Of a DNA stretch of 48,673 nt, positions 1-48,673 are shown piece by piece. Position numbers and translations under genes: made by a program. Positions within the stretch are counted from its first letter, which is position 1; the number at the start of each line of letters is the position of its first letter. The notes below the pieces were generated by a model. It saw only the letters and a list, made by a program, of their open reading frames with translations. It was not told the DNA's origin and ran no database searches. This DNA is from a virus. Location of the stretch: UHGV virus genome UHGV-0181052, one strand, 5' to 3'.

Positions 1-364
1 GCTTAACGGCGTCGTCCATATCCCGGCGGCGGTTCGGGTATGCCGGGTGCGGTCGGCGTTCAGCAGTCGGCAGATCGCGGTCGTCGGGGTGATACAGCCA
101 GCGCGATCCGGTGGTGGTCAGGTAGGTGCATTCCGCGAACGAGGCGATGAACTTCACGCCACCGCCTACGATCCTGGCTACGTCGCTGGCATGCACGCTG
201 GTAGCTGATGCGTCGAACCACATGCCGACCTCGAACAGGCCCGGCTCCGGGTTATGCACGCCCTCTTTCAGCTGGCCGTCGAACGTCCAGCACTCATATC
301 CAGCGTCTAACCACGGCTGCAACATGTGCCGCGAGCGGTTAAACAGAAATATCGCCTTCTTCAT
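1..364 (-). CDS. hypothetical protein, N-terminal part. The gene runs off the left edge, and its frame continues in phase into the minus-strand ORF at the right edge (48258..48673)
   Basis: ATG at 364-362 with AAGGAG 7 nt upstream. Hand translation of 364 down to 1 gives 121 codons plus 1 nt with no stop: MKKAIFLFNRSRHMLQPWLDAGYECWTFDGQLKEGVHNPEPGLFEVGMWFDASATSVHASDVARIVGGGVKFIASFAECTYLTTTGSRWLYHPDDRDLPTAERRPHPAYPNRRRDMDDAVK. Confidence 0.5.
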   Translation of the reverse strand, partial: MKKAIFLFNRSRHMLQPWLDAGYECWTFDGQLKEGVHNPEPGLFEVGMWFDASATSVHASDVARIVGGGVKFIASFAECTYLTTTGSRWLYHPDDRDLPTAERRPHPAYPNRRRDMDDAVK

Positions 365-545
365 TCTTGTGCTCCTTTTTCCACTCTTTGAAACAACGTT
401 TACACACTACGACATTATTGATCACATGCCAGCGCCCGCTGCGGCCGCCAGCGTGGAAGTACGTCCCACAGCCAACCATCTTCCCGCGCTCGCTGCCTTT
501 GATCATCTTCCGACAGCCGATAACCCCCGGCTTTGCCCCGCTCAC
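339..545 (-). CDS. small Cys-containing ORF (68 aa), doubtful
   Basis: GTG start overlaps the stop of the upstream gene. The ORF overlaps the RBS and start of the 1..364 gene by 26 nt. Cys pattern C..C...CxxC. It may simply be the promoter/RBS region of the neighbouring gene. Confidence 0.2.
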   Translation of the reverse strand: MSGAKPGVIGCRKMIKGSERGKMVGCGTYFHAGGRSGRWHVINNVVVCKRCFKEWKKEHKNEEGDISV

Positions 546-937
546 TATTCTGCCCCCACCAGGTAGTTAGCCAGGCTGCCCATGGTGACATACAGGCGGT
601 TGCACATGATCTTCACGAAGTGCCGGCCGTCGAAGTTGCCCGCTGCCGAAGCCTTGCTCGACTTGATGATCACGACGTGCTGAACGCGGTTGTAGGACTT
701 TCTGAACAGCGTGGCGTTAGCGATCTGGTTCACCACGTCCTTCTCGGTGAATCCGGTGTTCACTCCCAGCTGCTCATCTTCGCGGTAGCCTGTTTTGCTG
801 GCCTCTTTGGCGATCATGAACGCGATGGCTGGCTGGTCTGCGACAATTACCGGGATGCGACGGCGGCCAATAGCTTTTTTGATTTCCTCGGCTACTGCAC
901 TGGCGGTCTTCGGTGATACGGTGGTTTGTTCTGACAT
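545..937 (-). CDS. hypothetical early protein (130 aa)
   Basis: ATG at 937. It lies directly downstream of the strong sigma70-like promoter P1 (-35 TTGACA 996-991, -10 TAATAT 973-968). The 5' UTR is almost identical to those of the 4655 and 38045 genes. Confidence 0.65.
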   Translation of the reverse strand: MSEQTTVSPKTASAVAEEIKKAIGRRRIPVIVADQPAIAFMIAKEASKTGYREDEQLGVNTGFTEKDVVNQIANATLFRKSYNRVQHVVIIKSSKASAAGNFDGRHFVKIMCNRLYVTMGSLANYLVGAE

Positions 938-963
938 TTCGTTGCTCCTTCTGTTGGGTGTTC

Positions 964-996
964 GGGCATATTACTTATGCGTTATATGCCTGTCAA
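964..996 (-). promoter_or_regulatory. early promoter P1 with embedded dyad operator
   Basis: On the minus strand: TTGACA (996-991), 17 nt, TAATAT (973-968). The dyad is GGCATATAA / TAATATGCCC. The UTR is GCCCGAACACC. Confidence 0.7.
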
Positions 997-1003
997 CTGT
1001 ATT

Positions 1004-1510
1004 TCACATGTGATATTTGCGCATCGTCTCGATCAGGTCGAATGCCATCCAAAACCGGCGGTCATAGTCAGGCGCGGCCTGCTGCTTGCGGATGTACTTC
1101 TGAGCGGCTGACAGGTTCTTCTCCTCCATCCTGACGCGCGGAGCCTTCGGGAATGCATCGCGGGCTATCACTGGTTCGGAGGTCATCTCCTGGTCTGGCT
1201 CGACCTTGAGGAAGTTGGCCCCGATCTCATGCAGCGCCACCGGGAACTCATAGCCGGTAGTCTCCATGAACCACCACAGGCCCAGGTGCGAGCCGCACTG
1301 ATTGCAAATTGCAGCACCGCGGCCCTTCATCGTGACGTCTTGCTTCGACTCGCCCCAGCGGAACCGGTCGTTCCCTCCGCATATCGGGCAGGCCTGATGC
1401 CTGCCGTTGAATGCGCGCTTATCCCAGTACTGGGAGAGAAGCAGTTCCCAGCGCCCGACCATGAGCCGCTCTATCTGCTCAATGGGGTAGAACTTCATGC
1501 CATCCTCCAC
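1004..1510 (-). CDS. primase-type zinc-ribbon domain protein (P4-alpha / Prim_Zn_Ribbon-like), with no catalytic domain
   Basis: Motif ACPICGGNDRFRW ... AICNQCG is typical of the zinc-binding domain of primase-helicases. The protein is 168 aa. No TOPRIM or AEP catalytic region is present. Confidence 0.65.
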   Translation of the reverse strand: MEDGMKFYPIEQIERLMVGRWELLLSQYWDKRAFNGRHQACPICGGNDRFRWGESKQDVTMKGRGAAICNQCGSHLGLWWFMETTGYEFPVALHEIGANFLKVEPDQEMTSEPVIARDAFPKAPRVRMEEKNLSAAQKYIRKQQAAPDYDRRFWMAFDLIETMRKYHM

Positions 1511-2058
1511 AGATTCAGGTAGCGGGCGTTGAGGTTAGCCATGATCCCCTGGTCATATTTCGCGTCGAGCTTACGCTTGTGCAGCATCGGCCCCACCTTT
1601 TCCTCATGTACCAGCCCGCGCTGGTTGTACACGTAAAGCCCGGCATAATCCGGCAGGATCTCCCGAGCCTTGTCGACGATAGTCCACGGCACCAGGAAGT
1701 AGAAGCGATTGGCTATCAGCTCCCCAGCTTTCAGGCAGTCGTGCTTCATCTTCACCGGGTAAGGGACGCGCTCCCCGTCAATCCGCCAATATTTCTCAGC
1801 CTCCTCCGCCGTCTTCGGGTAGACCGTGTGGGCCTTACGGAAATCGGCTTTCATATCAGCGATGGAGATCTTCACCTCCACCTCCACCGTGTAGCGGCTC
1901 TTGCGGATGCAGAACATATCCGCCTCATACCCGAGGTTGTCCGGGGTGTAGTAGTTCGGGATCATGATCTGGAACGAGTTACCCAGGCTGCGCACAAATG
2001 CCCGCTGTATCGCACCCTCGTGAATTTCTGGTTCTGGTAGCTTGCCGATACTCATCAT
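1495..2058 (-). CDS. PD-(D/E)XK nuclease-like protein (MmcB-like)
   Basis: Start moved to the ATGATG at 2058 (AAGGA RBS, MMSIGK...). The E-A-D ... V-E-V-E-V-K motif is compatible with a PD-(D/E)XK fold. Family assignment is from memory of MmcB-like phage proteins. Confidence 0.55.
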   Translation of the reverse strand: MMSIGKLPEPEIHEGAIQRAFVRSLGNSFQIMIPNYYTPDNLGYEADMFCIRKSRYTVEVEVKISIADMKADFRKAHTVYPKTAEEAEKYWRIDGERVPYPVKMKHDCLKAGELIANRFYFLVPWTIVDKAREILPDYAGLYVYNQRGLVHEEKVGPMLHKRKLDAKYDQGIMANLNARYLNLWRMA

Positions 2059-2131
2059 TTCAAAAGTCCTTGTGTTTTGGTATTCGTTGTGCAGAATATA
2101 CCGCAATGTTTACTGCGTCAACGAGGCGACA

Positions 2132-4180
2132 ATGGAAAAAATTAAAAGCATCAAGCAAATGATTGAGGAGACGGACATAGAGGCTGTTCGCGGCCAGCTG
2201 CTGCGAGGTCTTCGCGGTATGCCATACGACCCCTACCCGTTCCAGTTCGCGGCACACTTTGCGACGTCGCAGGCCATCAACAACTACAAAGAGATCGGCC
2301 CGTTCGTCGTCAAGGCCGCCGTGTCGGCAGGGAAGACCACGCTGATCAGCCTGGTGGCCCGCCGCCTGACCCAGCTCAATAAGCCAGCGCTCGTTCTGTC
2401 GCGACAGGGCGGGATCATCAAACAAAACGCCATGGAGATACGGAACTTCGGGGTAGAGAACAGCGTGTTCAGCGCTGGCCTGCGCATGAAGTCCACCACC
2501 TTCCCGATCATCTGCGGGAGCGAGAAGACGGTGGTCAACGCCCTCGAAAAGCAACTGGCTAACTTCGTGCCGCGCTTCCTGCTGATCGACGAATGCCAGC
2601 ACGTCAACGTAGATGACATCGTTGAAAGCGAGATGACCTGCGAGCTGGCGGATAAGCACCCTGAGAACGAGAAGTTGCAGGCTAGAGCTGAGCGCACGCT
2701 GGCGCAGATGATCGACGCTGGCCGTACCGGGTACACGCTCATTATCCGGGAGATGCAACGCCGCTGCCGTGAGATGCACGGTCGTGAGCTGGTCGTCATT
2801 GGGTACACCGGCACCGACTACCGCGGCACGCAGCCGATCATCAACGAGGACACGAACACCCCGGGCTTCTGGCGGCGGGCAGTGTGCGACATCTCCACTG
2901 AATACCTGGTTGAAGTTGGCGCAGTGGTTCCGACCCACTACGGCGCGATCGATGATGAGCTGACCTACCAGCTTGATTCATTCGTGAGCCGCGGGGAAGA
3001 AGGGGACGATGAATTCAGTGATGCCGACCTGATCGAGATGGAGAAGCAGATCCTGGCCCAGGGAACCATCACGCAAAACATCATGCTCGACGTCGTGAAG
3101 CGTACCGTCAACCGCAACTGCGTTCTCGTCACCTGCGCCGGTAAGAAGCACTGTAAGGAGGCGGCCAGCGCGTTACCGCCCGGGGTGACTTACGGGATCA
3201 TCACCGATGACACGCCGCAGAAGGAGCGCGATCGGATACTGGAAGACGCATTTAACAACCGCTGTAAATTCATCTTCCAGATCGGTTGCCTTACCACCGG
3301 CTACAACGTCCCGCCGTGGGACACAATCGTTATCCTGCGCAAGATCGGCAGCCTCACTCTGCTGGTTCAGCTCATCGGGCGCGGAATGCGCATCCTCAAA
3401 AAGTTCCACGTCGAAGAGCTGGGAATGGTCAAAGAGGATAACCTCGTGCTCGACTACGGTGGAGCACTGGACGACCTGGCTGAGCTGTACTTCTCGCCAT
3501 TCCTTGAGCAGTACCGCTATGAGACAGACACCAGCAGCGGCCAGACGAAGGAATGCCCCTTCGGGCACACGAACGGCAAGCACGCGCGCCGGTGCCGCCA
3601 TGTGTACGACCACGACGGGATCGAGGACGACGGCACGCCATACCGCAAGGACGACCGCTGTCACTACTGGTTCATCTCGCGCACATGCGAGGACTTTAAG
3701 AACGATCGCGGGGTGGTGGTCAGTCGCGGATGCGGAGCGGAGAACGACATCACCGCCCGGCAGTGCGCCCACTGCGGGAACACGCTGATCGACCCCAACA
3801 AAAGCCTTGAGAAAAAGAGCTACACACGGGATGACTTTGTAGACGTGAGATCCTTCAACGTGGAGCCAACGAAGTGCGGGAACGGCGTGGTGTTCCGCTA
3901 CGTGCTGGGGAATGAGGGCGAGCCTGACTTCGTGGCCTATGAGATATTTTGGCCGGACAGCGACAGCGTGCCAGCAAAACAGCAGTGGAAGGCGGCGCTG
4001 GATAAGCACATTGCATCACCGAACACCCGGGGCAAGATGCGGCGCGGGGTGAAAACGAAGATCCTGCCGTCCGCTCACCTGATTGCAGCGCCGAAGCGTG
4101 TGACGCACCGGCGCATAGGCGGGAGCAAGTCTCGTGACGTGATAGCCCGTAAAATTTTCGAAGGAGGGGACGACCTGTGA
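2132..4180 (+). CDS. superfamily-2 DEAD/DEAH-box type helicase with C-terminal Cys-rich (zinc-ribbon-like) region
   Basis: ATG at 2132 (MEKIKS...). Walker A AAVSAGKTTLISL, DExH-like LLIDECQHV. The C-terminus carries CPFGH...RRCRH...CHYW...RGCGAEN...QCAHCGN. Confidence 0.8.
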   Translation: MEKIKSIKQMIEETDIEAVRGQLLRGLRGMPYDPYPFQFAAHFATSQAINNYKEIGPFVVKAAVSAGKTTLISLVARRLTQLNKPALVLSRQGGIIKQNAMEIRNFGVENSVFSAGLRMKSTTFPIICGSEKTVVNALEKQLANFVPRFLLIDECQHVNVDDIVESEMTCELADKHPENEKLQARAERTLAQMIDAGRTGYTLIIREMQRRCREMHGRELVVIGYTGTDYRGTQPIINEDTNTPGFWRRAVCDISTEYLVEVGAVVPTHYGAIDDELTYQLDSFVSRGEEGDDEFSDADLIEMEKQILAQGTITQNIMLDVVKRTVNRNCVLVTCAGKKHCKEAASALPPGVTYGIITDDTPQKERDRILEDAFNNRCKFIFQIGCLTTGYNVPPWDTIVILRKIGSLTLLVQLIGRGMRILKKFHVEELGMVKEDNLVLDYGGALDDLAELYFSPFLEQYRYETDTSSGQTKECPFGHTNGKHARRCRHVYDHDGIEDDGTPYRKDDRCHYWFISRTCEDFKNDRGVVVSRGCGAENDITARQCAHCGNTLIDPNKSLEKKSYTRDDFVDVRSFNVEPTKCGNGVVFRYVLGNEGEPDFVAYEIFWPDSDSVPAKQQWKAALDKHIASPNTRGKMRRGVKTKILPSAHLIAAPKRVTHRRIGGSKSRDVIARKIFEGGDDL

Positions 4181-4596
4181 TTAAAGAATACCTTGATCCA
4201 CCAGCTGAGCCGACGAAGGCGCTTGAGGATGACCACCTGATTAACTTCACCACCTGGTTTAACCATTGGTATCCAGACGTGTACTGGTTCCACGTGCCGA
4301 ACGAGAACGGCGGGAAGGCTGGCAAGCAGTACTTTCTGCGCCAGCAGGCGAAGGGACTCCGCAAGGGCGTTGCCGACGTCGTGATCCTGCACCGGGGACG
4401 CAACGGGGAGCCGTTCGGGGTGATCGAGATGAAGCGGGAGAACAAGAAGCTGTCGACTCCAGTCAGCAAGGAGCAGGTTGAGTGCCTGAACGCCGTGGCT
4501 GCACAGGGCGGCTTTGCTGCGGTGGCGTATGGGTTCCACTGCGCGAAGCTGGCGGTGATCGACTTCCTCGGGCCGTCGACCATCTTGGTCAAATAG
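4177..4596 (+). CDS. VRR-NUC domain nuclease
   Basis: GTG start overlaps the helicase stop (GTGA), with RBS AAGGAGGGG. The DVVILHRG...GVIEMKREN...LS..Q pattern is typical of VRR-NUC PD-(D/E)XK nucleases. Confidence 0.7.
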   Translation: MIKEYLDPPAEPTKALEDDHLINFTTWFNHWYPDVYWFHVPNENGGKAGKQYFLRQQAKGLRKGVADVVILHRGRNGEPFGVIEMKRENKKLSTPVSKEQVECLNAVAAQGGFAAVAYGFHCAKLAVIDFLGPSTILVK

Positions 4597-4598
4597 TC

Positions 4599-4632
4599 TT
4601 GACAGGGCATATTATGCGGAAGTAATATGCCC
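4599..4632 (+). promoter_or_regulatory. early promoter P2 with embedded dyad operator
   Basis: TTGACA 4599-4604, 18 nt, TAATAT 4623-4628. Perfect dyad GGGCATATTA (4605-4614) / TAATATGCCC (4623-4632). Confidence 0.75.
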
Positions 4633-4654
4633 GAACACCACACAGGAGGTCATC

Positions 4655-5029
4655 ATGACACATGCAGAGTTATCCAGAATATTGCACGGCGGCATTCGCA
4701 ACGTAGACCGCAAGACGTTTAAAGAGGCTTATGGCTTTATGCGCGCATTAAAGCGAGCTGTGTGCTATTTGCCTGTTAAAGAAAATCACAACTTAAAGTC
4801 AGCGGTTGAAGGCGCTGCTTGGTCTTTGATTTTCTGCGGCGTTAGTGCGGAAGAGGAAATAAAGTTAGGAGATATTATTTTCCGCATTAGCGGCAGGCCA
4901 TACCCGGCAATTGAGCATAAAAATAAATGGCTGATGAAGGTTAACTATAAAGGCGACAGCCGCAAGTTCATTAAGCATGAAGATTTAGAACGCAAACTTC
5001 GTTTAGATATGAATAAGGGGATCATGTAA
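4655..5029 (+). CDS. hypothetical protein (124 aa), AT-rich moron-like early gene
   Basis: ATG at 4655 with RBS AGGAGG. Promoter P2 lies immediately upstream. By eye the GC content is clearly lower than that of the flanking genes. No family recognised. Confidence 0.6.
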   Translation: MTHAELSRILHGGIRNVDRKTFKEAYGFMRALKRAVCYLPVKENHNLKSAVEGAAWSLIFCGVSAEEEIKLGDIIFRISGRPYPAIEHKNKWLMKVNYKGDSRKFIKHEDLERKLRLDMNKGIM

Positions 5030-6072
5030 TGTCAGATATTAAATCGCTCAAAGATGATGAAGTTCTGTTCTTCACGAATAACGACCTGTCGAACGAAGAC
5101 TACCACGCTGAGACAGACCACATGAACGGTTCCGGCCTGTGGGAGCTGTTCTCCAGCTGCCCGGCCAACTGGAAATTTGCCGAAGACAAGAAGAAACAAA
5201 GTCGCGCATTGGTCTTCGGTACAGCGGCCCACGCCAACCACCTCGAACCGGAATTATTTGCCCGTGAATATTTCCGCATGCCTGAGAAAGAGGACTTTAT
5301 TAAGCGTGACGATAAAGGCGAGATTATTCCGCAGCCGAACTTTATTACCTCGCTTGAGGCCGCGAAGGCATTTCTGAAAGAGCACGGCGTTGCCGGTTAT
5401 TCGAAGATGAAGGAGGCGGAATTAATTGAAACCGTCACCAACACCGCCGCAGCGCTTGGAATAAACGACGTAGTCTTTTGGCACGATATAGTGAAGAAGG
5501 CCAATGAAGAGCGCGGCGATCGCGAGGGCATTCGCGGGCAGGATTATGACATCATTCAGGAGATGCGCGCCGTTCTGTTTAATAACGAAGACTTTAAAGA
5601 GTATTTCGTTGACGGGATGTCAGAAGTTTCGATCTTTTTCAGCTATCAGGGGTTGCGTTGCAAGGTGCGCCTCGACTGGATCAGCAAGTTCGCCGATATG
5701 GTGGACTACAAAACCACGGACTCAGCCAATCCCGACCGGTTCATGCGTAAGTGCTTCGACCTCGGGTACCCGCTGAAAATGGCGTTGCAGCGTGAAGGGT
5801 TCAAGGCGGCGTTCGGCCAGAAGCCACGCAGAACGATGCTGCTGGCGCAGGAGAAGAGCAGCCCGTTTGTTGTGGCACCGTTCGCCCTGTCAAACAAGAC
5901 GCTGATGATCGGCTATGCGCAGTTGCGTGAAGCCATCGCCACTTATAAGTGGTGCCGTGACAATAATTCATGGCCGACATACGGCGGCGGCAACGTGATT
6001 GACCTCGATCCGCCGTACTACCTGGAAAACGCCTTCCGCCACCTGTGGGAAGATGTGAAAACCAAAAAATAA
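5029..6072 (+). CDS. RecE-like PD-(D/E)XK exonuclease (recombination exonuclease)
   Basis: TAATG coupling to the upstream gene, RBS AAGGGG. Motifs D-x-E-x-K (RLDWISKFADMVDYK) and an N-terminal DYHAE..DH resemble the exodeoxyribonuclease VIII family. Confidence 0.6.
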   Translation: MSDIKSLKDDEVLFFTNNDLSNEDYHAETDHMNGSGLWELFSSCPANWKFAEDKKKQSRALVFGTAAHANHLEPELFAREYFRMPEKEDFIKRDDKGEIIPQPNFITSLEAAKAFLKEHGVAGYSKMKEAELIETVTNTAAALGINDVVFWHDIVKKANEERGDREGIRGQDYDIIQEMRAVLFNNEDFKEYFVDGMSEVSIFFSYQGLRCKVRLDWISKFADMVDYKTTDSANPDRFMRKCFDLGYPLKMALQREGFKAAFGQKPRRTMLLAQEKSSPFVVAPFALSNKTLMIGYAQLREAIATYKWCRDNNSWPTYGGGNVIDLDPPYYLENAFRHLWEDVKTKK

Positions 6073-6080
6073 TTGATTCC

Positions 6081-6106
6081 GGGCTAATATACTGACATAT
6101 TAGCCC
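6081..6106 (+). promoter_or_regulatory. perfect 10-bp inverted repeat upstream of the erf RBS
   Basis: GGGCTAATAT-actgac-ATATTAGCCC. No T-run follows. It is related to the half-sites of the promoter dyads. Confidence 0.5.
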
Positions 6107-6127
6107 CTCAACATAAGGAGTGACAAA

Positions 6128-6823
6128 ATGATGAAATTTTCCCAACCATGCAGCACCATCGTTAAACAGTTTGCCCATGCGCAGGATATGTGCGTTTCGC
6201 CGAAGAAGTCTAAGCAGAACCAGCACCTGAAAAACCACTACTCTACCCTTGCCGACGTTGCGGCGGCCATCGGCCCGGCAATGGAAGACGCCGGATTGAT
6301 CATGATCCAGTCACCGACGCACGAAGCCGGTCAGGCTCCGAACGTGCTGCTGATGGAGACGCGCATTATCCACGTTGCCACTGGCGAATGGGTGTCCGAC
6401 ATCTGCCAGATCCCGCTGGCGAAGAACGACGCCCAGGGATTCGGCTCAACGCTGACCTACGCCCGCCGTTATGCCCGTGTTGCGATCTTCGGCCTCACCA
6501 TGGATGACGACGACGGCAACAAGTCAGTGCGTAGCGCAGCAGACTGCCGACGCTCCATTGAAGCCGCGAAGGATAAGGATGAGGTCGACGCCATCTACCG
6601 CGCTGCATGCGAGCTGTTCCGCAACGACAAAGCATCCCTGCGCATCGTTGAAGACGCCCGCGCCAGCAAGATCGTGGAGCTTAAAAACGCGGAAGCCCGT
6701 CCGTTCAATCCCGGCAAGCCAGCCAACGCTAAACGCGGGAAGGCGACAGTCCAAGTTGCACCTGATGAGGTTCAGCCGCAAGATGTAGCGCCACAACAAC
6801 CAGACGTTGAAGAAGATTTTTAA
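6128..6823 (+). CDS. erf: Erf-family single-strand annealing protein
   Basis: RBS TAAGGAG. The segment GSTLTYARRYARVAIFGL resembles the conserved Erf core. It is followed by SSB and preceded by an exonuclease, which is the layout of a recombination module. Confidence 0.65.
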   Translation: MMKFSQPCSTIVKQFAHAQDMCVSPKKSKQNQHLKNHYSTLADVAAAIGPAMEDAGLIMIQSPTHEAGQAPNVLLMETRIIHVATGEWVSDICQIPLAKNDAQGFGSTLTYARRYARVAIFGLTMDDDDGNKSVRSAADCRRSIEAAKDKDEVDAIYRAACELFRNDKASLRIVEDARASKIVELKNAEARPFNPGKPANAKRGKATVQVAPDEVQPQDVAPQQPDVEEDF

Positions 6824-6835
6824 GGAGCGTTATAG

Positions 6836-7318
6836 ATGGCAAGCCGTGGAATTAACAAGGTGATCCTCGTGGGTCGCATCGGTCAGGATCCAGAGATTCG
6901 CTACATGCCGTCAGGCGGTGCAGTGGCTAACCTCACCATTGCGACGTCGGAATCATGGCGCGATAAGCAGACCGGCGAAGTGAAGGAGCAGACTGAGTGG
7001 CATCGCGTCGTTGTCTTCGGCAAGCTGGCTGAGATCGTCGGCGAGTACGTGAAGAAGGGTTCTCAGATCTACGTCGAAGGGAAGCTGCAAACGCGCAAGT
7101 GGACTGACAGCAACGGCGTGGAGAAGTGGACGACAGAAGTGGTGTTGAACGGGCCGAACGCTATCATGCAAATGTTAGGCGGCAAGGCCGAAGGCGGCCA
7201 GCATGGACAGGCGCAGGGACAGCCGCGAACACAGTCCGGGCCAGCTCGCCAGCAGGCTAAACCACAGCAGCAGTCCAGCGAGCCGCCGATGGACTTTGAC
7301 GACGACATTCCGTTTTGA
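6836..7318 (+). CDS. ssb: single-stranded DNA-binding protein
   Basis: [34 protein letters not shown]...[14 protein letters not shown], with a Gly/Gln-rich tail ending DDDIPF. This is the classic SSB OB-fold plus acidic C-terminal tip. Confidence 0.92.
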
Positions 7319-7326
7319 GGTAGAAG

Positions 7327-7530
7327 ATGACCATCACACTGATTTTGAAAGAGCACCGTGAGCGCGCTGGGTTTTCCCAGCGTAGTCTGGCGAAAGCAGC
7401 AGGTATTGCGCAGTGTCGCGTATGCCGTTATGACAATGGCCGTGAGTTCCCGACCATTGAAACCATGATCCGCCTCGCAAAGCCTTTAGGCATTAAGTGG
7501 CATGAACTCGTAAAAGTAGAAGGGGAATAA
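7327..7530 (+). CDS. HTH (XRE/Cro-like) transcriptional regulator
   Basis: 67 aa. RAGFSQRSLAKAAGIAQCRVCRYDNG is a helix-turn-helix signature. Confidence 0.7.
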   Translation: MTITLILKEHRERAGFSQRSLAKAAGIAQCRVCRYDNGREFPTIETMIRLAKPLGIKWHELVKVEGE

Positions 7531-7532
7531 CC

Positions 7533-7805
7533 ATGACTATCAACATCAAACAGGCATTACTGGCTTTACTGATCGGACTCGTGCTGTCCTTCGTCGCCAC
7601 CTCCGCAATGTCAGCTGAACGCGCCGACAACGGCAACAAGGGCGTTAGCCACATTGAGAACCAGACGAAGATCTATGAGAACACCTCTGCGGGCAAAGAG
7701 CGCGCAGAGTGGGCCGCAGGGCGAGTGATCGCCGTCGGCGACAGCGTCAGCTGCTACAATCCGGCATTGAACAGGGTTAACGGCGTGAAGGTGCGCTGCT
7801 CATAA
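7533..7805 (+). CDS. secreted protein with cleavable signal peptide (90 aa)
   Basis: N-terminal hydrophobic h-region ALLALLIGLVLSFVATSAMSA followed by an ER cleavage context. It is the last gene before the convergent terminator. Confidence 0.55.
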   Translation: MTINIKQALLALLIGLVLSFVATSAMSAERADNGNKGVSHIENQTKIYENTSAGKERAEWAAGRVIAVGDSVSCYNPALNRVNGVKVRCS

Positions 7806-7809
7806 CAAG

Positions 7810-7832
7810 AAGGGGCCATCGGCCCCTTTTTT
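7810..7832. terminator. bidirectional rho-independent terminator between the early (+) unit and the late (-) unit
   Basis: GGGGCC-ATC-GGCCCC stem-loop followed by T6. The T-run overlaps the stop codon of the tail fiber gene. Confidence 0.8.
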
Positions 7833-9048
7833 ACTCCCCTTTCAGCTCCTTCAATTCCTGCCGAAGCTCCTGCACCGAAGCCACCAGGTCAGCGATGATC
7901 GCCACATAGTCCACGTTCATCACCCGGAACTTCTCGCCTTCGATCTCCTGCTCCTCCCCCTGATACGTGTAGACCTTGTCGACGGTATCAGCCTGCTGCG
8001 CGATAAAACCGCGCCTTACGCGGCTTTCTCCCTTCATCCGGTACTGACATACCCCTAAGCGTTCGATACGCTCACAGGCGCTTGCAGGCGCTTCTGTAAA
8101 GCCTTCCTTTAGCCTGACATCGGAGCCTTGTGTCATGACGTCGCCCTTCGGCGTTGAGATGGTACCGGCAGCGCGGAAGATCCATGCGTCCGTTCGGCCA
8201 TAACCGTCGAGATACAGCACCATCCTGTGCTCTGTCCCTACCTGCTCCTCAATGTAGAACTGAGAGTAAGCGCCATCGACGTCGCCGTAAGCGCCTCGCC
8301 CGCGGATCATTGAGCGAACCGGGTTCCCTGTCAGTTGCGCGCCACTCGCCGGATTGGATGGCGCTGTTGATGACGCCGTAACCCTCCCGTCCTGCACCCA
8401 AAAACTTGCCACCTGCGCCGTGAGCCTGTTCGCCTGATCCTGGATGAGGCGGGCGGTAAAGTCCGCGCTGCTGCTGTTGTAGTGAAAGTCGATGTATGGC
8501 GTGCTCATTGACAGCTCAATGGCCTGGGTCAGCACCTTACCCTTCGACGTGTTGTCGATGTTTCCACCAGCAGCCAGCGCCCCGGGTAGCGTCGTCTGCT
8601 TGTCCACGCCGATAACAAGGATGTCCTCATAGGTCGAGCTTGGTGAGACAGTCGCAGTGCTGGCCCGCTGCACCTTAAACGACGTCCCGCTGCCGACGGC
8701 GATGGTGCCACCCTGACCTTGCTTTTTCAGCAGCGCAAGATCTGAGTTCTTGCCCAGGTAGATCATACTGTTGTCGCTGCTGCAATTGATGTTCCCCACC
8801 CTGACGTCAAGCCCGGCGTTGAAGATCTGTAGGCCCGTGAAGGTGTTCGACTGCCCGCGCTGCGCTGCGGTATCAAGCGATCCGATCACCTTGTTCCATG
8901 AGCGCACGGTGGCGGTGGTTCCGTCCTGCTTGGTGATCTGCACGTCGCCGACGCCGAAGAAGATCTGATCCTGATTGGTGAGGTCTGTGTAGTACTTGCT
9001 GAATGCGTTGTGAATATCAGCCGCGAGTTGGTCGCTAATTGTTGCCAT
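7831..9048 (-). CDS. tail fiber / tailspike protein with C-terminal peptidase-S74 intramolecular chaperone domain
   Basis: The C-terminal 100 aa (...DVRLKEGFTEAPASACERIERLGVCQYRMKG...GFIAQQADTV...) match the self-cleaving chaperone of endosialidase-type fibers. Confidence 0.75.
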   Translation of the reverse strand: MATISDQLAADIHNAFSKYYTDLTNQDQIFFGVGDVQITKQDGTTATVRSWNKVIGSLDTAAQRGQSNTFTGLQIFNAGLDVRVGNINCSSDNSMIYLGKNSDLALLKKQGQGGTIAVGSGTSFKVQRASTATVSPSSTYEDILVIGVDKQTTLPGALAAGGNIDNTSKGKVLTQAIELSMSTPYIDFHYNSSSADFTARLIQDQANRLTAQVASFWVQDGRVTASSTAPSNPASGAQLTGNPVRSMIRGRGAYGDVDGAYSQFYIEEQVGTEHRMVLYLDGYGRTDAWIFRAAGTISTPKGDVMTQGSDVRLKEGFTEAPASACERIERLGVCQYRMKGESRVRRGFIAQQADTVDKVYTYQGEEQEIEGEKFRVMNVDYVAIIADLVASVQELRQELKELKGE

Positions 9049-9056
9049 TCAATATC

Positions 9057-9072
9057 GGCCCCCGTAGGGGCC
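9057..9072. repeat. GC hairpin GGCCCCCGTAGGGGCC between the J and tail fiber genes (copy 1)
   Basis: 6-bp stem with CGTA loop and no T-run. Identical to the copy at 35283-35298. Confidence 0.7.
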
Positions 9073-9079
9073 GCCTCCA

Positions 9080-12000
9080 TTAGCTGAATGAGTTGCTGTT
9101 CGTGCGGAACGCGGTGGCCGTGATGTTCTGGATCGAGCAGTTGTAATCGAACGATGCGTCGTTGCCGCGAGCCTTGATGAAGAAGGTCACATTGTTGTTA
9201 TCAGCGGCAAGGTCGGCAGCGAAGCGGAACTCCTGCGTGAAGTCGCCAGCCTGGAAGCCGGAGGCGTTCGCGAAGAAGCGGCGCGTGACTTCCTGCCCGC
9301 CGATGTTAAACGTGATGTCGACAGAATACGACTGCTGAACGTTACCGGCACCAGTGAGCTGATAAACAAGCGTGCAGGATAACACCACCGTCATACCATA
9401 GCCGCGGTTCTGATAAGCACCGTTGCGCTGTACTGTCTGGTTACGACGGAACGACATATCATCGTAGCGACGCGCCACGGCAATATCGCCAATGAACGAC
9501 TCAGCTTGCAGGGTGCCTTTGAACACGCCACTGTTAGCCTCGACACGACCGCGAACGATGACGTTGTTGAACTGCGAGCTGCCATCTTTAGCGATGCGCC
9601 AGCCCTGCGAGCCATCAACAAAGTTGTTCGACCTGATTTCGTTGCCGATCTTCGCGTTGGTGATCGAACCGTCGCGGATGAGCGCTTCCTGCATATACGC
9701 CACGCCGTTCTGCACTACGAACGGGAACGTCTTGTTGCTGCCGCCAGCGTACACTGCGAAGGTGTCAGCCTGAACCAGGAACTGAGAAGAGCCACTCGCG
9801 TCGATGCCCAGCTGAATCCCTGCGATGCGCGGGTTACCGCCGCCGGTGTCAGTCTGAACTTTGACGCCCCACTGCGCCGACAGCTTGCCGTTGATATCCG
9901 CAACCGCCGTTGAGGTCTGCTGTACGGTAGCGCTCATGCCATCCATTGACGCGTTGATCGTGTCGATCTGCTGCGCCGTTGCAGTCTCAAGATCCACCAC
10001 AGCCTTGTTCGTCTGCGTGATGGCCGCCTGATTGTCGCCAATCTGTGCGCGCAACTGCTGGAAGCCGTTTGCCATCGCCAGACCGTTAGCCGCAGTCGTC
10101 TCGTTCAGTCCGTCGATCGCTGACTCTGCATTGCCGACGCGAGAAGTCAGGCTGGTCAGAGCGTTGCTGTTCGCGGTGATCTTGCCTTCCGCATTGGTGA
10201 CGCGGGTAGTCAGGGAATTCAGTGCCGAAGCGCTGGCCTTCGTGTCCACCACGCCAGACAGGTCGGACAGGTCGCTATTCAGCTTGGTAATCGCCTGTCC
10301 CTGAGAGGTCAGCGTATTGCCCTGCTGGGTGACCGTCGATTGCAGGCTGGTGATCGCGTTGGCGTTCGCCGTGATCTTCCCGTTCGCGGTGCTGAGGTCT
10401 GCGGTCAGCTGAGTGATCGCCGTTCCCTGCGACGTGATTTTGCCTTCTGCCGTCGTGACGCGGGTGGTCAGGTTGCTGATGGCTGTCGCGTTCGCTGCGT
10501 TGTTGATCTCGTCGGTGACGTCGATAAAGAACACGTCATCGAAATAGATCTCGCCTGTAGCCAGGTTCCAGTTAATGGAGTAAGCAACATCCATATCTGT
10601 CGCCGGGACAAAGTCCTTAGTGAGCAGCGTCCAGTTGGTGCCGATATTCGCTTCCGAAAAGTTCAGCTCAGACAGCGGGCCAGCGCCGGTGGTTGCATTA
10701 CCCAGGCGGAACTTGTTGTTCCCATAGGTGTTGGGGCCGATCGCCATATCAGCTGTGCGCTTCACATATCCGCCGAACCGGTAGGTGCGCCCAGCCTTCG
10801 CCCCCAGCACATTCTGGCCGATCGCCGTGTTACCGCCTGACTTGCCACGCAGGATCATTGCACCAGACTTCGGAGCCTGAGCTGCGTAGACGTCAGCTCG
10901 TGAACTCCAGCCGCTCCAGCTGTCCGTTCCACGCTCGAAGCCGGTGTTCGTCAGCATGTTATCCGGGTTCGCCGCCAGCGCCACCGCGTCGTTCGTCAGA
11001 CTGGATTTCAGCTGCGTGAGCGCGTTCGACTGTGCGGTGATGTCCTGGCCCTGCTGGGTGACGGTAGTGGTCAGACTGCTGATTGCCGCGCTGTTGGCCT
11101 TGATCGTCAGCTCTTCGGTGATGTCGTACACCTTGAACGAGTCGATCCACACCTCAGCGTTTGACGGGTGGCAATACAGGCCGAACGCTGAACCGTCGAA
11201 GCCGCTTGCCGGGGTGAGGTCAGTTTCCCACGTCAGAGTTTGCCAGTCGGTTGTCAGCGTGTTGTTCTTGTCGGAATAAGAGCCTTCAACGCTGCCGTTG
11301 TAGTTCCAGCGACGCATGAGGAGGTTCATTCCGCCGCTTACGCCTTTCGCACGCACAACATAGCGATAACGGCGCTGACCGTTCTGCGGAACCGGCTTTT
11401 TGTTGTTCGCAAACAGCCCGGGCGATGTGGCGTTGACTTTAACCATACGGACGCCGTTCTTCCCGTCGCCATACGCGCCGAACGTCACCGTGCTGAAACT
11501 ATCCCGTTGCAAGCTGTATGCGGTGTCGCCTTGCAGGAAGTCATAGTTCTGCACGAGGTTTTCACCGGTGCGGCGCTGTGCTTCCAGCCCGTTGTTCAGG
11601 TTGGTGATGGCCGTACCCTGGCTCTCGATCTTGTCTTCTGCGGTGGTCACACGCGTTTGCAGTGCGGTGACTGCGCTGGCGTCAGCCTTCTGGCTCAGTG
11701 TGCCGTTGATGGTGCTCACGTCGCCGTTCAGCTTGGTGATCGCGTCTGCCTGCGATGTGATCTTGCCTTCGGCGCTGCTCACACGGCTGGTCAGGCTGTT
11801 GATCGCGCTGGCGTTAGCGTCTGCGGTGATCTGTGCTGCGTGCGCGTCGGTAACGTCTGTGATAACGAGATCGTCGATGAAGACACGATAGCCCGGGCCA
11901 CCGGATGTGCCACGACAGGAGATCCACAGACGACCGCGAGTCTTCTGCGCGCCACCGGCACCGATCTTGCCTGAGAACTTGACCCACTTACCGCGACCGC

Positions 12001-15000
12001 CACCAGCGGCCAGTGTGGCTTCGTTGATGTTCAGCGCGGTAGGCCATGCTGCCTGTCCTGCGGAGGTGCGAACCATTAAGCCCACCAGACAGCTCCAGCC
12101 TTCCGGGGGCGTCTCGGTTTCCGGCATCATTGCCCAGCACTCAAAGCGGTACACGGCGCTTTCTCGAATAGCCGTTTCATAGCCGATAGTCTTATCAGAG
12201 TTGCCGGTTTCACCGTTTGCACGGCGGCACATGAGCGACTTCTGACCACTGAATGCGAATTCCGTGGTCACCAGCCCGTTAGCTCCGCCGATCGCCTGCT
12301 GGTTATCATACGACTCAAATGAGCCATCTACCCACGGGTTGCTGTTGCTGTACTGAACCGTGAGTAAACGGTTAGTCAGCTGGGTGATCGAGCTGCCCTG
12401 CGACGTGATGTCGTTACCCTGCTGGGTCACTTTCGTGTTCAGCGAGGTGATCGCGTCAGCGTTCGCCTGGATCTTGGTGTCGTTGGTGATGTCGACAACG
12501 TAGACGTCGTCGAAATACATCGCGCCAGCGCTCAGCCATGTAGTCAGCTGGAACAGCGCGTTAGTGGTCTTCGTGGCCGTCCAGTCCATGAAGACGTGTT
12601 GCCATTCAGACGTAAACGGGCCGTAGTTCGTACCGATAAGAAGATTGCCTGATGCGTCAGCGATGCGGAATTTCGTGTTACCCGGATCGTTGATGACAGT
12701 CCCGGTGTCCTGCTTGGCAAACACGCCGAAGCGGTACCGGCGGCCCTGCGTGATTTCCACGGCCTGACTGATTCCAGCACTTCCGCCTGCCGCCATCTTG
12801 GCAATCTTGGTTCCAGAATGCGGCTGCGTTGCCGTGATGATGGTAGCAAGGCTGCTCCATCCGGTGAAGTTAACCGGGCCACGCTCAAACGATGAGTTAG
12901 CCAGCAGGTTGCCGGGGATCTTGCCCTGCGCGTCGATTGATGCGTCAGTGGCTGACAGGCTGTTGCTCAGCTGGGTGATCGACTGACCCTGTGAATCAAT
13001 CTTTCCTTCGGCAGTCGATACGCGGGTAGTGAGCGCATTCAGCGCCGAAGCGTCTGCCTTGCTGTTCACGATGCCGGTGAGCGTGCTCAGATCGCCGGTC
13101 AGCTTGGTGATGGCCTGACCCTGAGACGTGATCGACCCTTCCGCAGAAGTGACACGGGTGGTCAGCTGGGTGATCGCCGTGGCGTTGGCGTCAGCCTTGC
13201 TTTCTGCATTCGCCGCTGCGGTAATGTCGCGAACGCTCCAGTCAGTTGCATACCAGACTGTACCGAAGTCCGGGCCGCCCTGAGCGATTTGCAGGAATGG
13301 ACGGAAGTAACCCTTCGCACCCTGCGCCGCGTTTACTGTCCAGCGCCACGTAGTGCGCGTCCACTTCGCGCCGGTAGCCGCTGAGATCTGGCCGCCGTTA
13401 GCCTGTGGTGACCCGATGCTGCCAGAAACCACCGTCGACGTACCGATGTAGTGCTGGAATGGCGCGGAGCCGGTACCACATGCAGCCAGTACTGATAACT
13501 CAAACACCTGCCCTTCGCGGCACGGGATGTTATTCATTGCCGGAACATGATCGCGGTACTGGCATTTGATTGCCCACGGGTAAGGGCAGTCGGCCGGAAC
13601 GCCTTCGGACGCGGTTGAAACTACGGTAAGCCCCATCTGACCGTATGCCGGGTCTACCGTCGGGTTCGGGATGAGGTTGGCCGCCTGAGTCAGCGCGCCC
13701 TTGATCGATGAGTTGATCGAGGTGATAGCCTCAGCTTGAGAATCAATCTTCCCTTCCGCTGCGGTGACGCGGGTCGTCAGGTTCGTGATCGCCGTGGAGT
13801 TAGCAGCGATCTTCCCGTTCGCTGTCGACAGGTCACTGGTGAGCTGGGTAATGGCGTTGCCATGCGCAGTGATCTTCCCTTCCGCGGTGGTGACCCGGGT
13901 AGTCAGCGACTGCAACGCGCTCGCGTCAGCCTTGTTGTTCAGCGCGGTGTTGATGTCCTGCACTGAGTTGTTCAGCGTCAGGATTGCGGCGCTGTTCGAG
14001 TCAACCTTCCCGGCGGTCTGCTCAACCTGAGATGAGAGGATCTGCGAGGCGGATGCGGCCGCCAGCTGACCGGCACCACTGAACAGCTGATCAACGTTAT
14101 CGGACAGCTTGAGTCCGAAGTTGATATAGAACTGGCCGGTGATCTGTGCAACCACAAATTCCAGCGTGTTCCAGCCCTTTTTGAGCACCAGGTTGTAGGT
14201 AGCGGTGCTTGCGCCGAAGGTGGCCGCCTCTGCGCCGTTGATGTACAACCGGCCGGTATCGTCCACGATGCGGGAGCCGGGAGCGATGGCAATAGTCTTG
14301 TCAGCCGCGACATACACCAGAGACTTCGCATACGCGATTTTGTAGTCGCCGTATGTCAGGAAGTCCAGCTTTGCAGCGTCGGCCATCTCGGACACGGCCA
14401 GAGGAGGAACGCCAGACAGGTCGGACAGTTTCGGGATGTACCCGCTACCGTTAACCTTGATGTCGAAGATCTTGGTCAGCCAGTACTTCGCTTTACCGTT
14501 CTGCGCGGTGTTCTGCAAATCGGTGATGGCCTGACCCTGCGAAGAGATGGTGTTCCCCTGCTGGGTGACAGTGGTCGCCAGCTGCTGCAATGCGCTCGCT
14601 TCGGCCTTGGTCGCCATCTGACCCTGCAAGGTGCTCACGTCGCCTTTGAGCTGGGTGATCGCCTGGCTGTTAGTGCTGATGGTGCCTTCCGCCGCAGTGA
14701 CGCGTGTAGTCAGTGCCTGCAACGCGCTTGCGCTGGCATTGTCAGCCGGTGCTTCGCTCCACTCGGTAGGCATGGTGCCGTACTCGAATTTGGGCGAGCT
14801 GATGTAAACCTCTTTGTCCTTAGACCCTTTCAGCAGTCGGCCAAAGATTACGCGCTGGGTGCCTGTCTGGCCGCTCTTACGGGTGTACTTAACCCAGTAA
14901 CGCGCCCAGTCTTCCGTAAGGTCGATTGTCATCGAACCATCGCCACCATTAGACCAGCTGCCAGTTTTCCCTTGGCTGCTTAAAGCCGTAAGCGTGGCGT

Positions 15001-18000
15001 TCGGGTTGTACAGGTAGACGAAAATTTGCTTACTGTCGGCGTTGTTCGCTTTCGCGTAGAAGCTGACGACCACTTCGGTGCCGTCGATCGGAGCCGCAAG
15101 CTCATATTCAAATTGGTCGTAGGAGCCAGCTGAGGCCGCTGCAATCGCGATGCGACGGATAGCATTGCCTTTGTACGTCTGACCCTGCACAACGCCGCTG
15201 ACGCCTGCCAGCGTGCCAGAGTTAGGGATCAGGTTGGTGCCGCCGACGCGCATGTTATTCAGGTCACTGCGCAGGTTGGTGATCAGGCTGCTGTTTGCCG
15301 TCACTCGACCATCCAGCGCGGTCACGTCTGTTTTGAGCTGGCTGATGGCCGCGGCATTAGCGCCGATCTTGCCGTTCGCGTCAGTAAGGTCGCTTTGAAG
15401 CTGGGTGAGCGCCTGCGCCTGAGACTGGTTTTCGCTGGTCAGCGTGTCGAGACGCTGGGTCACGGCGGCCTTGTTCGCGTTGTAGTCAGTGCGCAGGGTG
15501 TTGACATCGCTGGCGATCGCCTGTTCTGCGGTGACGCGGGTCTGGCGCTCGTTGAAGATGATGCCTGTCACCAGCTTGGACGGGTCGGTTCCCTCATAGT
15601 TCCCGCGGAGCTGTACGGCCAGCGTGTTACGTGCTGCGGCTTCGGCTGAGTCCGCCGCGGTCATGGCGGTGCGAAGATCCTGAATCTGCGCCTGAGACGC
15701 GCCCGGGGTCGGACGTCCGACGGCCATCCAGTCGATCGCGTAGTAGTTATTGGCGTCCTGATTGGTTGAGAAGTCCAGACGCAGGCGGCGCACGGTGCCG
15801 GATGTCGCCCACAGCAGATCAGGCAGCGACAGGACGGTAATGCCGGTGGTCGGGTCAAAGTCAGGTGCCGGGATGGTCAGGGAGCGGGCATTGTTCCAGC
15901 CTGTCTCATCCACGCCAATCCAATACAGCTTACCAGCCCATGCCGGGTTACCTACCTTCTTCATGCGCAGGCGCATGTACTTATAGCTGCGCGCGTCGAT
16001 TGCCAGCGGGTTCGGTGAGCGCATGGTGGCCGCTGCGCCAGCAGGGTACACCCAACCATCCTGGTCGACGGGGAGCAGGTTGGTGTTGGCATCGTCAGAA
16101 GCCCAGCCTTCCGGCCCATTGTCGAAGTACCAGATCGCGAGGCTGTCGAACTGTTCGCCGGTACCAGCGGCAATGGATGCCATCTGCTGCGCCAGGCTGT
16201 CGAATCCGTCCTGCATCGTGGTGTTAGTGGTGCTGATCTGCGCTTCAACTTCGTTCTTCGCGGTCAGCAGGTTGGCCGCTGCGTCAGCTGCTACTTGTGC
16301 GTCATCCGTCTCGGCTTTCGCGATAGCGTCGGCCACGTCCTGAGCCGCCTTGTTGGCGTTCGCGATGTCGCCAGCCTTACGATCGAGGATCTCCTGAGCG
16401 ATTGCGCTGGCGTTAGCCGCCCCCGCGTTAGCGGTGTTGGTGATGTCCTGCGCGTTCTTCTGGATCTCGGCCAGCTGGTTGTTCAGCTGCTGCTGCTGCT
16501 GCTGGTTGGTCGCCACGGCGTCATCTGCGGTGACCTGTGCAGCCTGAGCGGCATCTTTCGCGGCCTGTGCGCTGTCGCCAACTTCCTTGATCCCGCTGGT
16601 CAGCTCGCCGTAGGTGTCGGAGCCTTTGATCGCGTCGTCGATGTTCTGGTAATAGTCGTCCATGTTGTCGGACGTCATCGCCATGACCGGGGCGCTCCAC
16701 TCGCCAGCGTCGCTATATGACGACACAAAGCGGGCGCGTACCTGCACGCGTTCGGCGAAGCTGAGGCCTGCCTGAGTGAACGTTCCGGTTGGGTAGGTCA
16801 CGACGCTGAGATCGATCCATTCGCCAACCGGCGCGCCTGCGTCATTGATACGCTGGAATTGTAGCTCGGTTGACTTCATGTCAACGAGGTCGTCTGTGCC
16901 GGTGACCCAGCGCCAGGTGATGCCGTTCACGATGCCGACGCCGTTCAGGCCAGCTACTGCCGGGATGCTGCCGCGCTTGCCGTCAACGAACACCTGATTC
17001 GACTCGACCCACTGAGACGACCCGCCGTCACGGGACACGGAACGAACGCGGAACTGATAGGTGCCGGTCAGAACGTTGGTCAGATCAACGGACGTGCTCG
17101 ACTGGCTGGCGAGGTTAGTCCAGCCCTGTGACCACTGGCCGTTAGACTGAGAGGTTCGACGCACCTGAATGTCGTAGCTGACAGCCTGATCGACGGTGAA
17201 CCAAGAACAGTTGACGTTGGCGGAGCGAAGACCCTGGTTAACGATGCTGTAGCCTTCGGCCACCACGTTAGTCGGTGCCGGTACCTGACCGGTCGGGATC
17301 AGCGAGGTCGGACGGTCTTCAATTCTCGCGCCGGTATCAACCTGCAAATACTTCGAGTGGCTGTATTGCAGACCGGTGACGGTGAAATTGTTGTCCTGCT
17401 CGTTGTAGGTGATCTTGGTGATGCGGATTAGTTCAGGGGCCAGCTCCTGAGTATCCAGCAGGAACACTTCGCCGCTCTGAATATCCAGGTCAGTGCCGTC
17501 GACGGTGAAGGACATCCGGTCAGCCGCGATTGCGTTGATCACGCGGTTGTAGGTGCCATCGGTTCCACCCTGACGAACGATTACGCGATCGCCGATTGCC
17601 ACGTGATCGGAGATCATGCGGTCTGAGGTGATGGTGGTGCCGGATACGCCAGCCACACGGCCGCCGAACTGTCCGCCCTGCACGTAGCGGTTGGCGATGC
17701 CGACGACGTCGCCGATCAGGTACTTGATGCCGTTCAGGCCGACGCGGTAGCTGATCTGCATATCGTTGATGTTCGACAGCAGCGCCCACAGGCCGCGTCG
17801 TTGCGCCTCGTATTCGTCGGTGCAGCCGATACCGGAAACTTCCAGCGGCTCGACGCCATAGCGTTCCACGAGGTCTTTGAACTGCGCGACGGTGGTCTGC
17901 GTCTTATAGTGCGCCTTCGGGTCGTCAAAGGTGACCATCGCGATCCCGCGACGGTTAGCCATGCTGCCGTAGGAGTATTCGAAGGTGCCGTTCACTACGT

Positions 18001-19147
18001 CGTCGTTCGTCACAACGTGACGGACTTCTGCCGGTGCGTCCTGCGCGAACTGCAACTGCATGTTGCTGTAGCTGACCATGCCGTTAAAGATCGACGCCAG
18101 GTCACGGATGACGCTCCACGCATGCGCACGCTTCTGGATATACACGTTGCAGGTGTAGCGGCGGTTCTGCGTGCCGTCGGCGTTCGTCACCAGCTCATCA
18201 CAGCGCTGTGCGATGCTGTACATCGTCCACTTGTTCAGGAATGAGGCCGGGATACGGCGGCCAATGCCGAAGCGCTTATGCAGAACAATGTCGTAGACGA
18301 TCCATGCCGGGTTATCAGTCCACGCCTGTTTAAATGTCCCGTTCCACGACCCGCTATAGGTGTGGTTCACCGGGTCATAGTTGGACGGAACCAGAACCAG
18401 CCGGCCGCCCATCTTGATGCTGATTTTCGGGATGTTCTGGAATGATTTGGCGTCGAAGCTGACGAACAGCAGGGACGTCCACGGGTAACGAACGCGGGCG
18501 TCAACGATCTCGGTGATAGCCACGATCCCGGAGTTGAGAACGGTGGTATCAGAGGTGCTATCGTCAGTGAGCCGGGTCACGCGGATTTGCCAGCCGGTGC
18601 TGCTCTTAGGCAGGTCGATGCGGTGATCGCGCTCATAGTTGTCTTTCTGCTTACCGTCCACAGCCCCATCGAAGGCCACGGTGTAGACGCTGTCGCCGAC
18701 TTTGCGGTATTCGATCCGATAATCAATGCGGCCGCCGACGCGATCCCCGTCCTTCTGCTGGATGACCAGACGGAAGTTCATACGGATACGGACGGCGTCG
18801 ATCTCGGTATTGGTGACGTTACGCACCCATGCAGCCGACTTTTTCAGCTCCACGTTAATGCGTGTCTCACTCTCCACCGCCGGGAAGCCGTTGATCGGCT
18901 CCTGCTGCGGGGTGCCGTTTCGATATTCCAGTGTTACGCCGGGAATGTTAACTGAGCCGTCTTCGTTCTGAACGGGAGTCCCGTCAAGATAAACGCGCTT
19001 CGGCAGGTCTTCCGCGCTAATCGGCACGGTTTCACCCTCTGACAACGCAAGTAGCATCCTTACCGTTGCGTTGCTGATCAGGGAGTCTGGATCTTCAACG
19101 GGAGTATGCACGTTGCTACTCCCGCCCTTGTATCCTTTGATTTCCAT
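9080..19147 (-). CDS. giant central tail fiber / host-specificity protein (lambda J-like N- and C-terminal parts separated by about 2000 aa of repeated modules)
   Basis: 3355-aa uninterrupted ORF. The N-terminus MEIKGYKGGSSNVHTPVEDPDSLISNATVRMLLALSEGE is J-like, and the C-terminal roughly 350 aa resemble the J receptor-binding region. The middle holds at least 8 repeats of a TTRVTxAEGKI coiled segment plus a roughly 170-aa beta-sandwich, carbohydrate-binding-module-like domain. Confidence 0.9.
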   Translation of the reverse strand: MEIKGYKGGSSNVHTPVEDPDSLISNATVRMLLALSEGETVPISAEDLPKRVYLDGTPVQNEDGSVNIPGVTLEYRNGTPQQEPINGFPAVESETRINVELKKSAAWVRNVTNTEIDAVRIRMNFRLVIQQKDGDRVGGRIDYRIEYRKVGDSVYTVAFDGAVDGKQKDNYERDHRIDLPKSSTGWQIRVTRLTDDSTSDTTVLNSGIVAITEIVDARVRYPWTSLLFVSFDAKSFQNIPKISIKMGGRLVLVPSNYDPVNHTYSGSWNGTFKQAWTDNPAWIVYDIVLHKRFGIGRRIPASFLNKWTMYSIAQRCDELVTNADGTQNRRYTCNVYIQKRAHAWSVIRDLASIFNGMVSYSNMQLQFAQDAPAEVRHVVTNDDVVNGTFEYSYGSMANRRGIAMVTFDDPKAHYKTQTTVAQFKDLVERYGVEPLEVSGIGCTDEYEAQRRGLWALLSNINDMQISYRVGLNGIKYLIGDVVGIANRYVQGGQFGGRVAGVSGTTITSDRMISDHVAIGDRVIVRQGGTDGTYNRVINAIAADRMSFTVDGTDLDIQSGEVFLLDTQELAPELIRITKITYNEQDNNFTVTGLQYSHSKYLQVDTGARIEDRPTSLIPTGQVPAPTNVVAEGYSIVNQGLRSANVNCSWFTVDQAVSYDIQVRRTSQSNGQWSQGWTNLASQSSTSVDLTNVLTGTYQFRVRSVSRDGGSSQWVESNQVFVDGKRGSIPAVAGLNGVGIVNGITWRWVTGTDDLVDMKSTELQFQRINDAGAPVGEWIDLSVVTYPTGTFTQAGLSFAERVQVRARFVSSYSDAGEWSAPVMAMTSDNMDDYYQNIDDAIKGSDTYGELTSGIKEVGDSAQAAKDAAQAAQVTADDAVATNQQQQQQLNNQLAEIQKNAQDITNTANAGAANASAIAQEILDRKAGDIANANKAAQDVADAIAKAETDDAQVAADAAANLLTAKNEVEAQISTTNTTMQDGFDSLAQQMASIAAGTGEQFDSLAIWYFDNGPEGWASDDANTNLLPVDQDGWVYPAGAAATMRSPNPLAIDARSYKYMRLRMKKVGNPAWAGKLYWIGVDETGWNNARSLTIPAPDFDPTTGITVLSLPDLLWATSGTVRRLRLDFSTNQDANNYYAIDWMAVGRPTPGASQAQIQDLRTAMTAADSAEAAARNTLAVQLRGNYEGTDPSKLVTGIIFNERQTRVTAEQAIASDVNTLRTDYNANKAAVTQRLDTLTSENQSQAQALTQLQSDLTDANGKIGANAAAISQLKTDVTALDGRVTANSSLITNLRSDLNNMRVGGTNLIPNSGTLAGVSGVVQGQTYKGNAIRRIAIAAASAGSYDQFEYELAAPIDGTEVVVSFYAKANNADSKQIFVYLYNPNATLTALSSQGKTGSWSNGGDGSMTIDLTEDWARYWVKYTRKSGQTGTQRVIFGRLLKGSKDKEVYISSPKFEYGTMPTEWSEAPADNASASALQALTTRVTAAEGTISTNSQAITQLKGDVSTLQGQMATKAEASALQQLATTVTQQGNTISSQGQAITDLQNTAQNGKAKYWLTKIFDIKVNGSGYIPKLSDLSGVPPLAVSEMADAAKLDFLTYGDYKIAYAKSLVYVAADKTIAIAPGSRIVDDTGRLYINGAEAATFGASTATYNLVLKKGWNTLEFVVAQITGQFYINFGLKLSDNVDQLFSGAGQLAAASASQILSSQVEQTAGKVDSNSAAILTLNNSVQDINTALNNKADASALQSLTTRVTTAEGKITAHGNAITQLTSDLSTANGKIAANSTAITNLTTRVTAAEGKIDSQAEAITSINSSIKGALTQAANLIPNPTVDPAYGQMGLTVVSTASEGVPADCPYPWAIKCQYRDHVPAMNNIPCREGQVFELSVLAACGTGSAPFQHYIGTSTVVSGSIGSPQANGGQISAATGAKWTRTTWRWTVNAAQGAKGYFRPFLQIAQGGPDFGTVWYATDWSVRDITAAANAESKADANATAITQLTTRVTSAEGSITSQGQAITKLTGDLSTLTGIVNSKADASALNALTTRVSTAEGKIDSQGQSITQLSNSLSATDASIDAQGKIPGNLLANSSFERGPVNFTGWSSLATIITATQPHSGTKIAKMAAGGSAGISQAVEITQGRRYRFGVFAKQDTGTVINDPGNTKFRIADASGNLLIGTNYGPFTSEWQHVFMDWTATKTTNALFQLTTWLSAGAMYFDDVYVVDITNDTKIQANADAITSLNTKVTQQGNDITSQGSSITQLTNRLLTVQYSNSNPWVDGSFESYDNQQAIGGANGLVTTEFAFSGQKSLMCRRANGETGNSDKTIGYETAIRESAVYRFECWAMMPETETPPEGWSCLVGLMVRTSAGQAAWPTALNINEATLAAGGGRGKWVKFSGKIGAGGAQKTRGRLWISCRGTSGGPGYRVFIDDLVITDVTDAHAAQITADANASAINSLTSRVSSAEGKITSQADAITKLNGDVSTINGTLSQKADASAVTALQTRVTTAEDKIESQGTAITNLNNGLEAQRRTGENLVQNYDFLQGDTAYSLQRDSFSTVTFGAYGDGKNGVRMVKVNATSPGLFANNKKPVPQNGQRRYRYVVRAKGVSGGMNLLMRRWNYNGSVEGSYSDKNNTLTTDWQTLTWETDLTPASGFDGSAFGLYCHPSNAEVWIDSFKVYDITEELTIKANSAAISSLTTTVTQQGQDITAQSNALTQLKSSLTNDAVALAANPDNMLTNTGFERGTDSWSGWSSRADVYAAQAPKSGAMILRGKSGGNTAIGQNVLGAKAGRTYRFGGYVKRTADMAIGPNTYGNNKFRLGNATTGAGPLSELNFSEANIGTNWTLLTKDFVPATDMDVAYSINWNLATGEIYFDDVFFIDVTDEINNAANATAISNLTTRVTTAEGKITSQGTAITQLTADLSTANGKITANANAITSLQSTVTQQGNTLTSQGQAITKLNSDLSDLSGVVDTKASASALNSLTTRVTNAEGKITANSNALTSLTSRVGNAESAIDGLNETTAANGLAMANGFQQLRAQIGDNQAAITQTNKAVVDLETATAQQIDTINASMDGMSATVQQTSTAVADINGKLSAQWGVKVQTDTGGGNPRIAGIQLGIDASGSSQFLVQADTFAVYAGGSNKTFPFVVQNGVAYMQEALIRDGSITNAKIGNEIRSNNFVDGSQGWRIAKDGSSQFNNVIVRGRVEANSGVFKGTLQAESFIGDIAVARRYDDMSFRRNQTVQRNGAYQNRGYGMTVVLSCTLVYQLTGAGNVQQSYSVDITFNIGGQEVTRRFFANASGFQAGDFTQEFRFAADLAADNNNVTFFIKARGNDASFDYNCSIQNITATAFRTNSNSFS
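16486..16503 (-). repeat. (CTG)6 microsatellite inside the J-like gene, encoding Q6 on the coding strand
   Basis: ctgctgctgctgctgctg. Because it is a triplet repeat, slippage would preserve the reading frame. Confidence 0.8.
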
Positions 19148-19746
19148 TAAGAACGTACCTCGTTAGCGATGATTCCGGCGCTGATGATAGCACCCCCGAT
19201 CTCACGCTCGCCATACAAAACGCCCACGATGTTACCTTGTGCTGTCGTGTTGACCGGTTGGCCGAAGGCGTATGACGGCGCGTTGGCGTCATCCTCCCTG
19301 ATCCTCATGCCTGTCGACTGAGGGGAGAGCATCTGCATGACCCCGCCAGCAGCCGTGGAGATACCAGCAGCCACGAGGTAAGGGGAGACAGCCTGCCCGC
19401 CAGGGATGAACGAAGCCACGACGCCCGCGACAATCATTGCAGCGCCCAGGATGGTCTGAAACAGGCCGCCCTTCTTGTTGCCGATGATGATCGGTGCGAT
19501 GCGGAATTCTTCGCCGTCAGGGATTGGCTGCGACATCTCGTTGAAGCCGATGTTCCGCTTACCGATGAACGGGGCGAAGGTCAGGCCGCGAGACTGGCTG
19601 TCTCGCATGTACTGGTCGAAGCCGGGGAGGATGGCGGAAAGGGCGCTGATTGCTTCGGCGCAGGAGTCGACCGCGAGGTGATGGACACGCCCGAAGCGCG
19701 CGCCCATTTCCCCATACAGTCGGATTGTGCTTAGCTGGTTTCCCAT
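19147..19746 (-). CDS. tail assembly protein (lambda gpI-like)
   Basis: Position and size match. The start/stop overlap (TAATG) with the J gene. Confidence 0.8.
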   Translation of the reverse strand: MGNQLSTIRLYGEMGARFGRVHHLAVDSCAEAISALSAILPGFDQYMRDSQSRGLTFAPFIGKRNIGFNEMSQPIPDGEEFRIAPIIIGNKKGGLFQTILGAAMIVAGVVASFIPGGQAVSPYLVAAGISTAAGGVMQMLSPQSTGMRIREDDANAPSYAFGQPVNTTAQGNIVGVLYGEREIGGAIISAGIIANEVRS

Positions 19747-20480
19747 TGTGTGATCTCCGGTAATAACTCATGCCGGAGGATACCAGTAATGCGCGGCTCA
19801 AGGTAAGTGCCGTACATCCTGTCGATGGTCGACTTACGATTCATGAGGTGGTGCATGATCATCCCGTCGCCGGTGTAGATCCCGCAGTGATTGCTCACGC
19901 TGGCGGCGATGCGGAATACCACCATATCGCCCGGCTCAGCCTCAGCCTTCTTGATAAATCCCGCTGCTGCAAAATTCTCGTCCGTGAAAAGCTCCTCTCC
20001 TTTCTCCCACCACGGGTACGGCTTGCGGAAGTCTGGCAACTGGATGCCGCGCGAACGGTGCCATGCCATCACCAGGCCGTAGCAGTCGGTAGCGCCCAGC
20101 ACGAAGTCACGACCCAGCAGCCCCTTCGGCTCCTCAAAGAATACCGCCATCTCATCCTTGTCCGGGGCGTAGATGAACCACGGCAAGCACGTCTCCTGCA
20201 TAAGCTGGCGATCGAGGATTGACGGATACGCCAGACCGTCGGCACCGGGATGCGAATGGATGACGGCCACGATGTTACCGGCGTCCTCAGCCTCAGCGAA
20301 GTCCTGCGGGGCAATGCGGAAGCTGTTCATTTTGTCGGCCGCTGAGTTGATGACCGGCCAGTATTCGAGGCCTCCACCTGAATCCACCAGAAGCCCGCAG
20401 CCCTCTTGCGGCGAACACTCAGTAAGATGTTGTTTAATATACGTTAATTGCTGTTCCGGGATGTCTTTTACGTCAATCAT
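19731..20480 (-). CDS. tail assembly protein (lambda gpK-like, MPN/JAB plus NlpC/P60 domains)
   Basis: Start moved to the ATG at 20480 with a GGAGG RBS. HSHP...D in the N-terminal half (JAB-like) and a C...H pattern in the C-terminal half. Confidence 0.8.
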   Translation of the reverse strand: MIDVKDIPEQQLTYIKQHLTECSPQEGCGLLVDSGGGLEYWPVINSAADKMNSFRIAPQDFAEAEDAGNIVAVIHSHPGADGLAYPSILDRQLMQETCLPWFIYAPDKDEMAVFFEEPKGLLGRDFVLGATDCYGLVMAWHRSRGIQLPDFRKPYPWWEKGEELFTDENFAAAGFIKKAEAEPGDMVVFRIAASVSNHCGIYTGDGMIMHHLMNRKSTIDRMYGTYLEPRITGILRHELLPEITQWETS

Positions 20481-20496
20481 TTTTGCCTCCACTTGG

Positions 20497-20556
20497 CACC
20501 ACCTGAAATTTTAAGCTATTGATTTAAAAGGCTGAATTTCAGGTGTTAGGTGGTAT
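20497..20556. repeat. inverted repeat carrying the CCACCTGAAATT box, upstream of gpK
   Basis: The 11-bp arms CACCTGAAATT (20500-20510) and AATTTCAGGTG (20535-20545) are separated by 24 nt. The reverse complement of 20535-20556 matches 37646-37667 at 21 of 22 positions. Confidence 0.6.
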
Positions 20557-20781
20557 GGGTTTATATATTTATTACCATAAATACATATAAGACATACCCA
20601 AGACCATATAAATAAAACTCCCTTGTGAGGGTTTTTATTATATATGGCTATGGGATGTATTCTTATCTTCGTGAATCGAAAACTACGGGCCTGAACGGCA
20701 CGCTGTCGCGTTTAACGCCGTCAGGCCATACGTTCGGACGTCTCAGCCACAAAAACGCCTCAGAACGCGTTACAGCGCGTT

Positions 20782-22053
20782 TTAGTCAATCAGCCTTACC
20801 GAGATGAATCCGCCATAGTCCAGAACGGCCGCTTTCGGGTCACTCACCAGCTGGCCGAAGCGCAGGCGACAGTCCTGAATGCATCCCCCGCATTCGTCCT
20901 TGGTGATGTCGTCCACCTCATTCCCGTGCTTGTCGTACCACTTCTTGGCCGTGCCGCGGTTCCAGCTACACCCGTTTTCCTCCCCTGCATCCAGCCCTTT
21001 ACCGTAAAGCCCGCGCGCCTGCCATTGACAGAACGTCGTGATCTGCCGCGTTGGCACCTGGAAGTTCTGGAGGTCGAGCGGCGACGACAGCGCGAACCGA
21101 ACATACTCTTCGCTCTCATAGTCTGGCCGGTCGATGTAGTAGAGCTGCGTCCACTGCTGCATTGAGTCGGCGTACTGGTTGCCGTCGGTGAAGTTGCGCG
21201 GATCGAGGAACTTCGCATAGGTCTGGATGAGCTTAACCTTTGCCCCGACCATCTGCTGATAGGTGCGCAGGTAGGCGCTGACGACCCCCGACTGGTTGCC
21301 GACGGACAGGGTAGGCGTACCCTGCTGCTCGCTGCTGAACTCGATCCCCTCCGCCATAAACGGCCAGTAGCCATACTCGACGTTATCGAACCAGATTGAC
21401 TTCGGGGCCAGCTTGGATGCGTCGACCTCGTGCGGGTTCTTGTTCAGGATGCTGATTCGCTTGATCTCGATCTCGCCGACCGCCTGCTGCCATAGGTCAA
21501 GGCGAATGCCGATGATCTGGCTATCGACCCAATCGGAGCCGCCAGCGCTCAACTTCGACATATCGAACGAGAATTTCAGCCAGCCATCACCAAGATCCTC
21601 AGTGACTGCCGGTAACAGCCCGGTTTTTAGGTAGCCCGGCGAGAAGTCATGCGCCGCCGTCTTATAGTAGATCTGATACAGGTTATCCGACCCTTCTGGC
21701 GGGGTAATCCAGCGCCCAACCACCTCAATCACCTGATACTTCGAGCCAGTCAGGCCGCCGGTGAACGAAGGCAGCAGCAGGTTCGCGTCAGCAGCCGATG
21801 ATTTGAAGTTGATGGTGTTCCGGTCTTCGTTGGCCGTCACTTTCCCGCGGCCGCCATTGCCGTAGCACTTGAACAGCTGATCGCGGGTCAGCGTGCTGTT
21901 CGCGCTGTCGAGGATCTCCTTGCTCGTGTGCGGGAGCTGGCAATAGTGGCCCCGGATGATCCCAGCGCCGAACTCGGTGCCGTCGATCTCCATGAGAATG
22001 ATCTTGCCCGACGGGTCTAGTTTTGTGGCTTCGTCGAAAATGGTGTTGCTCAT
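20782..22053 (-). CDS. minor tail protein (lambda gpL-like), expanded to 424 aa
   Basis: Start MSNTIFDEATKLDPSGKIILMEIDG at 22053 overlaps the gpM stop (ATGA). The C-terminus DITKDECGGCIQDCRLRF...GGFISV matches the Cys cluster of lambda L. Confidence 0.8.
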   Translation of the reverse strand: MSNTIFDEATKLDPSGKIILMEIDGTEFGAGIIRGHYCQLPHTSKEILDSANSTLTRDQLFKCYGNGGRGKVTANEDRNTINFKSSAADANLLLPSFTGGLTGSKYQVIEVVGRWITPPEGSDNLYQIYYKTAAHDFSPGYLKTGLLPAVTEDLGDGWLKFSFDMSKLSAGGSDWVDSQIIGIRLDLWQQAVGEIEIKRISILNKNPHEVDASKLAPKSIWFDNVEYGYWPFMAEGIEFSSEQQGTPTLSVGNQSGVVSAYLRTYQQMVGAKVKLIQTYAKFLDPRNFTDGNQYADSMQQWTQLYYIDRPDYESEEYVRFALSSPLDLQNFQVPTRQITTFCQWQARGLYGKGLDAGEENGCSWNRGTAKKWYDKHGNEVDDITKDECGGCIQDCRLRFGQLVSDPKAAVLDYGGFISVRLID

Positions 22054-22412
22054 CCTTTCACCCCTGTGTAGATGCCCACGGCCTGCTCGGCTGTGAAGGT
22101 GATGTTCATGGTTGCCCGGCCCAGTGCGACATATTTGATCGTTCCGCTCTTCACGGTGTAAAGGCCCAGCTCGCCATGCGGCGGAACCATCTGGAACGGG
22201 TTGGTGATGTGCGCTTTCAGGAAGTTGAGGATCTGGTTTCCGGTCTTCGCGTTGCCAGTCCACGAACAGGGCACTTCCATGATGAACGGGTTAATGCCTT
22301 CCAAAACGTTTTGCTGCGAACCGTCGCCGAAGCTGTTCGACCGGCTGCGGTCTTTCACTGATACCTGTTGACCTGCCGCCAGCGGCCAGATCCACGCGTC
22401 TAATGTAGCCAT
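22050..22412 (-). CDS. minor tail protein (lambda gpM-like)
   Basis: 120 aa. AGGAGG RBS. It lies directly downstream of the tape measure gene. Confidence 0.8.
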   Translation of the reverse strand: MATLDAWIWPLAAGQQVSVKDRSRSNSFGDGSQQNVLEGINPFIMEVPCSWTGNAKTGNQILNFLKAHITNPFQMVPPHGELGLYTVKSGTIKYVALGRATMNITFTAEQAVGIYTGVKG

Positions 22413-22437
22413 AAAAAAAGCCTCCTGTGTGGGAGGC
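22413..22437 (-). terminator. terminator/attenuator-like hairpin between tape measure and gpM
   Basis: Minus strand: GCCTCC-CACACA-GGAGGC followed by T7 and then the ATG. The 3' arm doubles as the SD. Confidence 0.55.
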
Positions 22438-22446
22438 TGTAGGTTA

Positions 22447-25293
22447 TCACGCGTGGCCGTTCATAAGCATCCAGATCTGTCCGCCCGGGGAGCTTGCCCG
22501 GGCAATGCCGTCCTGAATGGCTGCGGCCATTGCATCACCGTAGGCCCGGCCCAGCTTGCCAGACTCTGACACGTTGGCCGTCGCCTGCCCGTTCTGGTCG
22601 ACATTCACTTCCATCGACCCGATGGAGACGCCACCACCGGCACCACCCTGAGCACGAACGCCCAGCCTTCCGCTGGAATCCTTCGCCAGTGGCATGATGG
22701 CTTCCGGCCCTGCTTCGGCGAACACCCCACCCTTCGCAAACGGCTTCGGCTTGTCATACGTGAACAGCTGCGGCGTGGTGTAGACGCGGTTGCTGTACGC
22801 AGACAACGACGGGCTATCGTATACGCCACCCTTCGCGTTGAATCCGATGCTGGACATATCGAAGCCCATCGCGCCGCCGATCCCCTGAATGGCTTTGAAC
22901 ATGAGCCATTTGTTGATCATCTGCACCATCATCCCAAGGATGGACTTGGTGAAGTCGGCGAACGACGCCTTACCGGTCATCACGAAGGTGTTGATCGAGT
23001 CCAGACCGGCATCCATTGCGCCCGTGACGGCCTTCTGCACGTTGGCCGACACGTCGGTGGCGTCCTTACCCCACGCCTCAATCGCTGATCGTGCGCCGCC
23101 TGCCCAGTCCTGCGTTTTCTCATCGGTAGCCTGCCGCAGTGCTTCGCGCTGGCGTGCGTCCTCGTCGATCTGCTCCTGAGTAGCGCCTTTGTCCCGGAGG
23201 GCCGCCGCGCGCTGCATGTTCTCCAGCAGTCGGGCCGCCTCATCGGCTGACAGTCCCCACGAGGCGTTAATGGCCGCCACCTGAACAGAAAGGTCATTGC
23301 CGCTGCGGGTCAGCTCGTCGGTGATCTGCGCCTGACGTTCAAGCTGCTTGACCTGATCGCCCAGCAGACCAACGGTCTTCGCCTTCGCGAGAACTTCCTC
23401 TTTGCTCGCCAGAAGCGACTTTTCATCCTTCGTGAGCGCCCGGCCTTTTGCGTCAGCCCGGATGCCCTCAAGGATGGAGATCTTCGCGACTAACAGCTGG
23501 TAGTTCTTCATCTGCTCGGAGGCGTTGACGTCGAAGGCGTTGCGGTCTTTCAGCGTCTTGATCTGCGCCCGCAATGCCAGCTCCTGCGCCTGATACTGCT
23601 CAAGGATGCGATCACCCTGTGCAACGGTGACGGCCTTCTCCTTGTTGTGCTTCGCCTGCTCACTCGCCAGCTTACTGACGGCTTCACGGCTCTTCTCATC
23701 GGTAGCGCCGCTGCCGGTAGCGCCGTTGGCATTGCGCGCCCGCGCCTCAGAGTCTGCCTGGCTCTCAAATGCCCGCTTGCTGACCTCTGCGAACTCCTTC
23801 GCGATCTGCTTGCCCTTCTCGATGGACTCACGGCCATTTTTCTCGACGGTTTCGACGTCGATCCCCATCGCCCGGAGAACACCACGGCCATCAACGCCCG
23901 GCACCTTGTCCAGCAGGTCAGCGACGCCCAGCGTGAATTTGCTGTCCATCTGCGCTAGGTAGTTCAGCAGGTCATCGATCGACAGCTTGACCATCATGAA
24001 GATGTCGACGGCGCGGTTACCCCACGAGCGCAGCACGATCCCCATATCGTTAAAGGCATCCGATGCGCCGGTTTTGAGCGCCTTCCACGCCTGTCCGACG
24101 TTATCGGTCTTCTCGATCACGTCATCGGCCCGCTTGTTCATGGCCGTCGTGTAGATGTCCAGCGCTTCGGCGGCCGCAGCCTGCTCACCTTTCTCCTTCT
24201 GCGTCTGGATTAGGTGCTTCATCTGCGCTTCTGTCATGAAGCCGTATTGCTCATTGAGCGCGGCGATGGACTTGATCGGGTTCTTCACCAGATTGTCGAA
24301 GTCTTTCATGACGTCGCCAGCGTCCAGCCCTGCATCTGACAGTTTCGACGTGGAGATCGCCACCTTCTCCATCATATCGGCTGTCATCGTCCCCTTGTTG
24401 TTCAGCTCGATCAGCCGGTCGGTGATGCTGCTAATGCTGTCGCCGGTTGACTGCTGGATTCTCATGGCGGCCTGGTTCAGCTGGTCGGCTGACTTAAAGC
24501 CCGCGCCACCCATGAGCGTCACCGATGCGGCGAGGCGGTCGGCCTGATCTGCGCTGGTGTAGGCTGCATAGCCCATTGCGGCGATGGCCGCGGTTGCGCC
24601 AGCCAGCCCGAGGAAGGAAGGGGAGATGAATTGTTTTAGCGCCTGAAAGGTGTTCCCCAGCCCGCCGAAGGAGTCCTTAATCTGGCCGCCCTGCTGGATC
24701 ATGATCAGGAATGGGTTCTGACCACCCGCCAGCTGGGTGACGATATCGGTCATCTGCGCCGGTAGCATGCCCATCGCCGCGCGGTATTGCCCGGTTGTGA
24801 TGGTCAAGCCCTGCTGTAACGTCTTCTGTTTCTCAGACGTCACATTCAGGCCGCGCATTGCTGCGTCGTTGCGGTCGATGATCCCGGCACGGTTGGCGAG
24901 GATGGCGTTGTATTCCTCGGCCTCCTTCGCCCCCAGCAGGCCATTAGCCTGAGCCTTCGCCAGTGCCTCCTGCTGCTGCGCCAGGTCACGAAGCTGAACG
25001 CGCGTTGGTCGGATGCGGTCGAGGAGGTTTTGAAGCTCCTGATTCTGCCGGTACAGGCCCACAGCAGCATCCCCGGCCGCCTCCTGCGTCTGCTTCGCCT
25101 CGTTGTTGAAGTTGTCGACCGCTGCGGCTGCTGCGTCGGCTGACGGCTTCACCTGGTCGAACTTGTCGCCCAGCCCGTCCGCTGCCCTGCCTGCGTCCTG
25201 CGCCGCGTCAACAAGGTCTGCGAGGGATTTGGCCCCCGCGTTGACCCCGCTGGCGTCGACGTCGACGATCAAGCGTTCTGTGTTATCACTCAT
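22447..25293 (-). CDS. tail tape measure protein
   Basis: 948 aa, Ala/Gln-rich and coiled-coil rich, positioned between the G/GT chaperones and gpM. Confidence 0.9.
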   Translation of the reverse strand: MSDNTERLIVDVDASGVNAGAKSLADLVDAAQDAGRAADGLGDKFDQVKPSADAAAAAVDNFNNEAKQTQEAAGDAAVGLYRQNQELQNLLDRIRPTRVQLRDLAQQQEALAKAQANGLLGAKEAEEYNAILANRAGIIDRNDAAMRGLNVTSEKQKTLQQGLTITTGQYRAAMGMLPAQMTDIVTQLAGGQNPFLIMIQQGGQIKDSFGGLGNTFQALKQFISPSFLGLAGATAAIAAMGYAAYTSADQADRLAASVTLMGGAGFKSADQLNQAAMRIQQSTGDSISSITDRLIELNNKGTMTADMMEKVAISTSKLSDAGLDAGDVMKDFDNLVKNPIKSIAALNEQYGFMTEAQMKHLIQTQKEKGEQAAAAEALDIYTTAMNKRADDVIEKTDNVGQAWKALKTGASDAFNDMGIVLRSWGNRAVDIFMMVKLSIDDLLNYLAQMDSKFTLGVADLLDKVPGVDGRGVLRAMGIDVETVEKNGRESIEKGKQIAKEFAEVSKRAFESQADSEARARNANGATGSGATDEKSREAVSKLASEQAKHNKEKAVTVAQGDRILEQYQAQELALRAQIKTLKDRNAFDVNASEQMKNYQLLVAKISILEGIRADAKGRALTKDEKSLLASKEEVLAKAKTVGLLGDQVKQLERQAQITDELTRSGNDLSVQVAAINASWGLSADEAARLLENMQRAAALRDKGATQEQIDEDARQREALRQATDEKTQDWAGGARSAIEAWGKDATDVSANVQKAVTGAMDAGLDSINTFVMTGKASFADFTKSILGMMVQMINKWLMFKAIQGIGGAMGFDMSSIGFNAKGGVYDSPSLSAYSNRVYTTPQLFTYDKPKPFAKGGVFAEAGPEAIMPLAKDSSGRLGVRAQGGAGGGVSIGSMEVNVDQNGQATANVSESGKLGRAYGDAMAAAIQDGIARASSPGGQIWMLMNGHA

Positions 25294-25625
25294 GCTGTAT
25301 CACTCCTGCTCATGAGAACTCTGATCGCGGCCCCCTCCATGATTGCCAGGTCATCCATGAGCAGGCGATCGAACTTGACGCCATACAGGTCAGCCATGAC
25401 GGGGATCACGTTGTAGTCGAGGCCGATTAAACCGCCCGGCCCCGTGCGCCATTGGGTATCAATACGCTGGTAAAAATAAAAGCTATCAACAATCTCTGCT
25501 GATAGCTCCACTTCTGGACGGTAGTCTTCCAGCTCTCCCCCGAAATTATCGACCAGCTGCTGTGGTGGGTCGGGGAAATACAGACCCTCAATCGCGGCGG
25601 TTAGCGCTTTTGGCGCAGTTTCCAC
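25290..25625 (-). CDS. tail assembly chaperone GT extension (-1 frame relative to G)
   Basis: Overlaps the 3' end of the G-like ORF in the -1 frame and ends at the tape measure start. This is the canonical G/GT arrangement. Confidence 0.55.
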   Translation of the reverse strand: METAPKALTAAIEGLYFPDPPQQLVDNFGGELEDYRPEVELSAEIVDSFYFYQRIDTQWRTGPGGLIGLDYNVIPVMADLYGVKFDRLLMDDLAIMEGAAIRVLMSRSDTA

Positions 25626-25990
25626 AGCTCGGACTGATAGCCAACGCTGATAGACATAAATGCTGTCGGGTAGTTATCGAACAGGGTGATCAGGTTCTCT
25701 TTCGTGAACTCATCGGACAGCTCCCAGCCGGTTGCGATGTCCAGCACGAAGTCGGCCATCAAAGGATATTGCAGAACGCTATCTTCGACAGCGGACAGCT
25801 TTTTACCCTTGTATTCCTCGTCCATCTCCTGCACGCGCTTCGCCATCGCCTCCTGCTTCTCTTTCAGCTCGGTGAGCGGCATGCGCTTGAACGTGAATTT
25901 CAGCTCAGTAGGATCGTCCTGCCCTACGGTGGTGATCAGGATCGGAAGTTCGAAAGTGCCAGCGGGTACCAACTTGAATTTTGCAGCCAT
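25601..25990 (-). CDS. tail assembly chaperone (lambda gpG-like)
   Basis: 129 aa, acidic. It lies between the major tail protein and the tape measure. RBS GGAGAC. Confidence 0.7.
   Translation of the reverse strand: MAAKFKLVPAGTFELPILITTVGQDDPTELKFTFKRMPLTELKEKQEAMAKRVQEMDEEYKGKKLSAVEDSVLQYPLMADFVLDIATGWELSDEFTKENLITLFDNYPTAFMSISVGYQSELWKLRQKR
25604..25625 (-). other. probable -1 programmed frameshift window for the G/GT chaperones
   Basis: The G frame ends ...UGG AAA CUG CGC CAA AAG CGC UAA, and the T frame is -1. The only slippery-like sequence is C CAA AAG (plus-strand 25607-25613), which is a non-canonical heptamer. Confidence 0.4.
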
Positions 25991-26009
25991 TGTATTGTCT
26001 CCAGATATG

Positions 26010-26030
26010 AAAAAGGCGGCCTAAGCCGCC
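26010..26030 (-). terminator. terminator/attenuator-like hairpin after the major tail protein gene
   Basis: Minus strand: GGCGGC-TTAG-GCCGCC followed by T5, then the RBS of the G gene. Confidence 0.6.
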
Positions 26031-26046
26031 CTGATGATAGCACGCT

Positions 26047-26718
26047 TTACGCGGCAGGATAGATCACCATCTCACTGACCAGGCTCAGAACGAGGCTGTT
26101 CGTTTCGACGTTGTTCACCTCAGAAGCCGGGATCTCGTTAAAGGAGACCTGGCAACCGTAGACGCGGGTTTCCTTAGCGCGCTTGTTGTAGAACTTGAAC
26201 GCGGTGATGTCCTGGGTGCGATCCAGCTGCTTCAACACTTCACGCACCGGCGCGCTGGCGTCGTGCGCCATGGTGAAGGTCTGCGTTGCCGCCGATTTGT
26301 AGGTGTTGATGTTCACCGCGCGCTCGTGCTGGATAGCCTGGAACGTGGTGGTCTGCTGCTCGTTACCAGAGTTGGAGATGGTCGGGGTCAGCGGGAGGTC
26401 GATCCACGCATTGATCTTGACCAGCGTACCAGCGCCGCCGCCTTCCGGGTAAATGTCGGTGTCGGAGGTGTCGACCTTCTCCAGCGTCACTTTGTCGGTG
26501 GTGATGGACTTCACGCGGCACACCAGACCGGACATATTGACCCAGCTGGTAAACAGCTGCACGTAGTCACCAGCGGCAATACTGGAATCAGCAGCCGACA
26601 GGGTGGCTACCGCCTCTTTCGCGTTGGAGATCCCGGTGACCTGGATGCTTGCGCCCATCGTCTGAGCGATTTGCAGCGTTGAGCCGTTCGGGATGTTGTA
26701 GGAGAGTTTCGTAGCCAT
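26047..26718 (-). CDS. major tail protein
   Basis: 223 aa, directly upstream of the G/GT chaperones and followed by a terminator-like hairpin. Confidence 0.7.
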   Translation of the reverse strand: MATKLSYNIPNGSTLQIAQTMGASIQVTGISNAKEAVATLSAADSSIAAGDYVQLFTSWVNMSGLVCRVKSITTDKVTLEKVDTSDTDIYPEGGGAGTLVKINAWIDLPLTPTISNSGNEQQTTTFQAIQHERAVNINTYKSAATQTFTMAHDASAPVREVLKQLDRTQDITAFKFYNKRAKETRVYGCQVSFNEIPASEVNNVETNSLVLSLVSEMVIYPAA

Positions 26719-26719
26719 G

Positions 26720-27172
26720 TTAGCCTCTTACGTTGTTGATACGGTAGTTCATCGTGACAGCCACATGCAGCCCGGCGTCGTCCTCATAGTCAGCACCGAT
26801 TTCGGCCGGAGCGGTAAGGTATAGCTGCTGATCGTCGTCGCCGATGCTAACATAATTTCCGTCGTAGAACATTGCTTCATTGAAAGCCTCTACCAGCGCG
26901 TCGGCCGCGTCGTAGATCTGACGGGTGCCGGACAGGCGCGGAGCACGCAGCATCACCTGGTAGATCCCGCGCTTCGCCAGGTCAGACTGCTGGAATCCCA
27001 TGGAGATAGACGGTGCCGGGATGTGCTGCGGGAAGCCGACCAGCTGGCTCACCGCCTGCTCGTTCATATCGTTGTCGGCGCTGTTCCGCCACACGAGTGC
27101 GATGTTGTTGTTATTCCCCCACTGCATGGCGATCAGGTCAAATTTAGCCTGAATCTGTGAAGTGCTGATCAT
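26720..27172 (-). CDS. tail terminator-like protein
   Basis: Assigned by position only (the gene preceding the major tail protein). Confidence 0.45.
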   Translation of the reverse strand: MISTSQIQAKFDLIAMQWGNNNNIALVWRNSADNDMNEQAVSQLVGFPQHIPAPSISMGFQQSDLAKRGIYQVMLRAPRLSGTRQIYDAADALVEAFNEAMFYDGNYVSIGDDDQQLYLTAPAEIGADYEDDAGLHVAVTMNYRINNVRG

Positions 27173-27852
27173 ACTTTTTGTGCCTCTGCTGTTGCTGCCG
27201 CGAATGCTTCCTCAAACTGGATACAGGAGATCCTCACCATCCCGGCGGGAGCCTGTCGGGAGTGACCCTCGTATTCCAGCGGGTAGCCATACGGCGAATT
27301 GTTAACGAAATAGATGTGCTCAGCCATGCCAACGCGGAAGCGCTCGACGGCGTTCACCATTTTGTTGATGGTCGGGGTGCCGGACTTGTCCCGCTCATCC
27401 AGCCACTCAATGGGGACAAAGTCGATCCCCACCTGCCAGTTAGCCCGGAACCGGCCACCAACGTAGCCCTTGCCGACAGGGTTAACGCCCTGCTCGTTCT
27501 TGCGAAGGCGGGGGATGCGCGGGCCGACTGGCCCGACAGGGGAAGAGAATTTCGCCGGTGCTGCAACGATGTTCGCTCCCGGCTTGAGGCGGCGGGTGCC
27601 GCGCTTGGTCGTGTAGCCGAAGGTGTCGCTTTCGCGCATGGCCGTGCGCAGGTCACTCATGCGGTTGCGCTCCTTGACGGCCTGCTGGTTGCGGTTCCAC
27701 AGGTCAGGGTTGCCGACTGGCGAGCGCTGGATGATCATCGCGAACACCTTCATGGCCGCCAGCTGCACGATCTCTTCGTGACGCTCGACGACGCCGCCTG
27801 CCCACTTCTCGACGTTGGCGGCAAAGGTTGTGCCGTTCCGCTTGCGTGCCAT
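27169..27852 (-). CDS. neck / tail completion protein
   Basis: Assigned by position only. Its start overlaps the neighbouring gene. Confidence 0.45.
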   Translation of the reverse strand: MARKRNGTTFAANVEKWAGGVVERHEEIVQLAAMKVFAMIIQRSPVGNPDLWNRNQQAVKERNRMSDLRTAMRESDTFGYTTKRGTRRLKPGANIVAAPAKFSSPVGPVGPRIPRLRKNEQGVNPVGKGYVGGRFRANWQVGIDFVPIEWLDERDKSGTPTINKMVNAVERFRVGMAEHIYFVNNSPYGYPLEYEGHSRQAPAGMVRISCIQFEEAFAAATAEAQKV

Positions 27853-28235
27853 TACAGCCCCTTGATCCTCAGCTTATAGACGATGCCGTAGCCACCGTCG
27901 GGGATGACCGGCTTAATCTCGGTGATGGAGTACGTGCGGCCGCCGCCTGCGATGGTCATGTTCATCTTCGGCTCCCACTCCTGTCCGGTAGTGTCCGTCC
28001 ACGCCATGACGATCTGCTGCTCCCCGGGTGGGATGGACGCCAGCCCCCAAAACTTGAGTTCGACGCCGGTGATGACGCCCAGCACCTTGCACACCTGGCC
28101 GGGAGGCGTCACCACTTCTTCTCCAGTGGTCGGGTCACGCCCGATGCTTCCCGGGGTGCTTACGGTAATAACTGCGCCGTACTCCTTGAACAGCTTGCGG
28201 GCCTCAGCCCGCAGTTCGCGATAGAGCTTGTTCAT
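27852..28235 (-). CDS. head-tail joining protein
   Basis: Assigned by position only. Confidence 0.45.
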   Translation of the reverse strand: MNKLYRELRAEARKLFKEYGAVITVSTPGSIGRDPTTGEEVVTPPGQVCKVLGVITGVELKFWGLASIPPGEQQIVMAWTDTTGQEWEPKMNMTIAGGGRTYSITEIKPVIPDGGYGIVYKLRIKGL

Positions 28236-28687
28236 TAGCCACGCTCCAGCTTGACGTTACAGCCGCGGCCATTGCCTTCCAGCCAGTGCCCGATCATGCC
28301 CATCATGTAAGGCGCTTCGAAACCAGCGTTATAGAGGCTCTGCTCGCTGTACTCGACGTCGATCGCTCCCTCGATCCGCGTGCGCTTCTTGTACCCGCCA
28401 GCCGATGCGGTGTTGAATTCCGTCCCGGAGTCGACGGCGTCACACACGACGGCGTAGGTGAAGCGGATAACTTCCGGTGGGGTGTCGTAGTCGAGACAGT
28501 TGTAGTCGTCGCAGATAGTGCGCGGCCAGATGTCCGCTTGCCCGGGTTCGGCTTGCTCACCCTTCCATGACAGTGACCACAGCCATAGGTTAGCCTGCCG
28601 TAGCGCGGTATTCAGCTCTTCGTCGGTCATGCCAGTGTAGCCGTTGGCCGCCGCGAATGCTTTCAGGTCGTCCAGATTGCCGATCAT
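28235..28687 (-). CDS. head-tail connector / head completion protein
   Basis: Start moved to the ATG at 28687 (GGAG RBS), just downstream of the hairpin that follows the capsid gene. Confidence 0.45.
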   Translation of the reverse strand: MIGNLDDLKAFAAANGYTGMTDEELNTALRQANLWLWSLSWKGEQAEPGQADIWPRTICDDYNCLDYDTPPEVIRFTYAVVCDAVDSGTEFNTASAGGYKKRTRIEGAIDVEYSEQSLYNAGFEAPYMMGMIGHWLEGNGRGCNVKLERG

Positions 28688-28701
28688 ATTTTGCTCCAAT
28701 G

Positions 28702-28723
28702 AAAAGGGGGCCAATCGGCCCCC
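28702..28723 (-). terminator. terminator/attenuator-like hairpin after the major capsid gene
   Basis: Minus strand: GGGGGCC-GATT-GGCCCCC followed by TTTT. Confidence 0.55.
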
Positions 28724-28742
28724 ATATTATTCACTTCTTCGC

Positions 28743-29849
28743 TTACACACCAGCATCCGCTGCCGGGACGGTGGTCGGGGTCAACTTCATGATGATCCCC
28801 AGCGTCTCGCGGACGTTGCGAGTTGGCACCACCGGATCGGCGTCGTTGCCAACCGGCTTACGGTCGGTTTCGCCCTTCTCGGCTTCCCAGTTTTCTTTCT
28901 TGACCAGGTCGGCCATAGTCGGAGTTTTCTTGCCTTCGGTGGCGGTGCGGAACGCCAGGGTAGGACGCATGCCTTTCAGGGCGATCCCGTAGTTAAACTC
29001 GCCCTGCCACCAGCTTTCAATGTTCTCGCCGCCCAGCTTAGCCGGGTCAGCAGCCATTTTGAGGCCGGTGGTGGTGACCTGGATGGCGTTGGACGCCAGA
29101 CCGACGATCGCCTGATCAGGTGCGTAGATCGCTGAGCCGCCAGAGGTCGCCGCGGAAATACCAGCGCTTGCCGCGTCGGATACCACGAACGAACGACCGA
29201 AGCCGTCAGAGAAGATCTTCATGTTGCCCAGCTCAAACACCAGCTTAGCGGACTTGACCGCTTCACGTGCGGAGAACTTCGCCCACTGGGTACCGGACAT
29301 AAACCAGGTACGGATGAGGTCAGCCTGGTCGCCGAAGATGGACGCAGCCAGCGGGAAATCTTCAACGGTCGGATACAGCTCACCGGCCTTGCTGGTCACG
29401 TGGGCATCCTGGGTATAGATGCCCTGACCGAACGCTTCGATCGCAGCAACGCCTGCACCCATTGCGACGGTGACATAACGCTTCAACATCGCTTCGGAGG
29501 CAAGGGTTGCGATCTCAGCTGCCGCGCGGTTCACGTCAGTCTCGATCAGGCGGAGCTGCCCGGAGGTGATCGCTACCGGCCCAAGGCGGCCTGCGGAGTT
29601 GATGGAGCCGCCCAGGATGCGGGAAAGCACCTTCGGCTGCACCACGGTGTTAACGGGGGCGTGTTCGTTACGATCCTGCACCAGACCATCAATGATACCA
29701 ATGGTCATTTTCTCCATGGTTTCTTTGATGACCTCGCCGCTGCCGATCAGCATGGTGCCGCCGGAAGCCGCGTTGAACACGTTCAGGTTTTCGGTCAGAA
29801 GCTGAACGGTGGTACCGATCAGTTTTCGTTGAAAGATAGTAAAGCTCAT
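28743..29849 (-). CDS. major capsid protein
   Basis: 368 aa. It follows the scaffold gene and lies between two terminator-like hairpins, which is typical for a highly expressed capsid gene. Confidence 0.7.
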   Translation of the reverse strand: MSFTIFQRKLIGTTVQLLTENLNVFNAASGGTMLIGSGEVIKETMEKMTIGIIDGLVQDRNEHAPVNTVVQPKVLSRILGGSINSAGRLGPVAITSGQLRLIETDVNRAAAEIATLASEAMLKRYVTVAMGAGVAAIEAFGQGIYTQDAHVTSKAGELYPTVEDFPLAASIFGDQADLIRTWFMSGTQWAKFSAREAVKSAKLVFELGNMKIFSDGFGRSFVVSDAASAGISAATSGGSAIYAPDQAIVGLASNAIQVTTTGLKMAADPAKLGGENIESWWQGEFNYGIALKGMRPTLAFRTATEGKKTPTMADLVKKENWEAEKGETDRKPVGNDADPVVPTRNVRETLGIIMKLTPTTVPAADAGV

Positions 29850-29912
29850 CGCGCGATGTCCTTTGAGTGATTAAACGTCTGGATGATAACCGGCAAATAC
29901 TGGTCAAGCAAG

Positions 29913-29934
29913 AAAAAGCCCGGCATTGCCGGGC
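29913..29934 (-). terminator. terminator-like hairpin between the scaffold and capsid genes
   Basis: Minus strand: GCCCGGC-AAT-GCCGGGC followed by T5. Confidence 0.5.
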
Positions 29935-29940
29935 CTGTGC

Positions 29941-30642
29941 TTACTCTGCTACGTCGATGCTTGCCGCGATCTGCTCTGCGCGACTCAGCTGCTTGCCGCG
30001 CACGTCGTCGAGGCTCGGGAGCTTGTCGGTGGCCGGGGGCGTCGGGTTCGGTGCCTGATGGCGGCCGGTGCCAGAGGATGCAGGCGCTACGCACACCGGT
30101 TTGTAGGTCGGGTCTGCCCGGAACTCGCCGATCAGGTCGTTCAGGGACATCGCCGACGGCTTGCCGTCTTTCAGCACGCGGGGGATGAAGTCGGAGCCAT
30201 CTTCGCCGCCCTCGATAGCCAGTCGCTGCTGCAACGCCGGTTTGAACAGTGCGGCATACTCCTTGCCACCCAGCTCTGCGGCCAGCTTGTCGATCTGCGC
30301 GTTCAGGAAGTCATCGCGGCGCTGCTTACCGAAGCCTTCGATCTTGCCGTTCAGCTCGGCGATCTGGCGCTTATAGTCCTCTTCGATGGTTTTGAAGTCA
30401 CCGTTCTTCTTCGCCAGGTCAAGCGCTGCCTGTCGGGCCTTCTCTGCTTCGGCGGCCTTCTCTGCGTCGATGGTACCCAGGCGGGCCTGTAAGTCGGTCA
30501 TCTGCTGTTGCATGGCCTGCACGTCCGGCATGCCTTCGATGTTCATCACGTAGTTGCCGGAATCGCCGACTGCCTTGTATGCAGCCTGCTGTTCAGGGGT
30601 AAGGGCGTCAAACGCTTCTTTGTTAATCAGATATTTCCACAT
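29941..30642 (-). CDS. scaffolding protein
   Basis: 233 aa, helical and acidic (QAMQQQMTDLQARLGTIDAEKAAEAEKARQAALDLAKK). It lies between the minor head protein gene and the capsid gene. AGGAG RBS. Confidence 0.6.
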   Translation of the reverse strand: MWKYLINKEAFDALTPEQQAAYKAVGDSGNYVMNIEGMPDVQAMQQQMTDLQARLGTIDAEKAAEAEKARQAALDLAKKNGDFKTIEEDYKRQIAELNGKIEGFGKQRRDDFLNAQIDKLAAELGGKEYAALFKPALQQRLAIEGGEDGSDFIPRVLKDGKPSAMSLNDLIGEFRADPTYKPVCVAPASSGTGRHQAPNPTPPATDKLPSLDDVRGKQLSRAEQIAASIDVAE

Positions 30643-30674
30643 GTGATAGCTCCTGTGTTGTCAACGGCACGATG

Positions 30675-31793
30675 TTAGTCTTCTGCCGGGATGCGGTCAA
30701 GGTCGCGAAGTTGGGCGAGTGTTAAATACTCCCCCTTGTCGTTGAACAGGTCAGGCGGCGAGATCTTGCCGTCGCGGATGAGTTGGGCACGATCCACGCC
30801 GAACACCTGCGTTAACGTGCTCATCGGCTGGCGCTCCACCCAGCTCGAATAGTCCATGTAAATCGGCACCTGTCCGTTCATGCTGGCGCGCGATGCACCC
30901 TTGATCTTGACTCCCGGAACGCCCAATTCCTCCCAGCTCTTGAACACGAAGGTGGACGTACTGCGGCAGTTCATGTGCAGCCGCCCCGGGCCAGCGCCGT
31001 ATGGCACGCTATGGCCGATAGGCGTGTGCTTCTTGTCCCGCATGTACAGCAGTTGATCGCGGATGATGCACAGTTTTGACGTCTTATTGTCCAGCGTCGA
31101 CAGCCACTGTTCTGACTTGATGAGCGGTGCGTTGGCCTCGCCGATCTTGTCCCGCGCCTCAGCTGCTACGTGCGACACTGCGCTGCGGGTGACGGTGGCA
31201 AGGTGGCGCTCGTTTGTGCCGATCACCCCGTCTTTGTAGGCCGCTGCTGCACTGCCCTTGACCCGGCGAATGATCTGGTCATACGTCTCGCCCTGTAAGA
31301 TGCCCTGCTGCACCGCCCGGCCGATAGAGTCTGTCATGGCCTCACCCAGCACTGACGGGATGTCGCGCAGAAGCATGCCCTGGAACGGGCGACTGTTCGC
31401 CGCCGCCCACACCTGCGTTTCCGGGATCTCCACCAGTCCGCCCACGAAGTCCAGCACAGGGTTAGGGATGAGCGTTCGCCACGTGCGGTACTGGTACGCC
31501 AGCTCGCCGTTACTCAGCGCCTCAAGGTCAGCCTTGAGCTGGCCGTAGGTGGTTTTGTAGATGCGGTTGATCGTTGGGTTAATGGCTGCTTTGATGGCCT
31601 CAAGACGCCTCACCGTGTAGTTGTCGGCGGAGATCTTTGAGTCGTCCAGCGCATATAGCAGGCGGCCGACCACATCCACCGCCATGCGGCGCAGTAGCTG
31701 GGTCATCTTCTTGGCCTGGCCTTCGCCATAGCGGTAGAGGTAGAGGCGGTGCCTTACCGCCTCCGACGCCATCCGCGAGTTAACGGATGTCAT
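30675..31793 (-). CDS. head morphogenesis / minor head protein (Mu F-like, SPP1 gp7-like)
   Basis: 372 aa, directly after the portal gene with an ATGA overlap. Confidence 0.7.
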   Translation of the reverse strand: MTSVNSRMASEAVRHRLYLYRYGEGQAKKMTQLLRRMAVDVVGRLLYALDDSKISADNYTVRRLEAIKAAINPTINRIYKTTYGQLKADLEALSNGELAYQYRTWRTLIPNPVLDFVGGLVEIPETQVWAAANSRPFQGMLLRDIPSVLGEAMTDSIGRAVQQGILQGETYDQIIRRVKGSAAAAYKDGVIGTNERHLATVTRSAVSHVAAEARDKIGEANAPLIKSEQWLSTLDNKTSKLCIIRDQLLYMRDKKHTPIGHSVPYGAGPGRLHMNCRSTSTFVFKSWEELGVPGVKIKGASRASMNGQVPIYMDYSSWVERQPMSTLTQVFGVDRAQLIRDGKISPPDLFNDKGEYLTLAQLRDLDRIPAED

Positions 31794-33400
31794 TTAGCCC
31801 CCTTCTTCGGCGCGCTGGCCTTCTTCTTGGCGATCGGCTTGTCTTCCTCCGGGTCTTTCTCTTCCGGCGGATTGTCCAGTCCCTGTTGGGTCTGTCGAGC
31901 GGCTGCGTTGAAGATCAGCTGCGTCTCTTCGGCCCCGTCTTTCAGCTCCTGCTCAACGTCCTCCAGGTCAACATCGTTCGGGATCAGGCCGATGCGCTGC
32001 TGCCACGCGAGGAAGTCGATCATACGCATCATCCCTGACTGCACCGCCGCCATGTAGGCCGTCAGTTCGGTCGGGTTCAGGACGATATCCTCATAGCGCT
32101 TGTTGATGTGGACGTTCGCGCCCTCGGTGCCGGTGAAGTCCTTCACCATCTCCATCGCCTGATTAAACGCCGCCTCGACGTTGCCGACGCACTGGGACAG
32201 GATCGAGTTGTCGGTTTTCTCATCCGCACCAGCCTGGGTGGCGGTCTTCGTCGCCCCGTTGCGCTCAACCAGCTTAGCGCCCAGCATAGCCAGCTGCTTC
32301 TCACGCTTCTCCAGCAGCGCAGCGGCCGGGGTGTTCGGTGGTGCCACGACCATGCTGGCTGTAGGCGTGCCGGTACCCATGGATTGCAGAATGATCGCTT
32401 CGTCACCGCCCACCTTGATGTTCGGGTTGTCCTTCTGGAAGTTCTGCGGGACACCGGCGATCACGAAGGTCGGCTGGCCGCAGATAAACGAGCTGTCAGT
32501 GTTGTCGGCGTCGGCGTTGTAGTGGGCGATGTTGGTGTTCGCGATGTCGGACAGCGGAGCCGGGTCAATGTCGCTGTCGTTCTTCTCGCTGCCGAACCAG
32601 CAAAACGGCAGGTAGTCGATGTGCTTCCCGCGGGCCATGATCGGGCGCAGTTCTGGCTCCTGCTGGTTCATGCTCCCGTTCTGCTGGATGACTGACGAAG
32701 GAAGACCGGCGGCACCCTGTAATTCATCCGTCCACAGGCGGGAATACGCCTTGCCATCCACCATGCGAAGCTCAAGGTAACGAACCACCTGATAGTGCTC
32801 GAAGCCGTCATAGTCGACGTCGTCCAGGTAGCGCAGCACAACCAGCGTGTACTTCCCGTTGCTCTTGCGCCAGTTGATGATCTGCCGGTGGTCGAACATG
32901 CGGATGGTCACGCGGCCGCTGTTGACCAGCGTAGTCACCTGCCCGACGTCCTCCGGGGAGTCATAATCGACCAGCAGTCCACCACGACCGAAGGTGATGT
33001 TCTGCGCTACGCACATTCGCACCAGCTGATCCATATCCAGCCCTTCGCCGTCGATGTCGGTCGACAGGTAGTCGATGGCCGTCGGCAAGGTGTAGGTGGC
33101 CGGTTTTGCGAACGCGATGCCGACCATACCCATCTGCGTGCGGTAGGTGGCGTTGAGGAAGTGGGCGCGGCGCTTGTACGCGTTGTAACGCTTCATTGTC
33201 CATGCTTCGGGCTTCGGCAGATACAGGACACCGGCGCGCTTGATGACCGTCTGCCCTGCCACGCAGTCCTCAATGGTGCGGTATTCCTGGTTGAACCGCT
33301 TATAGAGCGGGTGTTCGGTGGATACCGTCCCCGCCTGCGGCAGTGTCGTGATCGTCATATCATCGTACCCATTCAATATTATTTGCTGAGATCGTGCCAT
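31790..33400 (-). CDS. portal protein
   Basis: 536 aa, downstream of TerL, with an acidic C-terminus. An alternative start ATG at 33358 sits 1 nt past the TerL stop. Confidence 0.8.
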   Translation of the reverse strand: MARSQQIILNGYDDMTITTLPQAGTVSTEHPLYKRFNQEYRTIEDCVAGQTVIKRAGVLYLPKPEAWTMKRYNAYKRRAHFLNATYRTQMGMVGIAFAKPATYTLPTAIDYLSTDIDGEGLDMDQLVRMCVAQNITFGRGGLLVDYDSPEDVGQVTTLVNSGRVTIRMFDHRQIINWRKSNGKYTLVVLRYLDDVDYDGFEHYQVVRYLELRMVDGKAYSRLWTDELQGAAGLPSSVIQQNGSMNQQEPELRPIMARGKHIDYLPFCWFGSEKNDSDIDPAPLSDIANTNIAHYNADADNTDSSFICGQPTFVIAGVPQNFQKDNPNIKVGGDEAIILQSMGTGTPTASMVVAPPNTPAAALLEKREKQLAMLGAKLVERNGATKTATQAGADEKTDNSILSQCVGNVEAAFNQAMEMVKDFTGTEGANVHINKRYEDIVLNPTELTAYMAAVQSGMMRMIDFLAWQQRIGLIPNDVDLEDVEQELKDGAEETQLIFNAAARQTQQGLDNPPEEKDPEEDKPIAKKKASAPKKGAK

Positions 33401-34751
33401 TATGCACGACAGGGAACTTATAGACCACCGGATAGGTGCCTGCGTCGTTCATGTGATCCTTCCCGGCCTCTTTGTCCGGCTTGCCCTTGTCATCGTAGAT
33501 CTGCTGCTCCAGACACTCGACGAATTGCGGGCAGCGCTTGCTGCTGACGAACAGGCGACGTCGTCCGCTGGCGTTGCAGAACAGGGTGTTCGCGCTGATT
33601 ACCCTGTCCTTCACCGCTGGGTTAGCCAGACCACAGTAGACGTCGAAACCGGCGCTCATGAGCATCGACAGGTCGGACATACTGGCGTTCTTGCTGCTGG
33701 TGTTGCCGCCGGACGCATCCGGGTAGACCTCGATCGGGTGGACGTAGCCGTTGCCCGGGTTCTGGTACTTCTCGACCAGCCAGCGGATGACGTCAGGGGT
33801 GTCGATGCCGTTGTGCCGCTCATCCACGGCGTGCAGTTCGGCCAGACCATCCTCGCCATAGCGCTCGACGTAGACGACGGTCGCCATCTTGTTAACGTTG
33901 AAGTCCTGGCCGACGATCAGCGTCTCCCCGGGGATGATCTCCACGTCGGTATCGTTCAGCTCGCGCTTAAAGTTCTTATAGACCGTGCCCGATTTCAGGT
34001 TGACGAATTGCCCCTTCGCATAGGCCTCGAAGCGCTGCGGGTCGTAGCTGGCGCGCAGGGCGTCCAGGTAGTCGGCAGGCAGGAAGGGGTTGGATGAGGT
34101 GGCGGCCTGGATCATGAGGTAACCGGCCTTGCGGCTGCGCTCCTTGTCCTTCGCCCAGCGGCCATACAGGAAGTTGAATCCCTCGGGCGTGCAGTAGGCG
34201 CTAACCCTGTTCAGCGGGCGGTCATCGGGCAGGAAGTCGAACGGAACATACTCCTTCGGTGACTGACGACAGCGGGCGATGGCTGCGCGCCAGACCCCTT
34301 TGGCCGCCTCTTTCTTGAGGGTGTCGATCTCATCGCAGTGGATGCGGAACGCCTCCCACCCGACCAGGCGAGCCGGGTTGTCCATGGAGCGAAACAGGAA
34401 GTCACCGATCCCGCCGTGGGAGGTGTAGATCTCCTTGTTGCCGACGGTCTTAAAGCGAATGCCCAGTTCGGAGAGGATCTGCTCGATGCGCGGCACGGCA
34501 ATCAGCTTGCACAGGTCGAACGTTGGCTCAAGAATGGCGATCGTGGCATCTGCTCCACCCTCTGAGGCGTCGAGCACGGACGACACGGCCATGGTCTGGC
34601 TCTTGCCGGTACCGAAGCCCGCCACGAATGCCGGGTGTTTGCACGACAATTGCAGAAAATCGTTCTGCGGTGGTGTAAGTGTCAGGTCAATGAATTGACT
34701 GGCGTCGGATTGGATAGACATAAAAAAGCCCCGTTGTGTTAACGGGGCCAT
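33360..34751 (-). CDS. terminase large subunit
   Basis: Walker A GFGTGKSQT and ATPase plus nuclease halves. Alternative start ATG at 34721, immediately after the hairpin. Confidence 0.9.
   Translation of the reverse strand: MAPLTQRGFFMSIQSDASQFIDLTLTPPQNDFLQLSCKHPAFVAGFGTGKSQTMAVSSVLDASEGGADATIAILEPTFDLCKLIAVPRIEQILSELGIRFKTVGNKEIYTSHGGIGDFLFRSMDNPARLVGWEAFRIHCDEIDTLKKEAAKGVWRAAIARCRQSPKEYVPFDFLPDDRPLNRVSAYCTPEGFNFLYGRWAKDKERSRKAGYLMIQAATSSNPFLPADYLDALRASYDPQRFEAYAKGQFVNLKSGTVYKNFKRELNDTDVEIIPGETLIVGQDFNVNKMATVVYVERYGEDGLAELHAVDERHNGIDTPDVIRWLVEKYQNPGNGYVHPIEVYPDASGGNTSSKNASMSDLSMLMSAGFDVYCGLANPAVKDRVISANTLFCNASGRRRLFVSSKRCPQFVECLEQQIYDDKGKPDKEAGKDHMNDAGTYPVVYKFPVVHNGTISANNIEWVR
34722..34748 (-). 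terminator. strong intrinsic-terminator-like hairpin at the very start of terL
   Basis: Minus strand: GCCCCGTT-AACAC-AACGGGGC followed by T6, then ATG (34721). Confidence 0.65.
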
Positions 34752-34767
34752 GATAGCAGTTGTCAGG

Positions 34768-34977
34768 CTATGAGAGCACGCGGAGGAATGCCGTGTACCG
34801 CGTGGCGATGTGCGCCACCCCTACCAGGAGGAAGACGGCCAGCACCAGCTTGGTGATCTGGCTGACCGGGTTAGCCTTGAGGCGTTCCCTGTCCATTGCC
34901 GCCATATGGATCGCGATCATCGCGACAGCTGTAACCAATGCCAACCACACACCCATTACGATCCCCATCATAACCAC
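34768..34977 (-). CDS. small membrane protein (2 predicted TM helices)
   Basis: 69 aa with two hydrophobic stretches. It lies between the coiled-coil gene and terL. Confidence 0.4.
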   Translation of the reverse strand: MVMMGIVMGVWLALVTAVAMIAIHMAAMDRERLKANPVSQITKLVLAVFLLVGVAHIATRYTAFLRVLS

Positions 34978-35055
34978 CTCGCTGTAAGCCTGATTAAAGC
35001 CTATCAGCCAGCCACTTCGGTAATCAACCGCCTAAATGGTACAAAGTGTAAGCAA

Positions 35056-35268
35056 TCAGACCAATCCGAAGGCCCGGATGAAGCCTGCTGCGATGAACGC
35101 CCAGCAAGACCAGTGGAACACGTCGCCAGCGATGCCGAAGGTTCGTGCCATCCTGAGCATACGCTTGTCACTTCCTGCGCCGATATCCAGGGCCACTGAC
35201 CAGCCTTTGCAGCAGAGGAAGCAGAGAAGGCAGAGAACGGCGCTAATGATTGGGTAGTACGTTTGCAT
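35056..35268 (-). CDS. small membrane protein (2 predicted TM helices)
   Basis: 70 aa: MQTYYPIISAVLCLLCFLCCKGW...WSCWAFIAAGFIRAFGLV. Confidence 0.4.
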   Translation of the reverse strand: MQTYYPIISAVLCLLCFLCCKGWSVALDIGAGSDKRMLRMARTFGIAGDVFHWSCWAFIAAGFIRAFGLV

Positions 35269-35282
35269 TGGGTAGCCTCATT

Positions 35283-35298
35283 GGCCCCCGTAGGGGCC
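35283..35298. repeat. GC hairpin GGCCCCCGTAGGGGCC between the coiled-coil gene and the membrane-protein gene (copy 2)
   Basis: Identical 16-mer (17-mer including the following G). Confidence 0.7.
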
Positions 35299-35308
35299 GG
35301 TAGGTGGA

Positions 35309-36910
35309 TTATTTGCGCATCTTCGAAAGGATATCAACAACTGCCTGATTCAGGTCTTTAATCTCATCCCTGATGACTTCACGGATGGCGGCCTTCATTT
35401 CGTCGCTGAACGTCACCTTGCTGGCCGGGATGCAGCCGTTCATGATCACCGCGCTATCCTTGACCATGGCCCAGCCACGAGCAGACGGCAGGACGTACTC
35501 CTTCACCGGCTCATTGCTCACAACTACATCGTCTTTCAGCTTGGTGACCTTCAACGTGCCGCACATGGTCTGCTGGCCGTCGATGTCCACCGTACTCACC
35601 TTCACCTTCGCCTTCACCAGCGAAAGCAGTTGCTCGTTCGTGTACACAACGGCGCAGGTGTCGGTGTAGCTCTTCGCCCACAGCACCCAGGCGTCGCGCT
35701 GTGCTGCGATGGCCTTCACGGTTGCTTCCAGCGTCTCAATACGCTCCTTGCGTTTCAGCATCACTGAGCCGATGGCCTTACGCTGCGCATCCATCGACAT
35801 ATTGGATGGTGAGCAGATGATGTCGTTTGCCCAGCTCTTCCAGTTGGTAAGCATCTTGTCCATCTGTTCAACTTCGTTTCGCAGTGCGTCGACCTTGCGC
35901 GCCTGACACTTCAACGTGTGTTGGTCAACGGCCGTTCCCGCTTTCAGGTCTTCGGCAAGCTGTTTGTAGTTGGCGATCTCCAGACCAGCGTCAGCCAGCT
36001 TGGTAGCCAGCTCGCGGTTCTCACCCTCAAGCAGGGTGATGCGTTGCAGCAGGGCGTTCTCCTGCGCCTCAGCGTGTGATCGAATGTTCGAATACACAGC
36101 CGCCGACTGCACAACCTCACCGTCTAACCGGCGCTTGAGGTCTGCGATCTGCAATCGTGCATTAGCCAGGCGCGTCACGACGTCATCCCGCTGCTTAGTC
36201 AGTGCCTGTGCGTCATTGGTGAGCGCAACGCAACGCCGTGCTGCTGCGCCCAGTTCGCGGCGGTAGTCGTCGGCGAGATGGGTCAGGCGCTCACGCTGCT
36301 TTTTCAGGTCGTTGACCTCACAGGCCAGTTGGTTAGCCTGCTGCCCGTTCTTGTCGCGCTGGCGCACCAGGTCGACGATGGTCTGATCGAGGTGCTCGGT
36401 GCGCTTTTTCAGGCTGTCGTTGGCTTCGTTCAGGGACTTGATTTCTTCCGCTGCGTTGCGGTTGAGGTTGATCACGCCTTCGCGTTCACTTTTCAGCCTG
36501 GCCGACTCGTTGCGAGACGACTCAATGGCCGCTTTCAGGATGATGCGCAGTTGATCGTCATTGGTGACGCTTGTCGGGTAGGTGACGAAGAAACGATCCA
36601 GGATGTGGCGGGTGAATGTGCGCCAGTCTTCCAACTTGCCAGCTGCAACACCGAGGTCTTCGGCGCGTTCGTCGAGGCGTCCCACAAGCGTCTCCTTCTC
36701 CTTCGCCAGCAACTCAACGGCGTCGGTCAGGGCACGCAGGGTGCCAACCTTGATCTTCACGTGCTGCTCGGTGCCACGGCCGTAAAGCTCGATGTCGATG
36801 ACCCTTGCGAGTCTGACGTTATTCTCAGTGCTGCCGCTGCTGTCTGCGCAAGCGAGAACGCCGCTAACTGGTGCCGGTGCCGGGGAGGTGAACTTTAATG
36901 ATTCAGTCAT
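35309..36910 (-). CDS. long coiled-coil protein (533 aa) of unknown function
   Basis: Central roughly 300 aa are heptad-rich (LKKRTEHLDQTIVDLVRQRDKNG...). The ends are globular. No ATPase motif. Confidence 0.6.
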   Translation of the reverse strand: MTESLKFTSPAPAPVSGVLACADSSGSTENNVRLARVIDIELYGRGTEQHVKIKVGTLRALTDAVELLAKEKETLVGRLDERAEDLGVAAGKLEDWRTFTRHILDRFFVTYPTSVTNDDQLRIILKAAIESSRNESARLKSEREGVINLNRNAAEEIKSLNEANDSLKKRTEHLDQTIVDLVRQRDKNGQQANQLACEVNDLKKQRERLTHLADDYRRELGAAARRCVALTNDAQALTKQRDDVVTRLANARLQIADLKRRLDGEVVQSAAVYSNIRSHAEAQENALLQRITLLEGENRELATKLADAGLEIANYKQLAEDLKAGTAVDQHTLKCQARKVDALRNEVEQMDKMLTNWKSWANDIICSPSNMSMDAQRKAIGSVMLKRKERIETLEATVKAIAAQRDAWVLWAKSYTDTCAVVYTNEQLLSLVKAKVKVSTVDIDGQQTMCGTLKVTKLKDDVVVSNEPVKEYVLPSARGWAMVKDSAVIMNGCIPASKVTFSDEMKAAIREVIRDEIKDLNQAVVDILSKMRK

Positions 36911-36987
36911 TTTGATGTCCTGTGCAGTAGGGGCAGGATTGCCCGGCCCCTATATTCCTGCGCAGTCATAGATATGTCAAGCAGTAT

Positions 36988-37485
36988 TTAGTCGTCACCC
37001 CAGTCGACCGCCTCGGACTCCTCGCGCGGCTTCTCCTCCTTCGGCCGCTCGCTGACGATCTTCAACCGCACCGGCTTGTTGGCGTCACCGGTCACGACGA
37101 TCTCAGTGTTGTCGCGGTAGCCGAAGTTCGCTTTCAGCATGAAGGTCGCGAAAGTACTGTTCGTGGCGAATCCAATATTCAGAATCATCTGCTCGTAAAG
37201 CTCGCGCGCCTGCGTGTAAGCGACAGCAAATTCCTTATGCTTCGAACGCCAGTCATGAAACGTCGTCGTCGTGATGCCGATGCTTTCACAGAAATTGAGA
37301 ATAGACGGCATGTGCTTCGGGTTGATGCGGATGTTGCTCTTACCGGCTGTCGTGTGTGAGTGCTGGATATAGTCATCAACGTCGACCCGGAAGTATTCAA
37401 GGAGTTTTTCCGGCATATCCTCGGTGTAACTGGTTGGTCTGCCGACTGGGTTCCGCGGTGTCGTCACCTTCACCTTGTCAGTCAT
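36988..37485 (-). CDS. terminase small subunit (putative)
   Basis: 165 aa, first gene of the leftward late unit, with an N-terminal HTH-like region and an acidic tail. The assignment rests partly on position. Confidence 0.55.
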   Translation of the reverse strand: MTDKVKVTTPRNPVGRPTSYTEDMPEKLLEYFRVDVDDYIQHSHTTAGKSNIRINPKHMPSILNFCESIGITTTTFHDWRSKHKEFAVAYTQARELYEQMILNIGFATNSTFATFMLKANFGYRDNTEIVVTGDANKPVRLKIVSERPKEEKPREESEAVDWGDD

Positions 37486-37549
37486 GTTGTTTTTCCTCTT
37501 TCAAGTGGCTCTGCCTCAGTTTACCCCTATACGGCATGGTGGGGAGAAT

Positions 37550-37582
37550 AAAAACGCGCAGCCACTGCGTAGCGCTTTTTTC
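37550..37582. terminator. GC-rich imperfect hairpin flanked by A5 and T6 (bidirectional terminator-like), upstream of terS
   Basis: AAAAACGCGCAGCCACTGCGTAGCGCTTTTTT. Confidence 0.35.
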
Positions 37583-37645
37583 TTCCCCCATGTGCGTAAG
37601 GGTGTACGTGTTTCTGTAATTATATGGGTTTTATATATAATAGGG

Positions 37646-37810
37646 ATACCACCTAACACCCGAAATTAATCCTTTCATATCAGTAGCTTGCGAACGTCAG
37701 GAAGTGAGGTGTTTCGACATCTCCACCTGAATTAATCCTTTCGCATCAATCACTTAGTATTTTCACCGCTCGAAGCACGGCAAAATGCCTCCACCCGAAA
37801 TATTGCTGAC
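37646..37810 (+). repeat. iteron-like direct repeats in the divergent control region (candidate origin of replication)
   Basis: Copy A GAAATTAATCCTTTCATATCA at 37662-37682. Copy B GAATTAATCCTTTCGCATCA at 37730-37749. Each is preceded by CCACCT. A third partial copy CCACCCGAAATATTGC lies at 37791-37806. Confidence 0.55.
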
Positions 37811-37989
37811 ACTGTACACGCACTTTTTGTGCTCAATTTGTGTACAGCGATTCTGTGGATAACTTTTCCCCAGTCGATTGATTTCACTGGAAAATATAAT
37901 ATTGATACGGGGGAGTCCCTATCTGTTGTGTTTACATACTGTATAAGCGCTCAAAGTCCTCCCTGTTTTCAGGTGGAAAGTAATTGCTA

Positions 37990-38021
37990 TTGACACGGTA
38001 TTACTCGCCGTTAATAATACC
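37990..38021 (+). promoter_or_regulatory. early promoter P_rep with dyad
   Basis: TTGACA 37990-37995, 16-17 nt, TAATAAT. The dyad is GGTATTA / TAATACC. The UTR ACCCGAACC is related to those of P1 and P2. Confidence 0.65.
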
Positions 38022-38044
38022 CGAACCAAATCAGGAGGAAAACG

Positions 38045-39706
38045 ATGAACGAAGAGAACAAAAGGCCGATGACGCCAGACGACTGGAAGGCGTTGCTGGG
38101 CGATCAGGAGAAACAGCACGAAGCGGCGGACATTCTCAACCAGCCGATGACCCGCGAGGAAGAGGACGAAGCCTACTCGCAGGAAATGGCCGATATGCAG
38201 GCGTACTTCGACCAGGTAGCACGTGCTGAGGTGGAGGCACTCGAACAGGAGGAAGATGTAGCGCCACCTGCTCCACCTGAACCACCTAAGCAGAAGAAGA
38301 AAGACGCCGGACAGCGCCACCTTGAGCTGCAACGCATCGTTCGCGAGGAGAATGAAAAGCAGAATCTCGGCATGGACTTATCCGCCCAGCGCGTTGAGGT
38401 GGCAAAGCGTCTCGCTGAGGAAGTCGAGCAGGGTCTGGTTGAAGATCCTGCACTGAAAGACTACGACCCGGGCGAGTACGTGCTGAACACCTCGCCGGAC
38501 TTCTACGACCCGGTGATCGAAGGCCTGCTGAACCGCCGAACCATCAACGAGATCAACGGTGATGCAGGCGCGGGCAAGACGACGCTGCTGGTGCAAATGG
38601 CCGTCAGCCTCGCCATGGGTCGACCGCTGTTCAACTGCTTCCGCGTGTGTAACCCGGGTGTCAGCGTGTTCTTCACCGAAGACCCGGACAGCGTCGAGTT
38701 GCAGGTGGCCGCCTGGTCGCTGCGCACTGGCGTGAATCTTCGCGACTGGATCAAGGTGTTCAAGCGGCCGGCCGATCTGATGGAGCCGGGTAAGCTGCGC
38801 ATCCAGAAGAGTCGCGTGTTGCAGTTCGCCAACGGCAGGCCGGTGAATCTGGTCATCTTCGACAGCAAAATGTTCCACCTGGCCGCAGCCAACAACAACG
38901 GCGTGAGCATGGACGAGAACAGCAACACCGACCAGCAGTTGATCACCACCGCCGGGCACCGGTTCGCTGAGTCCCTCAACTGCGCCGGGATCTTCATCCC
39001 GCACGTCAGCAAGGGAAGCCTGATGTCCGGCCAGTACGACCTTGAGTCTCGTGGTGGATCGGCAGCGAAGGGCGCGGTGTATAAAACGTTCAGCCTGGTG
39101 CGCGAGAAGACGCAGACCGGCAAGGGGTTGAACGCCCGCCAGAAGGAGACAGGCTACACTGTCCTGAACGTCGGCAAGAGCCGCCAGGGCGGGTTGAAGG
39201 GGCGCTTTAAGCTCAAAGGCTTTCAGGTGCCGGTATTCGCGAAGGACGTTGAGGCGAAGAAGAAAAGCACGTATGAGAAGAAGCTCGCACCGGGTCAGGA
39301 GGTCGATCGGCCAGACTTCATCTACATCGACGACGCCACGAAGGTATGGCTGTTCGAAGACCGCGTTTACGATATGGACGCCGGTTCAGAGGATGAGCAT
39401 TTTGAACCGGAAGAGAAGCGTCAGGCGCACGTGTACACGCCATTGCAGGAGGCTGTTTATTCGCTGCTGAGGGCTGAGCCGCATGGCACCGCGCCGTACA
39501 AGGAGATCCTGCACCGTATCAGCTCCACGGTGTTCAAGGCCGACGGCTCGCCGTATTCCCGGGAGTCAGTGCGCGACGCAATTTACAAAATGGCTGAGCT
39601 GGGGCACCTGAGCAAAGAGGCTAACCCACACGAAGCCCGTAACCCGTATTACACGATCAAAGATGCCGTTCCCCCGCTGATGGGTAGCTGCCGTGATAAC
39701 CACTGA
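38045..39706 (+). CDS. replication protein: RecA-like (AAA_25 / DnaB-type) ATPase with C-terminal winged-helix domain
   Basis: Walker A NGDAGAGKTTLLVQMA, Walker B VNLVIFDS. The C-terminal wHTH-like region is YSLLRAEPHGTAPYKEILHRI. The gene is driven by the P_rep promoter and preceded by iteron-like repeats. Confidence 0.75.
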   Translation: MNEENKRPMTPDDWKALLGDQEKQHEAADILNQPMTREEEDEAYSQEMADMQAYFDQVARAEVEALEQEEDVAPPAPPEPPKQKKKDAGQRHLELQRIVREENEKQNLGMDLSAQRVEVAKRLAEEVEQGLVEDPALKDYDPGEYVLNTSPDFYDPVIEGLLNRRTINEINGDAGAGKTTLLVQMAVSLAMGRPLFNCFRVCNPGVSVFFTEDPDSVELQVAAWSLRTGVNLRDWIKVFKRPADLMEPGKLRIQKSRVLQFANGRPVNLVIFDSKMFHLAAANNNGVSMDENSNTDQQLITTAGHRFAESLNCAGIFIPHVSKGSLMSGQYDLESRGGSAAKGAVYKTFSLVREKTQTGKGLNARQKETGYTVLNVGKSRQGGLKGRFKLKGFQVPVFAKDVEAKKKSTYEKKLAPGQEVDRPDFIYIDDATKVWLFEDRVYDMDAGSEDEHFEPEEKRQAHVYTPLQEAVYSLLRAEPHGTAPYKEILHRISSTVFKADGSPYSRESVRDAIYKMAELGHLSKEANPHEARNPYYTIKDAVPPLMGSCRDNH

Positions 39707-39710
39707 GGAA

Positions 39711-39929
39711 ATGACCATGACTATGATTTGCCACGTTACAAGCATCCCGGCCCTTCTCGAAAAAGCGGGCAGTATGCGCAAGCTGACCACCAAGACCGGC
39801 CTGAACACCATGACCATCCTGAAATTCCGGGACGATCATAACTGCGAGCGTCACGCGATCATTAACGGCCGGTTGATGACCTGGCGCGAGACATCCTCCG
39901 CAGATTTCAAAGAATTCATTAAAGAGTAG
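39711..39929 (+). CDS. hypothetical protein
   Basis: Start uncertain (ATG at 39711 or 39717, GAGGA upstream). Confidence 0.45.
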   Translation: MTMTMICHVTSIPALLEKAGSMRKLTTKTGLNTMTILKFRDDHNCERHAIINGRLMTWRETSSADFKEFIKE

Positions 39930-39940
39930 TGTAAGCAGTA

Positions 39941-39969
39941 TTGACACGATGCGGCCCCTATAATATATT
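39941..39969 (+). promoter_or_regulatory. promoter-like element
   Basis: TTGACA 39941-39946, 17 nt, TATATT. Confidence 0.4.
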
Positions 39970-40014
39970 TATCGAACAGGCAGTAACTAACCGATAAATT
40001 CAAGGGGTCGCAAA

Positions 40015-40674
40015 ATGTCTAAATCAGCTATCAAATATCTTACCGCCGCTAACGAAATTCTCTCCGCGCTGGATCTGACCATCGGTAACCCGGCCAGCTG
40101 GATGACAAACGAGCAAGCCCGCAGCCAGTTCAAGAACTCCGACCTGCTGGCCTGCCTGATCATCGACTCCGCAGCGAACGCCCTGATCTGCGAAAACGTC
40201 GACACCCTTGACGAAACCATGTACGACGATATGCAGCAGGCGATCGAAGGTTACATTTCCTCTAACCTCGACGACTGGAACCAGGCAGAGTGGAAAGCTA
40301 ACGCCAGCCTGTGCGACGTGAAAGCGCTGCTGTCTAAGCTGCTGGACGCCGTTGAAGGCCAGCGTGTCTACGCAGCCCGTCAGGAAGCGCATGCCGAAGC
40401 GCTGGTGGTTAACGACATCGTCGACCATGCCATTATGGTGACTCGCTGCTACTCCGACCTGGACAGCCTGACTCATGCCAGTATTCAGCACGCCGTTGAC
40501 TACGCCCGTCAGGAGTTGCTCGCCCTCAACCGTTACCCGGCCCGCTTCATCGTCAAGATGATGATCAGCGTTCGCCGCCTGGCCGGGCTGGCAAGAGAGC
40601 AGGCCCAAAAGGAATACCGCGAAATGATGGCCCGCCCGCGCGTGACGGGGATCGATAGCGAGCTGCCTTTTTGA
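40015..40674 (+). CDS. hypothetical protein (219 aa)
   Basis: Own promoter-like element 39941-39969. RBS AAGGGG. Confidence 0.6.
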   Translation: MSKSAIKYLTAANEILSALDLTIGNPASWMTNEQARSQFKNSDLLACLIIDSAANALICENVDTLDETMYDDMQQAIEGYISSNLDDWNQAEWKANASLCDVKALLSKLLDAVEGQRVYAARQEAHAEALVVNDIVDHAIMVTRCYSDLDSLTHASIQHAVDYARQELLALNRYPARFIVKMMISVRRLAGLAREQAQKEYREMMARPRVTGIDSELPF

Positions 40675-40683
40675 TAAATATTG

Positions 40684-40724
40684 TTGACTCTATGTGCTTG
40701 GGTGTATATAGTGTTTATACACCC
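40684..40724 (+). promoter_or_regulatory. promoter-like element with palindrome
   Basis: TTGACT 40684-40689, 17 nt, TATAGT. The palindrome is GGGTGTATA-TAGTGTT-TATACACCC. Confidence 0.5.
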
Positions 40725-40744
40725 AACGAAATGAGGAAAACGAA

Positions 40745-40981
40745 ATGACAACTGCACAGACCGTAGCCGCAAAATTCAGCAAAATGAACATGAACGCAGT
40801 AGCCGCGTTGGAAGTAATCCTCAACGCTACCCTGCCAGAAGTTTCAAAAGTATCTATTCACCACTGTGAGATCACGTTCAAGGATGGCTCGCTGGTTATC
40901 CTCCACGATACCCGTAACGCGCGCTCCATCGGCCTGACCAACTATGACTACGCGATCCGCACCCAAGACGCTGCGTGCTAA
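40745..40981 (+). CDS. hypothetical protein (78 aa)
   Basis: Promoter at 40684-40712. RBS GAGGAAAA. Confidence 0.55.
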   Translation: MTTAQTVAAKFSKMNMNAVAALEVILNATLPEVSKVSIHHCEITFKDGSLVILHDTRNARSIGLTNYDYAIRTQDAAC

Positions 40982-41010
40982 CCCAACCGGCCCCTTCGGG
41001 GGCCAACCGG
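40982..41010 (+). other. GC hairpin flanked by the direct repeat CCAACCGG
   Basis: CCAACCGG-GGCCCC-TTCG-GGGGCC-AACCGG, with no T-run. The second repeat copy overlaps the SD of the 41019 gene. Confidence 0.45.
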
Positions 41011-41018
41011 AGGAAACT

Positions 41019-41348
41019 ATGAGCAAATGCATTGCCGTCACCGCTAACGGCGTGGAAATGGCTTATTTCCCTTACCATGACCAGCCGTCCTTCATTCGCG
41101 CAGACGAAGAGGCCGATAAGTTCATAAAGACCCTTTGCGGCAAGGTCGATGGTGCATGGAAGGGCATTTCCTACCCTCGTGTTCGCGTCACCACCGCCAG
41201 CGGGATCGTATATGAGGCCTCGTTGTGTCACGTCGATATTGACGACAGCCACGGCGAGGAGCGGATGTTTTCTTTCTGGTATATACCAGCTCTCGGTCGC
41301 TGTAAGTACGCGGCGATCATTCCTGAAACCGTCGAATATATCCAATAA
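41019..41348 (+). CDS. hypothetical protein (109 aa)
   Basis: Start at MSKCIAV with RBS GGAGGA. The preceding hairpin lacks a T-run. Confidence 0.55.
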   Translation: MSKCIAVTANGVEMAYFPYHDQPSFIRADEEADKFIKTLCGKVDGAWKGISYPRVRVTTASGIVYEASLCHVDIDDSHGEERMFSFWYIPALGRCKYAAIIPETVEYIQ

Positions 41349-41360
41349 CGGGAGGGCATT

Positions 41361-41687
41361 ATGGACGGAAGAAAAAGACCACCGCTGTCAATGACGTTCA
41401 AGTTTTGGGACGGCCGCCAGCGCAAGCACGAGGGCGCGGGCACCGTCTCCATGTGCATACGGGCGATCATGCGTGAAATGACAGCCAGACAGCGCGTCTC
41501 CCTGCTGCTGTCGCTGAACAGCTATCACCACGCGCTCGCAGCCGATGAGGGCAAGCCGATGCCGCTGAACCTGACGTTCACCCAATGGGTCAACGCGGAC
41601 GAAGACCGCAAGATCACCATGAAGTGCGATCTGACCCGCTCCATCGCTTACGCTGCATGGCTGGCCGCAGGAGGACGCCCGGAGTGA
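41361..41687 (+). CDS. hypothetical protein (108 aa)
   Basis: RBS GGAGGG. Confidence 0.55.
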   Translation: MDGRKRPPLSMTFKFWDGRQRKHEGAGTVSMCIRAIMREMTARQRVSLLLSLNSYHHALAADEGKPMPLNLTFTQWVNADEDRKITMKCDLTRSIAYAAWLAAGGRPE

Positions 41688-41887
41688 AACTGCGTATCAG
41701 ACAGCGGGCCGTGTTGAAGCGGCTGGCTGTTTCTGAATGGCGCGCCGGTGAGTGGGTCTACGACAGCAAGGCCCACACTGTCACCGCGCTGAACAGCCTC
41801 GTTAACCGAGGTCTGGCAAAATGGAACCTAACCACAGGAGCGTGCGAGATCACGCCGGAAGGCCGACAGGAGGCCCGCAATGATTGA
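41683..41887 (+). CDS. hypothetical protein (68 aa, GTG start)
   Basis: GTGA start/stop overlap with AGGAGG 9 nt upstream. Basic (VKLRIRQRAVLKRLAVSEWRAGEW). Confidence 0.4.
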
Positions 41888-42212
41888 CCAGTTGAAGAAG
41901 ATCACCAACCGTGACGAAGCCCGCGAGCTGGGTGCGCATATCTGCGCCATGCTCATGCCCGGGGCGCAGTTCGCCGTACTGGAAGCCGTTAACGACAAGA
42001 CGAAGGAGACGACCTACCGTGTCGTCGTCGAGTTCGGGCGCGTCCGCTGTATTGCCTACGGCCACAACCGCTTCAAAGCGTCGTACACCGACTCGAAGAA
42101 CCACGTCACCGAGATAGATGCAAAGACCGCCTCCGGTGCGTTGAAGTCACTACGCCTTGAGCTGCTGACGATCGCCACCGTTTACACGCACGGCGCTGGA
42201 ATTATTCTATAG
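41880..42212 (+). CDS. hypothetical protein (110 aa)
   Basis: Translationally coupled to the upstream gene. Confidence 0.5.
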   Translation: MIDQLKKITNRDEARELGAHICAMLMPGAQFAVLEAVNDKTKETTYRVVVEFGRVRCIAYGHNRFKASYTDSKNHVTEIDAKTASGALKSLRLELLTIATVYTHGAGIIL

Positions 42213-42214
42213 TG

Positions 42215-42246
42215 TTGACACGGGATATTATTCCGTACTAATATGC
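42215..42246 (+). promoter_or_regulatory. early promoter with dyad (drives the membrane-protein / lipoprotein pair)
   Basis: TTGACA 42215-42220, 18 nt, TAATAT 42239-42244. The dyad is GGGATATTA / TAATATGC. Confidence 0.65.
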
Positions 42247-42248
42247 AG

Positions 42249-42269
42249 TTCCCGGCACGGTGCCGGGAA
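42249..42269 (+). promoter_or_regulatory. perfect 21-nt palindrome at the predicted 5' end of the 42287 transcript
   Basis: TTCCCGGCACGGTGCCGGGAA, 5 nt after the -10 element. Confidence 0.5.
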
Positions 42270-42286
42270 TAACAGGAGAGAGAATC

Positions 42287-42517
42287 ATGAGCTTATTAAT
42301 TATTTGGGGTGTTATGGCTGTTCTGGTAGGCATCGCTGCTGACCGTCGTGGACGCAATGGGCTGGGCTGGGCGCTGCTGTCGCTGGTGTTCTCCCCGCTG
42401 CTGGCGATCCTATTCTTGCTGGTGATGCGCAACGTCGCAGCAGACGAAGAGCGCCGCCGTATTGAAGAGCGCCGCCACATTGAGACACTGGCCGCCATCC
42501 GTTCTAACAAGGAGTGA
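42287..42517 (+). CDS. small inner-membrane protein (2 TM)
   Basis: MSLLIIWGVMAVLVGIAA...LGWALLSLVFSPLLAILFLLVM. It has its own promoter (42215-42244) and a 5' palindrome. Confidence 0.55.
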   Translation: MSLLIIWGVMAVLVGIAADRRGRNGLGWALLSLVFSPLLAILFLLVMRNVAADEERRRIEERRHIETLAAIRSNKE

Positions 42518-42519
42518 TC

Positions 42520-42882
42520 ATGAAACGTATTACCGCCATCGCCATCGTAGCCGCTGCCGTGCTGGGCTGCTCATACGTCGGAACCGCCAGCGCCGTCAGC
42601 TGCACCGTGGGCATCAAGAACATCAACATCCAGCGCGGATTGGGCGTGTACGACCTCCTGCCGGATAACGCACAGATGGATAAGGTCATGAAGGACGCAT
42701 GCAAGCTGGGTGAGCGCTACCGTAAGGGTAACGTGTCCGAGCCGATGTTCGAAGTCACCCGCGAAGCAGTGATGAAGGCCGTAGCCAACAATAAGGCAGA
42801 CGATGAGGCGAAGGCGCAGGTCATCGCGGTCGTTTCCGACCTGATGGACGTTGGCTACTACGGCGAGGTGAAAGCACGATGA
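42520..42882 (+). CDS. lipoprotein (candidate superinfection-exclusion / receptor-blocking protein)
   Basis: Signal peptide with lipobox AAVLGCS. GGAG RBS, ATG at 42520. Confidence 0.55.
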   Translation: MKRITAIAIVAAAVLGCSYVGTASAVSCTVGIKNINIQRGLGVYDLLPDNAQMDKVMKDACKLGERYRKGNVSEPMFEVTREAVMKAVANNKADDEAKAQVIAVVSDLMDVGYYGEVKAR

Positions 42883-43163
42883 GCAAGATCCCGGCATTCC
42901 CAACTAAGCTCGTGGAAGTCGCCGACGTGAAGCCCGGGCAATGGGTGTGGCACTATGGCCGGTTCGTCCGCGCTGAGTTCATCGACCGCCCGCAAGTGCG
43001 CTGGGACGACGTCGGCACACTGAAAGGCTTCTGGCGTCGCATGCATTACAGCGACATTAACCAGTGCAGCACACTGATCCACCGGTTCGGCCTCAGCTTC
43101 CTGCGCGCAGGCAACATGGTCATGACCCCGGATTTCATCAACGTAGAGGACTTTTGCAAATGA
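42879..43163 (+). CDS. hypothetical protein (94 aa)
   Basis: ATGA coupling. Confidence 0.5.
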   Translation: MSKIPAFPTKLVEVADVKPGQWVWHYGRFVRAEFIDRPQVRWDDVGTLKGFWRRMHYSDINQCSTLIHRFGLSFLRAGNMVMTPDFINVEDFCK

Positions 43164-43546
43164 AACAGAAAGAGCCAGTTTTTGAGCAGTTTTTGCCGTC
43201 TACTTGGACTTTGGGCGACACCCCGGACATTGAGCACGGCCATGAAATGGAGTTTTGGGTGGTGGTGCGCCTGCGTAACAACTGCCGCCTCATCCGCCGC
43301 TTCTGGTACGTCAATTTCGACGAGTGCGGATATACTGACGAACAGCTGGCAAACTGGGACGGCCGCAGCGACGACAGCGGTGAGCCGTTCTTCTTCGTCG
43401 GCTGGTGTCAGGAGGGCGTACACCCGGAGTTCAGCTCCTACTACCTCCCGCTCGACCGCAACCGCGATTTCAGGATCGAGGCTTATGCACCAGTGACCAC
43501 GCCGCGCGTGCCGTACTTCGGAGACGATCATGAAGTTAATCACTAA
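43160..43546 (+). CDS. hypothetical protein (128 aa)
   Basis: Start at MKQKEP with ATGA coupling. Confidence 0.5.
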   Translation: MKQKEPVFEQFLPSTWTLGDTPDIEHGHEMEFWVVVRLRNNCRLIRRFWYVNFDECGYTDEQLANWDGRSDDSGEPFFFVGWCQEGVHPEFSSYYLPLDRNRDFRIEAYAPVTTPRVPYFGDDHEVNH

Positions 43547-43766
43547 AGGGGTGTTTAAGGTCTTCAACTACAACGGTGTAGTGATAACTGCGCCGGGGTG
43601 GGCAGCGTGGATCGCTGTCGATATGGATGGCGCGCTCTACGTCTACGACAACGAGCCGTTCATTTCCGACGGCAACGAATTTTGGAGTGTTGACGGTACG
43701 CCCGATCTGTTAGGCTACGTCGACCTTGATGGCGCGGACTGGCGCAAAACACTGATGAAATGCTGA
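43530..43766 (+). CDS. hypothetical protein (78 aa)
   Basis: GGAG RBS 6 nt upstream. Confidence 0.55.
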   Translation: MKLITKGVFKVFNYNGVVITAPGWAAWIAVDMDGALYVYDNEPFISDGNEFWSVDGTPDLLGYVDLDGADWRKTLMKC

Positions 43767-43776
43767 GGAGCAAAAC

Positions 43777-44466
43777 ATGACTACCAAGAAGAAAAAGACA
43801 GCCGACGTTACCGACCGCTTCACTGCTGGTGACATCCTGCGCTTCGGCTATGAGATCAGCGAAGGCGGTAGCCCGGTTCGCGGTAGCAACATCCCGGGGC
43901 GTAACTCGCTGGTGACGTTTCTGGCCTACGGCGAGCTGGCTGGTCAGGAAACCATCATTGCCCGCTGGCATTGCCTGGCCGACCACGGTGAATATTCCGT
44001 ACCGCACGTGGTTGAATTCCCGTCCAACTTCTTCCAGCACCACGGCGTAGCAGATGAGTCGGCGCTGACCCTCGACAACATCGCGACGCTCAACCGCGAT
44101 TGCGCACGGAAGGACGGCACGGCTATCTATCTGGTCACTGAAAAGGCCGATTCCCCTGAGAGCGCCTCAGAGCCTCTTGACGCCGTTCAGGTGCTCGAAC
44201 GGGTGAAAGGTCATCTTGAGGAGCGCGGACGCCGCTACGGCGCGGAGAACGGCAAAGAGCGCCAGTTCGACCGCATTGCTGATGCGTTCAACATCGTGCG
44301 AGCGTCTGCGAACCGCCAGAACTCCCCACTGACCGGGCTGGATGTGGTGACGCTGCAATCCATCCTAAAGATCTGCCGCGCTCAGACTGACGACAACACC
44401 GACTCGTTCGAAGACCTCGCTGGGTACGCGGCAATTGGCGCTGAGGTTGTTGGTGGCATGAAATGA
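43777..44466 (+). CDS. hypothetical protein (229 aa)
   Basis: GAGGAG RBS. It has a conserved-looking C-terminal RYGAENGKERQFDRIADAFNIVRASANRQNSPLTGLDV segment, but no family could be assigned. Confidence 0.6.
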   Translation: MTTKKKKTADVTDRFTAGDILRFGYEISEGGSPVRGSNIPGRNSLVTFLAYGELAGQETIIARWHCLADHGEYSVPHVVEFPSNFFQHHGVADESALTLDNIATLNRDCARKDGTAIYLVTEKADSPESASEPLDAVQVLERVKGHLEERGRRYGAENGKERQFDRIADAFNIVRASANRQNSPLTGLDVVTLQSILKICRAQTDDNTDSFEDLAGYAAIGAEVVGGMK

Positions 44467-44699
44467 TTCACGATCTGAAAATCCTGCCGGTTCACTTCGA
44501 TGCTGTCAGGTGTGGGAACAAGCGCGCTGAGCTGCGAAAGTGGGATCGGAACTTCTCGGAGGGTGACACGCTTCGCCTTCGGGAGTGGACAGAAGCAGAT
44601 GGCTACACTGGCCGGGTGATCGACGTCCTTGTGGTTCACGTCTGCAACGTCGGCGAATATGCGCCCGGGTACCTGATGTTAAGTTTCTTCGTGCTGTAA
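44463..44699 (+). CDS. ASCH-domain (DUF3850-like) protein
   Basis: ILPVHFDAVRCGNKRAELRKWDRNFSEGDTLRLREW is ASCH-like. ATGA coupling. Confidence 0.6.
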   Translation: MIHDLKILPVHFDAVRCGNKRAELRKWDRNFSEGDTLRLREWTEADGYTGRVIDVLVVHVCNVGEYAPGYLMLSFFVL

Positions 44700-44708
44700 T
44701 AAACAACA

Positions 44709-44733
44709 AGGGGCCGATTGGCCCCTTTTTTTT
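44709..44733. terminator. bidirectional rho-independent terminator (convergence of the + early unit and the - lysis unit)
   Basis: GGGGCC-GATT-GGCCCC followed by T8. The T-run overlaps the endolysin stop. Confidence 0.8.
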
Positions 44734-45229
44734 ACACCTTCGCGTTCCGGCCAACGGCCTCAGCATCCCGCCAGTTCATCCCCTTCGCCAGCGCCTGCCG
44801 CGCCAGCGCACGACGAACCAGCCCGGGGACAATCTTACCGCTCTGCTTGCGGAAGAACTCCAGCTGTACGATCAGCTCATCCCAGCGGCCTTGCGTTACC
44901 AGGTCGTCGAAGTCACCTGCCTTCTTGTCCGGCCTGATCGGCTCTTCACCGGCATTGATGACCAGATCAACCAGCGCGTCAAAGATTGGCTGCGTGATGG
45001 ACTTATGCGCCCACTCGTTCACCTTCTTCTCCGCGTAGGCGAGATCTTCACGCAGGATCGCCAGTGCCGCCTCTCGTGTGATGTTGATTCGTGGAGGGTT
45101 CCGGCCAGTGTGACCGAAGCCCCAGGTGTAGATCCCGCGACGGCGCTCATCTTCGGTTGCGAAGTAAGGCGCGCTGCGGAATTTCTCCCAGGCTGCTGTA
45201 AATTGCAGCCCGTTATCACTCATCTTCAT
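44732..45229 (-). CDS. endolysin (phage lysozyme, GH24-like)
   Basis: 165 aa: YFATEDERRRGIYTWGFGHTG. It lies adjacent to the spanin and holin genes. Confidence 0.75.
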   Translation of the reverse strand: MKMSDNGLQFTAAWEKFRSAPYFATEDERRRGIYTWGFGHTGRNPPRINITREAALAILREDLAYAEKKVNEWAHKSITQPIFDALVDLVINAGEEPIRPDKKAGDFDDLVTQGRWDELIVQLEFFRKQSGKIVPGLVRRALARQALAKGMNWRDAEAVGRNAKV

Positions 45230-45527
45230 TTGTTACCCCTTGTTGCTTGCAATAGTCGGTTGTACTGGGTGTTGCAGCGCTGCCCGGCGATGTAGTACCG
45301 ATCAGCTTCTGCTGCCAGTTCGTTACCCGCTTGCACTGACTGATAGAACAGCTCGGCGAGCAGATCGGAGAGCGTTCCGGCATCACTGCTAATGCCGACA
45401 GCGGCGGCGTGTTGTTTTGCGAGGGCAGTGGCTGCGTTGAGTTGCTGGCGCAGCCGGTCAGCAGCATAAGCAGCACCAGCAGCGTCAGCGCGTGCTTGGT
45501 CAATCCGGCGAGACGTGTCGCGATCAT
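45216..45527 (-). CDS. o-spanin (Rz1-like lipoprotein), overlapping/overhanging Rz
   Basis: MIATRLAGLTKHALTLLVLLMLLTGCAS has a lipobox. The remainder is Pro-rich. It ends 10 nt beyond the Rz stop. Confidence 0.6.
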   Translation of the reverse strand: MIATRLAGLTKHALTLLVLLMLLTGCASNSTQPLPSQNNTPPLSALAVMPERSPICSPSCSISQCKRVTNWQQKLIGTTSPGSAATPSTTDYCKQQGVTNEDE

Positions 45528-45726
45528 CTTGGTCTTTCTCCCGCTGGCGCATATCGGCCAGCTCACGGTCAATTTTATTTCTGCGTTCAGCCTCCTTGTT
45601 GATCCCAGCTGTAACGCCGCTTTCATAACGGCTTTCGCCGTACTTGCTCAGTGCATAGCTGCCGCCCTGCCATAGCAAAAAGGCGGCAAGGGCCGCCAGC
45701 AGGTAGATTTTAAGGTTGCCGATCAT
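45226..45726 (-). CDS. i-spanin (Rz-like)
   Basis: N-terminal TM IYLLAALAAFLLW, then a charged coiled-coil. It contains the o-spanin ORF in the +1 frame. Confidence 0.7.
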   Translation of the reverse strand: MIGNLKIYLLAALAAFLLWQGGSYALSKYGESRYESGVTAGINKEAERRNKIDRELADMRQREKDQDDRDTSRRIDQARADAAGAAYAADRLRQQLNAATALAKQHAAAVGISSDAGTLSDLLAELFYQSVQAGNELAAEADRYYIAGQRCNTQYNRLLQATRGNK

Positions 45727-46093
45727 TTTTCCCCCTGAGATTCATGGACGGGAAATACCGCTCAACCACGCGAATGACCTTATCGATCCCAACGTACCCA
45801 AGCACGCAGGCAACGATCCAGCCTGCATCCTGGTTTGCGATCCAGTGCATCCGCGGAACGGAATCCCCGATGATGGTGATGATGAAGGTGATGCCCTTCG
45901 CGAACATTGCCGCCATGATCGCATTCGTCCAGATCTGCCGCCTTTCGTGACCAAGCTGGATGTGACGCAATGTAGCCATGACGGCCGCAGCGATGGGGTA
46001 ATCTAAGTCGGTCTTATACATCCGATAGATGTCGGTGATGCCGTGGAAGAAGTCGCCCAAAAGAAAAGCCCCCGTGTTAGTAACGGGGGCCAT
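45710..46093 (-). CDS. holin (start uncertain)
   Basis: Three hydrophobic segments. The annotated ATG at 46093 is immediately followed by a terminator-like hairpin, so the true start may be internal. Confidence 0.5.
   Translation of the reverse strand: MAPVTNTGAFLLGDFFHGITDIYRMYKTDLDYPIAAAVMATLRHIQLGHERRQIWTNAIMAAMFAKGITFIITIIGDSVPRMHWIANQDAGWIVACVLGYVGIDKVIRVVERYFPSMNLRGKNDRQP
46061..46090 (-). terminator. intrinsic-terminator-like hairpin at the start of the holin gene, a paralogue of the terL element
   Basis: Minus strand: GCCCCCGT-TACTAAC-ACGGGGGC followed by TTTTCTTTT. Confidence 0.6.
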
Positions 46094-46111
46094 GATAAGC
46101 GCAAAATCTAT

Positions 46112-46639
46112 TTAGTTGAAAGCATAACACTCCTGACCGTACCGGTTGACCATCGGCCGCCACTTCTCGATCACTTCCACCGGCGATACCTGCTGCATGA
46201 TCCGGCACTCTGCCTTCGCCTTGTTGATCTGCACTGCCACCAGAATGATTGCATCAACGCCGTTCATCACGTAGCTCTCAGCGTTGTCCTGCCGGATGGT
46301 CGGCAACTGCCGCCCGGTTCCCTCGGTGGACTTCACCTCGTAGATGTGTGTCTGCCGTTCGCGCTTCCCTACGCGGGAGATGGTCATGATGTCACCCTGG
46401 CCGAACGCGTTCACCGACACGCCAGTGCGCGCGTTGACTCCCATCGGGATGATAATCCGGTGGCGGCCATGAATATTGTTCAGGTGCTTCGCTGCTGCAA
46501 TTTCCCCCAGTAGGCCCACGAGGCGCTTGCGGAACTCTACGTTCTGGTTCCAGTTGTAGATCTTCTCTTCACGCCCAAGGATGTAGACGGCGTTATGAAA
46601 TTCAGCAGTGTCGATTTGAATAACGGTAGGTTTTTTCAT
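46112..46639 (-). CDS. PD-(D/E)XK nuclease-like protein
   Basis: GQGDIMTISRV...THIYEVKS gives a D-x(n)-E-x-K pattern. Confidence 0.45.
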   Translation of the reverse strand: MKKPTVIQIDTAEFHNAVYILGREEKIYNWNQNVEFRKRLVGLLGEIAAAKHLNNIHGRHRIIIPMGVNARTGVSVNAFGQGDIMTISRVGKRERQTHIYEVKSTEGTGRQLPTIRQDNAESYVMNGVDAIILVAVQINKAKAECRIMQQVSPVEVIEKWRPMVNRYGQECYAFN

Positions 46640-46890
46640 TTTGCGGTCGGAATCCCAAAACGGTAGCAGGCGTTGTAAAAGCCGCTCTCAGTGATATTGT
46701 GCTTCTCCATGATCTGCGCCTTCGTCATGCGACGAACGGTAACATCATCCGTCACCTCCTGAATGCGCTCATCCGTCCAGAACTTGCCATTGCGCGGGCC
46801 AATGTGCTTGTTCTCGCGGTCAACGCCCTTCCCGACTTTAAGATCTCGCCCTTCGATTGCTGCCTTCAAAATTGCCTGTGCTAACGTCAT
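46636..46890 (-). CDS. hypothetical protein (84 aa)
   Basis: Strong RBS AAGGAG 6 nt upstream. Confidence 0.55.
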   Translation of the reverse strand: MTLAQAILKAAIEGRDLKVGKGVDRENKHIGPRNGKFWTDERIQEVTDDVTVRRMTKAQIMEKHNITESGFYNACYRFGIPTAK

Positions 46891-47032
46891 GATCTTCTCC
46901 TTCCGGTAACCGGGAGAGTGTCCCGGCGATGTATTTGGTGATTACTCGTGTGTTCTTATCCTGGTTCATCCTGCGCAGCCTGTCAGCCCGTGAGACAGTT
47001 CGGGCCTTGTGCCGCTGATACGTCTTACCCAT
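46838..47032 (-). CDS. hypothetical basic protein (64 aa)
   Basis: RBS GAGGAG 8 nt upstream. It overlaps the next gene by 53 nt. Confidence 0.4.
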   Translation of the reverse strand: MGKTYQRHKARTVSRADRLRRMNQDKNTRVITKYIAGTLSRLPEGEDHDVSTGNFEGSNRRARS

Positions 47033-47044
47033 TGGTGCTACTCC

Positions 47045-47302
47045 TCAATTTTCCCCTTTATATCGCATAGTAACACCAGATTTCGTCCTTATCTCCTTGA
47101 CTTGCTGCTTTGTGAGAGTGACGCCCGGCTTCACCCTCACCAGCCGCCGCAGCATGCGGTCGTCAGTCGCCAGAACACCAATCCCTTTCGCCGATATCGC
47201 CACGCCGTCAATCGCGCCGGGAAACGCTTTTGACACTGCGGTAATGAATTCGTCGAGGCCGCATTCCTTCGCGGCCTGCCAGACTTGCGCCTTACTGTGC
47301 AT
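47045..47302 (-). CDS. hypothetical protein (85 aa)
   Basis: Overlaps the dam stop by 11 nt. Weak RBS. Confidence 0.45.
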   Translation of the reverse strand: MHSKAQVWQAAKECGLDEFITAVSKAFPGAIDGVAISAKGIGVLATDDRMLRRLVRVKPGVTLTKQQVKEIRTKSGVTMRYKGEN

Positions 47303-48038
47303 CCAGTAAACCCAGCTCGCTCAGCATTTGATCCTGATCGATGTAGAGCGTCTCCACACCGCCGCGGCGCTTACGACCGCGCAGGATGAAAAGCACAGTG
47401 CCTTTGTTGTTCTGCTTGCCTGGCTTCCCGGTGCCAGCGTGCTCGAACGACAGGCGGCCAGAGTTCTTGCCGTTGCTGACGATGTTGATGATGGTGTAAG
47501 CCTGATCAACCATGTTGCGGAACCACACCGTGCTGTTGTCGTTCGGCAGCACCACCGCCAGCACTGCGCCCGGCTTGATCTCCCGGCTTTTCTCAGTCCA
47601 TGGCGTGATGTCGTCATAAGGAGGGTTCAGAAACATCGCATCGAATTGGCTCCAGTCTTGATCCAGGCTGTTCTCTTCCTTGCAAAAGTAGAAGTCGCAT
47701 TTCGTCGACTTCTCGCAGGCCGCAAGGTCTACCTCGAACGGGCCGTAGGTCATATCCAGCCACGCGAACACGTGCTCGGGGGTGCGCCAGTTCGGGCGGA
47801 CGTTGTCCGGGGTCTTGCTACCGTTGAACCGGCGGCCGGTCACTTTCTGCGGGCGAACAGCCTGGTAGTGCCCACCAGTCACCAGCCCCTTCGTCGCCCA
47901 TACGCGGTTACTGAACAGTTGCCACGGGGTCAGTCCTTTTGCTGCGGCCTCTGCATGCAACGCCGGGTTACGATCCCCGCCGAACACCTGCGCCGCTTCC
48001 CATGCGTCGATCGTAAATTTGTCTGCTTCGTCTTTCAT
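47292..48038 (-). CDS. dam: DNA N6-adenine methyltransferase (phage Dam family)
   Basis: Start moved to the ATG at 48038 (RBS AAGGAAACGAA). WRTPEHVFAWLD...FEVDLAA...FLNPPY gives the NPPY motif. Confidence 0.8.
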   Translation of the reverse strand: MKDEADKFTIDAWEAAQVFGGDRNPALHAEAAAKGLTPWQLFSNRVWATKGLVTGGHYQAVRPQKVTGRRFNGSKTPDNVRPNWRTPEHVFAWLDMTYGPFEVDLAACEKSTKCDFYFCKEENSLDQDWSQFDAMFLNPPYDDITPWTEKSREIKPGAVLAVVLPNDNSTVWFRNMVDQAYTIINIVSNGKNSGRLSFEHAGTGKPGKQNNKGTVLFILRGRKRRGGVETLYIDQDQMLSELGLLDAQ

Positions 48039-48265
48039 TTCGTTTCCTTTGGGGTATTTGACCGATATTTGATTTTGCTCACATAAAACAGCTGTCCGCC
48101 TAACGTCCATTCACGGCAGGAGATCACCTCCACGTGAATATCAAGGCGGCCCTCACACGATATGCAGGCATCGCCCAGCGGCGGCTCTTCAACGGTGATC
48201 ACGCGATGCTCTTCACGCAAGGCGAACAGCCGGTAATCCTCCAGCGGCATGATGAACTTATGCAT
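48035..48265 (-). CDS. hypothetical protein (76 aa)
   Basis: ATGA overlap with dam. Confidence 0.45.
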   Translation of the reverse strand: MHKFIMPLEDYRLFALREEHRVITVEEPPLGDACISCEGRLDIHVEVISCREWTLGGQLFYVSKIKYRSNTPKETK

Positions 48266-48673
48266 GGTGGTTCGCCTCGAATACAGCCAGCGCGAAGCCG
48301 CGAGGGGTGGCGCTGCGGATGTTCTTGGTGCGGGTGCTCTTCCCGCCGACCTTGATCGCCCGATTGAAGTCCTTCCCTACCGGAGTCACCGGCTTCGGCT
48401 CGGGCATCACGAACGCCTCACTGCACCAGATGGCGGTCAGCTTGGTGTAGGCGTCACGGTCAGGGATGACCCCCGGGTAGTCCGGGTGCATCTCTTCACC
48501 CTCCGGGATATAGCCGCCATAGTCACACGGATTGAAGGTGTGATCGAACTTGCGCCACAGCTTAGGCAGGAAGGATCGCGCCGGGTTCTCCAGCATCCAC
48601 GGGATAGGCCCGGTGGCAAAATCACTGTTGACGATATGGCAATATGCCTCCACTAGCTCAACGAACTTCGCCA
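48258..48673 (-). CDS. hypothetical protein, C-terminal part. The frame is open to the right window edge and in phase with the 1..364 ORF
   Basis: No stop between 48653 and 48673. The tracked GTG start is probably internal. Joining position 48673 to position 1 gives ...DDAVK-L-AKFVELVEAYCHIV... Confidence 0.5.
   Translation of the reverse strand, partial: AKFVELVEAYCHIVNSDFATGPIPWMLENPARSFLPKLWRKFDHTFNPCDYGGYIPEGEEMHPDYPGVIPDRDAYTKLTAIWCSEAFVMPEPKPVTPVGKDFNRAIKVGGKSTRTKNIRSATPRGFALAVFEANHHA

Follow-up and report, generated by a model that had tools for sequence, protein, structure and literature searches.

What is the non-coding gap between terS and rep (37486–38044) for? In the window, by which we mean the whole stretch of DNA analysed, a complete 48.7-kb genome of 58% G+C, this gap separates two divergent operons, a late one that runs leftward (terS, then terL, heads and tails) and an early one that runs rightward (rep first). 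Judged by its sequence, the genome is that of a virulent (lytic) Klebsiella siphophage of the unclassified vB_Kp3/HBM00/MUC-5 group; a nucleotide search matched 38 phage records, with HBM00 at the top (96%), and 0 plasmids. The replication genes of the group encode a 553-aa AAA_25 protein (Rep), a 167-aa Zn-ribbon primase, an SF2 helicase, an SSB, Erf and ExoVIII. Phages of this group carry these functions but no DNA polymerase gene, and a phage-specific initiator is therefore expected. Published descriptions of the group (HSE3, EKq1, MED16 comparison) treat gene modules alone and do not mention an origin, and our literature search on the origin or termini of the group returned only a PhageTerm remark in the EKq1 description, which gives a ‘DTR of 8,798 bp’. 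A first-pass annotation of the sequence had read the gap as a candidate theta or rolling-circle origin, with 20–21-nt iterons and an AT-rich tract next to an initiator-like ATPase, and as a possible pac site. We find that the gap is probably a replication origin and control region, because its repeats switch together with the DNA-binding tail of the neighbouring helicase and adjoin both host-factor consensus sites and an easily melted stretch. The features of the gap and its flanking genes are as follows.

36988–37485, minus strand: terS, 165 aa, first gene of the leftward late operon (Pfam GP3_package, E = 1.1e-11).
37499–37508, plus strand: terS-leader box, TTTCAAGTGG, one mismatch, abutting the terS Shine-Dalgarno sequence.
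37523–37603, no strand: imperfect 80-bp palindrome, whose core (37550–37582) is a bidirectional intrinsic-terminator-like hairpin.
37603–37648, no strand: AT-rich tract that ends with TTTTATATATAAT; it may be a DNA-unwinding element or else a −10-like element.
37649–37666, plus strand: Box 1 (box at 37657), CCACCTAACACCCGAAAT.
37678–37690, plus strand: IHF-like site 1, TATCAGTAGCTTG, 12/13 to WATCAANNNNTTR, with an A/T tract upstream.
37723–37733, plus strand: Box 2 (box at 37724), CCACCTGAATT.
37744–37756, plus strand: IHF-like site 2, CATCAATCACTTA, 12/13.
37791–37801, plus strand: Box 3 (box at 37792), CCACCCGAAAT.
37854–37862, minus strand: DnaA box, TTATCCACA, perfect consensus match.
37967–37976, plus strand: Box 4, inverted, TTTCAGGTGG, a possible site of autoregulation that lies 13 bp upstream of the P_rep −35.
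37990–38018, plus strand: P_rep promoter, TTGACA-17-AATAAT, 11/12 matches, conserved in relatives.
38033–38038, plus strand: rep ribosome-binding site, AGGAGG.
38045–39706, plus strand: rep, 553 aa, RepA-like (AAA_25) helicase core with a C-terminal winged helix (Pfam AAA_25, E = 1.4e-16).
39434–39664, plus strand: winged-helix coding region, aa 464–540, with helix 3 at aa 506–518.

All five elements that the first-pass annotation listed in the gap are present where it placed them. Its hairpin at 37550–37582 is terminator-like on both strands, with predicted hits on each at 37556–37570 (a G+C-rich stem-loop between an A-run and a T-run), and forms the core of the longer palindrome, which has a folding z-score of −2.4 whichever strand is folded. 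Seven phage groups retain the hairpin, with compensatory changes at 4 pairs, and EKq1 carries its own compensated version. An Rfam search with the conserved block gave two chance-level matches alone (E = 7 and 7.7, far under gathering scores), and an 18-mer of the hairpin gave only chance matches in viral and genome collections. The AT-rich tract also holds: the 40-bp window from 37603 is 78% A+T, and the tract is the second most AT-rich 40–60-bp window of the genome. Its ATATATA(T)AA core, 18–20 bp from GAAAT, is kept in all groups and at both of the loci described below. P_rep is the sole sigma-70-like match within 36900–38300 and is conserved among relatives. The GC skew of the window gives no clear origin signal at 37.6 kb.

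An alignment of nine close relatives divides the intergenic region into three parts. The 171-bp block at 37486–37656, which holds the terS Shine-Dalgarno sequence, the palindrome and the AT-rich tract, is 98.5% identical among the nine, compared with 85.5% for the adjoining terS codons. The stretch at 37691–37966 is a mosaic of two or three unrelated alleles with 60% identity, and the P_rep part at 37967–38044 is again conserved. Rep binding does not explain the constraint on the first block, because only one degenerate box lies there. Relatives are annotated with a 35-codon upstream extension of terS across part of this block; this extension does not code for protein, since in the window it falls out of frame and its sequence, at 98.5% identity, shows no codon-like pattern of variation.

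The repeats of the first-pass annotation, GAAATTAATCCTTTCATATCA at 37662–37682 and GAATTAATCCTTTCGCATCA at 37729–37748, lie 67 bp apart, and its third partial copy, CCACCCGAAATATTGC, is present at 37791–37806. A repeat search returned a direct repeat of 26 nt with 81% identity, and an equally good ungapped repeat arose in 1 of 300 dinucleotide shuffles. CCACCT does precede each copy, as had been claimed, but at unequal distances (7 nt and 0 nt), and the correct repeat register pairs CACCCGAAAT (37657) with CACCTGAAT (37724). The supposed 20–21-nt iterons are real as repeats, but each is composite, a box followed by an IHF-consensus site: the left half is the 10–11-bp box CCACCYGAAAT, and the right half matches the IHF consensus WATCAANNNNTTR at 12 of 13 positions. 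Nor is there a tandem iteron array. Instead, five boxes in mixed orientation span the whole intergenic region, at 37499, 37657, 37724 and 37792 (the last three direct, 67 and 68 bp apart) and, inverted, at 37967; a tandem array of 17–22-bp direct iterons in helical phase was not found in the gap, where the boxes are 10–11 bp long and spaced by 67–68 bp over 480 bp. In the window alone, the number of 9–10-mer boxes of this family lacks significance, being reached in 24/300 and 15/300 shuffles, and the weight of the box family comes from comparative data rather than from this single-sequence count.

Across relatives, the positions of the repeats are conserved and their sequences are class-specific. 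There are seven box classes with the layout kept: the window (alleles A, B and D); KPAJ1; EKq1, PMBT64 and HSE3; ATCEA85 and JVSB2; K70; L032 and L033; and L036. Each class has 4–9 copies of its own box at equivalent positions. Five of the class boxes read as follows.

EKq1, PMBT64 and HSE3: TTCCGCGAAAT.
ATCEA85 and JVSB2: CTTCCGAAAT.
K70: TTACGCGAAAT.
L032 and L033: CTACAYGCGAAAT.
L036: CCCTCGAAAT.

A separate A versus C box class fails as a specificity test, because L031 mixes both variants and box position 2 is not discriminating. Distant relatives, with Rep identity from 87% down to 57%, share one order of elements: box, palindrome, AT-rich tract (with its ATATATA(T)AA end), box, IHF site, boxes, box and −35. 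At the terS-leader position (intergenic coordinates 10–18), a group-specific box recurs in alleles B, JVSB2, K70, L032 and L033. Boxes 1, 2 and 3 are spaced 67 + 68 bp in the window and 67 + 69 bp in L036, and in every group its own box lies directly upstream of the −35. The first IHF-like position carries a perfect IHF consensus in KPAJ1, ATCEA85, K70 and L036, as does the second in alleles B, C and D and in EKq1/PMBT64. The DnaA box is the sole TTWTNCACA match in the 48.7-kb genome; at the equivalent place, JVSB2 and L036 have a perfect DnaA box and K70 has TTATTCACA, and alleles B, D and E lack the DnaA box.

A second copy of this arrangement lies between genes of the tail operon.

20499–20636, minus strand: second module, in the intergenic gap of the tail operon.
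20611–20636: terminator hairpin of the second module, followed by the genome's most AT-rich tract.
20536–20553: box of the second module, CCACCTAACACCTGAAAT.
20512–20524: IHF site, perfect consensus.
20499–20509: inverted box.
20374–20382: a further box near the second module.
37604–37689, plus strand: 86-bp module of the terS–rep gap (AT-rich tract, box and IHF-like site), with an inverted repeat copy at 20513–20597.

Local alignment of 37604–37689 (plus strand) with 20597–20513 (minus strand) scores 63, against 16.3 ± 2.5 and a maximum of 26 for shuffles. The copies are 17 kb apart, and the tail-operon module sits 20 bp upstream of a tail gene. Its hairpin differs in sequence from the terS–rep palindrome. 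Between them, the two modules hold the genome's two most AT-rich tracts as well as the one DnaA box and the one perfect IHF consensus that it contains. Across the genomes examined, the tail-operon gap is a non-coding stretch of 180–380 bp in which a terminator hairpin and a perfect IHF site accompany the genome's most AT-rich tract, and in each of these genomes the class-specific box recurs almost only in this gap, together with the IHF site and AT-rich tract. The tail-operon boxes switch in step with the intergenic ones in KPAJ1, EKq1, JVSB2 and K70. Joint switching at two loci 17 kb apart is seen in five lineages, and the reader of the boxes must therefore be a phage-encoded DNA-binding protein that switches specificity. 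The composite units of a Rep box and an IHF site belong to a larger, two-locus system, and the origin idea of the first-pass annotation is strengthened.

Rep is a plausible candidate for this reader. Its sequence matches RSF1010 RepA weakly, and in Foldseek its core finds RecA, DnaB, KaiC and RepA folds (RSF1010 RepA, 1g8y, at TMt 0.57), pointing to a hexameric-helicase-type NTPase domain with predicted helicase activity. The C-terminus is modelled by AlphaFold with a pLDDT of 80–94 and an H-S-H-H-S-S topology, and in Foldseek the predicted domain matches winged-helix DNA complexes of MarR, SarA and FoxO at an rmsd of 1.5–2.3 Å. We regard it as a confidently modelled winged helix, that is, a predicted dsDNA-binding domain fused to the helicase. 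Wider sampling of IMG/VR and metagenomes yielded only 6 further loci of the 553-aa Rep family.

Within the winged helix, residues 508, 511 and 514 of helix 3, which lie on one face of the helix in the predicted structure, track box type in six classes. These residues are S, D and Y in the three classes whose boxes are of the YC[CT]GAAAT type, with a pyrimidine ahead of CGAAAT or TGAAAT, and A-K-A, A-A-S or G-S-Q in the three that have CGCGAAAT boxes. For L036, we predicted the box type from helix 3 first; the DNA, inspected afterwards, agreed with it. The pattern cuts across overall relatedness, with EKq1 as the telling case: it is the closest relative in the Rep core (98–100% aa identity to the window), but its winged helix has diverged to 62–70% identity, with synonymous-site identity lower, another sequence takes the place of its intergenic region, and both loci carry switched boxes. 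Since the covariation reflects only about two independent events, it is suggestive, not conclusive. It suggests that the Rep winged helix, as modelled, is the reader of the boxes.

Several other candidates fail. TerS does not fit, since its N-domain alleles do not track the boxes: HBM00 and KPAJ1 have a common TerS N-domain allele ∼20 residues from that of the window, and HBM00 has the window's boxes. A Cro-like 67-aa regulator (HTH_3, XRE-type) and a NinH-like 78-aa protein were likewise rejected, the recognition helix of the former and the sequence of the latter following phylogeny and not box type; in both proteins the window resembles EKq1, and the boxes do not follow. A 219-aa early protein diverges as discordantly as the Rep tail but is absent from K70, which keeps the system. 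We also considered an intragenic origin in rep, comparable to that in lambda O, at three tandem copies of CCACCT; these are absent in KPJD2 and KPAJ1, which have a different linker allele.

These observations revise the anatomy of the proposed origin. The boxes are of a protein-binding type, are conserved in position and covary with the winged-helix tail, and the layout is of theta type; the tandem iterons have to be given up. The AAA_25 ATPase with a winged-helix tail stands as the initiator candidate, since box sequence changes with that tail. Rolling-circle replication is without support, because no HUH/Rep nickase was found in Rep, in the neighbouring proteins or in the relatives' annotation; the helicase is RepA-like. 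Hallmarks of theta origins lie beside the boxes, namely the AT-rich tract, the IHF-consensus sites and the DnaA box (consensus matches, the DnaA box missing in some alleles), and the initiator gene lies in cis, with an inverted box 13 bp upstream of its own −35 in all groups.

The reading we prefer, at a probability of roughly one half, is that the 553-aa Rep is a self-loading initiator helicase that acts on an origin and autoregulatory region through the CCACCYGAAAT boxes. In Rep, a RecA-fold motor of RepA type would be joined to a C-terminal winged helix as the reader of the 10–11-bp boxes, five of which are spread over the terS–rep region and interleaved with two IHF sites. Bending by IHF would fold the boxes into one nucleoprotein complex beside the AT-rich tract, the tract would melt, and the helicase would load there, perhaps assisted by DnaA in alleles that carry a DnaA box. 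The small Zn-ribbon primase and host Pol III would then start theta-type replication. The box at the P_rep −35 would autoregulate rep, as in iteron plasmids, and the terS-leader box and the bidirectional terminator may insulate or couple late transcription. The tail-operon module could serve as an additional origin or as a P4 crr-like cis enhancer. What the analysis shows is the anatomy and its conservation, the covariation of the boxes at two loci, the predicted winged-helix fold and the correlation of the boxes with helix 3; from these we infer the binding of Rep, IHF and DnaA, the melting of the DNA and the start of replication here. Some features speak against an origin: the mixed orientation and the 67–68-bp spacing are not those of tandem 20-bp iterons, the terS-leader box would be odd for an origin, and two terminator-preceded modules with a TATATAA at fixed distance would also suit regulated promoters.

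This last point leads to the main rival, a reading that we consider possible, if on the unlikely side, in which the boxes are transcription operators only: Rep, by means of its winged helix, or another phage-specific regulator would, with IHF, shut P_rep and act on promoters or terminators at the head and in the middle of the late operon, as an early-to-late switch, and neither module would be an origin. The boxes do adjoin the P_rep −35 and the terS leader, a terminator hairpin precedes both modules, and both carry the −10-like ATATATA(T)AA at a fixed 18–20 bp from a box; the tail module, 20 bp upstream of a tail gene, lies in an operon that needs read-through or re-initiation, and the XRE-type regulator is also phage-encoded. 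Yet the TATATAA elements have no acceptable −35 alongside, our search for a leftward (late) sigma-70 promoter found no convincing one, and the intergenic module faces rep, not the late genes. Boxes are confined to these two loci and are found at none of the other promoter regions. Box type does not go with the recognition helix of the XRE regulator, and the AT-rich extremes, IHF sites and DnaA box are origin hallmarks. Being compatible with Rep autoregulation, the operator account would overlap the initiator reading rather than exclude it.

We judge it improbable that the region is a pac or cos site built like lambda cosB, with TerS-binding repeats split by IHF sites and the invariant 171-bp block as the cleavage or recognition sequence. 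The region adjoins terS, its box–IHF–box order is like lambda R3-I1-R2, positions 37486–37656 are conserved at 98.5%, and the EKq1 record begins 20 nt upstream of terS after PhageTerm analysis. The boxes, however, do not track TerS N-domain alleles, and they recur in the tail operon and beside the P_rep −35. TerS is of the P22 gp3 family, and the pac site of P22 gp3-type systems lies within the terS gene. In three records, all from the same laboratory, the break falls within terS at codon 83/84, which, together with the P22-type TerS, hints at a pac site within the gene. The first-pass annotation had allowed for a pac site in this region; one defined by the repeats is poorly supported, though a pac site within the invariant block itself is possible. 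A common record start near 37591 in many relatives is an annotation convention; we rejected these ends as physical genome ends (cos) in favour of re-orientation to the over-long terS annotation. Chance similarity or a decaying duplication without function is scarcely credible as a source of the repeats. The single sequence gives no significance to the number of boxes, and in AT-rich DNA chance alone is expected to yield two 12/13 IHF-like matches, but box positions are kept across seven diverged groups while the sequence switches, the boxes covary at two loci 17 kb apart, and the direct repeat was matched in only 1 of 300 shuffles. The comparative data already contradict this reading.

If Rep is a self-loading initiator, it has partial counterparts in several known systems. 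Satellite phage P4 gp-alpha, with its ori and crr, is reportedly described in the studies of Ziegelin and Lanka. As in the arrangement proposed here, P4 alpha joins a replicative helicase and a C-terminal winged-helix origin-binding domain in one protein, recognises short (8–11 bp) repeats at two separate cis sites (ori and crr), and leaves synthesis to host Pol III. In contrast, P4 alpha has an SF3/D5-like helicase and a fused primase, whereas the phage has a RecA-fold AAA_25/RepA-like motor and a separate Zn-ribbon primase, along with IHF sites, a DnaA box and terminators that are not known from the P4 system. The structure 1KA8, the winged helix of P4 alpha, is not among the top Foldseek matches of the Rep winged helix.

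At the oriV of the IncQ plasmid RSF1010 (RepA, RepB′ and RepC), RepA is the closest relative of the helicase core in sequence and fold (1g8y), and repeats, AT-rich tract and large palindrome follow in the same order. The RSF1010 palindrome holds the ssiA/ssiB priming signals, whereas the palindrome here resembles an ordinary bidirectional terminator; there is also no RepC here, the DNA-binding domain is fused to the helicase, and the primase is unrelated to RepB′. Lambda cosB (R3-I1-R2-R1), beside Nu1, likewise has repeated protein sites with an IHF site between them, immediately before the gene for the small terminase, but the boxes here do not track TerS, are not unique in the genome and reach the rep promoter.

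SaPI Rep and SCCmec Cch2 are helicases that recognise iterons through a C-terminal domain (PMC7581432). They resemble the proposed system in being self-loading initiator helicases whose origin specificity comes from the C-terminal domain (PMC7581432), and in their short repeats near an AT-rich region close to rep, with specificity classes that switch between related elements. Their origins, in contrast, lie directly downstream of rep, whereas the boxes here are upstream, in a divergent promoter region, and 17 kb away; the helicases are of other families, and the phage has a Gram-negative host and consensus sites for IHF and DnaA. In iteron plasmids (pSC101, R6K gamma, P1 oriR and F), the initiator is likewise a winged-helix protein, and repeated boxes adjoin an AT-rich unwinding element, with sites for IHF and DnaA and an inverted copy at the initiator's own promoter for autorepression (PMC4980987). 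Unlike the protein here, their Rep is not a helicase and recruits DnaB, and their tandem iterons of 17–22 bp are phased at ∼22 bp, in contrast to 10–11-bp boxes 67–68 bp apart in mixed orientation.

A bolder conjecture, which we hold to be distinctly doubtful, is that in a lytic siphophage a RepA-type helicase fused to a winged helix acts as a single-protein initiator on two inverted, IHF-bent modules 17 kb apart, one in the divergent early/late region and the other within the tail operon, that its occupancy of the boxes on the terS leader, at the rep promoter and ahead of the distal tail genes couples replication to the early-to-late switch, and that repeated specificity switching has produced ‘incompatibility types’ among virulent phages. 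The tail-operon module at any rate raises a choice between a second origin, a crr-like enhancer and a link between replication and late transcription.

Klebsiella phages of this group are collected for therapy, and the available papers only list their gene modules, not replication or gene control. A pairing of origin and initiator would account for the joint swapping of intergenic region and Rep tail between relatives. Once defined, such a pair would offer an engineering handle for minimal replicons and for the control of copy number or host range, and the matched box and helix-3 classes would form a natural specificity series for re-targeting a winged helix. As a RecA-fold/AAA_25 example, Rep would join the small set of self-loading initiator helicases now represented by P4 alpha, SaPI Rep and Cch2.

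A second copy of the intergenic module, the AT-rich tract, box and IHF-like site that lie between terS and the replication gene rep, is found in the tail operon, in inverted orientation:

20370–20660, minus strand: second module, in a non-coding gap within the tail operon

This gap contains a terminator hairpin and three CCACCTGAA boxes (the short repeats proposed as Rep sites), together with the most AT-rich tract of the whole genome and its sole perfect IHF consensus. The tail-operon module is kept, with group-specific boxes, in every relative examined. Cumulative GC skew reaches its maximum near the second module, at ∼19–20 kb (region ∼18000–20000). Transcription direction is unchanged at this peak, which may simply reflect the base composition of the gene for the 3355-aa tail protein.

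The terS-rep intergenic region carries further symmetrical elements, including two inverted repeats in its variable part:

37812–37847: inverted repeat CTGTACAC...GTGTACAG, variable part
37865–37895: inverted repeat TTTTCCCCAGT...ACTGGAAAA, variable part
37909–37919: palindrome GGGGGAGTCCC, kept in relatives that carry allele A of the region

The last is retained as GGGGGAGTCCCC in the distant L036 phage, and may be a site for another factor. At the opposite end of the region, annotations of many relatives give terS as 200 aa, with a start ATG within the imperfect palindrome. The added segment (37486–37590, minus strand) is 98.5% identical without codon-like variation, and a T-run at 37490 differs by 1 nt in the window, which disrupts the 200-aa frame there. 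The extension is probably a mis-annotation.

The GenBank records of vB_KPJD2, vB_KPLY1 and vB_KPAJ1, all three from one laboratory, share a start and end point at window ∼37236–37238, terS codon 83/84. The window TerS resembles gp3 of P22, a phage whose pac site is located in the middle of the gene, so this shared point inside terS may mark where packaging starts. The genes that separate terS from terL (34760–36910), encoding a 533-aa coiled-coil protein, labelled ‘methyl-accepting chemotaxis protein’ in annotations elsewhere, and two small hydrophobic ORFs, are an unusual insertion for a packaging module.

The rep gene itself contains CCACCT units:

38264–38290, within rep: three tandem CCACCT(N3) units, encoding the Pro-rich linker APPAPPEPP

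Further CCACCT copies occur at 38229, 38317 and 38397. These units could be additional Rep sites or merely Pro-Pro codons; the tandem units are not present in KPJD2 and KPAJ1, where the linker allele differs. Between the related phage L024 (EKq1) and the window, synonymous-site identity is 0.66–0.86 in the helicase core, markedly above the 0.49–0.61 of the C-terminal 150 codons (aa 401–553), a sequence contrast that indicates a mosaic junction within rep.
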